DNA of 64,000 nt from positions 33,398 to 97,397 of the forward strand of contig JANLSU010000119.1 in the NCBI GenBank assembly GCA_031362565.1. The letters run 5' to 3'. This document shows positions 1 through 64,000 of this stretch, in pieces. The stretch's first letter is position 1, and each line of letters begins with the position of its first letter. A model generated the notes under the pieces. The model was not told the DNA's origin, did no database searches, and was given only the letters and a program-made list of their open reading frames with translations. This stretch comes from a bacterium. Its GTDB lineage: Bacteria; Krumholzibacteriota; Krumholzibacteriia; G020349025. The position numbers and the translations under genes were made by a program.

Positions 1-1173
1 GCCGACGGCGCGTCCGTCATGCAAGTACGGTCCGCTCACCCTCAATCCCCACAGCGGTGCCGTCCGCATCTCGCGTCCCTTTGCCTGCCCCTGCTCGATC
101 CCGTCGCCAAGTGACCCCATGTCATGCAGAAGAAGATCCGAGAACGGGAAGATGCGGCGGAAGGAGAGCGCCGCGACACCGCGCACTTCGCCGGTGATGA
201 ACGACGGCTGATGACAACGCGCGCACTGGACGCCGGCGAAAACGCGCGAGCCACGCACGACCGCATCGGTGGGTGGTCCAGCGACGGGTGGTGGTGCCAG
301 AAAGCGCATGAAGTCCGCGAACTTCTCGACCCCGTCGCTCATACCGTTGCCGTCAAGATCCGCGTCCTCCATTTCACTTCCAGGTGCGCCGTCATCACAG
401 ACGATCGCGCCACCTTGCGGGGCGCTTTCGTTCGGGAACAGGTTGTTGGTGATTCCCATTTCATTCAAGTATGCGTCGCCGGCAAACGCCAACACCGAAG
501 GCACCTGAGCCTTCCAGCCGAAGCGCCCGATTGCCAGGCGATTCGTGACCGGATTTGTGACCATGTTCGGCCTTCCCGAGATTCCGTCGCGATTCCGATC
601 GTTCGGATCCGCCAGCGCACGCAGGGCGAAATCAGGGATCGCATCGAGCAAACCCAACCCGAAGAGCGGCGTCGTTTGGCGGCCCGCGACGATGTTCGCC
701 TCGAAGGGCACGTGTTCGGTGGGCTGAGCACAGTCACCGTTCTTGATGCCTTGGGCTTGGATGAGTGAGCCACCGAATTGCGACAGTGGGTTGAAGCTAC
801 CGTCGGCGTTGCGTTTGCCGAAGCGGGTTTCGATACCAGTGCCGGCGCCGCCGATCCCACCTTGGATGTGGCATGCGACGCAACTCACATCGTTGAATAC
901 CGGCCCGAGACCGTCTTCCGGTAGTTCGATTTCTTCGAATTCGTCTTTGCCGGCGCCAAAACGCGATAGAAGTGCGGCTGGCAATCCCGGCAGTGGATTG
1001 CCAAAGTCCAAAGACGACGATTCGATCACCGCTTTTTCGCAGTCTTGGACGAGCAGAGCCTCGTCCGTGACGCCGGGCGTGTCGGCCTGTGGGTCGGGGG
1101 ACACGGCGTCTTCGCCACATCCGGTACACCACAGGACCATCACGACCGCGACGCCAAAGCGCACGCGATGCAT
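1..1173 (-). CDS. Di-heme oxidoreductase (DHOR/thiol-oxidoreductase-like) lipoprotein, 3' end runs off the window
   Basis: Absent from the ORF track because there is no stop in the window. Manual translation from ATG 1173 (RBS GAGGAG) gives MHRVRFGVAVVMVLWCTGC (lipobox-like), GLGPVFNDVSCVACH, TPLFGLGLLDAIPD, GRFGWKA, CARCH, FSDLLLHDMG, RTAPLWGL, PYLHDGRA. Two CxxCH heme-c motifs. Confidence 0.88.
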   Translation of the reverse strand, partial: MHRVRFGVAVVMVLWCTGCGEDAVSPDPQADTPGVTDEALLVQDCEKAVIESSSLDFGNPLPGLPAALLSRFGAGKDEFEEIELPEDGLGPVFNDVSCVACHIQGGIGGAGTGIETRFGKRNADGSFNPLSQFGGSLIQAQGIKNGDCAQPTEHVPFEANIVAGRQTTPLFGLGLLDAIPDFALRALADPNDRNRDGISGRPNMVTNPVTNRLAIGRFGWKAQVPSVLAFAGDAYLNEMGITNNLFPNESAPQGGAIVCDDGAPGSEMEDADLDGNGMSDGVEKFADFMRFLAPPPVAGPPTDAVVRGSRVFAGVQCARCHQPSFITGEVRGVAALSFRRIFPFSDLLLHDMGSLGDGIEQGQAKGREMRTAPLWGLRVSGPYLHDGRAVG

Positions 1174-1593
1174 GGCTTTCTCCTCGCAGTTGTTTCGCTA
1201 CAGAGACACGTCGGCCATGCATTCTGCGCATGCTTCTGCGCTGGGGCACGGAAGCACGAGCGGTCACACCGGGGGCTTGGGGTTCGTGACGATTTGTTCA
1301 TGTGCATGGGGCGTACCGCGGCGGCGGCAGACCGGGCGTTTCCGGCGCTCGTCGGTTCGAATTCATGACGTTGCGATGGAACAGCGAAGTCGCGACAGGC
1401 ATAGAGCGCAGAACATCCGGTGGACTCGAACCTCGCCGCAGAAGCACGACAAAGAATCGCCGGTAAAGCATGTGTCGTGAATGACGCTGCCGCAGCGCCG
1501 GTGTGTCCCGATACACCCGGTGGATCACCCGAGAACGGCCTTCTGTGCGCAATCCGACCCGTGTCGTTCCGACGCAACGATTTCAGACGCCGG

Positions 1594-2502
1594 TCAGCGG
1601 TACAGCGCCTTTACGGCATCCCAGCCGACGTGATTCGCGCTCAGCACATTGGAGGTCGTGAAGCTCCACACCGGACTCGTCGCCATGCCACAGTCGAAAT
1701 CCGGCGTTTCGGAGACGCTCCAGTAGTACGTCGTTTCCGGCAACAGCGGCCCTGGATCGAACTGGAGTGGTGCTTCGAAATTGAGATACACGAGCGGCGG
1801 CGCGGGATCCGTGCCGAAGTGGATCGCGGCGTTCGCCGTCCCAATACCGCAGCACACGAAGCGCCCGACGAGTTCCCATGCGAGTTGCGCGTCCATCTCG
1901 ACGTTCGTGGCATGGTCCGGCGGGCTTGGATTCGCGGGGCTCGGAATCCGTGGTCCAGGCGAGTAGTCGCCCCCGCCGACGCATTGTTTCGTGAACGTCG
2001 GCGCGTCGCAGAGTGTCACCAGCGGGCAATTGAAGTTCGGATTCCCCGGCGGAATGCGCCCATTCACGTGCAGCGTGAAGTCCGTCGGCGCGCCGGGAAG
2101 CGGTAGCAGGCTGACGGAGAACAGAGTCAGAAAGGCGCCATCGGCGGACTGACAGCCGGAGAAGGCCGTTTGACAACCGTCTCCAAAGGGATCACCGATG
2201 GTGACATTCGCGAGCGGATTCGGCGTCGACGTGTGAAGATACTCCGGCGGAAGTCCGCTGATGGAAAACTCCGCACCCGAGATCCCGGCCGGCGAGCCGA
2301 GCTGGACGACGATGTAGTTCGATTGGCCGGGGCCGGTATTGACGTAGCAGTTGGTGCCATCGGCTGCACCGAAGACCGAAATCGCGACGCCGGAAGCCTG
2401 GGTTGGAACGGTGGCAGACACGAACAGAGCCACGCCGCATACGAGCCACGCACTCCGTTGTGAAACGTGCAGAATGGTGCGGCGAATGCGCCATCGGGTC
2501 AT
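1594..2502 (-). CDS. Secreted Cys-containing protein with FN3-like C-terminal module and short C-terminal tail VGWDAVKALYR
   Basis: ATG 2502 preceded by GAGGTG; signal-peptide-like N-terminus; PSPANPSPPDHAT...LLPETTYYWSV...SPVWSFTT FN3-like signature. Confidence 0.7.
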   Translation of the reverse strand: MTRWRIRRTILHVSQRSAWLVCGVALFVSATVPTQASGVAISVFGAADGTNCYVNTGPGQSNYIVVQLGSPAGISGAEFSISGLPPEYLHTSTPNPLANVTIGDPFGDGCQTAFSGCQSADGAFLTLFSVSLLPLPGAPTDFTLHVNGRIPPGNPNFNCPLVTLCDAPTFTKQCVGGGDYSPGPRIPSPANPSPPDHATNVEMDAQLAWELVGRFVCCGIGTANAAIHFGTDPAPPLVYLNFEAPLQFDPGPLLPETTYYWSVSETPDFDCGMATSPVWSFTTSNVLSANHVGWDAVKALYR

Positions 2503-2646
2503 GACGACACCTCGCTTTACAACAGCGCCGGGGCGCCGGGGTGATGCAGGTGGGTGAATTGTACTCCCGCCGCCGGGTCGCAGCAAGACGGCGCGAAGCC
2601 GATGGTACTTCGTGGAGCGTTGGGCCTGGCCCGTGCGGTGATCGCT

Positions 2647-3909
2647 CTAACGGCGGGCGCGTCGCCAAGCGAAGCCCAACGACACCGTGCTGATAAGGTC
2701 TTCGCGCGACCGGGTGGGACTGCTGGCGGCAAGCGCATCCAATTCCTCGACGAAACCGAGGCTCATGGAGAACTCACCGAGCCGCAACGGCCACACGTAC
2801 GCCAACCATGCCCCCGAGTAGGCGAGAGATTTCTTGAACCGCTCGTCGTAGACCGCCTGCAGTTCGAGATGCAGGCGCGGCACGAGCCTCTGGTCGAACC
2901 GCACGTCGTAGTGGTCGTAGCTGATGAGCTGGCGGTGGGCGGCGTGAACCCGCGAACCGAACCCGGCATACTCGAGCCGCGCCCAGGCGCCGCTCCACGG
3001 CCGTGCATCGACATCGAATCCGATGAGATAGTTGGGGTCGGCGCGATTCAAGAACGTCGCGCGCGCGTCGCGGTCGTCGCCGTAGTGAGCGCGAATGCCC
3101 CAGTCGTACCAACGCAACGCCGGCGTGATGCCGAAGCGCTCCACACCGATGCGGAAGAGATCGAGCCTGGTGGTGATCTCGAGCGGCTGATACGACGGCG
3201 TGCCGTTGGCGATGCGGAGCGTCGCACCGGTTCGATGTCCGGTCCGCTCCGGCGTCACGCGCAAGATTCCAAGTTCGATTCCGCCCTGCGACTCCCACCA
3301 CTGCCGGTCCACCCATTTGTCGGAGCGTTCGAAAAGTTCCTCGAGACGCGCGACGGCGAGCACCGTTTCGGCCGGCGCAAAGGCGCGCGGCGCGGTGGAT
3401 GGCGGTAGTGCCGTGCCGGGCGATTGCGCGCCGATCGCCTGCCGCAGCGCGTCGATTTCGCGGCGCAAGGTCGCCAGCGAATCCTCGAGCACCTTCGAGC
3501 GCGGTTCGACGTAGACTCGTACCTCGGCACGACCGGTCGTACGCACGAATCCGAGCGGCGACACGCCGAGATACTGCGCCACATTCTGCCAGCGCGTTTC
3601 GCCAAGCCGTTCACTCAAACGCTCGGACGCCTTCGGCGTGACCTTGAAATACCGGCTCGGGTCGTGATCGCCCTCGAAGGAATAGATGTAGCCGGCCGGC
3701 GGATAGCGTCGCAGGAGATCGTCAAGAACGGCGCGGTGTTCTGGGAGAAGTTCAGCCAGGCCAGGATCGAAAGCCAGAGTCGCAACCGAGGCCCGAACCT
3801 GGGCGACGGCCGCGGCCGGCGGGTCGAACAGGGCGAACAGCCCCACGAATACGAGCCCACGGCGCAAGGCGCGACGAACCGCGCGGCACACTTCGAAACG
3901 AGTGGCCAT
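2647..3909 (-). CDS. Exported protein: degenerate OmpA-like domain, coiled coil, probable C-terminal beta-barrel
   Basis: Signal peptide ending AAAVAQ; LAFDPGLAELLPEHRAVLDDL...EGDHD...LSERL...VAQYLG resembles OmpA_C; C-terminal half has alternating amphipathic strands ending VSLGFAW. Confidence 0.55.
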   Translation of the reverse strand: MATRFEVCRAVRRALRRGLVFVGLFALFDPPAAAVAQVRASVATLAFDPGLAELLPEHRAVLDDLLRRYPPAGYIYSFEGDHDPSRYFKVTPKASERLSERLGETRWQNVAQYLGVSPLGFVRTTGRAEVRVYVEPRSKVLEDSLATLRREIDALRQAIGAQSPGTALPPSTAPRAFAPAETVLAVARLEELFERSDKWVDRQWWESQGGIELGILRVTPERTGHRTGATLRIANGTPSYQPLEITTRLDLFRIGVERFGITPALRWYDWGIRAHYGDDRDARATFLNRADPNYLIGFDVDARPWSGAWARLEYAGFGSRVHAAHRQLISYDHYDVRFDQRLVPRLHLELQAVYDERFKKSLAYSGAWLAYVWPLRLGEFSMSLGFVEELDALAASSPTRSREDLISTVSLGFAWRRARR

Positions 3910-4058
3910 GTCGGAAGCGTGGGCGTCTTTCGACCAGCAGACAAGACTTTTCGGCGCGAAATTACATGCTCGCGTGTGGAATCACACCAGAGCGGCGGTA
4001 GTGAACGTCGTGCGAATCACTCCAGCCAGCAGAGTCTGGATTGCGGTGACTGGAAGGC

Positions 4059-4736
4059 TCAGTTTCGATAGAGGAGTTTGACGTCCGACCAGGAGCGGTC
4101 TTCGATTCCCGCCACGCCTCCCGGTTTGTGCGCTCCAAGATCCGCCCACTGATACAACTGGAACTTGGCGGGATCACCGGCGGGCTTGGAGAGATCCACC
4201 GCGATCACGAAGTAACCGCGCCCGCCGATCAGGTAGTCGGATTCACCCGACGTCTTGAAAAATACCGTCGTGTTCCAATCGCCGGCAAAGCACTGCCAGT
4301 GCGTGTCGTCGAGTCCGGTCGGATTGCTCCTGGAGCGGTAGAACTCGTGCCGTTCTTCGAGTTCGCTGCCCGCCGACAGCGTCGCGTCGACGGACACGAT
4401 CCACAGGCTTGGATCGAGAGGCGGCTCGTTGGCCGGAACGTGCTCCGGGTCGAACATGCGGCGGTGAATACGCAGTTCTTCGTCCCGGCCCCAAGAGTCC
4501 ACGCCATCCGGCGTGGGCCGGTCCAACACGAACCGGAAGTCGGGGTGCAGCAATGCCGCGAACGCCGCATAGTCGCGGTGCATGTACGCGACCTTCAGTG
4601 CTTCGACGGCGTTCGTGGGTTGCGGTGTGCCGCCCGAATTCTTTGGCCCTGCCGGCCCGGACCCTGCACCGCACGACAAGCCAGCGACTGCAAGCAAGGC
4701 CGCGAACAACACGATCCAGCGTTGCGACAATTTCAT
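4059..4736 (-). CDS. Lipoprotein, NTF2/SnoaL-like fold, C-terminal tail SWSDVKLLYRN
   Basis: RBS GAAGGAG; lipobox VAGLSC; ALKVAYMHRDYAAFAALLHPDFRF...WGRDEE is an NTF2-like start. Confidence 0.7.
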   Translation of the reverse strand: MKLSQRWIVLFAALLAVAGLSCGAGSGPAGPKNSGGTPQPTNAVEALKVAYMHRDYAAFAALLHPDFRFVLDRPTPDGVDSWGRDEELRIHRRMFDPEHVPANEPPLDPSLWIVSVDATLSAGSELEERHEFYRSRSNPTGLDDTHWQCFAGDWNTTVFFKTSGESDYLIGGRGYFVIAVDLSKPAGDPAKFQLYQWADLGAHKPGGVAGIEDRSWSDVKLLYRN

Positions 4737-4754
4737 GATTTGTCACTCCTTCAG

Positions 4755-5675
4755 TCAGCGGCGCACGATGCGGGCCACCGGCGCCGGCGCCGCGGCACTC
4801 GCACCACCGCTCATCATCCGCACATAGTAGACCGCGGCGGGAACCGGCCGCGCCTGCGAGTCGCGGCCATCCCACACGACATGGAAAGGCCCGGAGCCCG
4901 TGAGACCGGCCGGGAGCGAGCGCACCAAGCGCCCGGCAACATCGAAAATACCGGCGCGATCACGGCCCGGTTCGACAGTGAATTCAATCAACTGGTCTCC
5001 GCGCCCGGGATTCGGGTAGACGCGGACCCAGGGCTGCGGTGTCGCGTTGGTCTGCGCCGGTGCGTCGGTCGGTGGGTTGGCGCGAAGTTGTACGCCGTTC
5101 AGCCCCGACAACAAGATTCCGCCGTACAGGCCCGAGTGCAGACCGATGTATCCGTTGCTCGTGAAGACATGGAAGCGGACGAACGTCACGCCGTCCTGGT
5201 GGAACCCGGCCCAAGCACCACCACACATCATCGGACCTGGCGAGCCCGAATCGACGCGCAAGCGGTTCTGATGCGCCGCGTCGCCGGGTGTCATCGCATA
5301 CAGGATGACCTCGTAGTCGCCGGCCGCCACGTGTTCGAACCAAATGCAAACGTCCGTCGGATTGTTGTCACCGATCAGCATGTCGTCGAGCAACGCTGCG
5401 TCGTTGGCGGTTGTGGTGGGATCATCCACCGCGAGGATCGCGTCGCCACCCGCCATGTAGATGTTGATTCCGGACGGGGAGCCATTGACTTGAGTCAGAG
5501 CCAGGCGCTGGTACTCGGGCAGCGCACCCACGGAGTTCCAGTATCCGGCCAGACCACGCGCCGCGTAGGTCGCCTGCGGCTTGGATGCCGGATCACCAAA
5601 GTCCACATTGATGGATTGTGCCGCGCAGCAAACGGGAACAGCGAGCGCGCTGAACACGAGCGCTAGCTTCCGCAT
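4755..5675 (-). CDS. Secreted protein, malectin/carbohydrate-binding-like domain plus FlgD-Ig-like C-terminal domain
   Basis: ATG 5675 after GGAGG; MRKLALVFSALAVPVCCAAQ signal; SINVDFG start; VYPNPGRG...IFDVAGRLVRSL...WDGRDSQARPVPAAVYYVRM. Confidence 0.75.
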   Translation of the reverse strand: MRKLALVFSALAVPVCCAAQSINVDFGDPASKPQATYAARGLAGYWNSVGALPEYQRLALTQVNGSPSGINIYMAGGDAILAVDDPTTTANDAALLDDMLIGDNNPTDVCIWFEHVAAGDYEVILYAMTPGDAAHQNRLRVDSGSPGPMMCGGAWAGFHQDGVTFVRFHVFTSNGYIGLHSGLYGGILLSGLNGVQLRANPPTDAPAQTNATPQPWVRVYPNPGRGDQLIEFTVEPGRDRAGIFDVAGRLVRSLPAGLTGSGPFHVVWDGRDSQARPVPAAVYYVRMMSGGASAAAPAPVARIVRR

Positions 5676-5777
5676 GGGTCCCTCCGATCGCGATGCGAGT
5701 CCTCCTAGAGCACGCGGGAATGGGCGCTGGCATCCAGGCCCCTCGCGCCGCCCGGCGGCGGCCTGGTTCATGGCGCG

Positions 5778-8700
5778 CTACCGCACGAGCGTCATGCGCC
5801 GCTGCCGCATCCCAGCCGGAGTTTCGAGGCGATACAGATATGTACCGCTCGCAACTGCCACGCCGCGGTCATCGCGTCCGTTCCACTGCGCGGAATGCTC
5901 ACCGGCCGTTTCGACTCCGCTGACGAGCCCGCGGACGAGCCGGCCGCGAACGTCATAGATGCCCAGCGTCACCTTGCCCGCCGTGGGCAATGCGTAGTCG
6001 ATCTTCGTAGTTGGATTGAACGGATTCGGCACGTTCTGCGCGAGCACGACATCGCGCGCCGGCGGCAGGTCGCCCGGATCCGACGTCGGTGCGTTCGGCT
6101 GAATGCGCAGGTTGTCGATGATCCATCCCCAACCGTTCGCGCCCGGATCCGCGAACAAGCGGAAGCGCAGCAGAACGATGTCGCCGGGTGCGAAGACGTT
6201 CAGCAAATTCATGTCGTGGGCGCGCAGCATTGCGGCGGTACCACTCGCTCCGTTGTTGAATGCAGTTTCCCATTCCGGATAGAGCCGGGCATCGTAGCCC
6301 GCCTCGATCGGTGTCCAGGTAATGCCATCTTTGGTGCCTTCGACGACGACATAGTCGTAGAAACTCGGGTCACCGAAGACCGTGCCCGGTTCCCCGGGTT
6401 CGACGATCGCCACGTCGTCGAAAAGCACATCGGCGTGCGCGCTGGCGACACGAATCGGCACCGTCAACATGTAGGTCAGGGTCGTGTTGTCGGCGTAGTT
6501 GTGCGGCGAATGGATGGCTTTGCCGACAAAGCCGGCATTGGTCGTCACCGTAAAGCCGTTGCCGACGAAATCGTTGCCCGCGGCTTCGAAATCATTGTTG
6601 TACTGGACGCGTGCCGCTTGGAACGTGAACACATTGATGGTTCGCGAGACGGACGGGTATTGAACGCCGCCGCGATAGCCCACTGCCATCACAACGCGGA
6701 TCCCGGGCGTGGTGACCGGGATTTGTATGAGCGCCGGGGCCTGCGCGACGTTCGCGGGCAGGGTGGTGACTCTTACGCCGTTCATCTGCACCTGCGTCGA
6801 ATCGTACGCTGACCGCAGGTTGAGCGCGATGTCGAGCTGGCCGTCGGGTCCCTGGTACAGATTGTCGATGAGCGGCTTGAAGGTCTTGCCGGCGATCAAC
6901 GACGGAATCTTCACGCTCCAGATTCCACGCCCATGGGTGCCGGCGACGACTTCGTCCTCCGATTCGGCCAGATCCCACACGCTGACGCTCGACAACCCAT
7001 TGTTCGCGAGCGCCCAGGTCGTGCCGCCGTTCGTCGACTCCACCAAGCCGATTTCGGTGGCCGCCCAAAGGTGCGTCGGATCGTCCGAGAATACGAGAAG
7101 ATCGTAGACTGCGACGTCGGGGAACCCATTGGTGCTCGGACTGCCGCCCTCGAAGCCGGTGATGTCGGACCAGGTGCTGCCCAGATTCGTCGTCTTCAGA
7201 ATCTTGGGGCGCCCGGCAAAGCTGAACAAAACGTACGCCGTGTTCTGATCCGTGGGATGCGTCGCGAGGCCCGAGATGCCGCCCATGGTCACGGTCGTAT
7301 AATTAGGAACCGCCGCAAACGTCGCCGCGCCGTTCGTCGACACATGAATGCGCGCTGTGGCGTCCATCCGCGCCCCGCCCCAGACGATACTCGGGTTGGC
7401 GCGCGAGATCTTCACGTCATGGAAGCTGCCGATCGCGCCCCAAGTCCCGACAGCGACCGGCGCCAGCGCCCAGCTCGCGCCAAAATTCGTCGAGCGCCAA
7501 ACACCCTGCCGGCCGACGGCACACAAGAAATCCGGCGATTGGTTGGTCTTGGCGATCTTGGTGATGAACGGCGCGTTGGCCGATCCAACGTCGGAGAGTC
7601 CCGAGGTCGCGGACGTCCAGGTGGCGCCGCCGTCCAAAGACCGCGCCAGGCCGTTGTACTGCGACCCGCCGATCATCTTGAGCGGGTCGTCGAAGTGCCA
7701 CGACGTCTCGTAGCCGTCGCCGCCGATGGCGTTGGTCCACGGCGTCAAACTGCTGGATCCGACCGGCGAGAACCACGTGCCGTTGTCCTGCATGCCGCCG
7801 AAGTAGGCCTGCGCGCCCGGCCGTTTGTCCGCGCCGTAGAACTGCGTCGTCGTCAGTCCGACGATCGGGTTCGACCAGTTGGTCGATGTGCTCGCAGAAA
7901 CCCCGATGCCGCCATCGTTGGTATTCAGCAAGCGCCAATTGGGACCCACCTGCAGAACGGCGAGTCCGTGGTGGTCGACGTGTACCGAGCCCGTCGAGAG
8001 CTGCGCCGTGGTGCGATTCGTGCCGCTCAGAGTGATCTTCCAGAGGCGAATGCCGCCCACGTACACAATGTTCGTGTTGGTTGGGTCACAAACGATCGTG
8101 TTGTCATACCAGCCTTGCGCGCCGAGCCAGTTGGGTTCGGTGCCCGTCTCGACGGTTCTGGACCAGCTCGTTCCGCCGTTCGTCGAGATCCACAACTCCG
8201 AATGCGCCGTGCCCTCGGCGGCGGCGTACAGGCGGTTCGGATCGAGGGGCGAGATCGCAATCTCGAAGCGCCCGGAGAGATCGGTAATCCCGGTGTTGAT
8301 ATAACTCCAGGTTTCGCCGGCATTGACCGACTTGACGATCCCCGCCTCGTCCACCGTGCCGTATTGAATATTGAAATTGGCCGGGTTCTCGACGATCTGC
8401 AAAATCTTCTTCACACGCCCGGCGGAGATGTCGGTCACCGCGAATTTCTCGACCCAGCTCAGCCCACCATCGACGGACTTGTAGATGCTCGAGCGCGGCA
8501 ATCCCGCCTCTTTGTAACGTCCAACGGTGCAGGCTGCAAGAACGATGTTCGGATCGGTGGGATCGACGATGATGCGCGCCACATTGTTAAAGGCGGGATT
8601 GTTGATCGTGGCCGCCAGATGCGTCCAGGTCGCGCCGCGGTCGATGGACTTGAGAATGCCGTTGCCGTTGATGACGTCGACGCTGTAGAAGCTCTCGCCC

Positions 8701-9281
8701 GTACCCACATACATCACGTTGTGGTTGCTTGCCGCCATCGCCAGCGACTGGCATGACAGGACGGGGAAATTCGCCGTCAATTCGGTCCAGGTTGCCCCGG
8801 TGTTGGTGGTTTTCCAAACGCCGCCACCCGCCGTGCCAATGAACCAGGTGTTGCGGTTCGGGTCATCCGGGTCGACGACGATCGCCAGCGCCCGGCCCGA
8901 GACGTTGCCGGGCCCGCGCGATAGCCAGGGAAGCGCCGTCGTGACCTTTTGCGTGGCGCGCGCCCGCGTCAGTTCGCGCACCCGGTAGCCCGCCGTGTAT
9001 TCGGGTTCTTGACGGTCAGCCGGAATCCGCATTTGCATCAAGATGCGCGCGAACTGATCCGGTTCGTCGAAGCCGGGACGGTTGTCCTCGTCCTCTTCCT
9101 CGCGGTCCGCCTGGTGCTTGGACCGAGGTTGGGCGTCGGCGTCGCGCTTGGACTCGAGAACCTGGGCCGCCGAACGCAGTGGCTCCGGCACGACTTGGCG
9201 GTCGAGCGCCACGCGCAGCACCAGAACCAATCCCAAGAGACTCGAGCTCGCGACCAGGGTTCCACGCCAGAGGTTTCGCAT
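5778..9281 (-). CDS. Large secreted BNR/Asp-box beta-propeller protein (VPS10/sialidase/xyloglucanase-like) with FlgD-Ig-like C-terminal domain
   Basis: WLSRGPGNVSGR start; many S/T-x-D/N-x-G-x-T/S-W Asp-boxes; HVDHH, GGMQDNGT and GTHGRGIW motifs; LAQNVPNPFNPTTKI...WNGRDDRG...SGTYLYRL. Confidence 0.88.
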   Translation of the reverse strand: MRNLWRGTLVASSSLLGLVLVLRVALDRQVVPEPLRSAAQVLESKRDADAQPRSKHQADREEEDEDNRPGFDEPDQFARILMQMRIPADRQEPEYTAGYRVRELTRARATQKVTTALPWLSRGPGNVSGRALAIVVDPDDPNRNTWFIGTAGGGVWKTTNTGATWTELTANFPVLSCQSLAMAASNHNVMYVGTGESFYSVDVINGNGILKSIDRGATWTHLAATINNPAFNNVARIIVDPTDPNIVLAACTVGRYKEAGLPRSSIYKSVDGGLSWVEKFAVTDISAGRVKKILQIVENPANFNIQYGTVDEAGIVKSVNAGETWSYINTGITDLSGRFEIAISPLDPNRLYAAAEGTAHSELWISTNGGTSWSRTVETGTEPNWLGAQGWYDNTIVCDPTNTNIVYVGGIRLWKITLSGTNRTTAQLSTGSVHVDHHGLAVLQVGPNWRLLNTNDGGIGVSASTSTNWSNPIVGLTTTQFYGADKRPGAQAYFGGMQDNGTWFSPVGSSSLTPWTNAIGGDGYETSWHFDDPLKMIGGSQYNGLARSLDGGATWTSATSGLSDVGSANAPFITKIAKTNQSPDFLCAVGRQGVWRSTNFGASWALAPVAVGTWGAIGSFHDVKISRANPSIVWGGARMDATARIHVSTNGAATFAAVPNYTTVTMGGISGLATHPTDQNTAYVLFSFAGRPKILKTTNLGSTWSDITGFEGGSPSTNGFPDVAVYDLLVFSDDPTHLWAATEIGLVESTNGGTTWALANNGLSSVSVWDLAESEDEVVAGTHGRGIWSVKIPSLIAGKTFKPLIDNLYQGPDGQLDIALNLRSAYDSTQVQMNGVRVTTLPANVAQAPALIQIPVTTPGIRVVMAVGYRGGVQYPSVSRTINVFTFQAARVQYNNDFEAAGNDFVGNGFTVTTNAGFVGKAIHSPHNYADNTTLTYMLTVPIRVASAHADVLFDDVAIVEPGEPGTVFGDPSFYDYVVVEGTKDGITWTPIEAGYDARLYPEWETAFNNGASGTAAMLRAHDMNLLNVFAPGDIVLLRFRLFADPGANGWGWIIDNLRIQPNAPTSDPGDLPPARDVVLAQNVPNPFNPTTKIDYALPTAGKVTLGIYDVRGRLVRGLVSGVETAGEHSAQWNGRDDRGVAVASGTYLYRLETPAGMRQRRMTLVR

Positions 9282-9324
9282 CGCGACGCTTCCTTCGGTT
9301 GAGATTTAGTGCCGGTGGCCGCGG

Positions 9325-9873
9325 CTATTCTACCATGGGAGCGTATTTTGCCGCAATTTTTACGATCGTGTTCATGTTGCGAACCGTGGCCGGGAGACCC
9401 AGCGCCTTCTCCAGGCCCACCTTGAAGAACGGCGACTCGCTCTGCTGGGCGTGGCAGAGCCAATAGGCTTCACGGCCGTGGACGTGGAAGGCATCGACTT
9501 TGGTCTCGCGGGCGAGCAGCGATTGCTTGGCCTTGGCCGGGACCGGGTCGTCGAGCAAGGCGACAAGAAGTGCCCGGGCCGATGCGCGCTCCGGTTCCGG
9601 GAACGCTTCGTACTGCGCAAGGGCCGCGAGTTCCGCTCCCGAGCGGATGAAAGTCTTGACCTCATAGCCAAGAGACTTGCGCAGGTGCGCTTCGATCTTC
9701 GTCTGCAGTGCCGGCATGCTCTTCGACGGTGAATCGAAAATCACATTGCCGCTCGCAATGAACGTCTCGACGTTCTTGAAAGACAGCCCTTCGAAGAGCC
9801 GGCACAATTCCTTCATCGTCACCGTGTGGCCACCGACGTTGATGGCGCGAAGGAACGCAAAGCATGTCGACAT
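9325..9873 (-). CDS. DUF1697 family protein
   Basis: FLRAINVGG, VETFIASGNVIF and TVRNMNT family motifs; real start is ATG 9873 inside the longer ORF. Confidence 0.88.
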   Translation of the reverse strand: MSTCFAFLRAINVGGHTVTMKELCRLFEGLSFKNVETFIASGNVIFDSPSKSMPALQTKIEAHLRKSLGYEVKTFIRSGAELAALAQYEAFPEPERASARALLVALLDDPVPAKAKQSLLARETKVDAFHVHGREAYWLCHAQQSESPFFKVGLEKALGLPATVRNMNTIVKIAAKYAPMVE

Positions 9874-9884
9874 GAGATCCCGTT

Positions 9885-10316
9885 TCAGCGCTTGAAACCC
9901 AAGACGAGAACACCGGCTCCGACCATGGCGATTCCGGCCCACTCGCGGACGGATGGCCGCTCGTTCAAGAACAGGACGGCGAAGAGAGCGACTAGCACCA
10001 CGCTCAACTTGTCGACCGGTGCCACCTTGGATGCATCGCCAGCCTTTAAGGCGCGAAAATAGCAGACCCATGACGCCCCGGTTGCCAAGCCCGACAAGGT
10101 GAGGAAGAGCCAGGTCCGTGGTGCGAGGTGCAGCGGGTTGGTCCATTTTCCGGTCGCAGACACGAATGCGGCCAGCACCACAAGAATGACCATCGTTCGG
10201 ATGAGCGTCGCGAGATCCGAATCGACGCCCTCGAGGCCGATTTTGGCGAAAATGGCGGTCAGCGACGCGAACGCCGCCGACATGAGAGCCCATTGAAACC
10301 AAGTCGATGATGCCAT
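9885..10316 (-). CDS. EamA/DMT family small transporter
   Basis: FASLTAIFAKIG, SGLATGASWVCYFRAL, SKVAPVDKLSVV; about 5 TM helices. Confidence 0.9.
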   Translation of the reverse strand: MASSTWFQWALMSAAFASLTAIFAKIGLEGVDSDLATLIRTMVILVVLAAFVSATGKWTNPLHLAPRTWLFLTLSGLATGASWVCYFRALKAGDASKVAPVDKLSVVLVALFAVLFLNERPSVREWAGIAMVGAGVLVLGFKR

Positions 10317-10331
10317 CGCGGCTTCCCTTCT

Positions 10332-11189
10332 CTAGCCCGCAAACTCGTAAACAATTTCCGTGATCCGGCCACGCCAGTACGGCCATGGTCCTTCCGGAAG
10401 GTCCCACTCCACTTCGCCGTCCAGTGGGATGCGCATGCCATGCTGCACTTCGTACGCCCCGAAGCGGCATTGCCAGGGCGTCGCGACCGGCTTTCCATCC
10501 ACGAGCCGGTAGCGGCGCGGCGCGCGCACGCGATGGATCAATCCTTGCGCATCGAAGTGGAATTCGAGCGACGCGGTGGTCGTGCCGTCCGTAAGCGTGC
10601 CGCGCGCCGAGTTCTCGTCCATTGCTTCCCAGCGAACGCCCTGGCTCGGCAGTAACACGGTTGGATACCAGGCGCCTTCGGCCAGGAATCGTAGCAACTC
10701 ACCCTCGGCCACCTCGGCGGTGCCGCGAGTGTCCGCGACCGTCACGAGGCCGAGCACGGCCGCATGCAGAACGCCTTCTCCCGCCACATACGAATCGTGC
10801 ACGAACACCTTCAAACCGGGCGCGATCCGGATTCGCGCCTCCCAGTCGAAGCCGGCACGCCGGGTCACCACCATCTGCGAGGAAGTGAACCGGTTCCACT
10901 TGTCCTTGGCCGTTCCCATATTGAACTCGCCGGCGTGCGAAAGATGCGCCGTGGCGACGATCGCTTGGCCGTCCGTGAGAACAGCGCGAAGGTAACGTTG
11001 CACCGGCGCCGGCAGCCCGGCGAGTTCGCGCGCGTCATAGATCGCCGGCTGGATCGCCAGGCGTCCAGCCTGCAACGTGGCGCGCCGCTCTACGGTTCGG
11101 GACCGCCACCGCGCGGCGCCAAAGGCGCCCGCGGCGGCAACGACGCCCACCAGCACCAGGAGAATCGCAACCGCGACCTTGATCCACAT
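10332..11189 (-). CDS. Conserved membrane-anchored hypothetical protein (DUF6544/DUF6920-like)
   Basis: N-terminal TM; LPAPVQRYL, GFDWEA, GELLRFLAEGAWYPT, GMRIP...EVEW motifs. Confidence 0.75.
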   Translation of the reverse strand: MWIKVAVAILLVLVGVVAAAGAFGAARWRSRTVERRATLQAGRLAIQPAIYDARELAGLPAPVQRYLRAVLTDGQAIVATAHLSHAGEFNMGTAKDKWNRFTSSQMVVTRRAGFDWEARIRIAPGLKVFVHDSYVAGEGVLHAAVLGLVTVADTRGTAEVAEGELLRFLAEGAWYPTVLLPSQGVRWEAMDENSARGTLTDGTTTASLEFHFDAQGLIHRVRAPRRYRLVDGKPVATPWQCRFGAYEVQHGMRIPLDGEVEWDLPEGPWPYWRGRITEIVYEFAG

Positions 11190-11207
11190 TGCATCCGGCT
11201 CGCGCTG

Positions 11208-12371
11208 CTACGGCTGGACCACGAACGCGGCCGAAGCACGCGTCGTATCCCAGTCGAGGTTCAACACCCCGCCTAAATCATCCGAATCCACGTGGATGGT
11301 GAAAGTCTCGACGGGCTGCGGCGGCGCACTCATCTTCATGTCGATCGTGTAGAGATCCTTGTCGGCTTTGTGCTCGGTACCCCATTGGCCGGTTTCGCCA
11401 TTGAAGACGAGCTTCCAGCCCTCGGCCGACGGGATCGTCCAGAGTGTGTAGAACCCGGCCGGCACGACCGTGCCGCCGAAGTCGAGGGCCTTGTCGGTCT
11501 TGAACTGCGTCGCAGCGTTGGCGCCCGTGCGCCATACTTCGCCGAACGGCACCACATCGCCGAAGACGGTGCGGCCGCGCTTGTGTGGCCGGCCGTAGTC
11601 GATCCAAAGGGTGGCTTTCGCCTTGTTGACCACGACCACGGTATCGCGCGGTGAGAGCATTCCCAGGCCCTTGCCGGCTTTTTCACGGGCCGCGAACGCC
11701 GCTGCCATCGCGTTCAAATCGAGGCTCGCAACCCGCGTGACGGTGAACTTGCCCGTACCGCGAACCGGCGTTACGGCGAGCACGTGGCCCGCCTTATCGA
11801 TGCGTACGTGGAACACGTCTCCATGCTCGTTGTTGATTTCGACCATGTCGTCGCCGCGTTTGTGCAGGCTCAACCAACTTGTGGTCGGGGCGCCGAAGAA
11901 GTACATCGTAGAGCGCAGACTGTCTTTTTTGCTCTGCACGAACTTCATGATCTGTCCCTCGTAGCCTGCCCACGGGCTCGAGCTGGCGACAACCAGAGTT
12001 CCCTTCGGCATCGCGAGGTTGATTTTCTGCATCGGTGCACTGCCGTTCTGAACTTGCATGTGCATCGAGTCGGCGGAAAGGGTGGCGTCGACGGTTTGGG
12101 TCGGTGCGGGGGCGCCGGCAGGCGTGACGACAAACGCCATGTGCGACATGGAGCCCTTGGCGAAGTCGTAGGTGAAGTGGCGCCGCAGCACGCGCGGCGC
12201 GCGGCCGACCTGATCGACTTCGAGACGCGAGCCCGTGCGGGTGTACGTCTCGACACTGGTCGTATCTTGGCCCAGCTGGACAACGAAGTTGCCGGTGTCG
12301 TTCGCGGCGGCGGCACGGCCGGCAAGCGCACAAAGAGCGAGTGCAACGAGGGCGCGGCGGACGAACAGCAT
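11208..12371 (-). CDS. Secreted DUF2911 domain protein
   Basis: GGAG RBS before ATG 12371; signal peptide; LSPRD...IDYGRPHKRGR...VWRTGANAAT...GQWGTEH. Confidence 0.88.
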   Translation of the reverse strand: MLFVRRALVALALCALAGRAAAANDTGNFVVQLGQDTTSVETYTRTGSRLEVDQVGRAPRVLRRHFTYDFAKGSMSHMAFVVTPAGAPAPTQTVDATLSADSMHMQVQNGSAPMQKINLAMPKGTLVVASSSPWAGYEGQIMKFVQSKKDSLRSTMYFFGAPTTSWLSLHKRGDDMVEINNEHGDVFHVRIDKAGHVLAVTPVRGTGKFTVTRVASLDLNAMAAAFAAREKAGKGLGMLSPRDTVVVVNKAKATLWIDYGRPHKRGRTVFGDVVPFGEVWRTGANAATQFKTDKALDFGGTVVPAGFYTLWTIPSAEGWKLVFNGETGQWGTEHKADKDLYTIDMKMSAPPQPVETFTIHVDSDDLGGVLNLDWDTTRASAAFVVQP

Positions 12372-12505
12372 GCGGGGCTCCAAGGGCGGAAGACAGGTTC
12401 AAGCACGGCCGGCGCGCGAGCCGGAATGCGCGCGCGTCGGCCACGGCGGCATCGAGACTGCCGCAACTGTCCCCTGCTCCGCTACGGGGCAGGCCGGCGT
12501 AACCG

Positions 12506-13930
12506 TCACACCGATGGCCGGATGTTCTGATTCATCCGGAAGAGATTCGTGGGATCGAATTTCTTCTTGAGCGTGACGAGCCGGTCGTAGTTGCTGCCGT
12601 AGGCTGTCTTGACGCGCTCGCCCTCGTCCTGCGTCAAGAAGTTCACGTAGACGCCACCGGTCGCGAACGGCGCCGCCGCTTGGAAGAGTTCGCGCGCCCA
12701 GGCGATGCACTTGGTGTCGTTGGCCGGATCGGCCCAGCGGCCGTGCACGTTCATCACGAATTGCGCGTCGCGGTGCGTATAGGCGGTCGCTTCCGGCGCC
12801 ACCCGGCTGACTGCGCCACCCAACTGCGCGACCGCGATCTCGGTCTGCGGATCGGGGATCTTGCGCGCGTGGGCAATCAGCACGTCGATCAGGCCGTCGC
12901 TCACTTCCAGGAAATCGTGCGACTTCCAGTAGTTACGTGCCCCGGGAGTCAAGAGCGGATCGAGAATCGTCTGCCAAGCCGTGAACGGATGCGGTGCGAT
13001 GACGTCGGCGAGCGGCTTCCCGAAGTCGCGCAGTGGTTTCGCCATGCGCTCGCCATCTTCGATCGTGCCGTTGTAACAGACGGCGAGGGCGAGGATGCCC
13101 TTGCCGTGCCATTCCACCGGCAGGAAGGGCAAAGGCGGCGCCAGCCGCAGCACGAACCAGCAGACGAATTCCTCGGGCGTCGTGGCGATGAAGCTGCGGT
13201 AGAAGCGCAGCACATCCTTGGCCGCAGCGAGTGGATGGACGATGAGTCCCGAGAGCACCTCGGGCCCGACCGGATGGAGTTTGAATTCGAAGGACGTGAC
13301 GACACCGAAATTGCCGCCGCCGCCACGAATGGCCCAGAAGAGATCCGCGTTCTCGGTGGCGCTCGCCTTCACCAATTCACCGTTCGCCGTGACGACATCG
13401 ACCGAATTGAGGTTGTCGATCGACAGCCCGTACTTGCGGCTCAACCAACCGAAGCCGCCACCGAGCGTCAACCCGGCGACGCCGGTCGTGGAGTTGATTC
13501 CGAGTGGTGTCGCGAGTCCGAAGGCCTGCGCCGCCGTGTCGAATTCGCCGAGCGTCACACCTGCTTCGACGTGCGCGATGCGTTTTCCAGAATCGATGCG
13601 AACGCTCTTCATGGGCGACAGGTCGATCATGAGACCGCCATCGCAGACAGCATTACCGGCGATGTTGTGGCCGCCGCCGCGTACCGCCAGGACAAAGTCG
13701 TTCTCGCGCGCCAAGCTCACTGCCTGCACGACATCGTCGGCCGAAGCGCAACGCGCAATGAGCGCCGGCCGCCGATCGATCATCGCATTCCAAATCGTCC
13801 GCGCTTCGTCGTACTCCGACGACCCGGGCATCACGATGCGCCCGCGCAGCGCGCCTTTGAAATTCTGCAGGGCCGTTTCGGGCAGCGGCTTGTCGCCACC
13901 GGAGCGCGTTTTGATCTTCAGGTCGGGCAT
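12506..13930 (-). CDS. FAD-binding oxidoreductase, berberine-bridge-enzyme/6-hydroxy-D-nicotine-oxidase-like
   Basis: RGGGHN covalent-FAD His motif; GLTLGGGFGWL; DLFWAIRGGGGNFGVVT; C-terminal YVNF...KKKFDPTNLFRMNQNI (BBE). Confidence 0.93.
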   Translation of the reverse strand: MPDLKIKTRSGGDKPLPETALQNFKGALRGRIVMPGSSEYDEARTIWNAMIDRRPALIARCASADDVVQAVSLARENDFVLAVRGGGHNIAGNAVCDGGLMIDLSPMKSVRIDSGKRIAHVEAGVTLGEFDTAAQAFGLATPLGINSTTGVAGLTLGGGFGWLSRKYGLSIDNLNSVDVVTANGELVKASATENADLFWAIRGGGGNFGVVTSFEFKLHPVGPEVLSGLIVHPLAAAKDVLRFYRSFIATTPEEFVCWFVLRLAPPLPFLPVEWHGKGILALAVCYNGTIEDGERMAKPLRDFGKPLADVIAPHPFTAWQTILDPLLTPGARNYWKSHDFLEVSDGLIDVLIAHARKIPDPQTEIAVAQLGGAVSRVAPEATAYTHRDAQFVMNVHGRWADPANDTKCIAWARELFQAAAPFATGGVYVNFLTQDEGERVKTAYGSNYDRLVTLKKKFDPTNLFRMNQNIRPSV

Positions 13931-14049
13931 TGTTCCTCCAACGGGCCTCGAACAACTCCGGCGGCGCCTCGACTGTAATGCGGGCGAGTCGGTGGCGGAA
14001 ACCCCCGATCGGCACCCCGCATGTTCATGCAGGCCGCGACCCTGGCACT

Positions 14050-14502
14050 CGGAACGGGCGGCTGTCGCGTGTGCTCACCACGCTGCTGCTCTTGCGCGCG
14101 GGATACGTATACGCACCGTATGCATCTTTGGAGCGGGTGAACGAGGAAAACAAGGACCTGTACTACAAGGCTTTGCGCCGCACGCAAACGACACTCCAGA
14201 GCGATGCACCGGACTGGGAGCCTTGGATCGGGTTCTTCCTGCGCTGCGTCAAGAAACAGAAGGACACCCTCGCGGCGCGGCTCGATCGCGAGTGGACCGC
14301 TCAGGGCGGTGAGGATGAATTAACGCAGCTCTCCCGCCAAGTGCTCAAAGCCCTGCGCGAACAAGACCGCCTGACCATCGCCCAGCTCATCTCGATCACC
14401 GGCGCCAATCGCAATACCCTCAAAGTGCGGCTCCGCGAGCTCGTGGCGGCCGGCCAAGTCCGCCGGCATGGCAGGGCGCGCGCGACTTGGTATTCGCTCT
14501 GA
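14050..14502 (+). pseudogene. 5'-truncated Fic (AMPylase) family gene with C-terminal winged HTH
   Basis: Homology begins abruptly at NGRLSRVLTTLLLLRAGY, the second half of the HPFxDGNGRxxR motif; YYKALRRTQ...WEPWIGFFL; wHTH ANRNTLKVRLRELV...GRARATWYSL. The catalytic His and N-terminus are absent. Confidence 0.8.
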
Positions 14503-14747
14503 TTGCGGAAAAGAAGTCGGGCGCGAAGCGCGAACAAGAGGGCAGCCTGCTGCTCTCCGGTATCGATCACCGCGGCAAAGCCTCCGGCCCTGTGCCCCGC
14601 CCCCAGGCGACAGCGCACACGTCAGCAGCCACAGCGCATAGGCCAAGAACGACGCCACCAACAGGGTCCAGCAGACGAGGCGCCACGGATCACGGATCAT
14701 GGGTCACGACCAATGCTCCCGATCTTGCGACGCCCCGCCGGACAGTG

Positions 14748-15365
14748 CTAGATCAGCGCGGCGGCGCATTCGATCGCAGCGAGAATCTCCATCCGGTCCC
14801 ACGTGGCGACCGGGGCACCGATGGCGTGAAGGATTTCCGGCGTCCGGCCGCGCGCCCGCGGGTGGCGCACCACACAAACGCCCTTCCGCAGTTCAAGCCC
14901 GGTGCGGAGCTCCCAGTCGACCCAGTCCTGCCAGCGGGACCCGCTGCCAACGACGCAGACGACAATTGCGGCGCGCGCAATCTTTTCTTGGATGATCTCT
15001 TGCGCCAGCACCGCCGCTGGACTCTGGAACGGCGCCCGCAGGCTGCACTCGTAGAAGTCGAGTGCAATCTTGGGATGGCGTGTCAGCTTGTGAAGGTCGA
15101 GCACCTTCGCATGATCTTCCGCGTGCACGCTCACGAACACCCGGCGCGACTGGGCAACTTCGCGGGCTTCGCCGTGAAACGCGCGGCGCAGTTGCCGCAA
15201 GGAGCGGAATCCACGTGCGGCGAGGAAGGCGGCGATTCGCATGTCAGGCGGTGCGTTGAGGCGAAGGCCGTACCACGCCTCGATGTCCGCCACGCAGACC
15301 CCGGGGAGGGCGCGGCCAAACGCGGCGCGGACTCGCGGGCAGAACTTGCGAATCTTCGTGCTCAT
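14748..15365 (-). CDS. TIR-domain protein, ThsB/DUF1863 (MTH538)-like, with about 70-aa unassigned N-terminal domain
   Basis: RRVFVSVHAED (beta-A F-x-S), IQEKIARAAIVVCVVG, WVDWELRTGLELRKGVCVV with the putative catalytic Glu; ATG 15365 after GGGGGAAAG. Confidence 0.82.
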   Translation of the reverse strand: MSTKIRKFCPRVRAAFGRALPGVCVADIEAWYGLRLNAPPDMRIAAFLAARGFRSLRQLRRAFHGEAREVAQSRRVFVSVHAEDHAKVLDLHKLTRHPKIALDFYECSLRAPFQSPAAVLAQEIIQEKIARAAIVVCVVGSGSRWQDWVDWELRTGLELRKGVCVVRHPRARGRTPEILHAIGAPVATWDRMEILAAIECAAALI

Positions 15366-15653
15366 CGGCTTTCCCCCACCAATGGCTCCCGGAGGTCGAA
15401 ATCGCACCCTCGGGCAAAAATCGCGGTGACGCGCCGGATCCGTCGTCCTTGAACCAACGCGGGGAGTCCATCCGCCGGGCACGCCACCGCAACACGGCGC
15501 TTCGCCGCCGCGGCGGCCCCCGTTTGCGCTCGCCACAAGTAGGCGCGGGCGGCAGTACCCTCACTGCCGCCCGCTCCGCCCTTGGGGGGGGACTTGTCCG
15601 CGTCCTATGATTGACAACGTCCCGAGGCAAGAATCTGCACGCGCCTGGAAGAA

Positions 15654-16808
15654 CTAATTTCCAACGCCCGCCCGCTGCGGCGACCGAACCCAGCGAACCG
15701 CGGTCGAGTTCGCCGCCACACCGCTGCCGGCGCTGCCCGCGCTGCCACCCCTGCCGGCCCCGCCCGCGCCCGCCCGCCGCAGCTCTCCATCACCGCCCTC
15801 CGCGAGTCCCTTCATTGGACAAACGAGCGTCGCCCGGTCGCCGGAAAAGAGCCCCCGCATCCAACGGCGCATGTCGGGCCCCGAAAGCTCCATTCGCCCG
15901 CCGGGTCGCAAGCGCCCGACTTGATTGGCGGGGTGGTCGAGTGCCACCGTGCACTTGCCGATGCGGCCATCGGATCGCACCACGAGCGAGTTGCCGCGCG
16001 ACGCGTAACAGACGGTCTCGAGATCGTCCGGGGTCACCAGTTCGACACCCAGTTCATCCGCCCGCTCGCGCAGGCGCACGAACACATCGGCCATGCGTTC
16101 CGCGGCGAGATAGCCGAACGTCGCGTCCGCCGGTCCGCCGAGCGGCGACAGCGGCCGCAAGAAAACCGCGAAGCGCGGGTCACCGCCGAACTCCGCTGCG
16201 AAGGCCTCGAGGAACGACCCGAGCGATGCTTCATTGTCGGCGCTCGCATGCAGTCGCATCAGCATCCGAAACGTCGCATCGCGGCGCCGCATCGCGCTCA
16301 GGTTGCCCCAAATACGCTCGAACGTCGCGCCACCGCCGGCCCGCCGCCGCGTCCGATCGTGTTCCGCGGCCGGACCATCGAATGACACTTGATAGCGTCT
16401 AACACCAAGCTCGAGAAGCCGCCCGGCGACATCGGGCGTCAAGAACCAGCCGTTCGTTGTGATGTCGCCGCTGACCCGCAGCTTGGGATTCGCAACCGCC
16501 AGCCGTTGTACCGCGCCCATCACGTCGTCGATCACCGCGCGCGCCAGGAGCGGTTCACCGCCAAACCAAGCGATGGCGAGTGAATCCAGCTCCGGGGCCC
16601 GGATTTCCAACCATTCGACGAGCGCACGCACGATCCACGGCCGCATGCGCCCCGATTCGAATGTCTCGTAGCAGTAGGTGCACCGGAAATTGCATTTCTC
16701 CGTCGGCATGACGATGACGTGCAACTCGCGGGCGTCGAGGCCGCGGTACACCTCTCGCAGCGGAACTGCGAGAGGTGTTGCCGCGCCGGCTCGTGGAGCC
16801 TTCAGCAA
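15654..16808 (-). CDS. Radical SAM enzyme with short twitch-type auxiliary Fe-S domain, putative peptide maturase
   Basis: MPTEKCNFRCTYCYE (CxxxCxxC), WFGGEPLL, ITTNG, QVSFDG...HDRTR; C-terminal CYAS...DGRIGKCT...VCP. Probable TTG start at 16808 overlaps the upstream stop codon; start uncertain. Confidence 0.9.
   Translation of the reverse strand: MLKAPRAGAATPLAVPLREVYRGLDARELHVIVMPTEKCNFRCTYCYETFESGRMRPWIVRALVEWLEIRAPELDSLAIAWFGGEPLLARAVIDDVMGAVQRLAVANPKLRVSGDITTNGWFLTPDVAGRLLELGVRRYQVSFDGPAAEHDRTRRRAGGGATFERIWGNLSAMRRRDATFRMLMRLHASADNEASLGSFLEAFAAEFGGDPRFAVFLRPLSPLGGPADATFGYLAAERMADVFVRLRERADELGVELVTPDDLETVCYASRGNSLVVRSDGRIGKCTVALDHPANQVGRLRPGGRMELSGPDMRRWMRGLFSGDRATLVCPMKGLAEGGDGELRRAGAGGAGRGGSAGSAGSGVAANSTAVRWVRSPQRAGVGN
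16748..16778. repeat. Perfect 13-bp inverted repeat (stem-loop) at the precursor/rSAM junction
   Basis: ACACCTCTCGCAG-CGGAA-CTGCGAGAGGTGT read directly from the sequence. Confidence 0.85.
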
Positions 16809-17197
16809 CGCGCATCCACGACGACGGGTGCATCGTCGTCGTCTTCGGCGAAAATGGCGCCGCCCTTTGCCTTTGCCCTTGCCCTCGCGCTCGCATTGGC
16901 TGCCGCAGGCATCGCGAGCGGCCCAACGCGAAACAGTCCCGAAAAACACCCCTCAACGGGGTTGTCCAGGAACTGAAGGACAGCGCCTCTCAGATCGGCG
17001 TTCTTGAGAGTGATCCGCCCGGTCGCTGCGTCGAATGCGACTTCGTCGCCCTCGAAGTTGCCGAGGGCGGCTGCATTGATGCCCCGCGGCTTGGCCTTCG
17101 GGGCACGCGCTCCGGGTGCGGCGCGCTTGGCGCCACGTGCTGGCGGAATCGGGCTCTTCTTGCTCTTGGGATTCGATTTCCGAGGTTCGATTGGCAT
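16802..17197 (-). CDS. 131-aa small protein, putative RiPP precursor or rSAM substrate ending EDDDDAPVVVDARC
   Basis: Strong RBS AAGGAG before ATG 17197; K/R/P/A-rich N-terminus; central EVAFDAATGRITLKNADL; terminal D-x-x-C; stop overlaps the rSAM start. Confidence 0.7.
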   Translation of the reverse strand: MPIEPRKSNPKSKKSPIPPARGAKRAAPGARAPKAKPRGINAAALGNFEGDEVAFDAATGRITLKNADLRGAVLQFLDNPVEGCFSGLFRVGPLAMPAAANASARARAKAKGGAIFAEDDDDAPVVVDARC

Positions 17198-17238
17198 GTG
17201 GTTCTCCTTCAAGGTTTATATCGATCCATCGATCCGGT

Positions 17239-20205
17239 TTAACGCCAGTCTCCAACTGCTACGAATCCTGCCCAGTGATACGGATGTCCGCCCGCACCGC
17301 GGGCCCGCGCTGCTTGCAGCGCACCAAGGCTCGCGGCGCGCACTGCCGCCGCCGTATCCATTTTCTTCTGGAAGTGATTCTCGTACAGCGAATGCATCCA
17401 TGCCCCTGCATCCTCGTCGGCGACAGACCAAAGGCTCGCGATGACCGTTCGAGCGCCCGCCTGTTGAAAGACGCGGCGGAGCCCCATGACACCCTCGCGG
17501 GCGCGAAGCTCACCCAGCCCGGTATCGCAAGCCGACAACACCACCCACTCGACGCCTTCCAGGTCGAGTGAGGAAACTTCGTCCACCGTCAGAATGCCGT
17601 CGTCGCCTTCGACGGCGCCGGCCGCGGCGCGCCGGTTGGCGCCCGCGAATGCGAGTCCCGCAAAGGGCACATCACGCGCGGGATCGGCCAAGAACCCGTG
17701 GGTCGAGAGGTGAATCACGCGCCGGCCGGCGGCCGCAGCTTTGAAGCCGCGTTCGGTCGCCTTCTGGCCCAAGAGACAAAGCGTGTCGGCCGACACGGCG
17801 CGCGCCCACAACACCTTGATGTCCAACGCTTCGCGCCCCGAAGCCGGCAGCGGCCGGAATCGCAACCCGCTGGCCACGCGCCGCGAGTGCGCTGCTTGGG
17901 CCATTTCGGGTGGACCGAAATCCGGATTGCCGACCGCGAGCAGTCCGACATTCCGCTGCTGCGTTCTCTGCGGCACGAGATCGCGTTCGGCGGTCAGAAG
18001 ATGCACCACGGTTTCGCCTTCAACGAGATAGCGCTGGCCGTCCAACGGCAGCGCCATGAAATTGACGAGGTGGATGGCCCCGTCGGGCACGACGAACACC
18101 CGGCGCGCCGCCCGGAGCGCCGTCGCAAGTGGATCCCAGAGCGCCCGGCGCACGCGCTCGCCGTCGGCGCGACACGCGGTTTCGCCGGCAGCGAGCACCG
18201 CGTCCGTTTGATTCGCACCCGCTTGCAGATCACGCGACCATGCAGCGATCCCGGTGTCTATCGCCCCGGCGCTTCCGAGGTCGTAGGCCGCGACCGTGTG
18301 TTTGTCGCCACTGACGACGAATGCGGCGTACGCCTGTACGGGCTTCGCATTGAGCCCGCCGGCGGCGCTGGCGGTGGGAATGCGCGTGTACCGCACGTAC
18401 ACAACGAGCGCCTCACCGGCATGCAGGTGGGCGGCAACCGCCTCGAAGTCGATGCGCTGCCGTTGCTGCTCGGTGTGATAGGCAGCGCTCTGTGCCGCCA
18501 GTTGTGCTTCCACGGCATCCTTGGCGGCGAGCGTCGCGTCGAGGCTGTGCTGATAGTCGGCATTCGACGCGCCGCCGGGCCCGCGCACGGCGAGCGACGC
18601 ATAGCGTGTCCGCGCCCGGTCGAGCTCGCGGTCGAGACGGATGACCAGCGAGTCCTTGGAAGCGGCAACAGCGCGCCGCTCCGCCGCCACCTCGTCGAAC
18701 ACCAGGAGACGCGATTGCACGATGGCATCCACAACCTGGCGCGCGGTTGCCGGGTCGGGGTGCTGCGTGGCAATCGAAACGGCGCAGTCGAGACCCGAGG
18801 TCCGAATGGCCCCGTAGTCGGTCGCCTGGCGTTCCGGCGCGTGCCGCGCCATGCGCCGCAGTTGTTCGCGGCCCACAGCTTCCGCATGCAGCGCCTCTGC
18901 CAACGCCGGCCCGATGGCGCCGGACTGGGCCGTGGCCCGCGCCAGAACCGCTTCGCAATCCATGGTGCGCGGGTGCTCGCGGCCAAACGCGTGCTCGTAG
19001 ATCCGCTCGGCGGCGGCGCTCTTCGTTTGCGCCGCTTCGACGTGTCCCTCGGCGAGATCCAATTCCGCGAGTTCGATCTGACAGCTCGCCACATCCGGAT
19101 GTTCCGCCCCGAGCAAATCGGTCCGCAGGTGGAGCACTTCTTCGTACCCGCGCCGTGCCGCCGGCAAGTCTTGGAGGTTCATTTGCAACTCCGCCGCGCC
19201 GAGCAGGTACGCCGCCAAGTCGAGCGGCGAAGTGCCCGGCTGCGACCGCAGGATCTTCAAAGCCTGCTCATACTTGGCCTGCGCGTCCCCGAAACGCCCT
19301 TGTTTGCGATCCAAGTCCGCGAGGTTGTCGAGAACGTTGGCGATGAGTGGATTGGTGGGCTCGAGCTTGCGGGTGCGAATCGCAAGGGCGCGGTCGAAGC
19401 ACTGGCGCGCTTCCACGTAGCTGCCCGTTTCCATCAACAGGGCACCCAGGTTGTTCAGCACGCCTGCTACGGAGAGATTGTCGGTGCCCAGAGCCTTCTC
19501 GCGAATCGCCAACGCGCGGTCGTAGGCGTCGCGGGCGGATGGGAAATCGCTCGTCCACCAATACAAGATCGCCAGGCCCATGAGCGTGCGGCTCACGTTC
19601 ATAGGGTCTTTGTCGAAGTTCCGCTCGCGAATGGTGAGTGATTGCTTGAGGCTCGTCTCCGCCGCATCGTAGTCGCCGAGCTTAGTAAGCAGAATGCCGA
19701 GGTCCTTGAGCGTTTCCGCGACCTCCGGGCTCGCGACGCCGAAGGCGGTGCGGCGGATCGCGAGCGCGCGCTCGTAGCAACCGCGGGCGCCGGAGAAACG
19801 TCCCGTATCTTCATACACGATCGCCAAATTGTTCAGGCTGGTGGCCACGTCCGGGTGCGTGGGGCCGGAGAGTTTCTCGTGCAGATGCACGGCGCGTTCC
19901 GCGAACTCCCGCACGTCCGCCACGCCCGAGTGCGCTGCACGCGTCGCGGCTTCGACCAAGAGATCGAGCACTGCCGCGGTCTCGGAGGAGTTTTTGCCGG
20001 ACGACGCTTCGACACGGCGGAGCGCGCTCCGCGCGTGTTGCTCGGCGCCGGTGAAGTTGGTGCTGTCGATTTGGGCCCGAATGGCGGTGATCTCGGGTGC
20101 GGCCGGCAAATCGGCTGCGCCCGACGCGCGGGGCACCGGCAACGCCCACCAACCCAACCAAGCGACGATGAGCGTCCGGCTGAAGTACGGTCGGGGCTTC
20201 CGCAT
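17239..20205 (-). CDS. Exported TPR (kinesin-light-chain-like repeats) plus CHAT caspase-like protease
   Basis: Signal-peptide-like N-terminus; repeated HPDVATSLNNLA...YERALAIR units; VPDGAIHLVNF; VIHLSTHGF (His) and VVLSACDTG (Cys) dyad intact; SLWSVAD; HPYHWAGF. Confidence 0.92.
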   Translation of the reverse strand: MRKPRPYFSRTLIVAWLGWWALPVPRASGAADLPAAPEITAIRAQIDSTNFTGAEQHARSALRRVEASSGKNSSETAAVLDLLVEAATRAAHSGVADVREFAERAVHLHEKLSGPTHPDVATSLNNLAIVYEDTGRFSGARGCYERALAIRRTAFGVASPEVAETLKDLGILLTKLGDYDAAETSLKQSLTIRERNFDKDPMNVSRTLMGLAILYWWTSDFPSARDAYDRALAIREKALGTDNLSVAGVLNNLGALLMETGSYVEARQCFDRALAIRTRKLEPTNPLIANVLDNLADLDRKQGRFGDAQAKYEQALKILRSQPGTSPLDLAAYLLGAAELQMNLQDLPAARRGYEEVLHLRTDLLGAEHPDVASCQIELAELDLAEGHVEAAQTKSAAAERIYEHAFGREHPRTMDCEAVLARATAQSGAIGPALAEALHAEAVGREQLRRMARHAPERQATDYGAIRTSGLDCAVSIATQHPDPATARQVVDAIVQSRLLVFDEVAAERRAVAASKDSLVIRLDRELDRARTRYASLAVRGPGGASNADYQHSLDATLAAKDAVEAQLAAQSAAYHTEQQRQRIDFEAVAAHLHAGEALVVYVRYTRIPTASAAGGLNAKPVQAYAAFVVSGDKHTVAAYDLGSAGAIDTGIAAWSRDLQAGANQTDAVLAAGETACRADGERVRRALWDPLATALRAARRVFVVPDGAIHLVNFMALPLDGQRYLVEGETVVHLLTAERDLVPQRTQQRNVGLLAVGNPDFGPPEMAQAAHSRRVASGLRFRPLPASGREALDIKVLWARAVSADTLCLLGQKATERGFKAAAAGRRVIHLSTHGFLADPARDVPFAGLAFAGANRRAAAGAVEGDDGILTVDEVSSLDLEGVEWVVLSACDTGLGELRAREGVMGLRRVFQQAGARTVIASLWSVADEDAGAWMHSLYENHFQKKMDTAAAVRAASLGALQAARARGAGGHPYHWAGFVAVGDWR

Positions 20206-20254
20206 CAACGTCCTCTTCGGTTCGCGGCGCGGAGCTCCTCTCCTTGGGCACCTT

Positions 20255-22069
20255 CTACGGTTCGCGCTTCACCAAGTGAATCCGCCACGTCCAAACTCCC
20301 GGCGCACGTTCCAAGTCGCGGATCAGTCCGGCGATCGTGCCGGCGTGATCCGCGGGTTTGGGCCGCGACACCAGTCCATCGATGCCGCGTGTCAGGCGCG
20401 CTGCGCCGACGGCGGCAAAGTCATTGGCGCCTTCTGAATTGACGCGCGGTAATGCCGCCAGAGTCGTTTCCAATGCCTCGATCGGTTGGCGGGCCGCGAC
20501 CACGAGAATCGTTTCGGCGGCGCCATCGCGCGCCACCGACCAGTTGGCTTCTTCGCCCTGCAAACCGGTTGGCAGCCGCAGCGCTTGTTTGCCCGGCAAG
20601 CGTGGCGCAGCACCTGGCTGGGTCGGATGCAAGACGTAGGCACGGCCTTCGTTGTCCTCGTCCAAAACCCAAACACGCAACGGTTGCGCCATCTTCAGCT
20701 CGAGAAACAACTGATCGAAGGCTTGCACCGTATCGCCGTCCGCGAGTTGTTGGCCTTTGCCGCTACGGTCGCGGAAGAGCCGGGCTTCGGCGTGGGCGGG
20801 CAAGCGGGCGGGCAGCAGAACCAATGCCGCGGCGGCAGCGCCCGCCGCGGCGACACCGAGAGCGACACGCCACGGGTGGCGAGTGAACGCGTGCCACCAC
20901 GGTGTGGACGGTGGTGAATCAGGGACTGGCACCAAGTCGAGGCTCGCCAGCAGTGCCGACTGCATCTGGCCGGCACTTCCGAAGCGTTGCGCCGGATCCG
21001 ATGCAAGAGCGCGCTCGACGGCGCGCGTGAACTCCGGTAGAACGTCCGTCCGCTTTTCGGCAAGCGACGCGCGCTCGCCGCGCGCCTGGCGCGTCATGAG
21101 TTCGTCGATGTCGTCGGTGTCGATCGGATAGGAACCCGTGACCAACCAGAACAGCAACCCTCCGAGCGCGTAGATGTCGGCTGCTGCCGTCGGGCGGCCG
21201 CCGCGCAGGACCTCGGGGGCGACAGAAAGCGCCGTGACCGGTCGCGCTCCGGCGTCGGCGTCGGATTCAAGATCCAATGCCGAACCGAAGTCGGTGAGCA
21301 CGATGCGCCCACCTTTCTCACGCATGACGTTCGCGGGCTTGATGTCGCCATGGACGAGGTTCGTGCGGTGCAACTCTGCCAGCGCACCACAAAGGTCGAT
21401 GCCGATCGCGGCGGCTTCGCGCGCACTGAGCGGGCCGCGCGTTTCGACGCAATGTTGCAGGGTCTCGCCGCGAATGAGATCGGTCCAAATTCCCGCCCTG
21501 CCATCGTGCACAGCACAGTCGAAGACCGTGACGATGTTGGGATGACGGACACGCGCCTGGTTGCGGGCTTCATCGAGAGACTTCTCGAGCCCGGCGGAGT
21601 CGCCGGCACGGCGCAATTTGAGCGCCACGTCGCGCTTGAGGTTGGGGTCGTAGGCGCGATACACCTCGCCGAATCCACCGGTGCCGATTCTTTCGTGAAC
21701 CACCAGCCGCCCCCAGTGCCACGCTGGACTGGGGGCCGGCATCTGCCCCGGCGGCGCATCCTCGGCCGGCTCGTCCGCATCCGGCGCGGCCGCCGATGTC
21801 CCGGCCGCCACGGGTGGCGACGGTGTGGTTCCCGTCGCTGTCGCGGCGCGTTCCTGCGCCGCACGCGCGACGTTGTGCCAGTCGGCTTGATAGGCGTCCG
21901 CCAACCGCGCGATGTCGGCGAGACGATCGAGGCCGGCTTGAGCGTCAACGTCGCCGGCGCCCGCACGCTCGCGGTCCCAATCGACTGTCCGGTGGTCGGC
22001 GAGCGCCTCGGCAACGCGCTGCAGCCGATCGTCGCCGCGCGCCTGCTTATTTTTCCCCATTCTTCCCAT
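20255..22069 (-). CDS. Transmembrane Ser/Thr protein kinase (non-RD, HGD) with extracytoplasmic DUF4384-like domain
   Basis: GTGGFGEVY, VALK, HPNIV, HGDIKPANV, DFG, APE, ADIYALG; TM WRVALGVAAAGAAAAALVLLP; GDTVQAFDQLFLEL...VWVLDEDNEG...VLHP...ETILVVAARQP. Confidence 0.9.
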   Translation of the reverse strand: MGRMGKNKQARGDDRLQRVAEALADHRTVDWDRERAGAGDVDAQAGLDRLADIARLADAYQADWHNVARAAQERAATATGTTPSPPVAAGTSAAAPDADEPAEDAPPGQMPAPSPAWHWGRLVVHERIGTGGFGEVYRAYDPNLKRDVALKLRRAGDSAGLEKSLDEARNQARVRHPNIVTVFDCAVHDGRAGIWTDLIRGETLQHCVETRGPLSAREAAAIGIDLCGALAELHRTNLVHGDIKPANVMREKGGRIVLTDFGSALDLESDADAGARPVTALSVAPEVLRGGRPTAAADIYALGGLLFWLVTGSYPIDTDDIDELMTRQARGERASLAEKRTDVLPEFTRAVERALASDPAQRFGSAGQMQSALLASLDLVPVPDSPPSTPWWHAFTRHPWRVALGVAAAGAAAAALVLLPARLPAHAEARLFRDRSGKGQQLADGDTVQAFDQLFLELKMAQPLRVWVLDEDNEGRAYVLHPTQPGAAPRLPGKQALRLPTGLQGEEANWSVARDGAAETILVVAARQPIEALETTLAALPRVNSEGANDFAAVGAARLTRGIDGLVSRPKPADHAGTIAGLIRDLERAPGVWTWRIHLVKREP

Positions 22070-22748
22070 TCTTGCCGTTCTTGAGCCCCATCTCCTTGGC
22101 CAAGTTGACGAGGCCGCGGCTCAAGACCATGCGGGCGGCGTTTCGCGTCCGCTTCCCGAGCGCCTCCATGATGACGGCGGCACTCGCGCCCCATTCGACG
22201 TGCAGCGCGACCGCGATTTGCTGGTCCTCGTCGAGCCGTCCCAATGCCGCCCGGTAGCGGGCCTCGAATTCGGAGCCCAAGACTCCGTCCAATGGCGTCG
22301 CGGCGCCGTCTACCATGTCTGGATCCAACACCGAGAATTCCGGCTTGCCGTCCGCCCACCGGTATTCGGTCGCCACGAGATTGCGGACGATGGTGCGCAG
22401 GTACGCCAGGAACGCGCCCGGACCTCGCGGCTCGAAGCCGTTCATCTTGTTGAACGCTTTCGTGAAGGCGATCTGCACGAGGTCTTCGGTCACGAGCCGG
22501 GCTCGGGCTCGCCCGGCCAGCTTGCCGTGCGCCGCCCGGCGGAGGGCCGGAGTGAACCGGCGCATGAGATCGGTAATGGCGCGTTCGTCCCCGCTCCGCG
22601 CCCGGATGATCAGAATGGCCGTCGTTTCGAGTGGGCGAGGTGGTTCTCCCCCCCCGCCCGTCGGGTGGTCTGGTCCGTCCAACACAAAAACCTCGCTCGG
22701 GGTCCCCGATCCGGTTTCGGCCTGGCGTGACGATTTGGGCTGGCACAT
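22047..22748 (-). CDS. ECF sigma factor (kinase-associated type)
   Basis: RARSGDERAITDL, VTEDLVQ (region 2.2), AFLAYLRTIVRN; region 4 ALGRLDEDQQIAVAL...ALGKRTRNAARMVLSRGL; overlaps the kinase start. Confidence 0.88.
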   Translation of the reverse strand: MCQPKSSRQAETGSGTPSEVFVLDGPDHPTGGGGEPPRPLETTAILIIRARSGDERAITDLMRRFTPALRRAAHGKLAGRARARLVTEDLVQIAFTKAFNKMNGFEPRGPGAFLAYLRTIVRNLVATEYRWADGKPEFSVLDPDMVDGAATPLDGVLGSEFEARYRAALGRLDEDQQIAVALHVEWGASAAVIMEALGKRTRNAARMVLSRGLVNLAKEMGLKNGKNGKNGEK

Positions 22749-22779
22749 TCAGTATGGAGGGGGGCCCGGCCGCTGTCCA

Positions 22780-23856
22780 TCACCCACGGCGGCGTGAGGC
22801 GATGTCGGCGGCGACGGCCGCGACCAGGATTCCGCCCTTCAGGACCGGCTGCCAAAAGGCTTCGGTGTTGAGCAGGCTCATCCCGTTGTCGAGCGACGCC
22901 ATGACGAGGGCCCCGACGAGGGCGCCGCGGATCGTGCCTTGGCCGCCGAGGAGTGACGTGCCGCCAATCACCGCGGCAGCGATCGCGTCCAGCTCCATCA
23001 TGCGCCCGGCTTCCGACGTTGCAGCCCCGACACGCGCCGTCAATACGACACCCGCGACACCGCACATGGCACCCATGATGGTGAACACCCCGGCCAGGTG
23101 CCGTTTGATGTCGATGCCGGAATAGAACGCCGCCTCGCGGTTGCCGCCGATGGCATACAAATGGCGGCCGAACGGTGTGTGCCGCGCGACCGCCGACAGC
23201 ACGGCGCCGAGGGCCAAGACGAGCAACACCGGAATTGGAATCCCCTCGTAGGCGTTCATGACCGCCGTGAAGGCAAGCCCAAGCGCTGCCGCCGCGAGAC
23301 CTTTCCAGGGCAGGCGCGTGTGCCGTTGCTGAGCGTCGCGGCCAATGAACAGCGCTGCCGCCAGTAGTGCCACGATCCAACCGATGGCGCGCGGCACGTA
23401 CGCCTGGCCGACGAGAAGATAGGCGCGTGTGGGGGAAGTCGACACGCCACCCGTCATGCCGAGCAATGCACCTTGAAACACGAGCATGCCGCCCAGCGTC
23501 ACGATGAACGGCGGGATTCGCAGCCGCGCGACGAGTTGTCCTTGCATGAAGCCGAGTCCGGCGCCGAGTCCGATGGGCAAAGCAAGGGCGGCCGCCAGAG
23601 GCCAGCCGTGATGCACGAGCGCCATCGCCGAGAGCGCTCCGAGGAGGCCCGTCATGGCGCCCACCGAGAGATCGATTTGTCCGGCAACAATGACCAGCAC
23701 CATGGCCATTGCCAGGAGCGATGTCACCGACATTTGGCGCGCCAACAAGGCCAGGTTGCGCGGCACGAGAAATGTGCCGTGCGTCGCCACCGCGAACACG
23801 ATCCAGATCACAACGAGCGCGCCCAGCATGGTGAACGCGCGCCAGCGTGCGGTCAT
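22780..23856 (-). CDS. xylH: Monosaccharide ABC transporter permease (XylH-like)
   Basis: GQIDLSVG, IPPFIVTLGGML, FGRHLYAIGGN, ELDAIAAAVIGGTSLLGG, SLDNGMSLL. Confidence 0.85.
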   Translation of the reverse strand: MTARWRAFTMLGALVVIWIVFAVATHGTFLVPRNLALLARQMSVTSLLAMAMVLVIVAGQIDLSVGAMTGLLGALSAMALVHHGWPLAAALALPIGLGAGLGFMQGQLVARLRIPPFIVTLGGMLVFQGALLGMTGGVSTSPTRAYLLVGQAYVPRAIGWIVALLAAALFIGRDAQQRHTRLPWKGLAAAALGLAFTAVMNAYEGIPIPVLLVLALGAVLSAVARHTPFGRHLYAIGGNREAAFYSGIDIKRHLAGVFTIMGAMCGVAGVVLTARVGAATSEAGRMMELDAIAAAVIGGTSLLGGQGTIRGALVGALVMASLDNGMSLLNTEAFWQPVLKGGILVAAVAADIASRRRG

Positions 23857-25367
23857 AAGCGCACCACCCGGGTTGCGGCCGCCAGGACGGCTTCGGGGTG
23901 TGCGTCCCGGGCGGCAAAGACCGCCGTTTGATGTCCTTGATTCAAGACCACGACCCGGTGGCTCAAGCCGAGCAACTCGGGCAGGTCCGATGACACGAGC
24001 ACGACACCCAGGCCCGCGGCTGCTTGCGCCGCGATCCAGCGATACAGTTCTGCCTTGGCGCCGACATCGATGCCGCGGGTCGGCTCGTCAAGAAGCAAGA
24101 GGCGGGGGCGTGCGAGCAGCCATTTGCCGAGCACGACCTTCTGCTGATTGCCGCCGGAGAGTTCCGCGGTGCGCTGGTCGAGCGAGGTCGTGCGCGTCTG
24201 CAGCGCCGCAACTTGCTCGGCGGCGCCGCGGCGCCGCAACGCGTCATCGAGGAACCCGTGGCGAACGAAGTTCCGGAGCGTCGCGAGCGTCAAGTTCTCG
24301 AGCACCGAAGCTTCCAGCACGAGGCCGAATTGCTTGCGGTCCTCGCTCACCAATGCCACGCCGGCGGCGATCGCTTCCGTGGGGGATCGGAACGGGGTGT
24401 CGGTGGCGCGATCCGCGACGGTCAGTTGCCCGGACACCGGTCCGCGGGCGGCGCCGAAGAGCGATGCCAGAAGCGCCGTTCGTCCGGCGCCCATCAAGCC
24501 GGCGATGCCGACGATTTCACCGGCATGCACGGTGAAGGCGGCGTTGTGGATGACCTCGGCCGCCCCGTCGCGCACGTTCCAATTCTCGATCGCCAAAAGC
24601 GGCGGACCGGGCTGAACATCTGGACGCGGGTAAAGATCGCGCACGTCACGGCCGACCATCTGCCGAATGATTCCGGCGGGCGTCGTGGCGGTGCAGCGCT
24701 CGGTGCCCACACTCTGTCCGTCGCGCAGAACCGTGATGCGGTCGGCGATCGCGAACACCTCTTCGAGACGATGGCTCACATACAGACTCGAGACGCCCGC
24801 GGCCCGCAACTCGCCCAGAAGGCGCAAGAGCCGGTTTGCATCGGCTTCGGGAAGTGCGGCGGTGGGCTCGTCGAGGACGAGAATGACGGCGTTCTTCGCC
24901 AACGCTTTGGCGATTTCCACCAGTTGCTGTTGGCCGATGCCGAGCCGCCGCACCGGTGTCCGCGGATCGATGTCGAGGCCGACGCGCTCTAGCGCTTGTT
25001 GTGCTTCTGCATGGACGCGATCCCAACGCACGAGTCCGCGCTCGGTAGGCAAGCGCCCGAGGAGGACGTTTTCAGCTACGGATAGGTCCGGCACGAGTGC
25101 TAGTTCCTGGGCGATGAGTGCGATGCCACGCGCTTCTGCATCGCGTAATCCACGCCAGCGGACTTCCGTTTCACGGAGCCGCATCGTGCCGCCATACGTC
25201 CCCGCCGGGTAGTAGCCGCACAACACCTTGATGAGAGTCGATTTGCCGGCGCCGTTTTCGCCGCAGAGAGCGTGCACCTCGCCCGGCTCGAGCGCGAATG
25301 ACACGCCGTCCAGCGCCCGCACGCCGGGGAAGTCCTTGCGGATGGACTGCAGTTCGAGGAGCGGCAT
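23853..25367 (-). CDS. xylG: Monosaccharide ABC transporter ATP-binding protein (XylG-like)
   Basis: GENGAGKST, LDEPT, SHRLEEV, LSGGNQQK, DEPTRGIDVGAK: double NBD of the CUT2 family. Confidence 0.88.
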   Translation of the reverse strand: MPLLELQSIRKDFPGVRALDGVSFALEPGEVHALCGENGAGKSTLIKVLCGYYPAGTYGGTMRLRETEVRWRGLRDAEARGIALIAQELALVPDLSVAENVLLGRLPTERGLVRWDRVHAEAQQALERVGLDIDPRTPVRRLGIGQQQLVEIAKALAKNAVILVLDEPTAALPEADANRLLRLLGELRAAGVSSLYVSHRLEEVFAIADRITVLRDGQSVGTERCTATTPAGIIRQMVGRDVRDLYPRPDVQPGPPLLAIENWNVRDGAAEVIHNAAFTVHAGEIVGIAGLMGAGRTALLASLFGAARGPVSGQLTVADRATDTPFRSPTEAIAAGVALVSEDRKQFGLVLEASVLENLTLATLRNFVRHGFLDDALRRRGAAEQVAALQTRTTSLDQRTAELSGGNQQKVVLGKWLLARPRLLLLDEPTRGIDVGAKAELYRWIAAQAAAGLGVVLVSSDLPELLGLSHRVVVLNQGHQTAVFAARDAHPEAVLAAATRVVRL

Positions 25368-25391
25368 TCGCGCCCTCTCAGGCAATTCGCC

Positions 25392-26483
25392 TCACGGAGT
25401 GGGAGTCGCGGCCGGCACGACCGGGCGTTGATCGGCGGGTACATCGCGGTAGATCTCGTCGCGCGTATGAAACCCATCGCCGACGATCACGGCCGCCATG
25501 TTGTCGCGATCGACGGCAACGCAATCGACGAGAATACTGGGTACGTCGATCTTGCCGTTCGGCACCGGGCGAGTCGGCTGGCCGTGCGGTTCTTTGCGTG
25601 CCAGGTGGACGGCGACCTCCGCAGCCGTCCGCGCCAGGCGTGCGAGCGGTTTGTACACGGTCATCGTCTGCGTTCCTGCCACGATCCGTTGACAGGCGGT
25701 GAGTTCCGCGTCTTGGCCCGTGACGAGCACCTTGCCCGCCAGTTTTTGCTCGGCCAAGGCTTGGATCGCGCCGCCGGCCATGCCGTCATTGCTCGACACG
25801 ACCACGTCAATGCGGTTGTGGGTGCGCGTCAGCGCGTTCTCGGTAATCTGCAGAGCTTCGATGGGCAGCCACTCGCGCGCCCACTGGTCGCCGACGATCT
25901 TGATATCACCGCGATCGATGGCCGGCTGCAGGACGTTCAACTGTCCCTTGCGAAAGAGATGCGCATTGTTGTCGGTCGGAGCCCCGGCGATCAGGAGGTA
26001 GTTGCCCTTGGGCACCCGCTGCAAGACGTACTCGGCTTGCAACTCGCCGACCCGCTCGCCGTCGAAGGACATGTAGAGATCGAGATCGGAGTCTTGGATC
26101 AGCCGGTCATAGGCAATGACGGGGACGTTCATCTTGTGCGCCGCCTCGACAATGGAAGCCGCGGTCTTGCCGTTGTGGGCCGCGACCACGAGCACGTCGA
26201 TACCCTGGGTCAGCAGATTGTCGGCTTGGGAGTTTTGCAGCGCGTCGTCGCTGTTGGCCGCCTGCACCAACACCTTGGCGCCCAACTCTTCGCCGCGTGC
26301 CACGAACAAATCGCGGTCGCGTTGCCAGCGCTCTTCGCGGAGGGTGTCCATGGAAAAGCCGATGACGACGGGTAAGTCACCGGCGCCGCCAGGCGCCGGT
26401 TTCTTGCTGCAGCCGAGCATCGCGCCGGCCAGGGCGGCGACGGCAAGAATCGAAATCAGCGTAGCGCGAATGCCGATGCGCAC
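25392..26483 (-). CDS. xylF: D-xylose-type ABC substrate-binding lipoprotein (XylF-like)
   Basis: Lipobox MLGC; IGFSMDTLREERWQRDRDLF, VIAYDRLI, GAPTDNNA, NDGMAGGAIQAL, TGQDA, QTMTVYKP. Probable GTG start 26483. Confidence 0.87.
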   Translation of the reverse strand: MRIGIRATLISILAVAALAGAMLGCSKKPAPGGAGDLPVVIGFSMDTLREERWQRDRDLFVARGEELGAKVLVQAANSDDALQNSQADNLLTQGIDVLVVAAHNGKTAASIVEAAHKMNVPVIAYDRLIQDSDLDLYMSFDGERVGELQAEYVLQRVPKGNYLLIAGAPTDNNAHLFRKGQLNVLQPAIDRGDIKIVGDQWAREWLPIEALQITENALTRTHNRIDVVVSSNDGMAGGAIQALAEQKLAGKVLVTGQDAELTACQRIVAGTQTMTVYKPLARLARTAAEVAVHLARKEPHGQPTRPVPNGKIDVPSILVDCVAVDRDNMAAVIVGDGFHTRDEIYRDVPADQRPVVPAATPTP

Positions 26484-26657
26484 CGGCGTGCCCCCGTCCC
26501 AAGGGTGAAGTCCGGAGGCTACGGGCGCCTCGGATGCCCCGTCAACTGGTGCCGAGAACGTGTGGTAAGGTCCGCGACACGCGCGCAGCGAACCCACCGT
26601 CTTCATCGCCGCGGAGGTCATGACATCACGAAGCTTGGAGGGCGCTGGCTTTGCGCC

Positions 26658-29561
26658 GTGACCTTTGCGTTGGGCGTTGCGGTCGCGGTTCCCGCGACCG
26701 CGACTAAGCTCACCGCCGAAGTCGATCCCTTCATCGGCACCGGTGGCACCGGCCACACCTATCCCGGCGCCACAACGCCGTTCGGAATGGTCCAGGTCAG
26801 TCCGGACACGCGGCTCGACGGCTGGGAGGGTTGTAGCGGCTATTGGTACCCCGAGAAATACATCTACGGTTTCTCGCACACCCACCTCTCCGGAACCGGC
26901 GTCGGCGATTACTGCGACATCCTCTTGATGCCCGGTGTGGGCGAGGTGCGGTTCGACAACGGGGCCGGCGGCAAGCCCGGATACCGGAGTGCGTTCCACC
27001 ATGAGGAAGAATGGGCCACTCCTGGATACTATGCGGTGCACCTGCTCGACTCGGATGTGCGCGTGGAGCTGACGGCCACGCCGCGGACCGGACTACATCT
27101 ATATACATTCCCAGGCGATGGGGCCGGCCACGTCCTCCTCGACCTCGTGCACCGCGACGAGGTTCTGGATAGCAGTGTGCGGATCGTGAGTGATCGCGAG
27201 GTGCGGGGCTTCCGCCGCTCGCGCGGCTGGGCCCAGGACCAACGGGTGTATTTCGCCCTGCGCTTCTCCCGGCCGCTCGTCTCGCATGTCATCCAACAGG
27301 ACGGCGTGCGCTCCGCCGATATCACGGCAGCGGCGGGCAAGGCGATTCGCGCCGCGTTCGAGTTTGGCCGCGGTGCGCCGCTCCGTGTCCAGGTCGCACT
27401 CTCGGCCGTCGATGAGGCGGGCGCGGTGCGCAACCTGCAGGCAGAAGAGGCGGGCGCCGGTTTCGAAGCCGCGCGCCGCCGCGCCGAACAATCTTGGGAG
27501 AAGGAACTCGGGCGCATCCGCATCGACGGCGGCACGCCCACCCAGCGCCGGGTGTTCTATACGGCTCTCTATCACGCCTTCTTGCAGCCGAATCTCTACA
27601 GCGATGTCGACGGGCGCTATCGTGGCCGCGATCTGCAGATTCATCACGCCGATGCCGGTAATCAGTACACGGTGTTTTCACTCTGGGACACGTTTCGTGC
27701 CGCGCACCCGCTGTACACGTTGCTTCTCTGGGATCGCACCCGCGACTTCGCCCGCACCTTCCTGCGCCAATATCAGGAGGGCGGTTTGCTGCCGGTTTGG
27801 GAACTGGCTGCCAACGAGACGAACTGCATGATCGGCTATCACGCCGTGCCCGTCCTCGCCGAGGCGATCTTGAAAGGCATCCCGGGCATCGATGCGGAGA
27901 AGGCGTTCGAGGCGATGTGCACGAGTGCCGCCCAAGACCGGCGCGGCCTCGACGCCTACCGGCGCCACGGCTTCATCCCCGCCGACGAAGAAGGCGAGTC
28001 GGTGAGCCAGACGCTCGAGTACGCCTACGACGACGCCTGTATTGCGCGCGTCGCTGCCAAGCTGGGCAAAGACGCCGGCGAACGCGAGTTCCTGCGCCGG
28101 GCGCGCGCCTACCGGCATCTCTACGATCCGGCAACCGGGTTCATGCGCGCCCGTCTGCACGGCCATTGGTTCGACCCCTTCGACCCGGCGGAGGTCAACT
28201 TCCACTACACCGAGGCCAACGCCTGGCAATACACCTTTTGCGTGCCGCAGGATGTCGGTGGACTCATCCGCTTGCACGGCGGTGAACGGCGCTTCGCGGC
28301 GCAGCTCGACTCGCTCTTTGCGACGCAGTCGCAGCTCCACGGCACCCAGCAGGCCGACATCACGGGCCTGATCGGCCTATATGCCCAAGGCAACGAACCC
28401 AGCCATCACATGGCGTACTTGTATGCGTACGCCGGGCAACCGTGGAAGACGCAGGCGCTCGTCCGGCGCATCGCCGACGATATGTATCGCGACGGACCGG
28501 AAGGCTTGCCCGGCAACGAGGACTGCGGACAAATGTCAGCTTGGTATGTTTGGTCGGCACTCGGCCTGTATCCGGTCGACCCGGCGTCCGGCGATTACAT
28601 TCTCGGCAGCCCACGCTTCCCACGTGCGACGCTGCAACTCGGCAACGGGCGGCGGTTGGTCATTCGCGCTACGCCGAACGTCGCCACGGATCCCTACGTG
28701 CAGGCGGTACGGTTCGACAACGAACGGCTCGATCGTGTCTCGGTGACCTGGGATGAACTCATCGCCGGCGGCGAACTCGCATTCACGATGGGGCCAGGGC
28801 CGGCCGCTGCGCCCACTTCCCGGCCGCCGGAGCGCTTGCCGCCGTCCGATGTGTTGCCGGCGCCGTTCGTGGCGCAAGGCGCGCGCCTCTTCACCGGCAG
28901 CACCACCGTGACGCTGGGCTGTGCGGATGCGGCCGCGGCCATCCACTACACGATAGATGGCTCGGTGCCGATCCTCGCTTCACCGGTTTTCGAAACCGCG
29001 GTGCAAGTCGATCGAACCACGACCATCCGCGCCGTTGCGGTGCATGATGCCGCCCGCAGTCCGGTGATCGACTTGTCATTCTTCCGCAAGATCCCCGGCC
29101 GGCATGTCGAGCTGCACGCGCACTACACGCCACGCTACGGTGCGGGCGGCGACGACGCACTGATCGACGGCCTGCGCGGCAAAGCCAACTTCCGCCTCGG
29201 CGCCTGGCAGGGGTTCCAAGGCCAAGACCTCGAAGCCCGCGTCGACCTGGGCGCCGCGCCAGAACTCCAACGCCTGACGCTCGGCTGCCTTCAAGACACC
29301 CGTTCGTGGATTCTGCTGCCGCTGGCGGTCGATTTTGCGGTTTCCACCGACGGAGTGCACTACGAGTCCGTTGGCACCGCGACACACGATGTCCCCGACC
29401 GCAACCTGGACGTCCTGGTGCGCGATCTCCAGGTGAGCTTTCCGCCGCGGCGGGCGCGATTCGTCCGCATCCGGGTGCATTCTTACGGCCCGCTTCCCGC
29501 CTGGCATCCGGGCGCCGGCAGCCCGTCGTTCATTTTTGTGGATGAGCTCGTCGCCGAGTAG
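26658..29561 (+). CDS. GH92 alpha-mannosidase with C-terminal FN3-associated and F5/8-like domains
   Basis: VDPFIGTGGTGHTYPGA, PFGMVQVSPDT, GFSHTHLSGTG, FSLWDTFRA, TLEYAYDD, YTEANAWQY, GNEPSHH, GNEDCGQMSAWY. Start uncertain (26505-26658). Confidence 0.93.
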   Translation: MTFALGVAVAVPATATKLTAEVDPFIGTGGTGHTYPGATTPFGMVQVSPDTRLDGWEGCSGYWYPEKYIYGFSHTHLSGTGVGDYCDILLMPGVGEVRFDNGAGGKPGYRSAFHHEEEWATPGYYAVHLLDSDVRVELTATPRTGLHLYTFPGDGAGHVLLDLVHRDEVLDSSVRIVSDREVRGFRRSRGWAQDQRVYFALRFSRPLVSHVIQQDGVRSADITAAAGKAIRAAFEFGRGAPLRVQVALSAVDEAGAVRNLQAEEAGAGFEAARRRAEQSWEKELGRIRIDGGTPTQRRVFYTALYHAFLQPNLYSDVDGRYRGRDLQIHHADAGNQYTVFSLWDTFRAAHPLYTLLLWDRTRDFARTFLRQYQEGGLLPVWELAANETNCMIGYHAVPVLAEAILKGIPGIDAEKAFEAMCTSAAQDRRGLDAYRRHGFIPADEEGESVSQTLEYAYDDACIARVAAKLGKDAGEREFLRRARAYRHLYDPATGFMRARLHGHWFDPFDPAEVNFHYTEANAWQYTFCVPQDVGGLIRLHGGERRFAAQLDSLFATQSQLHGTQQADITGLIGLYAQGNEPSHHMAYLYAYAGQPWKTQALVRRIADDMYRDGPEGLPGNEDCGQMSAWYVWSALGLYPVDPASGDYILGSPRFPRATLQLGNGRRLVIRATPNVATDPYVQAVRFDNERLDRVSVTWDELIAGGELAFTMGPGPAAAPTSRPPERLPPSDVLPAPFVAQGARLFTGSTTVTLGCADAAAAIHYTIDGSVPILASPVFETAVQVDRTTTIRAVAVHDAARSPVIDLSFFRKIPGRHVELHAHYTPRYGAGGDDALIDGLRGKANFRLGAWQGFQGQDLEARVDLGAAPELQRLTLGCLQDTRSWILLPLAVDFAVSTDGVHYESVGTATHDVPDRNLDVLVRDLQVSFPPRRARFVRIRVHSYGPLPAWHPGAGSPSFIFVDELVAE

Positions 29562-29627
29562 GCAGGGTGGCCGCGGGCATCTTTCTCGAACGCCGGTGTA
29601 TCATTATTGGCATCGGGGAGGCGCGCC

Positions 29628-29858
29628 GTGCAAGTACTGATCGGGATTCTGGTCCTTGCCGCCATCGCCGCCGTCGTTCTGCGGGGGAAGGGTTCCCGCT
29701 TCAAGCGCGGCCGGCGTATCAAATGCGACGGTTGCCGCCACCTGCGCCGCAAGTTCGACGATGGCGTGATGTGCGGCTACGGTTCACGCGAAGTCTTCAA
29801 GACCTCGGCGCACATTCGCATGTGCGGCGATTGGCAAGCGGCCGAGCGCCGGCGTTAG
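29628..29858 (+). CDS. Small membrane-anchored 4-Cys protein (76 aa)
   Basis: GGGGAGG RBS before GTG 29628; TM LIGILVLAAIAAVVL; CDGC...C...H...C. Confidence 0.65.
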   Translation: MQVLIGILVLAAIAAVVLRGKGSRFKRGRRIKCDGCRHLRRKFDDGVMCGYGSREVFKTSAHIRMCGDWQAAERRR

Positions 29859-29883
29859 CCGCGGCGCCCGGGCCGCCGCACGA

Positions 29884-30408
29884 TTAGAACGACCAGTTGA
29901 CGATCGGCAGCACCGGCAGGCTCTTCTTGTCCTGAATCACATTCACGAGGCCGATCTGCAGGCCGTTCATTTTCTGGGTGATGTTGAGCAGCCCCAACTG
30001 AAACCCACGCATCGACTTCGTGTTGTTGATGACGCCCCACTGGAAGCCGTGCGCCGCGTCGGAGCCGTTATACAGCCCGGTCGCCAAGCCTTCGAACGTC
30101 TTCGAGATGTTGATGTAGCTGCCCTGCCAACCGGTGAATTTGCCGTCGACCAGGCCAATAATTGTCCACTGCACGCCAGTGAAATCTCCCGTCGTGCGGC
30201 TGGCGATCCCGTAGTCGAGACCCACCATGTCGTGATTGACACCATAGATCACGTCGAGTCGCAGTCCATGAACATCGGTTGCGGGCTTGAAAATTTGCAC
30301 CGGGCTGAACAATGCGATCTGAATCGGTTTGGCATCGCCCGCTTGCACGGTGGTCGCAGCCACACTCAGCGCGAGGGTCAACACGGTTGCGATGGCTGTA
30401 CAGCGCAT
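29884..30408 (-). CDS. LA_2272-family surface repeat (beta-solenoid) secreted protein
   Basis: Signal peptide; PIQIALFSPVQ, GLRLDVIYG; repeated G-x-Q-x-G-x-x-N units; LPIVNWSF end. Confidence 0.8.
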   Translation of the reverse strand: MRCTAIATVLTLALSVAATTVQAGDAKPIQIALFSPVQIFKPATDVHGLRLDVIYGVNHDMVGLDYGIASRTTGDFTGVQWTIIGLVDGKFTGWQGSYINISKTFEGLATGLYNGSDAAHGFQWGVINNTKSMRGFQLGLLNITQKMNGLQIGLVNVIQDKKSLPVLPIVNWSF

Positions 30409-30509
30409 TCTCGTCTCCAGGGTGGGGTCGTAGGGTTCAGGTTGTCTCGTCCGCAGTGGCGAGACGGCGTAGTTTCGTCGATTGCGGCGCACGCGTCAAG
30501 CAAGGCGTC

Positions 30510-31019
30510 TTACATGTTGCCCTCATCCGCCGACGGGCCATAGAGGGACGGCACCGCAACATCGTTCAAGCGCAGATAGACACCGAGCTGCGCCCGATGG
30601 TGGATCCCATGGTTGAGAACCGGGCTGCGCATGACGGCGATTTTCGGCATCGTAAAGAGCGCCTTGCCGGCGGCCTTCAACGTCCAGGGACGCACGAACA
30701 CCTCGTCGGACGCCGCCAGAATTGCCGCCCGCATTTTGACGAGATTCGCATCGAACGCCGCAACCAGCTCGGCTGCCGTCTTGTATTGCGATGGCGTGTA
30801 GCTCGGTCCGTCGACGGGCGCGATGTCGAGCTCGTCGACTTCCATCGTCACCGCGCCCCAGTTGGGAATGTCCGCCAGGTGGTTCGCAAGACGGCCGAGC
30901 GCCATCGACTTTGCGTGCGGTTTCCAGTCGAACTTGCCTTCGGGCACCCGCTCGAGCACCTTGCGGGTGCCGCTCATCTCCTGGTCCACTTCCGGCAGGA
31001 TAGCTTGGCTCAAGGCCAC
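30510..31019 (-). CDS. DinB/YfiT family protein
   Basis: TRKVLERVPE...WKPHAKSMALGRLANHLA; NHGIHHRAQLGVYLRLNDVAVPSLYGPSADE; RBS AAGGAGG. Confidence 0.92.
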   Translation of the reverse strand: MALSQAILPEVDQEMSGTRKVLERVPEGKFDWKPHAKSMALGRLANHLADIPNWGAVTMEVDELDIAPVDGPSYTPSQYKTAAELVAAFDANLVKMRAAILAASDEVFVRPWTLKAAGKALFTMPKIAVMRSPVLNHGIHHRAQLGVYLRLNDVAVPSLYGPSADEGNM

Positions 31020-31164
31020 GGGATTCCTCCTTCAAGAGACGACGATTGCCGGCGAGGGCTTGGGCGGTATTCTAGCCCGAAGCCCGCCCCGCTTGGCATG
31101 CCGGTTTGCGCCGCCGGATTCCGTGACGCGCCGCGCTTGCAATGCAGGATGGGGTCCGCGCATC

Positions 31165-31737
31165 ATGGGCGGCGCGCTGGACGCCACGGATCCAGCAAAC
31201 GTGCATGCCACCCTGGTTGCGTTGGGAGAACTCGTGTCGCGTGCAAAGTCATCGGCCTCAGGATCGTCGCGGCGCAAGCCGGCCAAGTCCAAGCCGCGTT
31301 CGGCCACCCCACGCGCCAAGGCGTCCCGCGCCCCGGCACGGCCAGCGCCTGCCGGACGGAAGCGGGCGCGGCGCAAGGCGAAGGACCCGCACGAACGCGC
31401 CGCACATCTTGTCGGCTCAGCGCGCGACGCCGGACAGCATGCCCGACCGCACGAATCGCCACGGCGCGACGACTGCGGCCGCGACTGGACCCGCGGCGAA
31501 GTCGAACGCGAGGTGCGCGACATCGTCGGCACGCTGGCACAACTTCCCGCCGGCACCGTGACGCTCGCAACGCGCTTCTCCGAAGATCTCGATTGGGACA
31601 GTTGGTTCGTGCTGGCCGTCGTCAAACCGATCGCCCGCCGGCTGCACGAAGAGCTTACCGACTTCGTCATCCTGCAACTCGAGACGGTCGGTGATCTGGT
31701 CAACTACGTTTGGGCGCGCATGGAGATCGCGGCATGA
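31165..31737 (+). CDS. Protein with basic low-complexity N-terminus and C-terminal acyl-carrier-protein-like domain
   Basis: VREVRDIV-like helix, TRFSEDLDWDSW (D-S at the phosphopantetheine position), LETVGDLVNYV. Start uncertain. Confidence 0.6.
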   Translation: MGGALDATDPANVHATLVALGELVSRAKSSASGSSRRKPAKSKPRSATPRAKASRAPARPAPAGRKRARRKAKDPHERAAHLVGSARDAGQHARPHESPRRDDCGRDWTRGEVEREVRDIVGTLAQLPAGTVTLATRFSEDLDWDSWFVLAVVKPIARRLHEELTDFVILQLETVGDLVNYVWARMEIAA

Positions 31738-32528
31738 AACTGCGGTTGATGTTGGGCGTGTGGTGCGCGGGCAGCGTGACCTCCAGCGCCGCGGCGGACG
31801 AAATCCCCGGCTGGGCGTGGCGCGTCGGACATTCGTACTCGTCGATTTCGGCGCTACGGCAACCGGCGACGTTCGTCGTCAGCTCCGATCTCGGCCGCCC
31901 GACTCTGACCGTGCTCGATGTCGGCGGACTCGTGTCGGGGCCGGTCGGCATCCACAGCGGCATCGACCTCGGCGCGCGGTATGCGGGCGGCTCGGCGCGC
32001 GGCCGGAGCCGGCGCGCGTTCGATGCGACACTGCGCGGTTGGCATCGCTCGGAGCGGCTCATCGTCGCGACCAACACCGGCTTCGAAGCCGACGGCGGTT
32101 TCGACGTCCGGAAGGGCACGATGGGTGCCGAAGCGACGATCACCCACGGGCCACGCGGCTTGGGCCAGCCATGGAGTCCCACGGTGCGCCTGCGCTGGCG
32201 GCCTTGGATCGGCGTGGCGCGCGGCACGGTTTTCGCGGGCGACGAAACCAGCACCGACGGCGAAGAGGGTGCTTTCTGGCGCGGGCACGCGCGGCTCGAA
32301 TTGCACTATGCAGCCGGGGGTGGTGCGAGCCCGAGCGCCGAGCTGGATGTCGAAGCCACCGGCTGGTTGATCTTTGACGATTCGCGCCCCGAGGGGTTCA
32401 TCAAGACAGCGCTTGCAGTGCCACTGGCGCGGGGTTTGTCGATCACCGCCAGTGCCGATGCCGGTCGCGAACCACCGCGCTTCGAACTCGCCCGCCGCCT
32501 TGGCATCGGGATCGGCTACCGGCATTGA
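31734..32528 (+). CDS. Hypothetical exported, probable beta-barrel outer-membrane protein
   Basis: ATGA overlap with the upstream stop; signal peptide ending SAAA; amphipathic strands; C-terminus LGIGIGYRH. Confidence 0.5.
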   Translation: MKLRLMLGVWCAGSVTSSAAADEIPGWAWRVGHSYSSISALRQPATFVVSSDLGRPTLTVLDVGGLVSGPVGIHSGIDLGARYAGGSARGRSRRAFDATLRGWHRSERLIVATNTGFEADGGFDVRKGTMGAEATITHGPRGLGQPWSPTVRLRWRPWIGVARGTVFAGDETSTDGEEGAFWRGHARLELHYAAGGGASPSAELDVEATGWLIFDDSRPEGFIKTALAVPLARGLSITASADAGREPPRFELARRLGIGIGYRH

Positions 32529-32558
32529 GAACTGAACGGCGTGCGTGTTCCTGTCCGC

Positions 32559-35500
32559 CTACGCCAACGGCCGGCTTCGGCCTCGCGCCAGCGATTCGAC
32601 CGCCAGGAGGAGTTCCGCCGGTTCGACCGGCTTTGCCAGGTGCAGATCGAAACCGGCGCGCAGAGCGCGGGTGCGATCGCCCGGCGACGCAAATGCCGTG
32701 AGCGCAATGATCGGAATCAGGCCGCCGCGCCCCGGCGGCAGAGCGCGAATCGAACGGACCAGGTCGTAACCGTCGCGCTCGGGCATGCCGATATCGCTGA
32801 CCAGCACCTCGGGGCGTTGCTGCTGCATGATTTCCATCGCCTCGTCCGCGGACCCGGCGGTGATCACTTCCGCCCCCGCGCCTTCCAAGACGCGCCGCAG
32901 CGGTTCACGTGCGTCCATGTCGTTGTCCACGACCAGCACCACGACACCGCCCAGCGACACCATCGTTGCATCTGCCACTTGCTCCGACAGCGTTTTTGGC
33001 GCGCCGATCGCTCGCAACGGAAGCGTCACGGTAAAGGTCGCACCCTGTCCCTTGCCGGCGCTTTGAGCGGCCAACCTCCCGCCGTGCAGTTCCACGAGCT
33101 GCTTTGCGATCGCCAGGCCGAGACCTAAGCCGCCGTGCCCGCGGCTCGTCAACGGGTCGGCCTGGCGGAATCTCTCGAAGAGATACGGCAAGGCTTCGGG
33201 GTTGATGCCGGCGCCGGTGTCACTCACGGTCACCTCCACCCGCGTGTCGATGCAGCGCAACGCGAGGCGAATCTCGCCCTGGCGCGGTGTGAACTTGATG
33301 GCGTTGGCGAGCAGATTTCCGAAGACCTGCTGCAAGCGGTTCCCGTCTCCGGAGACCACGGCGGCGGTCGCCGGTTCGATGTCGCGAATAATACCGATTC
33401 CCTTCGCAGTTGCATCCGGCAACACACCCTCGATCGTCGCGTTGATGACGGCACCCAGATCGAGTTCAACGACGTCGAGCTGGATCTTGCCCGAGGTCAG
33501 CCGGTTCACATCCAAAAGGTCGCCGATGAGATCGGATTGCATTCGGCCGTTGCGGTCGATCACTGCGAGACCCTGGCGGAGGTCCTCGGCGCTCACGTCC
33601 GGACGCTGGAGGAGCTGAGTCCAGCCGCGGATGGCGTTGAGCGGCGTACGGAGCTCGTGGGAGAGAACCGCGAGAAAATCGGTCCTGCCCCTGTCGATTG
33701 CCGCCAGCTCCTCGACGCGCTTGGACAATTCTTCCTGCAGCCGCTTCTGATTGTCGATGTCGACGCAGGTGCCAAACCAGCGCAAGATCTCGCCTGCCTC
33801 GTTCTTGATCGGCAACGCCCGGCCCATGAACCAGCGATAGCCACCACGGACGCGGTCCTTGAAGCGATATTCGATGTGGTAGGGCTCGCCCGTTCGCACA
33901 CATCCGAAGTAGCTGTCGAGACGGCGCTGCACGTCGTCCGGGTGGAGAATCGCCTCCCAGACTTCCTGCTCGTAGCTCTCCGCAAAGCCCGTGTATTCGT
34001 ACCAGCGCTGATTGAAGTAGTCGATGCGGCCATCGGGCCGGGCCGCCCAGACAATCTGCGGCATGGCATCGGCAAGTTCCCGGAATCGGACCTCGCTCTG
34101 GTGGAGCGCTTCCTCGGCCCGCTTGTGCTCCGTGATATCGATGATCGAAACGAGCCAGACGCGTTTTCCGGCCAGGGTGATTTCGCTGCCGCGGACCTCG
34201 ACATCGATGACCTCGCCGCTTTTCTTGCGATGCTGGCAGAGTTCCAGTTCGGGTGGGCAGTGCGACGGCCCCGTCAGCGCCGCCCGGAGCGCGGCGCCGG
34301 TCTCGGGTGTGTACACGTCCAAGATGTTCATGCGCAGGAACGCTTCGTGGCTGTAGCCGTAGTGCTCGACCGCCGCCTCGTTGGCATCGACAAACCGCAG
34401 CGTCTCCAACTCGAACGCCCACTTTGGCAGTGGGCTGCGGTCGAAAAGCAGCTTGAATTTTTCGGCGCTTTCCCGCACTGCGACCTGAAACTGCAATTTT
34501 TCGGTCACGTCTTCGATCCCCAGGAGAATGCGCGCTGGCTGGCCGCTGGGGTCGCTGAGGCGTCGCGCGTTGAGCAGCATGGTGCGCCGGCCCAGGCCGA
34601 CAAAATCGTGCGTGACCTCGACGTTGTTGAAAACGCTTTCCATCGGCAAGATGTTCTCGAGCAGTTCCCGCAGTTTCGGAATGTCCCACTGGCGATTGCC
34701 TATTTCATAGATCAGCTTGCCCTCTGCCTCCGCCGGCGAGACCTTGAAGGTCTTGTAAAACGCTTCATTGGCCGTATGGACGCGGAGGTCGACGCTGAGA
34801 ATCAACAGCGGGTCGCGGGCCGTGCGCACGATGGCTTCGGCGTAATCGCGGGCGGCGGCGACGGCTTGTCCGCTGCGTTTGAGGTCCGTGATGTCCACCA
34901 GCACCAACACCGCGCCATCGACCTTGTTATCGAGGGTGAAATAGGGGCGTACTCGCAGGGAGAACCAGCGTCCATCGCCATCGCTTACTTCGTGCTCATC
35001 CTCGCGCACGGTATCGATGACGCCGGCGGCCAAGGCCCCGAGCGTGGCGGCGGTCTTCTGGCGGCGTGCCTCGAACACAAGATTGTGCCGGACGCTGCCG
35101 ATGGGGCGGCCGACGTCGACGGCGAGGAGGTTGAAGAGTTTCGCTGCTTCCGTACTGAAGCGCCGAATCGTCAGGTCGCGCCCGAGGAGCACGATGGCCA
35201 GACGGGTGGAAGTCTGCAAGTTGACGAGATCGCTGTTGAGGAGGCTTAACTCGGTGTTCCGGCCCGCCATTTCCTCGTTGACGGTGGTCAACTCTTCGTT
35301 TGCCGACTCGAGTTCTTCCTTCGAGGTCTCCAACTCTTCGTTGGTGCTCTGCAACTCTTCGTTGGCGGACTGGACCTCTTCGTTGGAGGCTTGAAGCTCC
35401 TCGTTGACCGCTTCGTGTTGTTCCTGAATCGCTTGAACGAAGTCGCGCATCTCCGCGAGATCCGCTTCCAAATCCTCGAGCCGGCGGGATTCGACCTTCC

Positions 35501-37607
35501 TGCCGGCCGGGCCTGCGGACTTCGGCACTCGCCCCGGCCCGCGCTTGGGAGCACTGAGGACACCACGGCCGGCCTCTTCCGCCTCCTGGAATAGAATCAA
35601 GAAACAGCGTTCTCGGAGGTTCTTCAGTGGAATCACTTCGATATGAGTTGCCCGCGTCTCTCCATGTCGTTTCACCCGGACGTTTTCTTGGCGCGCGGTC
35701 TTGTTTTCCCTTTTCGCCTTGTTGATGGCGCTGCGCAACGGCAACATCAACCCCTCGCGCGCCATCTTCAGCACATCGAAACTCGCCTTACCGGTGGGCG
35801 GCTCGAGATACGCATCGGTCGCGCCGCGGAATTGTAGAATTTGCAGTTCGGAGTTGATGAGCACTCCGGCCGGCGCGAATTGATTGACGGTGACCCGGTC
35901 GGCTTCCCGCTCGGCGGTGAGTTCGCTGCGATAGCCGGCCGGGGCTTCGACGGGGGCGCCTTCCGGTGGAAAAAGCCCGTGGGGCTGTGACCGGCCGGGC
36001 ACGGGACGCTCGTCGCGTCCCTCCTTCGCCGGCAGGTGAAGCGCCGGGGTCTGCGTCGGTTTCCGAGAATAGATCTTATGCTTCTTGTCGACCGGCTCGA
36101 ACAGCGCGGTGAACCCGCCGATGGATTCCGACGCACCCAGGAATAGGAAGCCCCCCATCTTGAGCGCATAGTGGAAAACGGGGAAGGCCCGCTTCTGCAA
36201 ACTCGCGTCGAGATAGATCAGCAAATTCCGGCAACTGATGAGATTGATGCGCGAAAACGGCGGGTCGCTGATGAGATTCTGACGCGCAAAGACCACCATC
36301 TCGCGCAGTGGCTTCACGACCCGGTAGCCGCCCTCTTCCTCGACAAAGAACCGCCGCAAGCGTTCCGGCGATACCTCTTGCGCGATGCTCTTGGGGTAAA
36401 GGGCGTGGCGGGCTTTGTCCAATAGCGCGTCGTTGAGGTCGGTGGCAAACACCTGGAGCCGTCGCTTGCGGGAACTCTTTTCCCCGGCTTCCACGAACAC
36501 CATGGCCATCGAATACGCCTCCTGCCCGGTCGAGCAGCCAAGCACCCAGATGCGCAGCGGATCGTCGCCGCGCTGTTGGAGAAGCTTTGGAAAAACCTTG
36601 CGCTTCAAGACGTCGAACGCTTCCGGGTTGCGGAAAAAACTCGTCACACCGATGAGCACATCGGAGTAGAGGGCATCGAGTTCCTTGGAATTGTCCCCGA
36701 GGAAATCGGCGTAGTCCTCCACAGAGTTCGATTTGTTCAACACCACGCGCCGGGTGATGCGCCGCCGGATGGTGGAGGACTTGTAGAGCGAGAAATCGAC
36801 GCGACGGTGGTTGCGCAGGAGAAGCAGGACTTTCTTGAATCCGCTCTCCGCGTCCCGCTCGTCCGGGGCGGGCTCGGGTTGGGCACGTGGGGCCGAGGGG
36901 TCGGCCGGGTGCGCAACCACATAGGGGTGCTTTGCAATGCGCGCCAGTTCGATCGCAATGCTTTGCGGCGAGAGAACGAAATCGACGCACCCTGCCGCCA
37001 CCGCGCTGCGCGGCATCGAGTCGTACCGGGCCGACTCGTCCTGCGCGAACGTAATGCCGCCCTCGGCTTTGATTGCTTCCAGGCCCAGCGTGCCATCGGT
37101 CGCGGTGCCGGACAGGATCACGCCGATCGCCCGGTCGCGCTGGTCGAGCGCCAGGGCCTCGAAAAATGCATCGATCGACCGATGCGGCGTTCGCGCCGCC
37201 TTCCGCGGCAGAAGCTTCAGAACACTCTGCGCGATGCCCAGGCTCGCATTCGGGGGAATGACGTAGATGTGGTTGGCCTCCACCCGCAGATTGTTCGTGA
37301 CCTCACGCACCGGCATCGAAGTGGCTCGCGCCAGAAGCTGCGTGAGGGCGCTTTCATGCATCGGGTCGAGATGCTGCACAAGCACGAAGCCCATGCCGGT
37401 GTCGGTCGGCAAATGCTTGAGCAGTTCGGTGAACGCCTCGAGCCCGCCGGCCGAGGCACCGACACCGACGATCAGCAGCGAATGTGACTCTCGCTTTGGG
37501 GCCCGGGCAGGCACGGCACGCGTCTTCGGTTCACGTCGAGGGGCTCGACGTGACCCTCGCGGCGCCGGAGTCGCCCGGACGGGGACTCTTTTGGTTTTGA
37601 TCACCAT
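32559..37607 (-). CDS. CheB-CheR-coiled coil-PAS hybrid histidine kinase with receiver domain
   Basis: CheB GASAGG/VQHL/GTATDG; CheR VTSFFRN, GCSTGQEAYS, ISCRNLLIY; heptad ELQS/TNEE repeats; several PAS domains; LSHELRTPL; NLLANAIKFT; GLGLGL; REC LVSDIGMP...HLAKP. Confidence 0.93.
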   Translation of the reverse strand: MVIKTKRVPVRATPAPRGSRRAPRREPKTRAVPARAPKRESHSLLIVGVGASAGGLEAFTELLKHLPTDTGMGFVLVQHLDPMHESALTQLLARATSMPVREVTNNLRVEANHIYVIPPNASLGIAQSVLKLLPRKAARTPHRSIDAFFEALALDQRDRAIGVILSGTATDGTLGLEAIKAEGGITFAQDESARYDSMPRSAVAAGCVDFVLSPQSIAIELARIAKHPYVVAHPADPSAPRAQPEPAPDERDAESGFKKVLLLLRNHRRVDFSLYKSSTIRRRITRRVVLNKSNSVEDYADFLGDNSKELDALYSDVLIGVTSFFRNPEAFDVLKRKVFPKLLQQRGDDPLRIWVLGCSTGQEAYSMAMVFVEAGEKSSRKRRLQVFATDLNDALLDKARHALYPKSIAQEVSPERLRRFFVEEEGGYRVVKPLREMVVFARQNLISDPPFSRINLISCRNLLIYLDASLQKRAFPVFHYALKMGGFLFLGASESIGGFTALFEPVDKKHKIYSRKPTQTPALHLPAKEGRDERPVPGRSQPHGLFPPEGAPVEAPAGYRSELTAEREADRVTVNQFAPAGVLINSELQILQFRGATDAYLEPPTGKASFDVLKMAREGLMLPLRSAINKAKRENKTARQENVRVKRHGETRATHIEVIPLKNLRERCFLILFQEAEEAGRGVLSAPKRGPGRVPKSAGPAGRKVESRRLEDLEADLAEMRDFVQAIQEQHEAVNEELQASNEEVQSANEELQSTNEELETSKEELESANEELTTVNEEMAGRNTELSLLNSDLVNLQTSTRLAIVLLGRDLTIRRFSTEAAKLFNLLAVDVGRPIGSVRHNLVFEARRQKTAATLGALAAGVIDTVREDEHEVSDGDGRWFSLRVRPYFTLDNKVDGAVLVLVDITDLKRSGQAVAAARDYAEAIVRTARDPLLILSVDLRVHTANEAFYKTFKVSPAEAEGKLIYEIGNRQWDIPKLRELLENILPMESVFNNVEVTHDFVGLGRRTMLLNARRLSDPSGQPARILLGIEDVTEKLQFQVAVRESAEKFKLLFDRSPLPKWAFELETLRFVDANEAAVEHYGYSHEAFLRMNILDVYTPETGAALRAALTGPSHCPPELELCQHRKKSGEVIDVEVRGSEITLAGKRVWLVSIIDITEHKRAEEALHQSEVRFRELADAMPQIVWAARPDGRIDYFNQRWYEYTGFAESYEQEVWEAILHPDDVQRRLDSYFGCVRTGEPYHIEYRFKDRVRGGYRWFMGRALPIKNEAGEILRWFGTCVDIDNQKRLQEELSKRVEELAAIDRGRTDFLAVLSHELRTPLNAIRGWTQLLQRPDVSAEDLRQGLAVIDRNGRMQSDLIGDLLDVNRLTSGKIQLDVVELDLGAVINATIEGVLPDATAKGIGIIRDIEPATAAVVSGDGNRLQQVFGNLLANAIKFTPRQGEIRLALRCIDTRVEVTVSDTGAGINPEALPYLFERFRQADPLTSRGHGGLGLGLAIAKQLVELHGGRLAAQSAGKGQGATFTVTLPLRAIGAPKTLSEQVADATMVSLGGVVVLVVDNDMDAREPLRRVLEGAGAEVITAGSADEAMEIMQQQRPEVLVSDIGMPERDGYDLVRSIRALPPGRGGLIPIIALTAFASPGDRTRALRAGFDLHLAKPVEPAELLLAVESLARGRSRPLA

Positions 37608-38051
37608 TTGACCTTCGACAGTAGCCGTTTACCCCGCCCAAGACAATGCACAGCGCAGGGCTTGAGCCCGTGGAACCGCTGTGGGATCAGCTTGCGCTCA
37701 CCGCCAGCCGCGCGTTTGGATCGTGCCACACCATTGGAGCCCGCAACGCCATGCGCCGCACCCCGCACGAAACCTCGCGCCGCGGGCTCGCCGGCTTCCG
37801 AAGCACGTTGACCGGGCTCGCGACCGTCCTCTTGAGCACAACCTTCGCTGCCGCGCACGGCGTCGGCTCGTGAGGCCGGTTGGAATCATTTGCGGACCCA
37901 TGAAGCGACATTACGCAGCGTTCTTCTGCACGACCTCGGGTTGGCGTCGAACGGCGATTCGTGTGCCGTCGAGATCGCGTCCGTGCCCATGGCGTGGGAA
38001 GCCGCGCAAGGCGTGGTGCTCCGCTTCACCATTCTCGGTGCAGAACAGCGG

Positions 38052-38594
38052 TCAGGGGGAGCCGGGCGTGGGAGTCTCGGAGTCCGAGGTGCCGGACGTT
38101 GCCACCGGCGGCGCCGCCGCTTTGGCATCGCCATGACCCACCGTCAACGCGAAGGCCAAGGTGCCGATTACGACGCACATGTCCGCGACGTTGAACACCG
38201 GCCATTTCATGAAGCCCAGGTCGTACGGGCCGATGAAGTCGACCACGCCGCGGGTACTCGACACGCGGTCCAGGAGATTCCCGAGCGCTCCCGCGAACAT
38301 GAGCGACAGGGCCACCTGGCGCAACCGTTCCGCGGCCGCGGTACCGCGATACAACATCACCACGACCGGAAGGACCGCGACCGCCACGATGGCGAACACG
38401 ATGCGCGACGCACCGCCGACGTTCAGGCCGAAAGCAATGCCGCGATTGTAACCCAGCGTCAACGGCAACCAGGCGCCCCACGGGTGCACCGTGGCGCCGG
38501 GCGGCAAATTCGCCGCCGCCCAGCGCTTCGCGAGCACATCCGCCACCACGGCCGTCAGCGCGATGCCGAAGAACACCCACCACTTGCGCTGCAT
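38052..38594 (-). CDS. lspA: Lipoprotein signal peptidase II
   Basis: YNRGIAFG, GALGNLLDR, GVVDFI, WPVFNVAD catalytic Asp motifs. Confidence 0.93.
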   Translation of the reverse strand: MQRKWWVFFGIALTAVVADVLAKRWAAANLPPGATVHPWGAWLPLTLGYNRGIAFGLNVGGASRIVFAIVAVAVLPVVVMLYRGTAAAERLRQVALSLMFAGALGNLLDRVSSTRGVVDFIGPYDLGFMKWPVFNVADMCVVIGTLAFALTVGHGDAKAAAPPVATSGTSDSETPTPGSP

Positions 38595-39355
38595 CAGTTG
38601 CCCTGCATGAGTTTAATCTGCGCTTCCAGGACCTGCTTGCGGCGCTTCGCGAAGTCCACTTCCTTGGCGGCCAGATCCTTCTTGCGGTTCGCGGCATCGA
38701 TTTCGGCGTCGAGCGTGCGCCGCTCCATGTCGGCGGCCTCGCGATCGGCGCGCGCCATGGCGGCAATCACTTCCGCTGTCAGCGACCGCGTCATGAAGTC
38801 CCGGCGCTGATCGCGCTTGCCGGCGAGTGCGAGTTCCAGGTCGTAGACCTTGGAGCTGGCGTCCGCGAAAGCACGTGATGCTTCCGCCAACTCGATCTCC
38901 TTGGAGCGCAGCGCTTCACGCCGCTGGAGCAGGTCCTTTTCCAATTGTGCGAGCCGCTTCCGGCTTTCCCATTCTCTCTTCTGGACCTCGTCTTTTTCTT
39001 TTTTCGCCAAGTCGAGACTCGCGTCGATCGTCTGCAGCTGCGACTCTTTGAGTTTGATCTCGGTCTCGGCGCGTACCTGCATCATCTTGGCGTTGGTGAT
39101 ATCGGCTACCGCCATGATCTGGCGGGTTTTCTGGGTTTCCAAGTCGCGGCGAATGTCGTCCGAGGGACGCATCGGCACGAGGACGAGCAGGCTGTCCGTC
39201 ATGCTCATTGCCGGCCTCAGGTTCGGAACGGGCGCGCTCACCGCCGCGGCGGGTGCGTCTGGAGCCGTCGGCGTCGACTGCGCGGCGGCCGGGCGCGCGA
39301 ACGCGAACAGGGCCGCTCCAAGCACGGTGACGCTCCGAATGGCGAACGTACGCAT
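38594..39355 (-). CDS. Secreted long coiled-coil hypothetical protein
   Basis: GGAGG RBS; signal MRTFAIRS...PAAAQ; E/K/R/A-rich helical body; TGATG coupling to lspA. Confidence 0.7.
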   Translation of the reverse strand: MRTFAIRSVTVLGAALFAFARPAAAQSTPTAPDAPAAAVSAPVPNLRPAMSMTDSLLVLVPMRPSDDIRRDLETQKTRQIMAVADITNAKMMQVRAETEIKLKESQLQTIDASLDLAKKEKDEVQKREWESRKRLAQLEKDLLQRREALRSKEIELAEASRAFADASSKVYDLELALAGKRDQRRDFMTRSLTAEVIAAMARADREAADMERRTLDAEIDAANRKKDLAAKEVDFAKRRKQVLEAQIKLMQGN

Positions 39356-39505
39356 GGTCTGAACCTCCGTCGAATACATCGCGCTGCCCAAAGCACCAAG
39401 CGGGTGCGCGCCAGAGTACCAGACGGCCGGACCTGTCGTATACTCGCGCCCAGAGCGGCTTTGCCGCTTGAACTGACTTCGGGCCGTCGTTCCCAATGGA
39501 GCCGC

Positions 39506-41278
39506 ATGTCGAGACCGGCCGTACCCGCGCCATCCGAATCGCCGTCGAAGCGCTTCGAGATCGAGGCCAAGTACGCCATCCCGGACGACCGCACCTTCGA
39601 ACGCCTGCGCACCTTGGAATCCCTCGCCGCCTACACCTTCCATTTTCAAGTGCAACAGGACATCGACGATGTCTATCTCGACACCGCCGGGCGAGAGCTG
39701 TTGCGGGCCGGTTGGGCCTGCCGCGTCCGCAGTGGGATGGCCCCCGGCCGTCAGGTCGTGACGTTGAAGGGACTCGGGCGGTCGCGTGGCGCGATCCATC
39801 GCCGCGAAGAAAACGAGGTCGAGATCACCGCCGGTCTGCCGCCTGGCGAGTGGCCGGCGGGTCCGGTGCACGACACGGTCCTCACTCTGACGCAAGGCGC
39901 GGCGCTCGAAACTCTTTTGGAACTGCATCAAGTCCGAATCTTGCACGATGTGCGCCGCGATGGGCGGGTCGCAGCAGTACGCTTTCTCGACCGCGTCGCG
40001 GTGACGGCAGGCGACCGCCAACTGACGACGCTCGAGATGGAGATCGAACTCGCGGCCGACGGCAACTTGGCCGATCTCTGGGAATTGGAACGCCTGCTGC
40101 GACGCTTCCGGCTCCAAGCCGAGTCGCGCTCGAAGCTCGAACGCGCGCTTGCTTGGGTGGAGTCGACGCACGCGGCCGGTAGCACGGTGCCGATCCCGCC
40201 GGTTGCCGCTCCTGCCGCGGCCGCGGAACCAGCCCCGGCCAAGCGTAAAACCGCGACGCCGTCGCAACAACGCGTGGCGCCGCCGGAGCCCAAGCGCGCT
40301 GCACCGGCACCGGCCGCGCCCGAGCGCGCGCCGAAGAAGCGTCGCAAGGGCCCCGCGGTCCGTGCCGATGAACCCCTCGCCGAAGCCGGGCGCACCATCC
40401 TGGCGTTTCACTGCGAACGCATGCTGGCGCACGAAGAGGGCACGCGCGCCGGTGCCGATCTCGAGGAATTGCACGATATGCGGGTTGCGACCCGCCGCCA
40501 GCGTGCGGCGCTGCGCATCGTCGAGCCCTATTTCCGGCGCAAGGCAATCGACCCGGTGCGCAATGGACTGCGGGAAGTGGCCCAAGCCCTTGGCGCAGTG
40601 CGCGACTTGGATGTATTGCTGGAGGAACTTGCAGCGTATCGCCACGGCCTGCACGACCGGGGGCCAACCCCGCTCGAACCGCTCGCCCTGGCGTGGACCG
40701 AACGCCGCGACACGGCACGCGAGGGCCTCCTCGCTCACCTCGACAGCACCGATTGGACCGCGTTCAAGGACGAATACAGCCGCTTCCTCTCGTCGCCCGG
40801 CGCCGGCGTTCGCGCCGCGTCGCGCGGCGAAATTCCGCAGCCCCATCTGGTCGCACAAGTGTTGCCAGCCGAAATTTGGAGCCACTACGGAGCGATCCGG
40901 GCGTACGAAGCCGTGTTGTCGTGGGCCGCACCCCCGACCCTGCACGCACTCCGGATCGAGTGCAAGCGCCTGCGCTACCTCCTGGAATTCTTCCGCGACA
41001 CTCTCGACGACGCGATCGAAGAATCCATCGACAATTTGGTCGCGCTGCAGGATCATTTGGGGAAGTTGAACGACTCGCACGTGACCGAAGGGCTGGTGCG
41101 GGAGTTCTTGGCCGGACCGCGAGTCGTGAACCATGAGATCGCTGCCGCCGCCGGCCGCTATCTCGAGTTCCACGAGGACCGGGTGCGCGCCCTGCGCCGC
41201 GACGTCGGGGCGCCTTGGGGTAAGGTGGCGGGCCCGGAGTTTCGCCGGGCGCTCGCGGGTGCGGTGGCGGTGTTGTGA
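39506..41278 (+). CDS. CYTH plus CHAD domain protein (polyphosphate-binding/triphosphatase)
   Basis: EIEAKY, DVYLDT, VTLKG, REENE, EMEIEL, SKLERAL (CYTH); LHDMRVATRRQRAAL, LGAVRDLDV, LHALRIECKRLRYLLE, LQDHLGKLND (CHAD). Confidence 0.92.
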   Translation: MSRPAVPAPSESPSKRFEIEAKYAIPDDRTFERLRTLESLAAYTFHFQVQQDIDDVYLDTAGRELLRAGWACRVRSGMAPGRQVVTLKGLGRSRGAIHRREENEVEITAGLPPGEWPAGPVHDTVLTLTQGAALETLLELHQVRILHDVRRDGRVAAVRFLDRVAVTAGDRQLTTLEMEIELAADGNLADLWELERLLRRFRLQAESRSKLERALAWVESTHAAGSTVPIPPVAAPAAAAEPAPAKRKTATPSQQRVAPPEPKRAAPAPAAPERAPKKRRKGPAVRADEPLAEAGRTILAFHCERMLAHEEGTRAGADLEELHDMRVATRRQRAALRIVEPYFRRKAIDPVRNGLREVAQALGAVRDLDVLLEELAAYRHGLHDRGPTPLEPLALAWTERRDTAREGLLAHLDSTDWTAFKDEYSRFLSSPGAGVRAASRGEIPQPHLVAQVLPAEIWSHYGAIRAYEAVLSWAAPPTLHALRIECKRLRYLLEFFRDTLDDAIEESIDNLVALQDHLGKLNDSHVTEGLVREFLAGPRVVNHEIAAAAGRYLEFHEDRVRALRRDVGAPWGKVAGPEFRRALAGAVAVL

Positions 41279-41304
41279 GGGCTTCGACATCCCGGAGACA
41301 GATC

Positions 41305-41811
41305 ATGCCCGGTGCTTCCAAAGCAGCGCGTGCCGAAGTCGTTCTCGCCGCCGGCGGCATCGTGTGGCGCGAGACGGCGCGCGGCCCCGAGGTCGCGATT
41401 GTCCATCGCCCGCAGCACGACGACTGGACACTACCCAAGGGCAAGCTCGATCCAGGCGAAAGCTGGCAAGAGGGGGCTCTGCGCGAAGTCGAAGAGGAAA
41501 CCGGGCTACACCCCGAACTGGGCGAATTCGCCGGCGCCTCCAGCTACATGACGAACCGCGCTCCCAAGGTCGTCTTGTACTGGCACATGCACGTCGACCC
41601 CCCCTACAAGTTCCAGCCGCATGATCTAGAGGAAATCGACGCGCTCGAGTGGTTGAGTGTTGCCGATGCAATCTCCCACTTGTCCTATGAGCGTGATCAG
41701 AAGATTTTGACCGAATCCATTGTGCTCTTGGCGTCGGACGAACCCAGCGAGGCGACCGAAGGGCCGTCGTTCGGCGAGCGGCTGCGTGCCGCGCTGCTGC
41801 GGAAGCGCTGA
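41305..41811 (+). CDS. NUDIX hydrolase (MutT1-like N-domain)
   Basis: AAGGIVWR, VHRPQHDDWTLPKGKLDPGE...ALREVEEETG Nudix box. Confidence 0.9.
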   Translation: MPGASKAARAEVVLAAGGIVWRETARGPEVAIVHRPQHDDWTLPKGKLDPGESWQEGALREVEEETGLHPELGEFAGASSYMTNRAPKVVLYWHMHVDPPYKFQPHDLEEIDALEWLSVADAISHLSYERDQKILTESIVLLASDEPSEATEGPSFGERLRAALLRKR

Positions 41812-41818
41812 GCGCCTT

Positions 41819-42906
<1,088 letters not shown>

Positions 42907-42910
<4 letters not shown>

Positions 42911-43350
42911 CGGTTTTCGCCGGTGCGCGGCGCGAGTGCCTGTTCGAGCAGTGCGGCGACTTGAGTTTCGATGCGGTCGCGCACGTCCCTGAACCCCGTG
43001 TCATCCAAGTGCTTTGGGTCCTGCAGCGCCCAGTCCAAGCGATGCCGCGCCGGCACGAACGGACACGCGTCGCCGCAACCCATGGTCACGACGTAGTCCC
43101 AGGTGGTCGTGGCGGGAATGTCGTCCAGGCCCTTCGACGCATGAACGGTGAGATCGATGCCCTTTTCGGCCATGAATTGGACGGCGCGCGCGTTGACCTG
43201 CCCCGAAGGGCGTGAACCGGCACTCGCCGCGACGACGCTGTTGGCGCCCAGGGCCCGCGCGAAGCCTTCCGCCATCTGTGAGCGGCAGGAGTTTTCGACG
43301 CAGACGAAGAGCAGGTGCGGCTTGGAATCGTTCGTGGTGATTTCAGACAC
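42907..43350 (-). CDS. arsC: Arsenate reductase, LMW-PTP/thioredoxin type
   Basis: LFVCVENSCRSQMAEGF, TMGCGDACP, DWALQDP; GTG start overlaps the arsR stop. Confidence 0.9.
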
Positions 43351-43774
43351 GCTGGCGCTCCTTTCGGGTGCCGCGGCGTGAAACGGCCGGCGCCGGGCGC
43401 ATGCCGAGGCTGCAGATTTCATCGAGCGGCACGCGGATGACAACGCGGAGCCGCCGCCGGTCGGCCACTATCGTCGGATCGCGATCGAGCGCCCCGTCGA
43501 GGAGCGCGAGCACCGGTTGCGTGTAGGGATTGTGTGCCTCGGTGGCGAGCGTGTACTCGATCCACTTGCCGTTCCGCCGGTTGGTCACCAGCCCCGACGT
43601 TTCGAGCAGGCTGAGATGCTTGGACACCGTCGATGGCGCGAGACCCAAGACCGCCTGCACCTGGCACACACACAAGCCACCATGCTTGAGCAGCTTGAGA
43701 ATCCGCGTACGGGTCGGATCCCCCGCCGCCTTCAACACCCGCTCGAGATCGCGCACCCGGTGTCCTTCCGTCAT
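43343..43774 (-). CDS. arsR: ArsR/SmtB metalloregulatory repressor
   Basis: KAAGDPTRTRIL, LCVC metal site, STVSKHL, GKWIEY; heads the arsC-acr3 operon. Confidence 0.92.
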   Translation of the reverse strand: MTEGHRVRDLERVLKAAGDPTRTRILKLLKHGGLCVCQVQAVLGLAPSTVSKHLSLLETSGLVTNRRNGKWIEYTLATEAHNPYTQPVLALLDGALDRDPTIVADRRRLRVVIRVPLDEICSLGMRPAPAVSRRGTRKERQRV

Positions 43775-43819
43775 TTCGCCACATGACGAAATATAGAACC
43801 TGCGGCCGGGGTGTGTCCA
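43772..43819 (-). promoter_or_regulatory. ars promoter with ArsR operator palindrome
   Basis: Minus strand TGGACA-N18-TATATT; inverted repeat ATTTCG-N8-CGAAAT (43773-43792) lies between the -10 box and the arsR ATG and overlaps both. Confidence 0.65.
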
Positions 43820-43892
43820 GGATCAATTGCCGATGGTGGCGCGGGGCACGTTGACGTGACGCCACGTGGAACGCGGGAACCCCCAGCAGCGT

Positions 43893-44111
43893 TCAAGCGC
43901 CGGTCGTTGCTTTTGCCGAGGGTGGATCGTCTCTCAGCACGAAGGCTTCGCCTACGAAGGCGGGTTCCGGCTTCGAATACCGCAAGGCATTCCAGTAGGG
44001 CAGCATTTGCTCGCACATCTGAATCATTTCCGCCGCGGAGTAGACAGGCGGCTTCGAGATGAAATCCGGCGCGTCCGGAAGATTCAGAATATCGTTTTCT
44101 CGTAGTGTCAT
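43893..44111 (-). CDS. Small hypothetical protein coupled to the nucleotidyltransferase (putative TA partner)
   Basis: ATGA overlap with the upstream gene; GGAGG inside the upstream gene end; LNLPDAPDFISKPP. Confidence 0.55.
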   Translation of the reverse strand: MTLRENDILNLPDAPDFISKPPVYSAAEMIQMCEQMLPYWNALRYSKPEPAFVGEAFVLRDDPPSAKATTGA

Positions 44112-44644
44112 GATCTCGGGAGTTCCTCCTTGATCCGTTCGTAGAGCGCAGAGGTCGCGTACCGGACGCACAACTCCCGAAGGTCCGCGTCAGAGATCCC
44201 TGTTTTTCCCGAGCGCAGCAATGCAACGAGATCTCCGAAATCCTTGGCAAATCGATGTTCCTGGAAGTGCTTCAGAGCGTGAATCTTGAGAGTCACCAAG
44301 TGGCGGGAGGAAACCACTCGCGCGCGTGCCGGACCAAATTCCATCTCCACCGCGTCCGAAAGGATCTTTCGGAAGGTTTCATCGTCGACGAACATCAGGT
44401 CGATGGGCCAGGCCGGTGTTGCATCGGGACGATAGCGCGCAAATCGCTCGTCGTGCTGGCCGGATTCATAGTTCATCTTCTTCATGAGAGTCGACCAGGC
44501 TTCCTTGTCGCTCCCTCGAACAATCAGATCCAAATCGCCGGTCTGGCGCGAAATGCCGTAGGCATTCACGGCGTGGCCACCAATGACCGCGAAAGGCATG
44601 TCCTTGCCCTCGGCGTAGAGTGAGATGGTTCGAAGTACTTCCAT
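44108..44644 (-). CDS. Pol-beta-like nucleotidyltransferase (AbiEii/DUF6036-like)
   Basis: VIGGHAVNAYG...RQTGDLDL (GG...DxD), IDLM, LVTLKIHAL, KDFGDL; extended -10 TGGTATACT 6 nt before the ATG. Confidence 0.8.
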   Translation of the reverse strand: MEVLRTISLYAEGKDMPFAVIGGHAVNAYGISRQTGDLDLIVRGSDKEAWSTLMKKMNYESGQHDERFARYRPDATPAWPIDLMFVDDETFRKILSDAVEMEFGPARARVVSSRHLVTLKIHALKHFQEHRFAKDFGDLVALLRSGKTGISDADLRELCVRYATSALYERIKEELPRS

Positions 44645-44762
44645 CGCTGCAGTATACCAGGCACGACGCGTGTCCATGGAGTTATACTGCGGACGTCTTT
44701 AGAACCGCCGCGGCGGGGTGTTCTGCAGGCGTGTCGCGGCCGGAACTGTCGGGACGGTTTCG

Positions 44763-45596
44763 ATGGATGCCAAATTCCATCCAGCGATCGCCGCGCTTCA
44801 AACGGGCGATGTCGAGTGGCTTCGATCGTTACTCCGGGAAAACCCGTGGCTCGCGACTGCCCGGTCAGCCATCAGCCACCCCACGTTGCTGCAGTGTTTG
44901 GTGTTGGATGTGGGCGATGCGCCTAACGGTCCGGCAATGGCGCACGCCCTGATCGACGCTGGCGCCGCAATCGATGCGCCGCTTGTTGCGGCGGCCAGCA
45001 TGAACCGCACCGCGCTCGCCGGCTTACTCCTCGACGCCGGAGCGGCACTCGATGGCGATGGTGTTTGGTCGCCGCTCGAGGAAGCGCTGTACTGGGGCCA
45101 TCGCGAGACGGCCGATCTCCTGCTCGCGCGCGGTGCTTCGATCCACAACCTGCGAATTGCCGCGGGCGCGGGCCGCATCGATGCCCTCGACAGTTTCTTC
45201 GCGCCGGACGGCAACCTGAAGCCTGAGGCCGGCTGGATCGCCGGACCTTTCGAGCCGAACCGGGCCGGCGACGCAGAATGGACTCACGATCGCCAGAACA
45301 TCATCGACAATGCGTTCGTGTATGCCTGCATCAACGATCGCGTCGAAGCTGTGGAGCGGCTCTTGCAGATTGGGGCGCGCATCGATTCCATCCCGCCGGG
45401 CTTCGATTTTGCGGGCACCGGCCTGCACAACGCCGCGCTTCAGGGGCACCGGCGCATGGTCGAGTTCTTGGTGGCGCGCGGTGCGAACGTCAACATCTTG
45501 GACACCAAGGTCGGTCAAACCGCCGCGGGTTGGGCCGCCTACGGCGGGCACGAAGACCTCAAGAACGACCTGGAGCGGGTCGGTCGCGAGCGCTGA
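44763..45596 (+). CDS. Ankyrin repeat protein
   Basis: WSPLEEALYWGH...LLARGA, TGLHNAALQGH...LVARGANVN. Confidence 0.88.
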   Translation: MDAKFHPAIAALQTGDVEWLRSLLRENPWLATARSAISHPTLLQCLVLDVGDAPNGPAMAHALIDAGAAIDAPLVAAASMNRTALAGLLLDAGAALDGDGVWSPLEEALYWGHRETADLLLARGASIHNLRIAAGAGRIDALDSFFAPDGNLKPEAGWIAGPFEPNRAGDAEWTHDRQNIIDNAFVYACINDRVEAVERLLQIGARIDSIPPGFDFAGTGLHNAALQGHRRMVEFLVARGANVNILDTKVGQTAAGWAAYGGHEDLKNDLERVGRER

Positions 45597-45720
45597 TCGT
45601 AGCCGGGTCTTCCGGACATCTGGCTGGCCCTGACGGCGTGTAATTCATTGACCGGCCGGGGGTTGTGCTTGCGTGCGGCCGACCGGACCGCGGCGCGGCG
45701 CGGATTTTTAACCGCACCCC

Positions 45721-45749
45721 TGCAACCTTTTCACCGCCTTGGACGACTC
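45721..45749 (+). promoter_or_regulatory. ECF-type promoter, probably autoregulatory
   Basis: TGCAAC-N17-CGACTC ending 6 nt before the GTG of the ECF gene; no SD sequence. Confidence 0.55.
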
Positions 45750-45755
45750 AACACT

Positions 45756-46325
45756 GTGACGCAAATCGAGGCCGCACCCAGCGATCGCCAACTGGCGGAG
45801 GCGCTCCGTCTCTCGGGGGATGAGCGCGCCTTCCGGACGCTCTACCGGCGGCACACCCCGCGCCTGTATGCACTCGTGTTGCGGCTCGCGGGGGCGTCGC
45901 AGTCGGATGCCGAGGACATCGTGCAGGAAACCTGGATCCGCGCCACCGAGAGTCTCGAACGTTTTCGCTGGGACGCGGCTTTTTCGACCTGGCTCGCGGC
46001 GATTGGCGTCAACGTGACGCGCGATCTCCAGCGCCGCCGCGGCCGCCGCCCCGAAGACGCGTGGAACGACGACATTGACATGCCGTTGCCGGCAGCGAAG
46101 CATCACGAACGCATCGATTTGGAGCGCGCCATCGCCACGCTGCCCGACGGGGCGCGCACGGTTTTGGTGCTGCACGACATCGAGGGATGGCCGCACGAAT
46201 CGATCGCCGAGCGGCTTGAGATCTCGATCGGCACGTCGAAGAGCCAGTTGCACCGCGCCCGCCGTGCGCTGCGTGCGTGGCTCGCGTTCGAACCGGCCGA
46301 ACGCCGAGTCGGAACCAAACAGTAA
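45756..46325 (+). CDS. ECF sigma-70 factor
   Basis: GDERAFRTLY, DAEDIVQETW, FSTWL, LPDGARTVLVLHDIEG, GTSKSQLHRAR. Confidence 0.92.
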   Translation: MTQIEAAPSDRQLAEALRLSGDERAFRTLYRRHTPRLYALVLRLAGASQSDAEDIVQETWIRATESLERFRWDAAFSTWLAAIGVNVTRDLQRRRGRRPEDAWNDDIDMPLPAAKHHERIDLERAIATLPDGARTVLVLHDIEGWPHESIAERLEISIGTSKSQLHRARRALRAWLAFEPAERRVGTKQ

Positions 46326-46354
46326 GTCGCTTGGCGCCAGTCGGGCGCGAGAGG

Positions 46355-46768
46355 ATGGGTCCTGTGCAAGACGACGATCTGCAACCGCACGAAATAGATG
46401 CCCTGAAGGCTCTGCCGAGTGCCATCGATCCCGGGTCATTGCTCGAGGAGCGCACCGTGCGCGCCATGCAAGGGCGCGGACTCGTGCACGGACGCCGGGC
46501 ACGGCTCACGACGTCCTGGTGGGGGTGGACCGCGGCGGCCGCGGCGGCCGGAGTGATCTTCGTCGCCGGCTTCAGCCTCGGACGGTCTTCGGACGTGCGC
46601 CAGGGTAACGGCGGCGCCTCCGAAACGACCAGCCGGGTGAACAACGAGACAAAGAAGGGCGATGGCACGCGCGTCGTGCCCGCCAGCAGCACGCGCGAAG
46701 TCGCGCTGACGAACGCGAACGACGACTCGACGCTGCACAACAATACTCGCTATGTCGTCTGGTTCTGA
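46355..46768 (+). CDS. Putative single-TM anti-sigma factor
   Basis: Directly after the ECF gene; LEERTVRAM...GLV cytoplasmic part; TM WTAAAAAAGVIFVAGFSLG; C-terminal RYVVWF. Confidence 0.65.
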   Translation: MGPVQDDDLQPHEIDALKALPSAIDPGSLLEERTVRAMQGRGLVHGRRARLTTSWWGWTAAAAAAGVIFVAGFSLGRSSDVRQGNGGASETTSRVNNETKKGDGTRVVPASSTREVALTNANDDSTLHNNTRYVVWF

Positions 46769-46828
46769 GGCCTCGTGCCAGTCTTGACTCGAGGGCATGG
46801 AGTGCTTCGCTACAGCAGGGAGTTCGCG

Positions 46829-47848
46829 ATGTTCGCTGCGTTTCGATTGATGGCTCTGGCTTCCGCCACAGCGACCGTGCTCGCGAGTGCGAGCGGCGTG
46901 CAGGCGTTGGGCCCGCGGCGCTCCGCCGCAACGTCCGAATCCGAACGGCCGCGGGTGTATCGCGTCGTGACGCCGGCCCCGCTGCGTTACGCCGTGTCCA
47001 CTCCGCGCGTCATCGCCGTACCGCCGGTTGCACCGGTACCGCCCGAGCCCCCGGAGCCGGGACTCGCACCGCTCGCGGCACTGGCGCAATTGCGCTTCCT
47101 GCCCTCCGGGGGTTGGTTTGGTGTCAGTTTGCGCTGCGGCGACTGCAGCATCCGGCGGGCCGATCGCGACAGCGGCCGAGCGCTCGAGTGGCGCTTCCGC
47201 TCCGAACCCGAGATCCTTGGCGTCGAACCCGGCAGTCCCGCCGAGCACGCCGGCATTGAAGAGGGCGACGTGATTACGAAGGTCGGCGGCGCCGACATCA
47301 CGTCGCGCGACGGTGGGCGCCTCTTTGGCGCTACCAAACCCGGCGGCGAAGTGGAATGGACGATCGAACGTGATGGCAAGAGCCGGGTCGTGAAACTCAC
47401 CGCGGCGGAACGGCCGGACGATGAAGATCTCGTGGACCAGGACGTGATTCGCGACGTGCGCCGCGATCTCGAAAGGGCCCGCCTGCGCCTGCGCTCGACG
47501 CGCGACAGGGACAACAGCGGCAGAGCGCCGGACTTCGATGAGAACGTCACCCGCGCCATCGAGCGTGCCCAGCAACGGCTCGAAGCCGTACAGCGCCGGC
47601 TCGAGAACACGTTCGGAGAAAACACCCCGCCGCCCAACTACGCCGAAGCACAAGCGGACGCCGCACGCCAGGCAGAACGCGAAGCAGAACGCTCGGTGCG
47701 TTCGCGCCGCGTGCGCTACCGTGGCGACATCGGCACTTCGCACGTGGAAGTGCGCGGCTCGAGCCGCGTCGTCGTCACCGAGGACGGCAATGGCGGTCTG
47801 GTCATCGACACGCCGGACGCCTCGATCCACATCGACAAGAAGCGCTGA
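46829..47848 (+). CDS. Secreted PDZ-domain protein
   Basis: Signal peptide; GWFGVSLRCGDC...VEPGSPAEHAGIEEGDVITKVGG PDZ; helical C-terminal part. Confidence 0.8.
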   Translation: MFAAFRLMALASATATVLASASGVQALGPRRSAATSESERPRVYRVVTPAPLRYAVSTPRVIAVPPVAPVPPEPPEPGLAPLAALAQLRFLPSGGWFGVSLRCGDCSIRRADRDSGRALEWRFRSEPEILGVEPGSPAEHAGIEEGDVITKVGGADITSRDGGRLFGATKPGGEVEWTIERDGKSRVVKLTAAERPDDEDLVDQDVIRDVRRDLERARLRLRSTRDRDNSGRAPDFDENVTRAIERAQQRLEAVQRRLENTFGENTPPPNYAEAQADAARQAEREAERSVRSRRVRYRGDIGTSHVEVRGSSRVVVTEDGNGGLVIDTPDASIHIDKKR

Positions 47849-47894
47849 CTGCTGCTATCGTCGTTGCTCCATTGCAGCGACGGGAGTGTGCAGC

Positions 47895-48878
47895 ATGCAA
47901 TACACGAACCTCGGCCGCTCGGGTCTCAAGGTGTCGCGCGTTTGTCTCGGCATGATGTCCTACGGCAGCAGTAGTTGGCGCCCGTGGATCCTGGACGAGG
48001 ACGCCGCGCGGCCGTTCGTGCGGCAGGCCCTGGACGGCGGCATCAACTTCTTCGATACCGCCGACATGTATTCGGTCGGCCGCAGCGAGGAAGTCCTCGG
48101 CCGTGCCCTGCGCGAGTTCACCCGGCGCGACCAGGTCGTGGTGGCGACCAAGGTCTTCTTCCCGATGAGCGACAGCCCCAACGACCGGGGCCTGTCGCGC
48201 AAGCACATTCTCGACGGCATCGATGCGTCGCTGCACCGCCTCGGGATGGAGTACGTCGATCTGTATCAGATTCATCGTTTCGACCCCGAAACACCGCTCG
48301 AAGAGACGCTCGAAGCGTTGGACAGTGTCGTGCGGGCGGGGAAAGCGCGTTACCTTGGTGCCTCGAGCATGTACGCGTGGCAGTTCATGAAGGCGCTGGC
48401 TCTGCAAGAGCAACATGGCTGGCACCGCTTCGTGTCGATGCAGAATCACTACAACCTGGCCTACCGCGAAGAAGAGCGCGAGATGATGCCGCTCTGCGCT
48501 GCGGAAGGCATCGGCGCCATCCCGTGGAGCCCGCTGGCGCGCGGCCTGTTGACCGGCAGCCGCGCCGCGGGTGTCGAGTCGAAGACCACGACGCGCGCCG
48601 AGTCGGACGACTACGCGCGAACGCTGTACGACGATGCTCTCGACATGCCGGTGGTGGAAGGCTGCGCCAAGGTCGCGAAGGCGCGCAACCTGCCGATGGC
48701 GCAGGTGGCACTCGCGTGGCTGCTGCATCAGCCGGCGGTCGTGGCCCCGATCGTCGGCGCGACAAAGCCGGCGCATCTCGCTGATGCAATCGCCGCGGTC
48801 GATGTCGAGTTGAGCGCCGAAGAGCGCGTCGCGCTCGACGAGCCCTACAAGCCACATCGCGTCCTCGGGCACCGTTAG
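47895..48878 (+). CDS. Aldo/keto reductase
   Basis: GLKVSRVCLG, FFDTADMYS, VATK, YVDLYQIHRFD, SMQNHYNL, PWSPLARG. Confidence 0.95.
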   Translation: MQYTNLGRSGLKVSRVCLGMMSYGSSSWRPWILDEDAARPFVRQALDGGINFFDTADMYSVGRSEEVLGRALREFTRRDQVVVATKVFFPMSDSPNDRGLSRKHILDGIDASLHRLGMEYVDLYQIHRFDPETPLEETLEALDSVVRAGKARYLGASSMYAWQFMKALALQEQHGWHRFVSMQNHYNLAYREEEREMMPLCAAEGIGAIPWSPLARGLLTGSRAAGVESKTTTRAESDDYARTLYDDALDMPVVEGCAKVAKARNLPMAQVALAWLLHQPAVVAPIVGATKPAHLADAIAAVDVELSAEERVALDEPYKPHRVLGHR

Positions 48879-48927
48879 GGAGGTCTTTTTGCGATCCGGC
48901 GGCCCTGGGGCGGCCTGGCTTTTTGTA

Positions 48928-48960
48928 TAGACAGCCAGCATTATTGCCGTCAAAATGCTG
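48928..48960 (+). promoter_or_regulatory. Sigma70-like promoter with overlapping palindrome upstream of the DUF4143 ATPase
   Basis: TAGACA-N17-CAAAAT; inverted repeat CAGCATT-N11-AATGCTG at 48936-48960. Confidence 0.55.
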
Positions 48961-48963
48961 CCC

Positions 48964-50127
48964 ATGTATTCCCGTGACTTGCCACTTCCGGATCGATCCT
49001 TCTTCCTGTTCGGACCACGCGGAACAGGAAAAACAACGTGGCTTCGGTCACGCCTCCCAGGCGCGGCGTGGTTTGACCTGCTGCGCACAACCGAGTATCT
49101 GCAGGCGCTCCGCGACCCCAACGTCTTTCGACAGCGGGTTGCGTCTTTGCCCCGCGGTCAGTGGGTCGTTGTGGACGAAGTTCAGCGGCTGCCGGCCCTA
49201 CTGGACGAGGTTCACTCGCTCATGAACGAGTTTCCGAAGCGGTATCGTTTCGCTCTGACCGGGTCCAGCGCGCGCAAACTCAAGCGCAGCGGCGTCAACC
49301 TGCTCGCCGGACGGACGATCAATCGAAAATTCTTCCCACTCACGGGCGCCGAAATGGCGTTTGATGTCGCCGTAGACGACCTGTTGCGCTTTGGCTGCCT
49401 ACCGGCCATCCGCTCCGACCGGTCCTCGCGCGGACGCACGGACACCCTCGATGCCTACGTGACCAACTATCTCCGCGAGGAGATTCAGCAAGAGGCCGCC
49501 GTGAAGAATCTTGATTCGTTCGCGCGCTTTCTCCAGGTGGCCGGAATCATGAACGGCCAAGTCACGAACGTCGCGGGTGTTGCGCGTGACGCGGCCGTGC
49601 CTCGTCCCACCGTACAGGGATATTTCGAAGCACTCATCGACACCCTGGTGGGAGTTTGGCTTCCAGCATGGCGGCCGCGCGCCAAGGTCAAGGAGGCACA
49701 GCACCCCAAATTCTACTTCTTCGACCCCGGCGTGGTGCGCGCCATCGCCGGCCGCACACGTGATCCTCTCGGCCTCGAAGAGCGTGGCGCACTGCTCGAA
49801 ACACTCGTGCTGCATGAACTTCGGGCCTGGATCAACCTTGCGAACTGTGGCGGTGAGCTGTCTTACTGGAGAACGCCATCCGGCACGGAGGTCGACTTTG
49901 TTTGGTCCCGCGGCACTCGCGCCGTCGCCATCGAAGTCAAATCGGGGAAAACCTGGCGCCCGGAGTATTCCCGCGGGTTGAAGGGGCTCGCCGAGGCGAA
50001 GAAGGTTACGAAGTGCTTCGCCGTCTACGGCGGCGAGCAGCGCCTGAAAGATGGTGTGGTGACGGTGCTGCCGGTCATCGACTTCATGCGTGACCTTGCT
50101 TCGGGTCTTATCCTTCCGCGGTCTTGA
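48964..50127 (+). CDS. AAA_14 ATPase with DUF4143 (HTH plus PD-(D/E)xK-like C-terminus)
   Basis: FGPRGTGKTT, VVDEVQR, LTGSSARKL, LLAGR, PKFYFFDPG, EVDFV...AIEVKS. Start 48955 or 48964. Confidence 0.92.
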   Translation: MYSRDLPLPDRSFFLFGPRGTGKTTWLRSRLPGAAWFDLLRTTEYLQALRDPNVFRQRVASLPRGQWVVVDEVQRLPALLDEVHSLMNEFPKRYRFALTGSSARKLKRSGVNLLAGRTINRKFFPLTGAEMAFDVAVDDLLRFGCLPAIRSDRSSRGRTDTLDAYVTNYLREEIQQEAAVKNLDSFARFLQVAGIMNGQVTNVAGVARDAAVPRPTVQGYFEALIDTLVGVWLPAWRPRAKVKEAQHPKFYFFDPGVVRAIAGRTRDPLGLEERGALLETLVLHELRAWINLANCGGELSYWRTPSGTEVDFVWSRGTRAVAIEVKSGKTWRPEYSRGLKGLAEAKKVTKCFAVYGGEQRLKDGVVTVLPVIDFMRDLASGLILPRS

Positions 50128-51387
50128 TCATGCCGCTCCAGCGGCGGGCGCCGGCTCGCCCTCGGCTTCGCGGGCGAGGGTGGGATTTGGCACCCGGGCC
50201 AGGACAAACGTCGCGCCGATCGCGTACAACACCGCGGCGATCCGCAGGACGCGGGCGTAGCCAATCACGTCGGCGAGCGCCGAGAGGCCGAGTGCTGCGA
50301 ATGGCATGAGGCCGGTGAACGTCATGCTGAACACGGCCATGACGCGGCCGCGCAGTTCGCCCGGCACGACATGTTGGATCGTCTGCGAGATGCGCCCCAT
50401 GAGGGACGAAACGGCGAACGATAGGACGACGATCAGCGCCACGGCCGGCCCGAGCGAGTGCGTGTAGGAGAGTCCCAGGATGCCGGCGCCGCAGCCGATC
50501 ACGCCCCCCACCAACCAGCGGCGCACGGTGCGATCATTGCCGAAGAGCAACACCAGCGCGCCCGCCAGTGCCCCAAGTCCGGAAGTGCTCAACAGGATTC
50601 CCATGCCCCGCGCGTCGGCGTTCAGAATGTGGCGTACGTAGAACACCATGAGCACGGCGATGAACGGAAAAACGAGAGCGGTCGTCAAACCGCAGAGCGC
50701 AATGAGCGAACCCACCAGGCGGTTGCCGCGCACGTAGCGGAATCCGGCGCCAATGCCGCCGGCGCCGCGGCCCGCATCCGAAGCGCGGTCCCGTTTTCGA
50801 TCGGCAATCATGAGCAGCGTCGCGATCACGGCCAAGAAGGACAGCCCGTTGGCCAGAAATGCGCTGCCTTCTCCGAAGCGTCCTACCAGCAAGCCGGCGA
50901 GTGCCGGTCCCACCAGGCGCGAGCCGTGAAAGATCGCCTGCATGAGCGCGATCGCCTTCGGAATCTCCTCCGGCTTGACAAGTTCGGGCGGAAACGCCTG
51001 GGCCGCCGGCAAGTCGAACGCCGTAACGATGCCAATCAGCAGCCCCAGCGCAAAGACGTGCCACAGCGCGATGCGATGCGAAAACACCAGTGCCGAGAGT
51101 ATGAAGGCGAGCAGCATCATGCCGATTTGCGTCGCAATCAGAATGCGGCGCTTTTCGTAACGGTCGGCGGCCGCCCCGCCGAACACCGCCAAGGTCAGCA
51201 TCGGGAGGCTGCTCACCACGTTGAGCGCGCCGAGCACGGTCGCTGACGTAGATAGGCTCGTCACGACCCAGCCCTGGGCCATGACTTGCATCCAAGTTCC
51301 CGACAGCGAAATCGACTGCCCGAACCAGTAGAGACGGAAGTCCCGATTGCGAAGGACGGTCAGCGCGGCGGGGAGTCGGATCTTCAA
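50128..51387 (-). CDS. MFS transporter (MFS_3/DHA3-like)
   Basis: LRNRDFRLYWFGQSISLSGTWMQ, GAAADRYEKRR, RLVGPALAG, LRGRVM; about 12 TM helices. Confidence 0.9.
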   Translation of the reverse strand: MKIRLPAALTVLRNRDFRLYWFGQSISLSGTWMQVMAQGWVVTSLSTSATVLGALNVVSSLPMLTLAVFGGAAADRYEKRRILIATQIGMMLLAFILSALVFSHRIALWHVFALGLLIGIVTAFDLPAAQAFPPELVKPEEIPKAIALMQAIFHGSRLVGPALAGLLVGRFGEGSAFLANGLSFLAVIATLLMIADRKRDRASDAGRGAGGIGAGFRYVRGNRLVGSLIALCGLTTALVFPFIAVLMVFYVRHILNADARGMGILLSTSGLGALAGALVLLFGNDRTVRRWLVGGVIGCGAGILGLSYTHSLGPAVALIVVLSFAVSSLMGRISQTIQHVVPGELRGRVMAVFSMTFTGLMPFAALGLSALADVIGYARVLRIAAVLYAIGATFVLARVPNPTLAREAEGEPAPAAGAA

Positions 51388-51434
51388 GCAGCGTTCCTTT
51401 CGTCGCCCGTCGAGCCTATCCTACATTCGCAACC

Positions 51435-52313
51435 TCACGCCAGCGCCGCAGCGACGCCCTTCGCGAAAACTTCGAGCGTCGTCGGCGTGGTGCTGCGCGG
51501 GGTACGCGGTTCCTGCGGCTTCATTCGTTGCTCGTTCATCGCCCGGTACATCTCCACGAATTCCGCCGCCAGCGCCGGCTTGAGGCCTGTTGCGACCATG
51601 CTCTTGGCCGCCTCGTCGTACGGCGCCTCGATGTATTTCAGCGCCGGATTGCCGATCGCCTTGCCGAGAACGACGATCGCTTCATCCCACGACATGTCAC
51701 GCGGCCCTTGCAGCTCGCGAAACGTCTGGCCCTTGAATCCAAGCCCGATCAGTTCGTCCGCTGCCGCCTGTCCGACGTCGGCCGTTGCGATCCACGGCAT
51801 CGCAAGCTTGGCATGCATCGGAGTGGCAATGAAGCCCTGTTTGATCATCGGCAGCATGGCGAATAGGTTCTCCATGAAATACCCGGGCCGCAAGTGCATG
51901 ACGTTCAAGCCGGAGATCGCATTCAAGCGGTCTTCCTGCAATCCAAGCCCACTGACGGGACCGGAGCCGGAGCGATTCTGGGCGCCGACACTGCTCAGGT
52001 TGACGCAATACGCGACGCGCATGTCACGCAACGCGCCGGCGATGGCAGTGCCAATTCGCCGTTGATGGCCCTGCGGATCGTCGGTCGCGTAGTCGGGCGG
52101 AATCATCGCGTAAACGACATTGGCACCGTCGAAGGCTTTGGCGAGTGTCTGCGGATCATCCAAGGTGCCGACGATCGGGAGAGCGCCGGCGCGGACGAGC
52201 GGTTGCAGTGTTGCGGCATCGCGACCGATGGCGCGCACCGGCTTGCCGGCAGCGAGAAGTCTTTCGGCCACGATGCGGCCGGTGTGGCCGGTGGCTCCAA
52301 TTACGGCGTACAT
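51435..52313 (-). CDS. NmrA-like NAD(P)-binding protein
   Basis: VIGATGHTG, NLSSVGA, LRPGYFMEN, IATADVG, TTPTTLE. Confidence 0.9.
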   Translation of the reverse strand: MYAVIGATGHTGRIVAERLLAAGKPVRAIGRDAATLQPLVRAGALPIVGTLDDPQTLAKAFDGANVVYAMIPPDYATDDPQGHQRRIGTAIAGALRDMRVAYCVNLSSVGAQNRSGSGPVSGLGLQEDRLNAISGLNVMHLRPGYFMENLFAMLPMIKQGFIATPMHAKLAMPWIATADVGQAAADELIGLGFKGQTFRELQGPRDMSWDEAIVVLGKAIGNPALKYIEAPYDEAAKSMVATGLKPALAAEFVEMYRAMNEQRMKPQEPRTPRSTTPTTLEVFAKGVAAALA

Positions 52314-52416
52314 CGAAGTGACTCCTTGGGTTGCATCCCTGGCGCGAGGCGGGCGGCGGACGGCTCGTACTCACGCATGGTAGGGCCATGGGCTGCGGCC
52401 CGCAAGCGACCTTGGG

Positions 52417-53925
52417 TCAGGGATTCTTGCGGTGGAAGAAATGCACCGTGATCCGGCCGCGGTCGAGTTGCAGTTCATAGGATTCGAGTTCGTAGAGACG
52501 CGCGAAATCAGGCTGCGCCGCGACCTCGAAATCGCTGGGGAACGCTGGCCGCGGACTGCCCAGGCTCGTACCAAAATGAATGTAGTCGGGGTGGCGCGAG
52601 ATGACATAGGCACCGTCGTGCTTCTCGTGCCCGGCGACCCCACGGCCCATGCTCGGCATTTTCCGGTGCGCGATATGTTCGTCGGCAAGTCCTAGCATGT
52701 CGATGGTTCGCAGGCCTGAATAGTAGGGAATACTGCCTGCCGTGTTCGTGGCGAGCACCGCATCGGGCGGCGCGATCTGGCGCAACCACCGCCCGACCGG
52801 TGCGCCAACTTCCGCGACCAAGTCCTGGCGGATGCGGCCGTGGACATCCGGATCGAAGCGCATTGTTCCGATGCCCCACAAGAGGACCACGCTGGCGGCA
52901 AGCCATCGACCTCGCGGCCTTTCGAACAGCGCCGTGACGGCGCAACCGGCCAAGAGCGCCAGGAGCGGCACGTACGGCGCCAAAAACCGAAACGCCGGCA
53001 TCGCGTCGCCGCCCACCACGACGACATAGGCGAGTTGCACCCCGAGCACGACGGCGGCAAACCCGAATGGCGCCAACGACCGCCGGGCGCGCGGCACTGC
53101 CAGAGCCACGGCCGCGAGCGCGGCGAGAGGTGCCGTGGCGCGCAGAAAACGCAGGATGTATCCGGCTCCACGCAGCAGCGTCGCGGGCGTCGTGCCGGCC
53201 TTGACGTAGAAAGTGTTCGGCAACGGCCAGCCGTAGTACGTCCAGCGCCAGGCGAAATACGGCACGAAGACGACGGCGAATCCCGCCGCAACCGCGAGTG
53301 CGGTCCGCGTCCGGCGCCGGCGTATGAAATCCAAACAGGCGAGAACCACGACGACGAGGCCCTCCGGGCGGGTCATGACCAGCACGGCGCCCAGGGCGCC
53401 GCGCGCCAAATCATCGCGTCGTCGCGCCGTGTCGCCGCGCTGCACCGCGCCGGCGTGCAATACAACAAAGAGCGTCAGCCCGAGCGCAAAGAGTGCCGTC
53501 TCCATCCCGCTTGCAGGCCACGCGGTGAAGGTGCCGCAAGTGCCGAGAAACAGTGCGGCGTAAGTCGCGGCGCTCCGCGTTGCGAGTCCCCGCCGGTACA
53601 CGCTCGCTACGGCAATCAGAGTTGCGATGGCGATCGCGATTCCAAGGACCTGCGCCAGATGCACCGTGTTCGCACCCAAACGATGCCCCGCCGCAAGCAG
53701 CGCCAGCCATGCGAACGACGTGTAGCCCTCGACGCGCTCGCCGAGGTTGTAAACGACGCCGTGCCCGCCCGCCCAGTTTTCGGCGTAACGGAAAAAAATA
53801 AAGGCGTCGTCCACCATCCACGGCTGGATGGCAATGACATGAGCCAGCATGATCGCGATTGCAGCGAGGAGTGCCCAGGGCCACGCGCGGCTCTGCGCCC
53901 GCGGTTCGGGGACCGGTTCGGTCAC
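52417..53925 (-). CDS. GT-C fold membrane glycosyltransferase (AftB/arabinofuranosyltransferase-like)
   Basis: VDDAFIFFRYAEN...YNLGERVEGYTS, SGMET, TRPEG, YYGWPLPNTFYVK, GGDAM...RF, IDMLGLAD. Confidence 0.8.
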   Translation of the reverse strand: MTEPVPEPRAQSRAWPWALLAAIAIMLAHVIAIQPWMVDDAFIFFRYAENWAGGHGVVYNLGERVEGYTSFAWLALLAAGHRLGANTVHLAQVLGIAIAIATLIAVASVYRRGLATRSAATYAALFLGTCGTFTAWPASGMETALFALGLTLFVVLHAGAVQRGDTARRRDDLARGALGAVLVMTRPEGLVVVVLACLDFIRRRRTRTALAVAAGFAVVFVPYFAWRWTYYGWPLPNTFYVKAGTTPATLLRGAGYILRFLRATAPLAALAAVALAVPRARRSLAPFGFAAVVLGVQLAYVVVVGGDAMPAFRFLAPYVPLLALLAGCAVTALFERPRGRWLAASVVLLWGIGTMRFDPDVHGRIRQDLVAEVGAPVGRWLRQIAPPDAVLATNTAGSIPYYSGLRTIDMLGLADEHIAHRKMPSMGRGVAGHEKHDGAYVISRHPDYIHFGTSLGSPRPAFPSDFEVAAQPDFARLYELESYELQLDRGRITVHFFHRKNP

Positions 53926-55052
53926 GCGCTGGGCCTCGCTGGATCCGATGGTGCCGCGGCAGGTGCCGTGACCGGTATCGCGCTGCGATAGGCATCGGAT
54001 TGCAGGTACGCGTCGCGCGCCACCCGCAGGAACACCTTCAAGATCGCCGCCATGGGAATAGCGAGCAGGAGTCCGGCGAATCCGAAGACTTCGCCGCCCG
54101 CCAGAATCGCCACCATCACGGCAATCGGCGAAAGGCCGGTCTTGTCACCGACAATGCGCGGCGTGATCACGAGCGATTCGAGAGTGTGAGTCACTACGAA
54201 AACGACCACCACTCCCAAGATCGGGCCCCAACCCGAGAACTCGAGAAGCGCCATCAGCAATGCGAGGCCGATCCCCAGCGCCGTGCCGACAAACGGCACG
54301 AGGTTCAGGATGCCACTCAACAAACCGATGACGATGGCACCTTCGATACCAACGATCTGCAGGCCGATCGCCGTCAGCACCCCCAAGATCGCGGTGACGA
54401 TGAGCTGGCCGCGCACGAAGCCGCCAAGCGCGGAGTCGATCTCCGCCAGCAAGGATTTCACCCGCGGTAAAGACGACGGAGGCACCATGGATTCGAACCG
54501 TGGCCCGATCGCGTGGTAGTCGCGCATCAAATAAAAGGCAATCACCGGGATCAGAATGAAATTGGCGAGTGCACCCACGATGCCGATGACACCGCCGAAG
54601 GTCTTCGCTGCGAACTGGCTGAGCGGCGCGGCAATCGTGCTGCCGATGCTCGTCAAGTGCGTGCGCAACTTGTCCGCGAGATCCGATCCGGTCTGCGGGA
54701 TTTCGATGTGGAAGGCTTGCTCGACCCACGGCAGCAACGTTCCCTGCACGTAGGCCACGCCCTGTGGCAGCCGCTCCGAAAGGCGCGACCACTGCACTCC
54801 CAAGACCGGCACGAGCAAGAGCCCAAGCCCTGCGAAGAAGACTCCCGCGAGCAGCAATACGAGCGCCGAGGCCAGCGGCCGCGGCATCGCCCGGCCCAAG
54901 AGATCGACTGCCGGCTCCGCAATGTAGGCAATGATGAAAGACGCGAGCAGCAAGGTGCAAACACTCGGCGCGCGCCACACACAAATCCCGAGCGCCACGA
55001 TGGCGCCCAGGGCCCAAAGCAGAATGCGGCGCTGCGCGGGCATCGACGTCAT
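53922..55052 (-). CDS. AI-2E family transporter
   Basis: IAYIAEPAV, FYLMRD, GGFVRGQ, NLVPFVG, PRIVGDKTGLSP, FGFAGLLLAIP. Confidence 0.9.
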   Translation of the reverse strand: MTSMPAQRRILLWALGAIVALGICVWRAPSVCTLLLASFIIAYIAEPAVDLLGRAMPRPLASALVLLLAGVFFAGLGLLLVPVLGVQWSRLSERLPQGVAYVQGTLLPWVEQAFHIEIPQTGSDLADKLRTHLTSIGSTIAAPLSQFAAKTFGGVIGIVGALANFILIPVIAFYLMRDYHAIGPRFESMVPPSSLPRVKSLLAEIDSALGGFVRGQLIVTAILGVLTAIGLQIVGIEGAIVIGLLSGILNLVPFVGTALGIGLALLMALLEFSGWGPILGVVVVFVVTHTLESLVITPRIVGDKTGLSPIAVMVAILAGGEVFGFAGLLLAIPMAAILKVFLRVARDAYLQSDAYRSAIPVTAPAAAPSDPARPSA

Positions 55053-56056
55053 GCGGACGGAGTGGGTGGCCGCGATCCGCTCGTACCGGCGCCACCATGC
55101 GTCCCGCGTCCCGGCACCGCGCCGCGCAGCGGCACGAGCAGCGGCGACGTATTCGCGTCCAAGCCCAACACGTTCAAAATATCGGAATTGGCCGGCAGGA
55201 CGAACTTCGTGTTGTCCTTGAGCGTGATCTGCAACACGTCGAGTTGCCGCGCCAGTGCGGCTCGATCGTGAAAGAAGCTCTCGGCCGCATTCGACACCAT
55301 CTCGATGGCCTTCGCTTCGGCCGCAGCGCGCGTCAGGCGCGCCTGGGCGTCACCTTCGGCCTTCAAGATCTCGGCCTGCTTGAAGCCCTCGGCCTTCAAG
55401 ATTTCGCTGGCGCGCACGCCTTCCGACTCGAGCACGAGGGCACGCTTGTCGCGCTCGGCCTTCATCTGGCGGCTCATCGCTTCAGTGATGTCGCTCGGCG
55501 GGTCGATGCGCTGCACCTCGACGCGCGTCACCTTGACACCCCAGGTGTTCGTGGCTTCGTCGAGCACGAGGCGCAGGTTTGCGTTGATCATGTCGCGGGC
55601 CGTGAGTGTTTCGTCGAGGCTCTTGTCGCCGATGAGATTGCGCAGGTTCGTTTGGGCCAGCGTCGTGGCGGCCAGCGCGAAGTTCTGCACTTCGAATGCG
55701 GCGCGTACCGGATCAATGACGCGATAGTAGATGACCGCGTCCACCGTCACGGTAACGTTGTCGCGCGTGATGACTTTCTGCGGCTCGACCAGAATGACTT
55801 GCTCGCGGACATCGATCTTGATCATGTCGTCGATGAGTGGTGCGAGGAAATTGAGTCCCGAGTTGGCGGTCGCGTGGTACTTACCCAGCCGGAGCACGAG
55901 CCCCTTTTCGTTTTGCGACACAATGCGAGCGCTGCGTGCCAGGATGATCAGCAGCACGAAGGCGAAGAAGCCCAGGATCCCAAAGCCAATGCCTCCACCC
56001 AGTGCAAGCAATCCAACGGGCGCCATGGCGGCGGCATTCACGGTTTCGACGATCAT
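55049..56056 (-). CDS. SPFH/band 7 (stomatin-like) protein
   Basis: QKVITRDNVTVTVDAVIYY, AQTNLRNLIG, WGVKVTRVE, QMKAERDKRA. Confidence 0.93.
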   Translation of the reverse strand: MIVETVNAAAMAPVGLLALGGGIGFGILGFFAFVLLIILARSARIVSQNEKGLVLRLGKYHATANSGLNFLAPLIDDMIKIDVREQVILVEPQKVITRDNVTVTVDAVIYYRVIDPVRAAFEVQNFALAATTLAQTNLRNLIGDKSLDETLTARDMINANLRLVLDEATNTWGVKVTRVEVQRIDPPSDITEAMSRQMKAERDKRALVLESEGVRASEILKAEGFKQAEILKAEGDAQARLTRAAAEAKAIEMVSNAAESFFHDRAALARQLDVLQITLKDNTKFVLPANSDILNVLGLDANTSPLLVPLRGAVPGRGTHGGAGTSGSRPPTPSA

Positions 56057-56532
56057 GAACTTGCTCCTTCCGGCGTATCGACCGCTTGGACGTACATCGT
56101 CACGCCATCGACGCGAACGATGCGCGCCCAACTTCCTGCTTGCACGGCGGGGCCCTGCCCCACGGCGGGCAGCGCACGCCACTCTTCGCCTTCGAGACGG
56201 ATGCGCCCGGCGTGATCACCGTGAATTGCCGCGACGACTTGCGCGGTGCGCCCAATGAGCGCATCGGTGTTGGACTGCAGACCTGGTCGCACCAGCCGGC
56301 CGCGAACATGCCGCCGGCCCACGAAGACGTACAACAGCGCGAGCACGCCGGCGGTTGCCGCGCCGATCGCCGGCGAGTTGCTTGCGAGCCCCAAGAGCCC
56401 GCCGAGCAGGATCGCCGAACCGATGAGCAAGAAATCGAAGCCGGTCACGGCGCCCATTACGACTTCGAGAAGAATGAGCACGGCGCCCGCGATGACGAGC
56501 ATCCAATTGAGAGAGAGGCGCAAGGCCACCAC
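56053..56532 (-). CDS. NfeD family membrane protein
   Basis: Three TM helices plus OB fold LIGRTAQV...GRIRLEGEEWRA...VDGVTMYV; coupled to the SPFH gene. Confidence 0.9.
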   Translation of the reverse strand: MVALRLSLNWMLVIAGAVLILLEVVMGAVTGFDFLLIGSAILLGGLLGLASNSPAIGAATAGVLALLYVFVGRRHVRGRLVRPGLQSNTDALIGRTAQVVAAIHGDHAGRIRLEGEEWRALPAVGQGPAVQAGSWARIVRVDGVTMYVQAVDTPEGASS

Positions 56533-56663
56533 CTCCGGCGGCGAACGATGACGCGAACGGGTCGAAGGTACGGCTTCGACACAGGCCGGTCAAGCCGGGC
56601 CCCAGCCATGTCGAGGTCCGAAAACGGCTAACGCCAGCCCGCGGCGCGTGCTATGAATAGAGC

Positions 56664-58202
56664 ATGGAACTCGACGCCCGCACCTGTTACCGCGCCATGC
56701 GCACCCGCGACGCCCGCTTCGACGGGCGCTTCTTCACGGGCGTCGTGACGACCGGTATCTTCTGCCGGCCGGTGTGCCCGGCGCGCGCGCCGCGCGCCGA
56801 GAACTGCCGCTACTTTCCGCATGCGGCAGCGGCACATGCCTCCGGATTCCGGCCGTGCTTGCGCTGCCGGCCCGAAGCGGCACCCGGAACGTCGGTTTGG
56901 GCTGGGACAGAGAACACGGTGGCTCGGGCGTTGCGGCTCATTACCGACGGGGCGCTCGACGACGCGGGCGTGGAGGCTTTGGCGGAGCGCGTGGGGGTGG
57001 GAGACCGGCATTTGCGCCGCTTGTTCCTGCGCCACTTGGGTGCGACACCGGTGGCAGTCGCGCAAACGCAGCGGGTGCTGTTCGCAAAGCGTCTACTGGA
57101 TGAAACCGATTTGCCGATGCGCTCGGTTGCGAACGCCGCCGGATTCGCGAGCCTGCGGCGCTTCAACGACACGATGCGGGCGACGTATGCGCGGACGCCG
57201 ACCGAGCTGCGATCGTTGTACGGGCGTGGCGCGCGCGCAGTGCCGGCCGGCGAACGCGGGTCTTTGACGCTATCGCTTGCGTACCGGCCGCCGTACGACT
57301 GGGAGACGTTGCTGCGTTACTTGTCGGGGCGCGCGATTCCCGGCGTCGAGGCCGTCGGCGGCAACGTCTACCGGCGGGCGTTTCGCCTCGAAACCGGCGA
57401 AGCGGGTACGATTGACGTGCGGTGCGACGCGACGGCGCGCGTGCTCCGGGTCCGAATTCAGCCCGCAGCGGGAACGACGTTGCGACCCGCCGCTCTCTTG
57501 CCGATCGTGGCGCGGTTGCGCCGGCAATTCGATCTCGATGCGGATCCGCAGGCACTCAACGCCGGGCTCGCGACCGACCCGTCGCTCGGCGCCGCATTGC
57601 GCCGGCACCCGGGATTGCGTGTGCCGGGGACTTGGGATGGCTTCGAACTCGCAGTGCGCGCCATTCTCGGCCAGCAGGTGAGCGTGCGTGCCGCAACGAC
57701 CATCGCCGGACGATTGGTGGCGCGTTGCACCGAGCGTGCGCCTGCAGCGGCGCCGTCGCTACAACCCTTTCCGTCACCGGCGCGGCTCGCCGCTGCGAAT
57801 CTGGATGCCCTCGGACTGACGGGCGCCCGCGCCCGCACCGTGACAGCGTTTGCGCGCGCCGTCGCGGCTGGAGATGTGTCACTCGATCCGGGCCAGGATG
57901 CCGCGACGCTGCGCACCGCGCTCTGCGAACTGCCGGGCATTGGTCCATGGACCGCTGAATACATCGCGTTGCGTGCGTTGCGTGATCCGGATGCCTTCCC
58001 GGCGAGCGATCTTGGTTTGCGCCGGGCGTTCAGCGCACTGCAGGCGCGCGGTGCGGCGCGCACCTCGGCCCCGGCGCAGGCCGCGCGGCTCGTCTCTGAA
58101 TCGGCGCTTTTGCGGGCCGCGGAATCGTGGCGGCCGTGGCGCGCCTATGCCGCCGTTCATCTTTGGACTTGGGAGGCTGATCATGCGTCTCTGGATCGAT
58201 GA
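56664..58202 (+). CDS. alkA: Ada(Zn/AraC)-AlkA fusion DNA-3-methyladenine glycosylase
   Basis: RDARFDG, TGIFCRPVC, GFRPCLRCRP; AraC HTH; GFELAVRAILGQQVS; HhH LPGIGPWTAEYI; DAFPASD; WRPWRAYA. Confidence 0.93.
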   Translation: MELDARTCYRAMRTRDARFDGRFFTGVVTTGIFCRPVCPARAPRAENCRYFPHAAAAHASGFRPCLRCRPEAAPGTSVWAGTENTVARALRLITDGALDDAGVEALAERVGVGDRHLRRLFLRHLGATPVAVAQTQRVLFAKRLLDETDLPMRSVANAAGFASLRRFNDTMRATYARTPTELRSLYGRGARAVPAGERGSLTLSLAYRPPYDWETLLRYLSGRAIPGVEAVGGNVYRRAFRLETGEAGTIDVRCDATARVLRVRIQPAAGTTLRPAALLPIVARLRRQFDLDADPQALNAGLATDPSLGAALRRHPGLRVPGTWDGFELAVRAILGQQVSVRAATTIAGRLVARCTERAPAAAPSLQPFPSPARLAAANLDALGLTGARARTVTAFARAVAAGDVSLDPGQDAATLRTALCELPGIGPWTAEYIALRALRDPDAFPASDLGLRRAFSALQARGAARTSAPAQAARLVSESALLRAAESWRPWRAYAAVHLWTWEADHASLDR

Positions 58203-58746
58203 GTTGGAGTCACCAGTGGGGCTCTTGCGGCTCGTCGTCGTGCCGGCGGACGGGGCCGTGTGCAGCCTCGAATTCGCGGGCCGCGACAAACACCGGAAGG
58301 CGTACTTGCAGGCGCAATTCGGGGCTGTCGAACTCGAACAAGTCGACGATCCGGCTGGGCATGTCGGCCGGTTGCGAGCGTATTTTGACGGTGACCTGGA
58401 AGCGCTCGACCCGATTCCGGTGCTGGCCCACGGCACGCCGTTCCAGCAGGAAGTCTGGCGCGCGCTGCGGAAACTGCGGCATGGCGAAACCGCGAGTTAC
58501 GGCGCGCTCGCCGCGGCCATCGGCCGGCCCGGAGCATCGCGTGCGGTGGGGCTCGCGAACGGTCGCAACCCGATCGCGATTATCGTACCCTGCCATCGGG
58601 TCATCGGCGCCGATGGGACGCTGACCGGCTACGGCGGGGGCCTCGACCGCAAGCGCTGGTTGCTGGAACACGAGCGGGCGCGGCTGCACGAGAATGCGTC
58701 GCTTTTCGTGACTCCGAATCAAGCGCGGCCGGCGCGGCTTGCCTAA
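58183..58746 (+). CDS. ogt: Methylated-DNA-protein-cysteine methyltransferase
   Basis: GTPFQQEVW, SRAVGLANGRNPIAIIVPCHRVIG, GYGGGLDRKRWLL. Confidence 0.95.
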   Translation: MRLWIDELESPVGLLRLVVVPADGAVCSLEFAGRDKHRKAYLQAQFGAVELEQVDDPAGHVGRLRAYFDGDLEALDPIPVLAHGTPFQQEVWRALRKLRHGETASYGALAAAIGRPGASRAVGLANGRNPIAIIVPCHRVIGADGTLTGYGGGLDRKRWLLEHERARLHENASLFVTPNQARPARLA

Positions 58747-58786
58747 GGTGTAGTCTTGTCTCGAGTCCGGTCCAAGAGGGAGATCG

Positions 58787-59443
58787 ATGGACGCCCGCGA
58801 ATCAATCTTCGAAGCGATCCGCGCCGGCAATCTCGAGCAGGTGCGCGGCATCTTGGAGGAAGATCCAGCCCACGCCGCCGACCGTGACTCGAATGGCATG
58901 TCAGTCCTGCTGCTGGCACGTTACCGCGCCAACGATGAGATCCTCGAAGCGCTGTTGAAGGCCGCGCCGCCGTTCGATGTGTTCGAGGCCGCGGCGTACG
59001 GCAACAAAGAAAAGTTGTCGGACCTTTTACGCGGTGACCCGAGCTTGGCTCGCGCCTATTCGCCGGATGGTTTCACGGCGCTCCACTTGGCGACGTATTT
59101 CGGTTACGACGACGCCGTCGAAGTGCTCCTGGCACACGGCGCCGACGCCCGCGCCGTATCACGCAATCCCATGCAGCTGACCGCCCTGCACAGCGCCGCC
59201 ACCGCGCATCGCCACGTGATCGCCGCAACGCTTCTCAAGCACGGCGCCGACCCCGATGCGATCCAAGCCGGCGGCTTCACGCCGCTCCATTCCGCCGCGC
59301 ACCAAGGCGACACAATGTTCGTCGACATTCTGCTGGCACGCGGCGCCAACGCCCACATCGTCAGCGACGACGGTCGCGACGCCGCCGCCATGGCCGCCGA
59401 GAAGAATCACGCGACGCTGGCCGAGCGCTTGCAAACGCTCTGA
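58787..59443 (+). CDS. Ankyrin repeat protein
   Basis: [25 protein letters not shown] repeats. Confidence 0.92.
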
Positions 59444-59460
59444 CCCGTATCGCTGCCCTG

Positions 59461-60075
59461 CTATCGACTCGCCGCCGGGGGCCGTAGTCGAGGGGTACGG
59501 TCATGATCCGGTAGCGCCTGCTCGAATGACGAACAGGATCTGCGATTGTCTGCAGCGTAGTGCGGATCGTTGCCGGGAGGGTGTTTGCCTGCAGCGCGGG
59601 GAAAGTGGTGCTGGCGCGGGACGAAGTCTTGACGTCGATCCAATACTCGACACCGCTTGAACCGACGGCGGTCGCAGGAATCGCGGCCAGAGGTTCACGC
59701 AAGGGCTCGCCTACGGTCAGGACTTCGGAATGGAACTCACGATCACCGACGGGCCGGTGATAGAGTGTTCCGGAAATGAACTTGGCGCCGATTGGCAGCG
59801 AGACACGCACGTTGATTCCACTCCGCTGCAGGAATTCCGAACCCGAAGTGGGCTGCGGAACGGCGAGGATCGAACGGGGCGGCTCGACGGCTTGAGAAAA
59901 AAGCGAGTCCGGGGCGTCGGCAGGATTCGTCGAGATGATTCCGCTATTCTCAACGTCGACGTAGTACTGGAGTCCCTGCTCGGTGACGCTGGTGTCGGGG
60001 ATTCCACCGGCCAGTGCGGTGCCGATCCGTTGGAGCGGCACCGAGTGAAATCGCACTGGTGGTCCTGCGGCAACG
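59461..60075 (-). pseudogene. Internal fragment of a large surface protein with two Ig-like repeats
   Basis: Two copies of F-H-S...IP-x-x-x-V-x-x-x-G-L/V-Q/E-Y-Y/W-V/I-D-V; no signal peptide or RBS; the frame runs into the convergent ankyrin gene. Confidence 0.5.
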
Positions 60076-60220
60076 ACGGGCTAGCGATTGAAAGTAGAAA
60101 TCGAGCATGGCACTCAGCGGTGCGGCATTGCCCCGCAGTCGGCTAGGAAGCGCCGCGCCCTCGCAACGCGCGGAGATGGACTTGCACCGCGTTTCGGCTC
60201 TGTTTTTCCCCTGGAAAAAG

Positions 60221-60607
60221 CTAACCCTTGACCATCTCGATCATGTGATCGATGACCCTGCTGTGTTCGCGCTGAGGGCTGAACATTACGATCTCCGCGT
60301 CCGCGTCGACCCTGACGTTGTGCCCGGGCGGCCAGTAGAACAAGTCGTTCGCATTCACCGTTTCCAGTGCGCCCTTCGCATCGGTCGTCGTAATTTGGCC
60401 GCGCAAGACGAAGCCCCAGTGGGGACACTGACAGAGGTTGCCTTCCAATCCCCGAAAGAGCGGGGTGGTATCGACACCAGCCGAGAGAGTGAAATACTCG
60501 CCGCTGATCTTGCCGAACCCGCTCACGTCGCCAAAATCCATTCGCTGACGGACCACAGCACCCGGTATTTCCATCCTGACTTCGACGTTGTCTTTCGCCA
60601 CTCGCAT
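60221..60607 (-). CDS. Cupin-fold protein
   Basis: GGAGGAG RBS; LCQCPHWGFVLRG...FYWPPGH...EIVMFSP. Confidence 0.82.
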   Translation of the reverse strand: MRVAKDNVEVRMEIPGAVVRQRMDFGDVSGFGKISGEYFTLSAGVDTTPLFRGLEGNLCQCPHWGFVLRGQITTTDAKGALETVNANDLFYWPPGHNVRVDADAEIVMFSPQREHSRVIDHMIEMVKG

Positions 60608-61215
60608 GCGCGCTCCTCCTTCTTGAACGGCGCCAGCCCTGATTAGACCGATCAATCTATTAAGGAGAATACAGCATCTCCTGGCGCTGCCACCGGCCAG
60701 CTGGCGGCAGCCGACCGGGATTCGTCGTTCCGCGGCCGGTTCCCGCCGATCAGCCAATCCGGGCGGTCGCGCTGGGACAACGTCACGCCCTTCTTCGCTT
60801 ACCCGCCGGAGATCCGCAAGGTGCCCACTCCCCGAACATGAACGGCCGCCACCCTGATCGCGACTCCACCGAACGTTGCAAGCCGGCCCGGCGACCTCTG
60901 TCTTCTGCATTCAAAGCCCGCGGGTTGTCTGCCACCGCACCACCTGCGACGACGTTCATCCCTTCGCACTGACCGCCCGCCCGGCTCGATTCCCCTCCTC
61001 AATCGCGCGCGCTCTCGCATCACAACGCATCTCGCCGGTGGTGAACGCCAGCAACGATGCGAACATGACGAATCCTTCACGCTCATTCCATTGCGCATGT
61101 CTTGCGTAGGTTGACGATCATCGCGGATCGAGGAACAACGTTTTCTCAGCGCTGCGACGAGTCCAAGTGCTAGAGTCCGCACAGAATAATCTCACACCGG
61201 AGGCGCGTCGTGAAC

Positions 61216-63420
61216 ATGTCGCGAGGAATGGTGCACCGCGAATGCCGAAATCGGTTCGTGCGCGCACGCATCGCAACCGGTCTTTGCTTGGTGATTGGGA
61301 CCTCCACGCTCGAAGCAGCCCCCAATCATTTCGAGTACATCTCGCCGGTACCGGGCGCGTCGATGGTGGCGCTAGGGAACAACATCGTCATTCGCGATGG
61401 CCGTCCGATCGACCGGAGTTCTTTCGAGGGACGGGCGCGTGTCGTCGTTGTGGGTTCCACGAGCGGATTGCATCCAGGCCGGTTGATCCTGTCCGACGAT
61501 TCGAAGACGCTCGTATTCACGCCGCAAACTTCTTATGCCAGCGGCGAAGAAATCACGGTGCGCCTCGAGCCCGGCGTCACGACCTCCGGCCAGGCGTCCC
61601 TGCCGCCGCTGGAGTTCACGTTCAAGACGACGACGCTCAGTCCGGAGCGATCTGCAGCGCTGGCGCGGCGCGACGCGCCGGACGAGTGCTTCGCGCCGCC
61701 CGGTTCGCCGATACCTGGACCCGGCCTGCGCCGCGAAGCCGCCGAGCTGCCGCCGCAACCCAGTGCGCTGCCGGCCGACTACCCGTCGATCTCACTCGTC
61801 AGTTCGAACGATCCGGACCCGGGCAACGTCTTCATCACACCGTTCAACTATCTGCTGCCCCCCCGCGGGCGATTGGCGGTGCTCGACAACTACGGGATGC
61901 CGCTCTTCTACCGCAGCGGTCCCACGTGGGCCTTCGACCTCAAAATGCAGAACGGCTTCTTGACCTACCTCATCTACTTCAAAGCCTTCGCCCTCGACAG
62001 CACCTACGCGGCGGTCGACAGCTTCGAGACCGGCAACGGCTATCGGACCGACGTGCACGATTTTCAATGGCTCCCGAACCATCACGCCTTGCTCATGGCC
62101 TATGACCCGGAGCCCGTGCGGATGGACCTCGTGGTGCCAGGCGGAAACCCCAACGCCATCGTGACCGGATTGATCGTCCAGGAACTGGATGCCGCCAAGA
62201 ACGTCGTCTTCCAATGGCGGAGCTGGGACCACTTCAGCATTCTCGATGCGAGCGTCTCGGGCCTCGTCTCCTTGACTGACTCGTTGATCGACTACGTGCA
62301 TGGGAACGCGGTGGAACTCGACAAAGACGGCAACCTGCTCATCTCGTGCCGCCACATGGACGAGATCACCAAGATCAACCGCAGCACCGGCGTCGTCATG
62401 TGGCGCCTGGGACTGAATGCCGCCAACAATCAGTTTACGTTCGTGAACGATTCTCGCGGATTCTCGCATCAACATGACATTCGGCGGCTGCCGAACGGCA
62501 ACATCACTCTGTTCGACAACGGCAACTTCCTCGACCCGCAGTACTCGTCCGCACTGGAATACCGGCTCAACGAGCACAGTCATCGTGCCACCCTCGTGTG
62601 GCAGTATCAGAACGATCCGCTGCTGTTCGGCGGGTTCATGGGAAACGTGCAGAGGCATGCGAACGGCGGGACGATGATCGGCTGGGGCGGCACGTCCGGC
62701 ATCGGCGTCACGGAACTGCATTCGGATGGGACCAAGGCATACGAGCTTGCCTTCCAACCGAATTGGGTCAGTTACCGGGCATACCGGTTCCCATGGCGCA
62801 CCAGTGCCTTGATCACGAGCAAACAGTCGTTGAATTTCGGCCGGGTGGTGGTCGGCGGCCGGCTGGAGTTGCCGCTGACAGTGCGGAACAACACGACCGC
62901 GCCGATTACGATCACGAGTCTCGTCAGCACGGATGCCATATTCGCGTCGCCCACATCGGTCCCGTTCACACTCACACCAGGCCAGACCAAGCCGCTCTCG
63001 GTGGCGTTTTCACCGCCTGCCTCGGGCGTATTCGCGGCCAACTTCTACCTGCAGTCCGTTAGCGCGACAGCACTCCTCGCTCAGGTGGTGCAACTCACCG
63101 GCTCGGCGGATGCGACCACCGGCACGTCGGCGGAGTCGCCGGCATCGACCATGCTCGACGCCGTCATTGTGCGCGGCGGCGGCCCGATCGAAATCCATTT
63201 TGCGGTCGGCGAATCAAGGGACCCGGTGCGCCTCGAGATCTTCGATGCGCGCGGTTCGCTTGTCCGGGTGCTGGATCAATCGGTGCGCGATCCCGGGAAC
63301 TACATGTTGCCGTGGGACCGGTGCGACGCACGTGGCCGTGCCGTCTCGCGCGGCGTCTACTTCGTGCAGTTGACGTCGACGGGCTACCGGGCGGCGAAGA
63401 AACTCACGCTCGTGCACTGA
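61216..63420 (+). CDS. Secreted arylsulfotransferase-like beta-propeller with Ig (Big_5-like), ASH-like and FlgD-Ig-like domains
   Basis: TDVHDF, QWRSWDH, DYVHGNAV, LISCRH, FSHQHDIR, LFDNG, SYRAYR; LEIFDARGSLVRVL...WDRCDARG...GVYFVQL. Confidence 0.87.
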   Translation: MSRGMVHRECRNRFVRARIATGLCLVIGTSTLEAAPNHFEYISPVPGASMVALGNNIVIRDGRPIDRSSFEGRARVVVVGSTSGLHPGRLILSDDSKTLVFTPQTSYASGEEITVRLEPGVTTSGQASLPPLEFTFKTTTLSPERSAALARRDAPDECFAPPGSPIPGPGLRREAAELPPQPSALPADYPSISLVSSNDPDPGNVFITPFNYLLPPRGRLAVLDNYGMPLFYRSGPTWAFDLKMQNGFLTYLIYFKAFALDSTYAAVDSFETGNGYRTDVHDFQWLPNHHALLMAYDPEPVRMDLVVPGGNPNAIVTGLIVQELDAAKNVVFQWRSWDHFSILDASVSGLVSLTDSLIDYVHGNAVELDKDGNLLISCRHMDEITKINRSTGVVMWRLGLNAANNQFTFVNDSRGFSHQHDIRRLPNGNITLFDNGNFLDPQYSSALEYRLNEHSHRATLVWQYQNDPLLFGGFMGNVQRHANGGTMIGWGGTSGIGVTELHSDGTKAYELAFQPNWVSYRAYRFPWRTSALITSKQSLNFGRVVVGGRLELPLTVRNNTTAPITITSLVSTDAIFASPTSVPFTLTPGQTKPLSVAFSPPASGVFAANFYLQSVSATALLAQVVQLTGSADATTGTSAESPASTMLDAVIVRGGGPIEIHFAVGESRDPVRLEIFDARGSLVRVLDQSVRDPGNYMLPWDRCDARGRAVSRGVYFVQLTSTGYRAAKKLTLVH

Positions 63421-63934
63421 TGGCCGGGCGGCGCCGACGGTGCGGACCGCTCTACGAGCGGCGGCGCGCGAAGCAGAGGCCGGACCACGTGGTGTCGATG
63501 GCGCAGATCTTCCGAAGCTGCCGCAGGCTGGGCTTTGTGGCTGGGAAGCAACACCACATGCCCCAAGCGCGCGCGGGCCCGAGCCCGCGCGCAGCCAATT
63601 AGGTTCCAACCGTCAGCGCAGGCCCGGAAAGCGACACGCCCGCCGACCAACAGAAGCTGCAGCAGATCACTGCCGGGGCCTCCCGAACGCGATCCGAGCG
63701 GCGATCGCGGCTCGCTCCGCTTGTGCTTCTTTTGTGACCAGCACGGCCGCCTGTCGGCCGGTACCCGCAATCTCGTGCTGTATATTCCTTGGAATTGAAA
63801 CGTGGACGGCGGAACGCGGTGCTGACATGTCGTCGAACGCTACGCCCGCGATTGGGCTTCCCTCTGTGCCAACATGCTTGAGACAGTTCGGCTCTGAAAG
63901 TTTAATGTAGAGGGCGTCCGAGGAGACGTTGTTC

Positions 63935-64000
63935 ATGGCAACCGAGTTGGTGGCTCCCGCCGCCGAGCGGGGGGTCCAGGTATTGGCGAAAATAGAGCGG
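63935..64000 (+). CDS. Start of an unidentified CDS running off the window (MATELVAPAAERGVQVLAKIER...)
   Basis: GAGGAG RBS before ATG 63935; open frame to the window end. Confidence 0.5.
   Translation, partial: MATELVAPAAERGVQVLAKIER

What the first reader, a model, noticed from the sequence alone, without database searches (positions are those of the whole stretch)
14748..22748. Candidate new system: ECF sigma, Ser/Thr kinase, TPR-CHAT protease, DxxC precursor, radical SAM and TIR in one gene run
Seen: six co-oriented minus-strand genes. ECF overlaps the kinase by 23 nt, kinase to CHAT is about 50 nt, CHAT to the small protein is 41 nt, the small protein's stop overlaps the rSAM start, and the TIR gene follows after about 290 nt. 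All catalytic motifs look intact (kinase K/D/DFG, CHAT His/Cys, CxxxCxxC, TIR WVDWE). Known: ECF-kinase pairs without an anti-sigma are activated by phosphorylation (ECF43/EcfP paradigm); CHAT domains are caspase-fold proteases common in conflict and signalling loci; rSAM-SPASM/twitch enzymes crosslink ribosomal peptides; ThsB-type TIRs make NAD-derived immune signals. Inference: a surface sensing and proteolysis cascade controls, or responds to, a post-translationally crosslinked peptide, possibly with a TIR immune output. I know of no described system joining these parts.
Basis: partly seen in the sequence, partly recalled or inferred. Interest (0 to 1): 0.92.

Follow-up and report, generated by a model that had tools for sequence, protein, structure and literature searches.

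The report
Cyclic peptide paired with caspase switch
A bacterial cell-surface signalling switch built on a caspase-like protease is repeatedly paired, in two phyla, with an enzyme and a small protein that probably make a ring-closed peptide, which may be an undescribed regulator of that protease; the neighbouring immune-type TIR gene looks like a bystander.

Summary
The six genes, spacings and catalytic motifs are real. Five form a recurring unit; the TIR gene does not (1 of 208 phylum genomes, beside no related locus). The core (ECF sigma, single-pass receptor with a DUF4384 ectodomain, exported TPR-CHAT) is common in this lineage, with or without the kinase and usually without the radical SAM. 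It looks like a split version of the DdvS/DdvA and Csx29/Csx30/CASP-sigma switches. The new part is the add-on. One clade of an unnamed twitch-type radical SAM family sits beside CHAT and/or ECF in 10 of 15 loci (the other 5 are cut by contig ends), in two phyla and several gene orders, against 0 of 18 well-flanked loci outside it. Its precursors end in a single [D/N]-x-[R/K]-C motif (R/K before the last Cys in 12 of 14, against 3 of 119 Cys elsewhere). Best reading: an NxxC-type thioether ring that mimics the protease's Arg site and modulates it (0.4). Binding, chemistry and co-transcription are untested, and most precursors lack an export signal. The scan held no note of this on other DNA.

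The parts
22047..22748 (-). ECF sigma factor of a kinase-linked group; region 2.2 reads V-T87-E-D; somewhat diverged from its group's consensus
   Evidence: Pfam Sigma70_r2; best NCBIfam TIGR02984, below cut-off; the Thr column is kept in 9 of 9 kinase-linked ECFs and is Arg in 2 kinase-less ones
20255..22069 (-). Single-pass receptor: N-terminal three-helix domain (about 6-74, putative anti-sigma domain), Hanks kinase (124-368), membrane helix (about 402-418), extracytoplasmic Ig-like DUF4384 domain with a flexible T560-R561-G562 loop
   Evidence: the loop has pLDDT under 50 at domain positions 122-150
17239..20205 (-). TPR-CHAT caspase-fold protease, 988 aa, signal-peptide-like N-terminus, dyad H836/C893
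   Evidence: export is inferred from the hydrophobic N-terminus here and in homologues, no signal-peptide predictor was available
16802..17197 (-). 131-aa candidate RiPP precursor: K/P-rich N-terminus, conserved F-D-x3-G-R-I-x-L leader motif, C-terminal D128-A-R-C131; no signal peptide
   Evidence: leader motif in 9 of 14 linked and 19 of 22 other precursors; terminal Cys invariant in an 18-row alignment
15654..16808 (-). Radical SAM enzyme with a short three-Cys (twitch-type) C-terminal domain and no N-terminal extension long enough for a recognition element; unnamed family
   Evidence: 716 relatives at E<=1e-60; no NCBIfam cut-off met
14748..15365 (-). ThsB-like TIR protein, 205 aa, catalytic Glu present; adjacent but not part of the conserved unit
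22751..22779 (-). Only sigma-70-like promoter match in the region, just upstream of the ECF gene; no more than chance gives
   Evidence: 1 found, 1.0 expected in shuffles

Best explanation
A trans-envelope sigma switch with a peptide modulator of its protease. Core: the exported TPR-CHAT protease binds the DUF4384 ectodomain of the single-pass receptor and, once triggered, cuts it, probably after Arg in the exposed T-R-G loop. This releases the ECF sigma from the receptor's N-terminal helical domain and/or switches on the kinase that phosphorylates the sigma at T87. Add-on: the radical SAM recognises the small protein by its hairpin leader and joins the Cys131 sulfur to the beta-carbon of Asp128 (NxxC-type thioether). 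The D-x-R-C ring spans an Arg-Cys bond that resembles the protease's Arg site, and acts on the CHAT as a locked substrate mimic, most likely a brake. The TIR is a local passenger. Shown: the genes, motifs, domain order and recurring linkage. Predicted by model: the folds and the flexible loop. Inferred: export, cleavage, Arg specificity, phosphorylation, thioether chemistry. Speculative: peptide-protease contact. My odds per step: linkage is selected 0.9; rSAM modifies the DxxC motif 0.85; CHAT acts on the receptor 0.6; peptide acts on CHAT 0.4.
For: Linkage: 10 of 15 loci of one rSAM clade have CHAT and/or ECF adjacent on the same contig and the other 5 are cut by contig ends; CHAT in 8, all five genes on one contig in 4 loci of 3 genomes. 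Outside the clade 0 of 18 loci with at least 4 kb each side have either, and 10 of those 18 have a peptide exporter instead. Two phyla, and at least five gene orders. Three loci have CHAT, precursor and rSAM with no sigma or kinase nearby (L001, L047, L132), which points at the protease as the partner. Core motif: R/K before the last Cys in 12 of 14 linked precursors against 3 of 119 Cys in 22 others. Core module: in this genome 3 of 3 ECF-kinase pairs with DUF4384 are followed by a caspase-fold protease and 0 of 2 without it; six fetched kinase-less operons read CHAT, ECF, membrane protein with DUF4384. [quoted passage not shown]
Against: 12 of 14 linked precursors, including this one, have no signal peptide, while the CHAT looks exported; only the G001 and G003:C15 precursors have a lipoprotein-type signal. 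The R/K enrichment is confined to one enzyme clade, so it may reflect the rSAM's own preference or shared ancestry, and it fails in G208 and G504. The T-R-G-type loop is missing in 2 of 14 DUF4384 rows (L080, L148), which belong to rSAM-linked loci, and lies elsewhere in the kinase-less forms. Arg specificity of this CHAT family is untested; Csx29 cuts Csx30 between residues 427 and 429 (PMC10028731). The closest CHAT relatives (44-51% identity) are in genomes without this rSAM, so the peptide is dispensable and CHAT and rSAM do not track each other. G005 has ECF, kinase, rSAM with no CHAT or precursor between; G817 has lost the precursor and the rSAM's catalytic half. Clade support is moderate (SH-aLRT 94, then 88-92), and a Sulfolobus long branch with no link falls inside it in the second tree. 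Homology of the kinase's N-terminal domain to anti-sigma domains is weak (hhalign probability 39.5%).
Confidence: 0.4

Rival explanations
1. The peptide is an output of the switch. The sigma module controls the precursor and rSAM genes, and the ring-closed product does its own job (stress, metal binding, competition) without touching the protease.
For: Precursor and rSAM lie at the end of the run here and in G003:C49. The core works without them in most copies. Precedent: bufferin RiPP operons are regulated by a neighbouring SigF/NrsF pair and exported by Sec (PMC11626156, passages). G005 and G221:C66 have the rSAM beside sigma genes with no CHAT seen on the contig.
Against: Three loci keep CHAT, precursor and rSAM with no sigma nearby. 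In G001 and G003:C15 the peptide genes lie upstream of the sigma. It does not explain the change to a single terminal [D/N]-x-[R/K]-C core and the lack of an adjacent exporter in the linked clade.
Confidence: 0.27
2. Peptide autoinduction: CHAT is the maturation protease that frees the ring-closed core, and the core is the ligand of the DUF4384 receptor kinase, which phosphorylates the sigma.
For: RiPP clusters usually need a protease, and none other is shared by all linked loci (a matrixin-like one occurs in four). The receptor has an Ig-like ectodomain. Two precursors are lipoprotein-like. The sigma Thr is conserved with the kinase.
Against: Most receptor-CHAT modules have no precursor. No conserved cleavage motif precedes the core. 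Three loci lack the receptor. No export route for 12 of 14 precursors.
Confidence: 0.2
3. Hitchhiking: the pairing arose once or twice by insertion into a variable slot of a common module and is inherited without function.
For: CHAT is in 172 of 201 genomes of the class; five of the linked genomes are one family; two loci show loss of parts.
Against: The link survives several rearrangements, unrelated precursor N-termini and two phyla, and G003 holds two linked copies of different order.
Confidence: 0.07
4. One reading: sensing and proteolysis coupled to a TIR signal for anti-phage defence.
For: The TIR has its catalytic Glu and matches ThsB models. All characterised sigma-CHAT systems that I read about are defence-related (PMC11506125, PMC10028731, 10.1101/2023.06.23.546230), so the core may well respond to infection.
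Against: TIR in 1 of 208 genomes and beside none of the related loci; 288-nt gap; no ThsA-type effector among the flanking genes scanned; it abuts a truncated Fic gene, as in a decaying insertion site.
Confidence: 0.06

Closest known systems
DdvS/DdvA of Myxococcus xanthus (PMC11506125, passages)
   Same: ECF sigma, single-pass membrane regulator with a cytoplasmic three-helix domain, extracytoplasmic TPR-CHAT with a His-Cys dyad proposed as the site-1 protease.
   Different: Here the TPR-CHAT is a separate gene, the membrane protein has a kinase and a DUF4384 ectodomain and no zinc ligands, no CRISPR/CBASS island was seen, and RiPP genes are attached.
Type III-E Csx29 / Csx30 / CASP-sigma (PMC10028731; 10.1101/2022.08.17.504292, passages)
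   Same: TPR-CHAT, anti-sigma-like partner and sigma; one group of Csx30 C-terminal domains is DUF4384; cleavage in a flexible loop of that domain.
   Different: No Cas7-11 or Csx31; predicted trans-envelope layout; kinase; trigger unknown.
[quoted passage not shown]
   Same: CHAT, sigma, Ser/Thr kinase and a small co-encoded protein that inhibits a caspase-fold protease.
   Different: Cytoplasmic and nucleotide-triggered; PCi is an unmodified protein acting on PCaspase; no radical SAM.
Kinase-linked ECF groups ECF43 (EcfP/PknT, EcfK/PknS), ECF59-62, ECF217; CHAT-linked ECF54; DUF4384 anti-sigma ECF25 (PMC8999054, PMC7826278 with supplement, PMC13147305, passages)
   Same: Membrane kinase at +1; a conserved Thr in region 2.2; PknS also has a predicted N-terminal helical bundle; CHAT and DUF4384 are each known near ECFs.
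   Different: Acidic residues of the DAED position are kept, unlike ECF43; none of these descriptions joins kinase, DUF4384 and CHAT, or mentions peptide genes.
NxxC ranthipeptide (NxxcA/NxxcB), PapB, QhpD (PMC8326336, passages)
   Same: Radical SAM next to a precursor with an N/D-x-x-C motif; NxxcA links Cys23 to Asn20 at the beta-carbon.
   Different: Short three-Cys enzyme that meets no NCBIfam cut-off; different leader; terminal single ring with a basic residue; no adjacent exporter; chemistry untested.
Bufferins (PMC11626156, passages)
   Same: Long RiPP precursors, Sec-exported, controlled by a neighbouring ECF/anti-sigma pair.
   Different: Different enzyme class (MNIO), no caspase-fold protease, signal peptide is the rule there and the exception here.

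Membership tests
ECF43 (EcfP/EcfK type) | Ser/Thr kinase gene next to the sigma | tested here: met
ECF43 (EcfP/EcfK type) | No acidic DAED-type motif in region 2.2 | tested here: not met
   V-T-E-D here, E-T-D-D consensus in relatives; definition from PMC8999054
ECF43 (EcfP/EcfK type) | Activation by phosphorylation of a region 2.2 Thr | not testable with these tools
   Thr kept in 9 of 9 kinase-linked ECFs, one position earlier than the EcfP site by my reading of the motif
DdvA-type anti-sigma | Zinc anti-sigma domain, membrane helix and TPR-CHAT in one chain | tested here: not met
   CHAT is a separate ORF; the N-terminal domain has no Cys/His ligands; zf-HC2 occurs only in the Acidobacteriota variants
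Class I anti-sigma domain (kinase N-terminus) | Three-helix bundle that binds the ECF | tested here: inconclusive
   three helices predicted, pLDDT 81; best fold match Z 7.2 to unrelated bundles; hhalign 39.5%; binding not tested
Type III-E CASP module | Cas7-11, Csx30 and Csx31 beside the TPR-CHAT | tested here: not met
   flanking genes are a sugar ABC permease, the RiPP pair and TIR; no Cas family hit among the 7 proteins scanned with PADLOC
CHAT protease (PF12770) | CHAT domain with intact His-Cys dyad | tested here: met
   E 7e-58; H836/C893 invariant in 14 of 14
Named rSAM maturase families (TIGR04463, PapB NF047865, FxsB TIGR04269 and others) | Score above the curated cut-off | tested here: not met
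   best 102 bits against 525; three relatives also far below
Ranthipeptides (NxxC type) | N/D-x-x-C motif in a precursor next to the rSAM | tested here: met
   D/N three residues before the last Cys in 12 of 14 linked precursors; 71 of 119 Cys in 22 others
Ranthipeptides (NxxC type) | Cys sulfur to beta- or gamma-carbon thioether | not testable with these tools
   needs mass spectrometry and NMR
Thoeris | ThsB TIR with catalytic Glu | tested here: met
   PF08937 E 1e-8, WVDWE
Thoeris | ThsA effector gene adjacent | tested here: not met
   neighbours are the rSAM, a Fic remnant and an FAD oxidase; the rest of the genome was not searched for ThsA

The most novel reading that the evidence does not exclude
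A radical-SAM RiPP has been recruited as the dedicated regulator of a bacterial caspase/separase-fold protease: a four-residue thioether ring that locks the scissile Arg bond and gates a trans-envelope sigma switch. This would be a new role for RiPPs (endogenous protease modulators in signal transduction) and would supply a natural ligand for periplasmic TPR-CHAT proteases, whose trigger is unknown even for DdvA.
Probability: 0.3. Interest if true: 0.9.

Novelty: new variant of a known kind. Interest (0 to 1): 0.72.

Why it matters
What switches extracytoplasmic TPR-CHAT proteases on or off is open: the DdvA paper could not find the signal. This locus offers a small, cloneable set with a candidate substrate (the DUF4384 ectodomain and its Arg loop), a candidate ligand (the D-x-R-C ring) and a readout (sigma release or T87 phosphorylation). 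It also gives DUF4384 a testable role, defines an unnamed and large radical SAM family with a clear precursor motif, and, if the peptide inhibits the protease, a scaffold for inhibitors of caspase-fold enzymes.

Tried and rejected
No RNA holder was listed for the stretch, so co-transcription is open; laying four DNA runs added only fragments of the same sequence. Promoter and terminator scans were at chance level. ESM Atlas gave no usable hit for the precursor. A protein search with the DUF4384 region returned only the window's own protein. Sequence searches of solved structures with the DUF4384 and N-terminal alignments gave nothing credible; fold searches gave generic Ig-like matches (best Z 9.6, rmsd 3.3, 126 aligned) with no Csx30 chain listed and generic helical bundles. 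The window ECF found nothing at E<=1e-10 in 4 outside genomes. The careful tree did not finish and one rebuild was killed; both trees are quick searches. Rejected: TIR as part of the unit; ECF43 membership; co-evolution of CHAT with the rSAM (closest CHATs lack it); the long GTG-16949 rSAM start (homology begins about 60 residues later, and it would overlap the conserved end of the precursor). Two weak rSAM matches in the phylum (G092, G113) were not followed. Paper searches that found no description of CHAT with radical SAM RiPP genes: (0 papers); these cover open-licence papers and bioRxiv only, one supplement was searched and it was cut when stored, and bioRxiv supplements were closed.
Full report
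Observation. The six minus-strand ORFs are present as described. Junctions are -23, 49, 41, -7 and 288 nt (with the TIR start corrected to ATG 15365; the rSAM start is TTG 16808 or GTG 16751). Pfam gives Sigma70_r2; Pkinase with DUF4384; TPR with CHAT; nothing; Radical_SAM; and ThsB_TIR. Catalytic residues are intact. Base composition is like the rest of the window.

The core is a common module. This genome has four more ECF-kinase pairs of the same type. Of the five, the three whose kinase ends in DUF4384 are followed by a caspase-fold protease (two CHAT, one Peptidase_C14), and the two with other ectodomains are not. In the 7 genomes of the family there are 14 strong DUF4384 matches: 10 are followed by a caspase-fold protease, one by a TPR fragment, one by the rSAM directly, and for two no protease was seen. 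Six of the 14 have the precursor or rSAM beside them. CHAT itself is in 172 of 201 genomes of the class. The CHATs closest to ours (28 of 208 genomes at E<=1e-45) mostly lie in genomes without this rSAM. At least 9 of the 29 other loci fetched have an ECF gene directly behind the CHAT, and six fetched in full read CHAT, ECF, then a membrane protein with a helical N-terminus and DUF4384 but no kinase. So the kinase protein here is best read as an anti-sigma-type receptor with a kinase inserted. Its first 75 residues are conserved and fold as three helices, but homology to anti-sigma domains is only weakly supported. The DUF4384 domain folds as an Ig-like sandwich with one disordered loop that holds T560-R561-G562.

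The peptide add-on recurs. The rSAM has 716 relatives at E<=1e-60 and meets no NCBIfam cut-off. In the phylum, 7 of 208 genomes match at E<=1e-30; the five strong ones are all in this family. Orders found: ECF-kinase-CHAT-precursor-precursor-rSAM (G003:C49); precursor-rSAM-ECF-kinase-CHAT (G001:C36, G003:C15); ECF-kinase-rSAM (G005); and, split over two contig ends, ECF-kinase-CHAT-precursor-precursor and precursor-rSAM (G002). In a second phylum, which the record title of G209 identifies as Acidobacteriota, and in metagenome contigs: CHAT-metalloprotease-precursor-rSAM (G208, L047); metalloprotease-CHAT-precursor-rSAM (G504); rSAM-ECF-zinc anti-sigma (G221:C66); and ECF-zinc anti-sigma-CHAT followed by an rSAM that has lost its first 88 or so residues (G817). 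Search yields were 15 of 301, 5 of 401 and 1 of 301 in Myxococcota (that locus has no CHAT).

Tree and tally. Two quick trees put all linked rSAMs on one side of a branch (SH-aLRT 94 with 86 rows; 88-92 with 49 rows, one change against a shuffled mean of 6.8). Neither is strongly supported. I left two rows of unstable position out of the count: L016 (Sulfolobus, long branch, no link, inside only) and L044 (202 nt of upstream DNA, inside only). Of the remaining 15 loci, 10 have CHAT and/or ECF adjacent on the same contig (CHAT 8, ECF 7, both 5) and 5 end before the relevant side. Of 18 short-type loci outside the clade with at least 4 kb on both sides, none has a CHAT or ECF hit with my profiles and 10 have a peptide exporter; many of these 18 are near-duplicates, and the ECF profiles could miss distant groups. 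Kin are not independent, so I lean on the number of different gene orders and the two phyla, not on a test.

The precursor. Small genes beside the rSAM share an F/I/V-D-x-x-G-R/K-I-x-I hairpin motif (9 of 14 linked, 19 of 22 others) and D/N-x-x-C motifs. Outside the clade they mostly hold two to many such Cys. Inside it the last Cys lies 0-4 residues from the end in 14 of 14, with D/N three before it in 12 and R/K just before it in 12, against R/K before 3 of 119 Cys outside (four of the 14 were assigned by the tree, not by a seen link). NxxcA, where Cys23 is joined to the beta-carbon of Asn20 (PMC8326336, passages), is the model for the chemistry. Two precursors have a lipoprotein-type N-terminus; twelve, including ours, have none.

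The TIR. It matches ThsB models but has no relative at E<=1e-6 in the other 207 genomes, and no TIR hit lies near any related locus. It faces a truncated Fic gene. I treat it as a passenger.

Mechanism. [quoted passage not shown] A Thr in sigma region 2.2 is kept in 9 of 9 kinase-linked ECFs and absent from 2 kinase-less ones, which fits phosphorylation, although the sigma is not ECF43-like (PMC8999054). The unit shared across phyla is CHAT, precursor and rSAM, and the core has narrowed to one ring around a basic residue, so I favour the peptide acting on the protease, as PCi does on PCaspase in unmodified form (10.1101/2023.06.23.546230, which also notes that metacaspases cut after Arg or Lys; that separase does so is my recall). 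Against this stand the compartment problem, the confounding of the R/K signal with enzyme ancestry, the missing loop motif in two linked receptors, and loci that have lost parts. No binding model could be run. The rivals are a regulon output like bufferins (PMC11626156), peptide autoinduction, hitchhiking, and the six-gene immune reading.

Novelty. Sigma-CHAT, sigma-kinase and DUF4384 anti-sigma links are each in print. I found no paper joining CHAT to a radical SAM RiPP (open-licence papers and bioRxiv only). All papers were seen as passages from term searches, one supplement as passages, and PMC10288494 and PMC13147305 likewise; none was read whole. The scan's own notes hold nothing like it on other DNA. 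Verdict: a new variant of a known kind of sigma switch, with an undescribed RiPP attachment that would be categorically new if the peptide proves to regulate the protease. Interest 0.72.

Noticed in passing
window 13930-14502 (+): C-terminal half of a Fic/SoFic-type protein with a winged helix (PADLOC SoFic E 5e-22 over profile 200-347 of 361), converging on the TIR gene; looks like a remnant.
   Followed up: partly
L002:9192-9992, L049:2-508, L051:9042-9962, L048: Acidobacterial precursors of the same rSAM family with 17-23 Cys in tandem D/E-x-x-C repeats behind a Gly linker, preceded in several loci by a small leader-like gene: a candidate poly-ring RiPP family with no NCBIfam model.
   Followed up: partly
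L162:10851-11204 (G773, Myxococcota): Precursor with three I-F-D-N-C-x-C repeats beside a family rSAM, no CHAT or exporter seen.
   Followed up: no
L165:8351-9220 (G817): The rSAM begins exactly at the CHAT stop codon without its CxxxCxxC half or a precursor, as if by a clean deletion.
   Followed up: partly
L001:7398-9509, L047:2685-4400, L132:10849-13068, L142 end: A matrixin-like HExxH protein (Peptidase_M10, below cut-off) travels with CHAT and the RiPP genes in these loci; role unknown.
   Followed up: partly
L145 (G000:C93:8180-12874, same contig, upstream of the window): Paralogous ECF-kinase-DUF4384 pair followed by an exported-looking Peptidase_C14 caspase that itself ends in DUF4384.
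   Followed up: partly
L183 (G003:C46:347-17170): ECF-kinase-DUF4384 followed by two tandem TPR-CHAT genes, with a third TPR-CHAT and another ECF divergent nearby.
   Followed up: no
L078:12488-13180, L079:11841-12716: A LuxR-type regulator lies directly upstream of the lipoprotein-like precursor in both precursor-first loci.
   Followed up: no
window 22047-22748: The window's ECF departs from its group at several conserved places (the Trp of R-W-A-H-G, the region 4 helix-turn-helix), so its promoter specificity or activity may differ.
   Followed up: no
L005, L006, L023 (Nostoc); L019, L033, L034 (Alphaproteobacteria): Cultured organisms carry simpler members of the same rSAM-precursor family, which would be easier material for working out the chemistry.
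   Followed up: partly
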